11,553 nucleotides of DNA from Candidatus Heimdallarchaeota archaeon (lineage in GTDB: Archaea; Asgardarchaeota; Heimdallarchaeia; Heimdallarchaeales; Kariarchaeaceae). The stretch covers positions 1 through 11,553 of the forward strand of contig WAKA01000214.1 in NCBI GenBank assembly GCA_015523565.1, written 5' to 3'. Positions within the stretch are counted from its first letter, which is position 1. Each line of letters opens with the position of its first letter. This document shows, piece by piece, positions 1-11,553 of the stretch. The notes beneath the pieces were generated by a model. That model searched no databases. It saw only the letters and a program-made list of their open reading frames with translations, and was not told the DNA's origin. The position numbers and the translations under genes are program-made.

Positions 1-386
1 CCCTTAACCTTGATAGTAAATCCTTTATACCAGCCAAATGGGGCTCTGATGACTTTTGTGAATCTTTCTGTTTTCTTCAAGTCGTCTTCAACTTTCCGCA
101 ATACCTTCAAAGCAATGTCTGGTCTAGAAGGTTTTGAAGTCAAGTGAACCCATGGATAACAGACTATGTTCTTGACTTTAAGTTCATCAGCCACTTTCAA
201 GATTTCCTTGACCGTCTGTTCTGCTGTTGCCTCAAAATTCTCTTCATCCCCTTTTTCGACAGCCATCATTGCGACAAGTGCCTCTGATACATGGACTGGC
301 TCCTTTGACACTTCTTCGGCTGCTTTAATGGCCTTTTTTTTCACTTCGTATTCAAACTCATCTGAATGGAGCAGTAAGATTTTCAA
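1..386 (-). CDS. thrS: Archaeal-type threonyl-tRNA synthetase, N-terminal editing domain (5' portion; runs off the left edge)
   Basis: Not in the ORF track. Manual translation from TTG (386-384) gives MKILLLHSDEFEYEVKKKAIKAAEE...ALVAMMAVEKGDE...KVKNIVCYPWVHLTSKPSRP...VIRAPFGWYKGFTIKVKG. This matches the archaeal ThrRS editing-domain motifs (LxxHxD, VEKxDE, YP-x-x-HL, APFGxYKxF). A GGTGA SD lies 6 nt upstream. A free-standing editing protein cannot be excluded because the gene is truncated. Confidence 0.92.
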   Translation of the reverse strand, partial: MKILLLHSDEFEYEVKKKAIKAAEEVSKEPVHVSEALVAMMAVEKGDEENFEATAEQTVKEILKVADELKVKNIVCYPWVHLTSKPSRPDIALKVLRKVEDDLKKTERFTKVIRAPFGWYKGFTIKVK

Positions 387-431
387 TTTGATTCACCACG
401 TTTTAAGTTAACCAATCGACTTGAATCATTG

Positions 432-446
432 TTTAAATAATTTTAC
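432..446 (-). promoter_or_regulatory. Putative BRE/TATA promoter of thrS
   Basis: The minus strand reads GTAAAA-TTATTTAAA, about 45 nt upstream of the TTG start, in the psmA-thrS spacer. Confidence 0.45.
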
Positions 447-463
447 ATTTACAACGGATGAGA

Positions 464-1177
464 TCAAAATACGTCAACAAATTTTGGAATGTCTGCATCT
501 ACGGATATTGTCCAGATTTCAATATCCTTATCACTCAGTTCTTTTGTTTCTTTATCTCCCATGATTTGATCGCTTTCAGTCTGCTTGATTGTGTCTTTTG
601 CAAGTTGAACAATCTCATCTAATGTCATATCTTCGCGGTAATGATCTTTCAGATAACTCATGGCTACTCCGTCTCCGTGTCCAATTGCTTTTGCCTTTGT
701 TTCAAGAAGACCTCCTCCGGGATTAACAAAATAAATTCTTGGCATCCCGTCCGTTTCAATTCCGCCTAATAGTAAACCAACTCCTAAGGGTCTTAATCCT
801 CCCTGTTGTGTAAACATATGGGCGTAATCTGCCAGTCTTGTTGCTACGTATTTTATGTCCGCAGGTGCTCCGTAGGTCATTTTATGCACTTGTGCCTCAA
901 TTCTCGCCCTGCTGATAAGAACCCTTCCGTCAGCCGCAAATCCTGCAAAGATTGCAGCGAAATGGTCATCTATTTGAGATATTTTGCTATTTGGGACATC
1001 CAAATCAGAGGCTCTGATTCTTCCTGCCAATACAACGCCTTCTTTGCATTTAATTGCCACTGAAATTGATCCTCGCCTCATTGCCTCCCTTGCATATTCC
1101 GTTTGGATAATCCTTCCATCGGGATTGTACATTGTTGAGCTTCTATCATATCCTAGTGAAGATCCTGGTGGTAACAT
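464..1177 (-). CDS. psmA: 20S proteasome alpha subunit (divergent)
   Basis: Alpha signature GYDRSSTMYNPDGRIIQTEYAREA (YDR/P/Y gate residues), plus KISQIDDH, ADGRVLISRARIEAQ, FTQQGGLRPLGVGLL and KAIG. AGGAGG SD at 1193-1188. Confidence 0.96.
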   Translation of the reverse strand: MLPPGSSLGYDRSSTMYNPDGRIIQTEYAREAMRRGSISVAIKCKEGVVLAGRIRASDLDVPNSKISQIDDHFAAIFAGFAADGRVLISRARIEAQVHKMTYGAPADIKYVATRLADYAHMFTQQGGLRPLGVGLLLGGIETDGMPRIYFVNPGGGLLETKAKAIGHGDGVAMSYLKDHYREDMTLDEIVQLAKDTIKQTESDQIMGDKETKELSDKDIEIWTISVDADIPKFVDVF

Positions 1178-1193
1178 CTTATTTTTTCCTCCT

Positions 1194-1880
1194 TTATCCT
1201 GTCAATGGGTACTTATCTCCCAATATGGACTTGATCTCATCTTTTGGTACTTCCTTGATCCCGTCCTTTGTGATGATCAACATATCAATTCCGTCACCTG
1301 TTGCAATATCTTTCTTGATTGCAGATCTCAGGGCCAAGAGTGCAACTTTTTTGGCTTGATCTTCCTCCATTTCCGGTTCATACATCGCTTCAAGTACACC
1401 CAATGCAAATGGTGACCCTGATCCTGTTGAAGTATATGGTTCTCTTGTAATAGATCCTGAAGGATCCATGCTGAAAACGTGACTTCCTGTTTCATCAACA
1501 CCTGCAACTATGGGTCCGACAAAATATGGGAAAAAGCTTCTGTATTGACCATACATTATGGTTGCAAGCAAATTGCCAATCATTCTTGTTGGCATTTCCC
1601 TTCCTCTATTCAACTCATATAGGTTGATTTCAGCTCTCATCAGCTTTATTAGGTATTGTGCATCTGAGACCATTCCAGCAATGGACATTGCTGTCCTTTT
1701 TGCGAGTTTATGAAGCTTCTTTGCTCGTGGTGATGCTACCATATATCCTGCAGAAGCCCTTTTGTCTGCAACCATGATTACACCATCCTTGAAGGTCAAG
1801 GCTAATGTGGTGGTTCCATGGATTGGCTCCTTAGGGTTAAGGTAGTCTGGAAAATTAATTTCTGGTTTCTTTCCAATCAT
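1194..1880 (-). CDS. psmB: 20S proteasome beta subunit, catalytically competent (22-aa propeptide)
   Basis: HG|TTT autoprocessing site. Counting from mature Thr1: D17 (ADKR), K33 and G47 are present, as are the GSGS and DIATG motifs of the Ntn-hydrolase active site. Confidence 0.97.
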   Translation of the reverse strand: MIGKKPEINFPDYLNPKEPIHGTTTLALTFKDGVIMVADKRASAGYMVASPRAKKLHKLAKRTAMSIAGMVSDAQYLIKLMRAEINLYELNRGREMPTRMIGNLLATIMYGQYRSFFPYFVGPIVAGVDETGSHVFSMDPSGSITREPYTSTGSGSPFALGVLEAMYEPEMEEDQAKKVALLALRSAIKKDIATGDGIDMLIITKDGIKEVPKDEIKSILGDKYPLTG

Positions 1881-1894
1881 CCTTTATCTATTCC

Positions 1895-1917
1895 AATATG
1901 AACATATTACTTAAAAA
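1895..1917 (-). promoter_or_regulatory. Putative psmB promoter: TATA box (TTTTTAAG, 1917-1910) followed by inverted repeat AATATG-N2-CATATT (1895-1908)
   Basis: TATA-like element about 30 nt upstream of the ATG. A perfect 6-2-6 dyad sits between the TATA box and the expected start site. Confidence 0.5.
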
Positions 1918-2104
1918 TGACTGAGATTTGACTGACAAAAAACCATTGAAAAGGAAGCTTGTAGTTGCCAAAATACTCTTAATTATTTCTATTTAATCTC
2001 AAGGGTTCACCATTTTAATAAGGTGGCGCTTTGTATTGTTCATTTTCACTTTGAATTACCTCCCATTGGTTTTATTATTGCAAACAATATATAAATAATT
2101 AAAG

Positions 2105-2494
2105 ATGACATTGGATATTGTGACGGCGCCGTCTCATTCCCCTCATTCTGGAATAACATTGCACAATGCAGTGATAATCGCCGTTGGCACTTTGGGTGGT
2201 CCCATTTCAATAAATGAGGCGTATGAATCATTTAGGGCTCTTATAGGGAAACTTAACATGAATCTGTCATTTTCTTCTCTCTCTTATAATACATTTGAGG
2301 CATTTATCCACAAGCTATCAAAAAAAGGTCTATTGCAAAGCATGACCATTGAAACTAAAGACGGACGTCATATCTATACCTATTTTCTGTCTGAGAATGG
2401 TTACCGCAAATATAGACAGATTATTGAGGAATTTCGGTCTTCTGTCAGATTTATGGATGCAATTAATCTCATTCGAAAATCATTTTGGCAATAA
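2105..2494 (+). CDS. Winged helix-turn-helix protein, PadR-like transcriptional regulator
   Basis: 129 aa. Helix-turn-helix region SYNTFEAFIHKLSKKGLL is followed by a beta-wing (SMTIETKDGRHIYTYFLSENG, matching the YxLTxxG pattern) and a C-terminal helix. A TTTTATTA TATA-like box lies at about 2070-2077. Confidence 0.7.
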   Translation: MTLDIVTAPSHSPHSGITLHNAVIIAVGTLGGPISINEAYESFRALIGKLNMNLSFSSLSYNTFEAFIHKLSKKGLLQSMTIETKDGRHIYTYFLSENGYRKYRQIIEEFRSSVRFMDAINLIRKSFWQ

Positions 2495-3277
2495 TCAAGC
2501 CGCAAGAAGCATTTGCACAGATTTAATGACATGGTCAAGTTCTGCAATTTTTTCCACTAGGTCATTATTTCTTTTCTTGTATTCCTCTTCCGTGATTTCC
2601 TCCAATTCTTTTTTCAAATACAAATTCTCTCTTTCACGTCTTTTCTTGTTAATTTCTTCTTTCAATTCATCAAGCCACTTCCTCAGATATCCGTTAACAG
2701 TTGCCCTTTGTCCTTCCAGAAGCTCTAAATTCTCTAAATATTGTTGTTTTGCTTCCCGTATGGTCTCCTTAGATATATTGCTTGACTTTTTAATTTCTCT
2801 TAACTTATTAAATTTCTCTCGTGCCTCTTCAATCTGATCTAAAAGGACTTCAATTGGTAATTCTTCTGGCAATGAGTTATATTGTTTTTCTTCTTCTATG
2901 ATTTTCTTAACCTCTTTCTTTAGTTCTTCAATTCGTGGCTTAGCATAATCTGTTTTTACAATCCCTGATTTTACTTGCTCAAGCCAAGACTCCACCTCTT
3001 CCAGCAATTCGCTTTTTTTCTCCGCCAATTGCCTTCTTTTTGATCTGGATGCAAGAACCCTGTAATACAATTCTTTATCGAATACCTGTTGTTCGGTTTC
3101 AACTTTGGTTCCTTCTTCAATATGAGGTTCTTCTGCATTTCTCATCTCTTCCCTTATTTCACTCTTTATCTCATCAAGCTTAGGTGATGAAGGCTTAGTG
3201 TCCTTTAGTTTAGTGCCGCAATATCTGCAATACTTCCAGTTGTCTTTTATTTCATTTCCACAAACTTTACAATTCAT
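2495..3277 (-). CDS. Zinc-ribbon protein with repeated helical hairpins (CdvA-like coiled coil)
   Basis: N-terminal CKVC-x10-CRYC ribbon, then a charged linker, then three helix-turn-helix units (QVKSGIVKTDY, IKKSSNISKETI, LKKELEEITEEEY). These resemble the GxIS/TxExY hairpins of the CdvA coiled-coil region. The CDS is certain; the family call is less so. Confidence 0.65.
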   Translation of the reverse strand: MNCKVCGNEIKDNWKYCRYCGTKLKDTKPSSPKLDEIKSEIREEMRNAEEPHIEEGTKVETEQQVFDKELYYRVLASRSKRRQLAEKKSELLEEVESWLEQVKSGIVKTDYAKPRIEELKKEVKKIIEEEKQYNSLPEELPIEVLLDQIEEAREKFNKLREIKKSSNISKETIREAKQQYLENLELLEGQRATVNGYLRKWLDELKEEINKKRRERENLYLKKELEEITEEEYKKRNNDLVEKIAELDHVIKSVQMLLAA

Positions 3278-3298
3278 ATCCGAAATAATATATTCTGG

Positions 3299-3308
3299 CT
3301 TAAATAAA
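3299..3308 (-). promoter_or_regulatory. Putative TATA box for a leaderless or near-leaderless transcript of the Zn-ribbon/coiled-coil gene
   Basis: TTTATTTAAG on the minus strand ends about 22 nt before the ATG at 3277, and no SD is visible. Confidence 0.45.
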
Positions 3309-3363
3309 AAAGCTTCTCTTATTAATTATCTTGTTTTTTCACTTCTATTGGATATGTTTTTTC

Positions 3364-4326
3364 TCATACAATTAATTCTTTTTCCTCAAGCCATCTTGAT
3401 GCATCAATTGCTGCTCTGCATCCATCTCCCGCGGCTGTGATCGCTTGTCTGTATCTTATATCAACAACATCCCCTGCGGCGAATACACCTTCTTTGGAAG
3501 TCATTGTATGTTCAAATGTTTTGACATATCCAAGCTCATCCATTTCAATTTGCCCTTTGAATATTTCCGTGTTGGGTTTATGTCCAATTGCAATGAACAG
3601 TCCATCTATTTCAATAGTTGAGGTCTCTCCTGTTTGTGTATTTTTCAGTTCAGCTCCGATGACCTTTTCCAGGAATCCGTCTTTCTTTGATAATACCTCT
3701 GTAACAACATGGTTCCATATGATTTCTATTTTATCGTTGTCAAACACTCTTTGTTGCATTATTTTTGATGCCCTGAATTTATCTCTTCTATGGATAATGT
3801 ATACTTTCTTTGCATATCGTGTCAGAAATAATGCCTCTTCCATTGCAGAATCCCCGCCACCAACAAGGGCCACAACTTTATCCTTGTAGAATGCCCCATC
3901 ACAGGTGGCACAACTAGATACCCCTGATCCGATCAGTTTTTGCTCTGATTCAAGTCCTAACCATTTAGCGCTTGCTCCTGTTGCAATGACGATTGCATTG
4001 GCGGTAAATTCCTTGTCATAGGTTTTTACCCGAAAAGGGGGACCTTGTGAAAAATCAACCTCTGTAACATCTTCGTTCAATATTTCCGCACCAAATTTAA
4101 TTGCCTGTTCCCTCATCTCTTCCATCAGCTTCGGTCCCTGGATGCCATTTGCGAAACCAGGAAAGTTTTCCACTTCTGTAGTAAGCATGAGTTGACCTCC
4201 TGCCTGATATCCTGCCAACACAAGCGGGCTCAATTCTCCTCTGCCCAAATAAATGGCTGCTGTATACCCGGCAGGACCTCCGCCTATGACAATGACATTT
4301 CTGTGGTTAATTGCCTCTGTGCTCAT
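3364..4326 (-). CDS. trxB: Thioredoxin-disulfide reductase (low-MW type)
   Basis: FAD motif GGGPAG, GGQLMLTTEVENFPGF, redox CATC, NADPH motifs GGGDSA and HRRDKFR, and the C-terminal GVFAAGD...YRQAITAAGDG. Confidence 0.97.
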   Translation of the reverse strand: MSTEAINHRNVIVIGGGPAGYTAAIYLGRGELSPLVLAGYQAGGQLMLTTEVENFPGFANGIQGPKLMEEMREQAIKFGAEILNEDVTEVDFSQGPPFRVKTYDKEFTANAIVIATGASAKWLGLESEQKLIGSGVSSCATCDGAFYKDKVVALVGGGDSAMEEALFLTRYAKKVYIIHRRDKFRASKIMQQRVFDNDKIEIIWNHVVTEVLSKKDGFLEKVIGAELKNTQTGETSTIEIDGLFIAIGHKPNTEIFKGQIEMDELGYVKTFEHTMTSKEGVFAAGDVVDIRYRQAITAAGDGCRAAIDASRWLEEKELIV

Positions 4327-4382
4327 ACCTCTTCATCCTTATTGGTTTATTTAATGTACTAGGTTATAGAAAGAGAACTTCG

Positions 4383-5144
4383 CTAGAAATCAATGTCAAT
4401 TTTCTGTATTTTTGGTTTTTTCAAGTCATCATCCATTAATGAGACCTTTGGCTTTACAAGTATCTCTTCTTCCTCATCGTCTTCCTCTTCCCCATTTTCA
4501 GAAGGCAGAAATTTCCAGGATTTTAACTCTAATGAAAAGTATACGTCATCTTTTCCTGGACAACTGACTCTTATTGTAAGTTGATTTTCATCATGTTCTA
4601 TAACTTCTGGATGGAGGCATTCCTCCTTAAGCTTTTCAAATAGGAATTCAACATATGCTCTTGAGATTATTTCTGTATTGCTACTCAAGATTTTCTTTCC
4701 AAGGCTTCCAACGTAGTAATGGACATTTCTCCCTCTTTTTTCTGATTTTACGAGATTAACCTCGGTTAGTCGATTGATATGGTGCCTAATTGTATCATGA
4801 TGATAGCTTAATTCTTTGGTTATCTGTGATTGATAGCACCCTGGATTGTTGATGATGTATTCGAAAATCTTTTGGCTAACTGGTGTCCTAAGCACGACAA
4901 ATGCCTTTTCTACCTCTGCATCCCTTAATGCAGTTGAAAAGAATACTCTTTTCCCAGCGAATCTCATTGTACTTACTAGTCCCGCTTCTGCCAACTTTTT
5001 CAAATGCCACGCCACCGTTCCATGTGGTAAATCCAACTCTGAAGCAATCTCAAAAAAATAGCTTCCTGGACTCTCCGAGATAATTTGGTAAATCTTTCTC
5101 CTTAAGGGATGCATCAGAAGTACCGCACGCTTTTCCTTAGGCAT
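4383..5144 (-). CDS. Tandem winged-helix (ArsR-like x2, COG3398-type) transcriptional regulator with an extra C-terminal domain and acidic tail
   Basis: Two HTH repeats: RRKIYQIISESPG...HGTVAWHLKKLAEAGLV and SQKIFEYIINNPG...HDTIRHHINRLTEVNLV..EKRGR. These are followed by about 60 aa of alpha/beta sequence and EEEDDEEEE. Confidence 0.85.
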   Translation of the reverse strand: MPKEKRAVLLMHPLRRKIYQIISESPGSYFFEIASELDLPHGTVAWHLKKLAEAGLVSTMRFAGKRVFFSTALRDAEVEKAFVVLRTPVSQKIFEYIINNPGCYQSQITKELSYHHDTIRHHINRLTEVNLVKSEKRGRNVHYYVGSLGKKILSSNTEIISRAYVEFLFEKLKEECLHPEVIEHDENQLTIRVSCPGKDDVYFSLELKSWKFLPSENGEEEDDEEEEILVKPKVSLMDDDLKKPKIQKIDIDF

Positions 5145-5360
5145 TGCTCACAAACCGCCTCATATAAATTTGAAACTTATTATTTTTAAGGTCAATTGTA
5201 TACCCTCGTAAAAATCTACGAATTATTATATTTCTGAAAAAATTGCTTGAAGTAAATGATCAGAGCTCAATTGTAAGATGATAATTATTTTCTAAAATCT
5301 CTTCCATCTTCTGGTCTGCTGTGCAATGACTTTAAAGTTTTGTAATTTCTGATAGAAGAT

Positions 5361-6389
5361 ATGGCTGTTTCCGTGATAACCTTGATTCTGGCTGGCATGG
5401 CAATTTTAGTTGTTTTTATACTTGCAAAATCTTTGCAAATTGCCTATCGTTCCAGTAACTTGAGCAAAGAAATGGCAAATGTGGCATTTTTGGCACCAAC
5501 CCTTTACATTGTTGTTGATGTGCTAATTGATTTTATCAGTTCCTTCTTTCTTCTTAATGAGGTAATCTTAAATTTTGTAAAATATTTGGTTTTAGGGTCT
5601 GTCTTCGTGATATACATCTTTTTCTTCTCGAAATTCTATCATATTAATAAGTCAATGATGATACTGGCTAAAAATCAACAATTGTTGAGCAATTTGGAGA
5701 CAGAAAAGATGAAGTGGACTGGATATTACAATTCTGGAGAATTCAAGGACATGCGAGATTCATTGTTGAAATTGGATAAATCCATTGTTGAGTTAAAACG
5801 TATCTATCGAATTAATTCAGAAAGACTTGTGGAATCCGTTTCTTCAATCAAGTCTATCTTGAACAATCTTTCTTCATACTATCTTGAATTAACCCGATTG
5901 AATACAGACCTAATCGATGGACTCAAAACAAATGATGTGTTTTGGAATCAAATCTCCAATACATTACGTCATCAAAATGATTCACTCATTCGATCAATTG
6001 AACAGATGGAAGAAACAACAAAACTTGTTGAATATCTCAATGACCAAATCAATCTTGTTGCAATCAATGCGGCAATAGAGGCTGCGCATGCAGGAGAAGA
6101 GGGAGAAGGATTTATTTTGGTCGCAGACAATATCCACAATTTGTCTGTACAGTCACGCAATTCAGCAAATACATTGAATGAAAATATCAAAATGCTTAGT
6201 TCTGATATTTTGATTGATCAGAGGGAGCTTCTTGAAAAAACGGAAAAAATCAGCCTGTTCTTAAATGAAATCAAATCACTTTCCAATAAAATATCCCATG
6301 AAATCCGAGATTCCACTGCATATTTGGATCAAGTGGACAAATCCATAGAATCCGTGATTGAAATAGAAAGTGAGCTTAAATCATTATAA
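5361..6389 (+). CDS. Methyl-accepting chemotaxis (MCP) signalling-domain membrane protein, degenerate
   Basis: About three N-terminal hydrophobic helices, a long heptad region, and the hairpin tip QINLVAINAAIEAAHAGEEGEGFILVA (consensus QTNLLALNAAIEAARAGExGRGFAVVA). Confidence 0.85.
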   Translation: MAVSVITLILAGMAILVVFILAKSLQIAYRSSNLSKEMANVAFLAPTLYIVVDVLIDFISSFFLLNEVILNFVKYLVLGSVFVIYIFFFSKFYHINKSMMILAKNQQLLSNLETEKMKWTGYYNSGEFKDMRDSLLKLDKSIVELKRIYRINSERLVESVSSIKSILNNLSSYYLELTRLNTDLIDGLKTNDVFWNQISNTLRHQNDSLIRSIEQMEETTKLVEYLNDQINLVAINAAIEAAHAGEEGEGFILVADNIHNLSVQSRNSANTLNENIKMLSSDILIDQRELLEKTEKISLFLNEIKSLSNKISHEIRDSTAYLDQVDKSIESVIEIESELKSL

Positions 6390-6922
6390 TGGGCATAATC
6401 TGAAGGTGTATCCAAATCAAAAGAGAGTGTCTCCATTTCTATACATTGAACGCCAGTGGTATAATTAGAAGCCATGAATTTCATAAAGGAATTAACACCA
6501 AAAGGAATCTTTGAAACCATGGAAACACTGCCAATTGCCATGGTAATTCCTCCATCAAATGACTTGACAATACATGGGGCTTTATTAATGACTTGTTTTA
6601 CTTCCATTGCATTGATGAATGGAATATCTGGCATAATAAGACAAACGAGTTCTTGTTGTGGTAATTGCAATTTTTCAAAAGCTGAACGGATTGCAATTAG
6701 CAAGGAACTCCCCTTGTCCAAAAGCACAGGTATGTGCCTATAATCTTTCAATACTTCCTTATCTGCTGTCAGTATATAAGGAGAAAGCCCAATTTCCATT
6801 ATGACCTCAATTGTTTTCCCCAAAAATTCTTTTGTTAAACTATTGACCGTCTCGTCTGGAAGCTTCTGACGCAACCTCTGCTTGGATAATTTATATCCAC
6901 GGAATGGGACAAAAGCTTTCAT
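6329..6922 (-). CDS. cofC: CofC-like guanylyltransferase (2-phospho-L-lactate/PEP guanylyltransferase, F420 pathway)
   Basis: MKAFVPFR...SKQRL, IMPDIP, DGG, FGVNSF and DLDTPSD match the CofC motif order. The start is reassigned to the ATG at 6922, 1 nt after the upstream TGA, rather than 6985. Confidence 0.72.
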   Translation of the reverse strand: MKAFVPFRGYKLSKQRLRQKLPDETVNSLTKEFLGKTIEVIMEIGLSPYILTADKEVLKDYRHIPVLLDKGSSLLIAIRSAFEKLQLPQQELVCLIMPDIPFINAMEVKQVINKAPCIVKSFDGGITMAIGSVSMVSKIPFGVNSFMKFMASNYTTGVQCIEMETLSFDLDTPSDYAHYNDLSSLSISITDSMDLST

Positions 6923-6923
6923 T

Positions 6924-7355
6924 TCAATCACTGAAAGAATAATCTGGGTTTTCCAATAAAAGGGTTGAAACAAGACTATGTACACTTATTACTTGATCTT
7001 TTGTATATTCCTGTTCTTTAAACCATTCCTTCTCCCTGCAATCCTCGTCAATAATGACCTCATTGGTATCCAATGCTAGAATCAATGGATAAAGCCTGCA
7101 CCCTAAAGGTCGTATCCTGTAAATACTGCACCTCCCCTTTTCGTCAAGGAAAAAACATCTCCCATTTATGTTTCTTAATTGCCAAAATCCCCCTGTTTGC
7201 TTTGGATCCAAACAAAACTCGTTTCTATCAAATCCTGCCTTTTCAATCCTTTCCAAGTCTGAAGTGGTCAGAAGCATTTCCGTGTCAAGACAACACTGGT
7301 GACAATCCCTGAAACCACATTTTACTTTTGGTTCATCTTCATCAATGTCTATCAC
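6924..7355 (-). CDS. YkgJ family / CxxCxxCC cysteine-cluster (putative Fe-S or Zn binding) protein
   Basis: CGFRDCHQCC...LTTSDLERI...GRCFFL...CSIYRIRPLGCRLYP; GTG start. Confidence 0.9.
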   Translation of the reverse strand: MIDIDEDEPKVKCGFRDCHQCCLDTEMLLTTSDLERIEKAGFDRNEFCLDPKQTGGFWQLRNINGRCFFLDEKGRCSIYRIRPLGCRLYPLILALDTNEVIIDEDCREKEWFKEQEYTKDQVISVHSLVSTLLLENPDYSFSD

Positions 7356-7364
7356 TATCTCAAG

Positions 7365-7874
7365 TTACTTTTCAATTGAAAAAAGCTTTTTGATTTCAGA
7401 TAAAATAAAATTTGCAGTTTCCCGACTATCAAGATTTTCAATCTCCTTAACCCTTTCAACCCCAAATGCTTCTTGGGATCGTATCAGGCAATCTTTCATT
7501 ATTTCTGCAAGGATGTTGTCCTCTATTTTTTTTGCTTTGTATTTCCTATTTTTCAATCGTTCTCTTAAACTCCCTATTGGATGGGCTAGTACAAAACACA
7601 CTTGTATAAATTTTTCAGGAATAAGGTCTGCCAAATGACCCTCTAATACAAGTGGTCTGATTGGATGCGTTTCCAATAACTGCTGAAGAGAGTTTTTCAG
7701 GCAATCCTCGTTAACTATCTTAGTTTCATCCTCAGGATCCCAATCTTCTTCGCATCCTGAAACTTTAATAATTTCATTCAAACTCCAGATTTCAATTCCC
7801 GCTTCTTTTAAGTGCTTTGCAACTGTGGTTTTTCCAGTTCCTGGTGTTCCGTTTATTGCAATAACGTATTTCAC
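7365..7874 (-). CDS. fap7: Adenylate kinase 6 / Fap7 (hCINAP) family NMP kinase-ATPase
   Basis: P-loop GTPGTGKTT, DWDPEDETKIV, hhhEGH motif (LVLEGH) and LRERLKNRKYKAKKIEDNILAE lid; GTG start. Confidence 0.9.
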   Translation of the reverse strand: MKYVIAINGTPGTGKTTVAKHLKEAGIEIWSLNEIIKVSGCEEDWDPEDETKIVNEDCLKNSLQQLLETHPIRPLVLEGHLADLIPEKFIQVCFVLAHPIGSLRERLKNRKYKAKKIEDNILAEIMKDCLIRSQEAFGVERVKEIENLDSRETANFILSEIKKLFSIEK

Positions 7875-7889
7875 ACTAAATAACCCAAA

Positions 7890-8186
7890 TCAATCTGGAT
7901 TTAAGACCAATCTGACTGTGCCATTTGAATCTTGAAATGCTATTGGCTCATTTTGTTCACGATTCAATAATTGTTTGAGATTAATGGCATAACTTCCACG
8001 CGATGTCACTCTTACTGCAATATGTTCTGAAATTAGAGGGTTTTCCACTTTCTTTTCTTTTTCTACAGCAACAGAGGTGAATTTTCTATTGCCACATGAG
8101 GGACAGCCTGAAATCAACGCTTTTGCAAAATCCAAAATCTCAATGCCACAAACGGAACATCTATTCTGAAATTCCTTCATTTCCAT
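7890..8186 (-). CDS. oapC: OapC/ArvC Zn-ribbon protein (DUF2072 family)
   Basis: RCSVCG...LISGCPSCGNRKF and the C-terminal IAVRVTSRGSYAINLKQLL...GTVRLVL; third gene after oapA-oapB. The GGAGGT SD abuts the ATG at 8186, so the ATG at 8180 may be the true start. Confidence 0.85.
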   Translation of the reverse strand: MEMKEFQNRCSVCGIEILDFAKALISGCPSCGNRKFTSVAVEKEKKVENPLISEHIAVRVTSRGSYAINLKQLLNREQNEPIAFQDSNGTVRLVLNPD

Positions 8187-8191
8187 ACCTC

Positions 8192-8533
8192 CTAAACAGT
8201 CAGTCCAACTGATAAAATACCATGTTCCTTTTGAATAATCTCGGCATCTCCAGGTGCAACTAACAACAAGCTGCTCTCTAATTTCTTTTGTCGAATAAAG
8301 CCTCCATACTTTGTCCTAATCCTCAACTCATGTAACTTAATTCCTATGAAATCTGTATCATACTGTTCCATAGCTCTTTGCATCAATAGCAATCTTTCAT
8401 CGGGTGACATGTTCATTTCAAGAAGCAGTATCCTGTCTTGTTTTATCTGTTCTATAATGAAATCAACACGCGATGATACATCATATCTTTCCAAGACTCC
8501 AAAAGGAACGAATTCAATGCTTTGGCGTGTCAT
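8192..8533 (-). CDS. oapB: OapB/ArvB protein (DUF2073 family)
   Basis: RVDFIIEQIKQDRILLLEMNMSPDERLLLMQRAME..DFIGI and LLLVAP follow the family pattern (IxxIlxxVxxxxIvvLExGLxPxEExxLIxxxM...FxGI). ATGA overlap with the oapA stop. Confidence 0.82.
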   Translation of the reverse strand: MTRQSIEFVPFGVLERYDVSSRVDFIIEQIKQDRILLLEMNMSPDERLLLMQRAMEQYDTDFIGIKLHELRIRTKYGGFIRQKKLESSLLLVAPGDAEIIQKEHGILSVGLTV

Positions 8534-9138
8534 CCTGCCACCTCTAACAATTGGTTATATAGGTTATCCATCCCTGATCCATATAAAGCAGAGACTGCAA
8601 CCACCTTATGTTGTGGAAATGTGGATTTGATTAAGTCAGGTTTTGCTTCAGGGAGATCTGCCTTGTTAGCAACAATTATTGTCTTTTTGTTCTGCATTTC
8701 CAATGTTCCAAGCAATGTTAAACTTACTTGGTCAAATGGCGTCTTAGTGGAATCCATCAAAACCAATGCAACATCTACTTCCTGAATATACTTAATTGCC
8801 GAAATAACCCCTGCTGTTGCTTCTTTGGCTCTCTTTATCGCCTCTTCCTCAGATAACCCCTCCCTTACAAATTCTTTATAATCGATTGAGCTTGCAATAC
8901 CAGGGGTGTCAACTAATGTCAAATCAAGAGCCCCTCCATCTATTTTGAAGTCTACATGTTCAAGCTTGACCAACTCCCTTGTCTCATGTGCGATATGGGA
9001 CACCGACGACATTTCTTTTCCGAGAAAATCTTTTGATATTCTATTTGCCAAAGTTGATTTTCCCGTGTTGACTTCTCCAATTAAACAAACTGACGCACTT
9101 TTCTTTTTTGTAAAAAGCCTTTGCAGGAAACCATTCAT
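8530..9138 (-). CDS. oapA: OapA/ArvA small GTPase (Era-like annotation)
   Basis: G1 GEVNTGKS, G2 HETR, G3 DTPG, G4 NKAD, G5 SAL. Family-specific strings TLANRI, IDYKEF, AxxRAKEATxGV, PFDQV and FPQH are also present. Confidence 0.92.
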   Translation of the reverse strand: MNGFLQRLFTKKKSASVCLIGEVNTGKSTLANRISKDFLGKEMSSVSHIAHETRELVKLEHVDFKIDGGALDLTLVDTPGIASSIDYKEFVREGLSEEEAIKRAKEATAGVISAIKYIQEVDVALVLMDSTKTPFDQVSLTLLGTLEMQNKKTIIVANKADLPEAKPDLIKSTFPQHKVVAVSALYGSGMDNLYNQLLEVAG

Positions 9139-9161
9139 CTGAAAAAAATTATTATGATTGC

Positions 9162-9171
9162 TTTTTTTATA
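9162..9171 (-). promoter_or_regulatory. Putative TATA box of the oap operon (probably leaderless)
   Basis: TATAAAAAAA on the minus strand, about 24-33 nt upstream of the ATG at 9138; no SD. Confidence 0.5.
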
Positions 9172-9314
9172 CGGGGTGTTACTGAAGGAACATATGGGTA
9201 ATCAATCTCTCCTCCTTTTTCTTGTCAGCTAAATAAATCGGAATGACAATGTGAAAAACGAACCAATGCCTAAAGGTTTCAATAAACATGATGAAATGTT
9301 CCTATTGGAGTGAT

Positions 9315-9363
9315 GAAAATTTATAAACGGTCTTCTTCAAATTAACTTACCTTAATGAGGTGA
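9315..9363 (+). promoter_or_regulatory. BRE/TATA promoter and SD of the livK-like gene
   Basis: GAAAA-TTTATAAA at 9315-9327, and GAGGTGA at 9357-9363, 4 nt before the ATG at 9368. Confidence 0.7.
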
Positions 9364-9367
9364 ATTA

Positions 9368-10645
9368 ATGAAAAGAAAACTAATTACCTTACTGGTTATC
9401 TCATTAATGGTCTTTGGCTTCGCTACTATCTTTGAAGCTAAAGCCCAAAAAACCGTGGTCAAGATCGGTTTGCTTACTCCAAAGACTGGAGGTTTGGGCG
9501 TTCTCGGACAATCATTTGAGAACGGCGCCGCTCTTGCCATTGACGACCTTAATAAATTGAATAGTGACTACAACTTTACATTGGTTGTACAAGATACACA
9601 AACCTCTGCTGATGGTGCAAGAGCTGCAATGACTGCTTTGGCCAGTGCTGGTGTTTCTGGTGTTGTTGGAGCCGCTGCTTCCTCTTCAACACTTGCCGCT
9701 ATGGAAATCGCTAAAGCAAACAAAATCCCAATGATCTCATACGCTTCTACATCACCATCAATAACAACTGCAAATGATAGTGATTTTCTGTTCAGGGTTG
9801 TACCTTCTGACGCTTTCCAAGGAAAGGCCGCTGCAGACCTTGCAGATAAATTGGGTCTTCACAATGTAGCAGTTATTGGAATTGATGATCCATATGGTCA
9901 GGGTCTTACAGGTGCTTTCCAAGATGCATTTAAGGCTAAAAACTCATCAAACAAAATTGCTGTTACCAGAGGTTATAACCAAGAAACTGAATCTGACTTT
10001 GCCGCCCATGTCACAGCCATCAAAAATGCAAACCCTGATGGTGTTTTCATGGTCAGCTTTGTTGATGACGGTGCTGCAATCATCAATGAATTGTACAATC
10101 AAGGTGTAGATGTTCCTGTCATTGGTACTGATGGTATTGCAACCAATGACATGTTCACTGTCCCTGGTACAAATGATAGCTTTATCGGTGTAATGGGAAC
10201 TGCCCCAACCACAACTGGAACTGCTGATTTCGTCAGTGCTTACAAAGCTAAATATGGCAGCGATCCTGGTATTTTTGTATCACAAGCATATGATGCTGCT
10301 ATGTTGATTGGTAAGGCTGTTATCGAAGCAGGCAAAACTGATGGTGTTTCTGTTCGTGACAAACTCAGAACAGTTGGAACAAATTACACTGGTGCTTCTG
10401 GCGTAATCACCTTCGATTCCAATGGTGACATTCTTGGAGGTACATATGACATTTGGCAAGCCCAAAATACCGATAAAGGTCCTGCAATTGTGACTGTTGG
10501 TTCTTGGGATGGCGACAATGGTTTGTCACTTACTGGTGATCTAGTTTCAAGAAGCGTGAAGCAAAGCTCACCAATTAGCATTGTACCATTCATTTTCGCA
10601 CTTGTTTTCCTAATCCCACTCAGAAGAAAACTCAGAAAAAAATAA
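9368..10645 (+). CDS. livK: Branched-chain amino-acid ABC transporter substrate-binding protein (type I PBP) with C-terminal membrane anchor
   Basis: Signal peptide (MKRK + hydrophobic + AKA), KIGLLTPKTG, VVGAAASSS, ISYASTSP, FRVVPSD, DDPYGQG, AYDA and GASGVITFDSNGD. It ends in a hydrophobic helix plus RRKLRKK and lies directly upstream of a livH permease. Confidence 0.9.
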   Translation: MKRKLITLLVISLMVFGFATIFEAKAQKTVVKIGLLTPKTGGLGVLGQSFENGAALAIDDLNKLNSDYNFTLVVQDTQTSADGARAAMTALASAGVSGVVGAAASSSTLAAMEIAKANKIPMISYASTSPSITTANDSDFLFRVVPSDAFQGKAAADLADKLGLHNVAVIGIDDPYGQGLTGAFQDAFKAKNSSNKIAVTRGYNQETESDFAAHVTAIKNANPDGVFMVSFVDDGAAIINELYNQGVDVPVIGTDGIATNDMFTVPGTNDSFIGVMGTAPTTTGTADFVSAYKAKYGSDPGIFVSQAYDAAMLIGKAVIEAGKTDGVSVRDKLRTVGTNYTGASGVITFDSNGDILGGTYDIWQAQNTDKGPAIVTVGSWDGDNGLSLTGDLVSRSVKQSSPISIVPFIFALVFLIPLRRKLRKK

Positions 10646-10749
10646 GAAAATAATTGACAAACAACAAATTAAAATCTGAAAATCGTTAAATTCATGCGAA
10701 ATTCATTGCCATTCAAATAAGGTTAAAAATTAAAGTTAAACTTGTACAT

Positions 10750-11553
10750 ATGGAAGATTCCAATCAAGAACGAATAACTTTTCAAGAAAGGATTGTTGGT
10801 TTAAAAGAAAAAAATCCTTTTCTGTACTATTTTGTTTCTTTATTTGCAATATTGGGAATTTCTGCATTAATTGTTGATGGCATGGTTGGCTTGTCTGGAA
10901 ATTCCCTTACCGCATCTTTTGATATTGTGTCCATTACAAAAGAAACATTCTATTGGGGATCAATATACCTATCAATTGCAATGGGTCTAACCATGACCTA
11001 TAGGACTCTAAGATTCGCAAACTTTGCACATGCCGAATTTTTAACTATTGGTGGATATACTGCTATTTTTCTCCAAACACTTTCAATCTTTTCCCCAAAT
11101 TCTACCAACAGTCTTTATCCTGTTCTTTTACCAATAGCTCTTGTTACTGCATTCATTGTTTCTGGACTTGTCGCAGTAATTTCTGATATTTTCGTGTTTA
11201 AACCCCTTCGGGACAGAAATTCTCCACCCCAGACAATGATGATCAGTTCATTGGGCTTGGCTTTAATTCTTCGATCGTTGATCTATTTGAGATTTGGGGG
11301 AGCATATAGATATTTCACACCAAAAGAAAACTATTCATTGGGTTCAATCCTTATCCCTACTATTGTTATAAATTGGAAAATGGGGCCTGGATTTACATAT
11401 TTTTCATCTTCCACTACGAGCATTCAACTTATAGATCTATTAATGATTGGAATTGTATTGTCCATGATTATTGTTTTGTTCCTATTTCTTCAATTTACCA
11501 AAATTGGGAAAGCTATCCGTGCAACTGCATCAAACCCAGATCTTGCAGCAAGC
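10750..11553 (+). CDS. livH: Branched-chain amino-acid ABC transporter permease (partial; runs off the right edge)
   Basis: Not in the ORF track. Open frame from the ATG at 10750 to the window end: ...WGSIYLSIAMGLTMTYRTLRFANFAHAEFLTIGGY...FKPLRDR...MMISSLGLALILR...TKIGKAIRATASNPDLAAS, which are LivH signatures. Confidence 0.93.
   Translation, partial: MEDSNQERITFQERIVGLKEKNPFLYYFVSLFAILGISALIVDGMVGLSGNSLTASFDIVSITKETFYWGSIYLSIAMGLTMTYRTLRFANFAHAEFLTIGGYTAIFLQTLSIFSPNSTNSLYPVLLPIALVTAFIVSGLVAVISDIFVFKPLRDRNSPPQTMMISSLGLALILRSLIYLRFGGAYRYFTPKENYSLGSILIPTIVINWKMGPGFTYFSSSTTSIQLIDLLMIGIVLSMIIVLFLFLQFTKIGKAIRATASNPDLAAS

Follow-up and report, generated by a model that had tools for sequence, protein, structure and literature searches.

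Proteasome core particles of archaea and actinobacteria

The classical archaeal 20S proteasomes of Thermoplasma acidophilum (1PMA), Archaeoglobus fulgidus (1J2Q/6HE5) and Methanocaldococcus jannaschii (3H4P) are built from one type of alpha subunit (PsmA) and one type of beta subunit (PsmB). Hallmarks of these particles are the Ntn-hydrolase fold, a propeptide ending in Gly|Thr1, Asp/Glu17 and Lys33, and, on the alpha side, a YDR gate and the activator-pocket Lys; their genes are separated, psmA lying by the exosome/SBDS genes and psmB elsewhere. Some archaea possess two alpha paralogs and one beta, e.g., Haloferax volcanii with alpha1, alpha2 and beta. In actinobacteria, the tightly spaced genes prcB and prcA, the beta gene preceding the alpha gene, encode the only core particle of the cell. 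The archaeal exosome-proteasome superoperon, psmA-SBDS-Rrp4-Rrp41-Rrp42, is textbook knowledge (Koonin et al. 2001, as cited in PMC2588523).

The locus analysed here comes from the genome of a Candidatus Heimdallarchaeota archaeon and lies in a stretch of 11,553 nucleotides, which as a whole is referred to as the window. As in the archaeal particles described above, the alpha and beta subunits are of a single type each, fold and hallmark residues correspond, and the partners PAN and Cdc48 are encoded in this genome too. In contrast to the classical arrangement, the two genes are adjacent, beta then alpha, and the alpha subunit falls outside the clade of exosome-linked PsmA proteins. The superoperon is present in its SBDS-Rrp4-Rrp41-Rrp42 part, whereas the psmA slot is empty in this genome and in its order; the full form with psmA is found in other Asgard families and in two Heimdall families, referred to as f5 and f6 below. 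The explanation that we consider probable is that psmB and psmA form a bicistronic operon encoding the only 20S core of this archaeon. Judged by fold, residues and partners, this core would work like the classical archaeal 20S proteasome. In the literature searched, no description of the beta-alpha order or of a reduced subunit set in Heimdallarchaeia was found; the novel elements are the class-wide beta-alpha operon, the probable take-over by a paralog with loss of the canonical psmA, and a common promoter element.

The psmB-psmA locus

The window comprises the following features:

1880..1194, minus strand: psmB (beta, catalytic subunit), 228 aa, PF00227 at 7e-57
1193..1178, minus strand: psmB-psmA spacer, 16 nt, coding strand TAA-AGGAGGAAAAAATAAG-ATG
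1177..464, minus strand: psmA (alpha, gate/ring subunit), 237 aa, PF00227 at 4e-47 and PF10584 at 1e-9
1910..1934, minus strand: putative psmB promoter, CAGTCA + CAGTCATT + TATA-like TTTTTAAG, conserved in relatives
Neighbouring genes of the window: stand-alone ThrRS editing domain, small wHTH-like ORF, Zn-ribbon/coiled-coil protein, thioredoxin reductase, ArsR/MarR-like HTH protein, MCP-domain protein, CofC, OapABC and LivK/LivH

The first-pass annotation had described psmB and psmA as co-oriented and 16 nt apart with AGGAGG in the gap, which is confirmed here with the addition that both genes lie on the minus strand. The Shine-Dalgarno-like AGGAGG follows straight after the TAA of psmB, 10 nt upstream of the psmA ATG. 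A single promoter had been placed upstream of psmB, and a conserved promoter region is indeed found at this position, which presumably functions as such. The two genes thus arranged would constitute a bicistronic beta-then-alpha proteasome operon and are probably co-transcribed. Annotation of the window's ORFs also agrees with the earlier statement that the pair is not flanked by proteasome-related genes: none of pup, pafA, arc, PAN, the exosome genes and SBDS is among these ORFs, and mpa and dop are likewise absent near psmB-psmA.

The boundaries of the unit are less sharp on the 3' side. In the window, there is no clear oligo-T terminator 3' of psmA, and the ThrRS-editing gene downstream might therefore share the psmBA transcript. 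A scan for sigma-70 promoters and hairpin terminators, a type of scan not applicable to archaea, gave no more matches than shuffled sequence. On the other side lies a small divergent ORF (2105-2494), whose wHTH matches are weak (E 0.04-0.07). It occurs near the operon in some genomes of the genus only, in either orientation and not conserved beyond the genus, and it was therefore left out of the operon unit. Its patchy occurrence within the genus and its variable orientation also led to its rejection as a conserved neighbouring regulator.

The beta subunit matches PF00227 with residues 21-203 (192.5 bits). Its best model, by 110 bits, is that of archaeal beta subunits, TIGR03634, to which it scores 218.5 bits, just under the equivalog cut-off of 224; the bacterial beta model TIGR03690 yields 107.9 bits (cut-off 191.9). 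The best solved relatives are those from A. fulgidus (6he5/1j2q, 2e-47). The propeptide has 22 residues (codons at 1880-1815) and ends in HG|TTT, residue 23 being aligned to the mature Thr1 of A. fulgidus 1j2q_H. Thr1, Asp17, Lys33, the GSG motif (Ser129) and Asp166 are all present; position 169, which is Ser in the classical archaeal subunits, is Thr here, a conservative change. The beta subunit is thus of the archaeal type and has a complete set of catalytic residues.

For the alpha subunit, the match to PF00227 (160.7 bits) is accompanied by that of the alpha N-terminal signature PF10584 (38.1 bits, cut-off 27.7). Scores to the archaeal models stay below their thresholds, as for beta and in contrast to the classical archaeal subunits: 218.5 bits for NF003075 (subfamily cut-off 219) and 211.3 bits for TIGR03633 (equivalog cut-off 287.35). 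The bacterial alpha model TIGR03691 yields 29.9 bits (cut-off 139). Among solved structures, 9s34_H (1e-55) and M. jannaschii 3h4p match best, and the closest public sequences are from Candidatus Heimdallarchaeota archaeon MAGs (66-78% identity) and an uncultured archaeon MAG (90%). The YDR gate motif (GYDR) and the activator-pocket Lys (NSKISQIDD) are in place, the C-terminal tail is acidic, and the protein carries GRIIQ, a signature typical of the operon-borne alpha clade described below. By these sequence criteria, the alpha subunit is a divergent member of the archaeal 20S alpha family. The archaeal appearance of both proteins, remarked upon in the first-pass annotation, is thus supported by the Pfam, NCBIfam and PDB matches.

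Distribution of the beta-alpha pair

The class was surveyed in 70 genomes that are at least 80% complete and represent seven families (f1-f7, of which f1-f4 make up the window's order). The beta-then-alpha pair is found in about 65 of these 70 genomes and the adjacency of psmB and psmA is therefore not due to chance; a synteny check in relatives had been envisaged from the start, and it finds the adjacency conserved in all seven families. Families f1-f4 and f7 contain the pair only, while f5 (19 genomes) and f6 have the pair and a third gene, a canonical alpha directly upstream of SBDS in 6/6 loci examined. The distance between psmB and psmA varies within the class: at one extreme, the ORF calls of f7 overlap by 23 nt, where a start 8 codons further downstream would leave 1 nt, and at the other there is a gap of 66 nt. 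The relatives in f1 likewise have AGGAG(G), in gaps of 6-16 nt.

Outside the class, 3-6 PF00227 genes per genome are found (43 Asgard genomes from 15 families). Five of the non-class Asgard genomes were listed in full; these have 2-3 alphas and 2-3 betas, all of them scattered, and none contains a beta-alpha pair. In 11 other Asgard families, psmA is located directly upstream of SBDS. Since the other Asgard genomes searched carry 3-6 genes, the window's order has the fewest proteasome genes seen anywhere in the phylum. Taken across the class, the beta-alpha operon is very likely a class-wide and ancestral feature.

Lineage of the operon-borne alpha subunit

Families f5 and f6 have the same make-up of two alphas and one beta as Haloferax volcanii, although the Heimdall paralogs appear to have arisen within Asgard archaea rather than in haloarchaea. 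The window alpha seems to belong to the lineage of the second alpha of f5 and f6, in which case this genome keeps the second-type alpha only. The phylogenetic analysis relied mainly on a tree of 37 alphas with 6 betas as outgroup (IQ-TREE, LG+C20+F+G4 PMSF), in which the alphas separate into two clades: (i) every operon-borne Heimdall alpha together with one lone alpha of family f21 (UFBoot 96 / SH-aLRT 93), a pattern that long-branch attraction would give as well, the operon alphas being faster-evolving and nearest the beta outgroup; (ii) the exosome-linked alphas of all Asgard families, those of Heimdall f5 and f6 included (90/89). Quick trees gave the same split, one of them uniting the operon alphas at 87, and the split was kept when the long-branched operon alphas of f5 and f6 were dropped (SH-aLRT 86). 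The Heimdall operon betas form one clade (99).

Because f5 and f6 keep both types and the operon alphas branch apart from the canonical psmA clade, the window alpha is probably a paralog carried by the operon, left as the only alpha once the canonical psmA had been lost. Trees and synteny together lend this assignment moderate confidence. It stays moderate since the AU test does not reject trees in which the window-order and f7 alphas sit somewhere in the broad canonical clade (p 0.146). The test likewise tolerates one clade comprising every operon alpha (p 0.35), whereas it rejects a constraint that joins the window-order and f7 alphas to the Heimdall exosome-linked ones (p 0.008, log-likelihood difference 50.8), a penalty that is inflated because the exosome-linked alphas of f5 and f6 are not grouped in the free tree; all clades put to the AU test were named only after the tree had been seen. 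The history that we judge most economical, and somewhat favour, is that an operon with its own alpha lineage existed beside the canonical psmA in the class ancestor, the canonical gene being lost later in the window's order and in f7.

Plain relocation is the rival reading: the canonical psmA would have moved behind psmB in the window's order and in f7, the pair of f5 and f6 would stem from a separate duplication, and the window alpha would be an ordinary ortholog, displaced and faster-evolving. Such a placement in the broad canonical clade is the one tolerated by the AU test, the separate clade could be produced by attraction to the beta outgroup, and in pairwise comparison the window alpha scores 141-144 bits against the exosome-linked psmA of f5 versus 112-116 bits against the operon alpha' of f5. 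Relocation nevertheless requires that one and the same beta-then-alpha order evolved at least twice in a single class. It also runs counter to the free trees, which unite the operon alphas (96/93; 87), to the rejected union of window-order and f7 alphas with the Heimdall exosome-linked ones (p 0.008), and to the signature GRIIQ, common to the window's order, f7 and the lone alpha of f21, versus mostly GRLFQ in canonical alphas. We regard it as unlikely, although it deserves more weight than the alternatives discussed in the next section.

Copy number of the core-particle genes

The assembly, a Heimdallarchaeota MAG with a completeness of 90%, comprises 233 contigs (3.57 Mb). A PF00227 search of the whole assembly gives two matches, both inside the window, and tblastn searches (E <= 1) started from 10 diverse Asgard alphas and betas give no match outside the window's contig, so that the paralog count reveals no alpha or beta beyond this pair. 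Among 40 relatives from the four families of the window's order, exactly two PF00227 genes are found in 34, in nearly all of them side by side on one strand with beta preceding alpha; the closed genomes G015 and G020 are among these 34. The exosome operon of the genome, SBDS-Rrp4-Rrp41-Rrp42, is assembled intact and begins at SBDS. A canonical psmA, for which this superoperon had been named as the place to look, is not present upstream of SBDS, and phmmer on the ORFs as well as tblastn (E <= 1) detect no psmA remnant there. The Rrp41 of this genome has a C-terminal extension of ~270 residues. PAN (572 bits versus a cut-off of 500), several Cdc48-like ATPases and one PAC2-family chaperone are encoded elsewhere in the genome.

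Since the pair comprises the only PF00227 genes of the genome, the order has a two-gene set and the exosome operon lacks psmA, psmBA is almost certainly the sole, housekeeping 20S core of the organism. With 10% of completeness lacking, the assembly leaves formal room for a third gene, against which the intact exosome operon and the closed relatives speak.

The first-pass annotation had favoured a different role, with psmBA as a second, specialised core, or as a supply of exchangeable subunits, in addition to the canonical housekeeping proteasome. Some observations would fit such a role: the alpha subunit belongs to a clade apart from exosome-linked psmA, both proteins score below the NCBIfam equivalog cut-offs, the pair coexists with a canonical psmA in the sister families f5 and f6, and the completeness of the assembly is 90%. 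The absence of further PF00227 genes from the assembly, the intact exosome operon without psmA and the restriction to two genes across the order, closed genomes included, make it very improbable in this organism, where it is already close to refuted; the first-pass annotation had itself named a lack of other alpha and beta genes as speaking against this role. Even f5 and f6 have a single beta, and because there is just one, at most the alpha ring could vary in these families. Of the proposed paralogous particle, the distinct alpha lineage stands, whereas a second core is not found in the genome.

An acquisition of a bacterial, actinobacterial-type prcB-prcA operon by horizontal transfer, for which only the tight beta-then-alpha gene order speaks, is rejected on model scores and sequence affinities as practically excluded: the bacterial models reach 108 (beta) and 30 bits (alpha) versus 218 and 211-218 bits for the archaeal ones, the solved structures most similar to the two proteins are archaeal, Asgard sequences surround both genes in the trees, pup, pafA, mpa and dop are missing nearby, and the sole actinobacterial locus recovered is 26% identical. 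The earlier comparison with prcBA therefore does not go beyond gene organisation, in which beta precedes alpha at tight spacing and the pair supplies the cell's only core, as it almost certainly does here; in this genome, archaeal sequences without a Pup-ligase/Mpa system nearby would have assumed this order independently, within Asgard archaea.

The upstream element

On the coding strand, 33-42 nt before the psmB ATG, CAGTCATT (1923-1916) is followed by the TATA-like TTTTTAAG (1917-1910), which is thus preceded by AGTCATT at 1922-1916. A second, distal CAGTCA (1934-1929) lies 11 nt further upstream. AGTCATT with an A/T box occurs within 110 nt upstream of psmB in f1-f4, f6 and f7, and f5 has a weaker version; in f3 and in one f1 genome, the element is palindromic. 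A perfect dyad at 1895-1908 lacks conservation among relatives.

Across the genome, the strict motif has 16 copies, a number no higher than expected from base composition. Of these, ten are located 10-150 nt before an ORF, and three of the ten precede psmB, the PAC2 chaperone gene and one Cdc48 gene. Among the PAC2 loci, 15/19 from the window's order have the element before the gene, as against none from f5, f6 and f7; before Cdc48 it is found in 3/3 loci of this genus and none elsewhere, and before PAN it is absent. This distribution suggests that AGTCATT and the TATA-like box may mark a small proteasome regulon. The papers searched contained nothing on proteasome gene regulation in Asgard archaea.

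A model for expression, assembly and origin

The operon could supply the proteasome core in the following manner: Transcription would start just downstream of the TATA-like box, itself preceded by AGTCATT. psmA would be translated off the same mRNA via its own AGGAGG, 10 nt before its start, and the shared mRNA may provide matched amounts of alpha and beta for an alpha7-beta7-beta7-alpha7 particle. Autocleavage of beta at Gly22|Thr23 would lead to maturation, and the particle would be served by PAN, Cdc48 and the PAC2-family chaperone encoded elsewhere in the genome. As to its origin, the beta-alpha operon would date back to the base of the class or beyond; the sister families f5 and f6 keep it beside the psmA in front of SBDS, presumably the ancestral one, whereas the window's order and one further family would have lost this canonical gene, leaving the operon alpha as the only one. 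Gene identity, the intact catalytic and gate residues, copy number, synteny, the lack of psmA in the exosome operon and the conservation of the upstream element are direct observations; co-transcription, translational coupling, promoter function, particle assembly and activity, and the order of duplication and loss are deduced from them.

A more comprehensive reading, which we offer tentatively, combines these elements. An ancestor of the Heimdall class, or an earlier Asgard ancestor, might have possessed two alphas, the exosome-linked psmA and an older GRIIQ paralog that had joined the single beta gene in an operon. Having kept both, families f5 and f6 could build alternative or mixed alpha rings, while the window's order would run on the paralog alone. 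AGTCATT-TATA might then define a dedicated regulon under some factor, comprising psmBA and PAC2 across the order and Cdc48 in the genus; such a regulon would be functionally analogous to the Rpn4/PACE circuit of yeast.

Implications

The proteasome itself is ordinary, and the interest lies in its genomic context. For annotators, a beta-alpha operon in Heimdall genomes of this order should not be read as an "extra" proteasome. The compact, stoichiometric operon should express easily, and the common promoter element gives a starting point for studying how Asgard archaea regulate their proteasome genes. The class also provides a natural series, two alphas and one beta versus one of each, for asking whether archaeal alpha paralogs mix in rings. 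Heimdallarchaeia are usually placed as the archaea closest to eukaryotes, whose 20S core contains 14 different subunits. Much of the class shows the opposite trend, with a single alpha and a single beta in one operon, which sets a limit on the share of eukaryotic ring heterogeneity that is traceable to the Heimdall lineage.

Other genes in the window of the psmB-psmA operon

Three features accompany the proteasome genes in the window:

3-386, minus strand: stand-alone archaeal ThrRS editing-domain gene (PF08915, 3e-40)
2105-2494, plus strand: small divergent ORF of 129 aa with weak winged-helix matches
7890-9138, minus strand: three-gene cluster of a GTPase (MMR_HSR1), OapB (PF09846) and OapC (PF09845)

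The ThrRS editing-domain gene, with a TTG start codon preceded by GGTGA, follows psmA at a distance of 77 nt and keeps this place at most loci of family f1, one genome of the same genus (locus L043) being the exception. No clear oligo-T terminator is seen in the interval between the two genes in the window, and the editing-domain gene may therefore be co-transcribed with psmA. The winged-helix matches of the small ORF are to Penicillinase_R (E 0.04) and the Cdc6_C winged helix (E 0.07); its homologs adjoin the operon, in either orientation, in part of the genomes of the genus, and none adjoining the operon were found outside it. The three-gene cluster has the gene set of an oapABC-type operon.

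A shared upstream element and the partner proteins

A common arrangement, in which a TATA-like, A/T-rich box comes after AGTCATT, is located 17-42 nt ahead of the starts of three genes in the window's genome (G000):

Window 1910-1934, minus strand: before psmB
G000:C9:8643, minus strand: before the PAC2-family chaperone gene
G000:C207:37772, plus strand: before a Cdc48 gene

The strict AGTCATT-type motif is present just 16 times in this genome. Upstream of psmB the element is conserved throughout the class; it precedes the PAC2 gene at 15 of 19 loci in families f1 and f2, and the Cdc48 gene in the window's genus only. AGTCATT and its TATA-like box possibly constitute a proteasome regulon element.

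Two of the partner proteins are encoded as follows:

L098:277-1485, minus strand: PAN gene
L096:332-1105, minus strand: PAC2 gene

The proteins end in ...NFENFA and ...GMFL, respectively; compared with the classical HbYX docking motif, both tails carry Phe in the Tyr position. In one family f7 genome, the match to the PAC2 ortholog (G067:C6:84622-85347, L117) contains three in-frame TAA codons; the gene may be a pseudogene, or the codons could stem from errors in assembly or alignment.

Proteasome genes in sister families and other Asgard archaea

All 43 non-Heimdall Asgard genomes of the phylum sample (loci L075-L095) encode 3-6 proteasome genes each; the five that are fully listed have 2-3 alphas and 2-3 betas, every gene scattered. 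One alpha of f21, an Asgard family outside the class (L090:1432-2136, minus strand), clusters with the Heimdall operon alphas and has the GRIIQ motif in common with them.

The exosome operon of the window's genome includes an Rrp41 (RNase PH) gene (L022:8034-9494, plus strand; G000:C37) encoding 486 aa, as compared to 254 aa for the family f5 homolog; its RNase PH domains stop near residue 211, and the C-terminal extension of ~270 residues has no match in Pfam. In f5, the nearest ortholog of the window genome's Cdc48 is situated ~7-9 kb from the psmA-SBDS-exosome operon (G053:C1:2346322-2355799; G057:C8:131653-141132; G062:C257; G061:C51).

Families f5 and f6 possess two alphas and one beta:

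L027:6230-6961 with L028:3396-4724 (genome G053), and L029-L038: alpha and beta loci

The first alpha is the canonical psmA, directly ahead of SBDS; the second, a divergent protein of 220-225 aa with YDK...WSP(D/Q)GE, is encoded behind the beta gene, at a distance of 12-66 nt at five of six loci and with a 4-nt overlap in the ORF call at the sixth. Alpha rings in these families could be mixed, or come in alternative forms.
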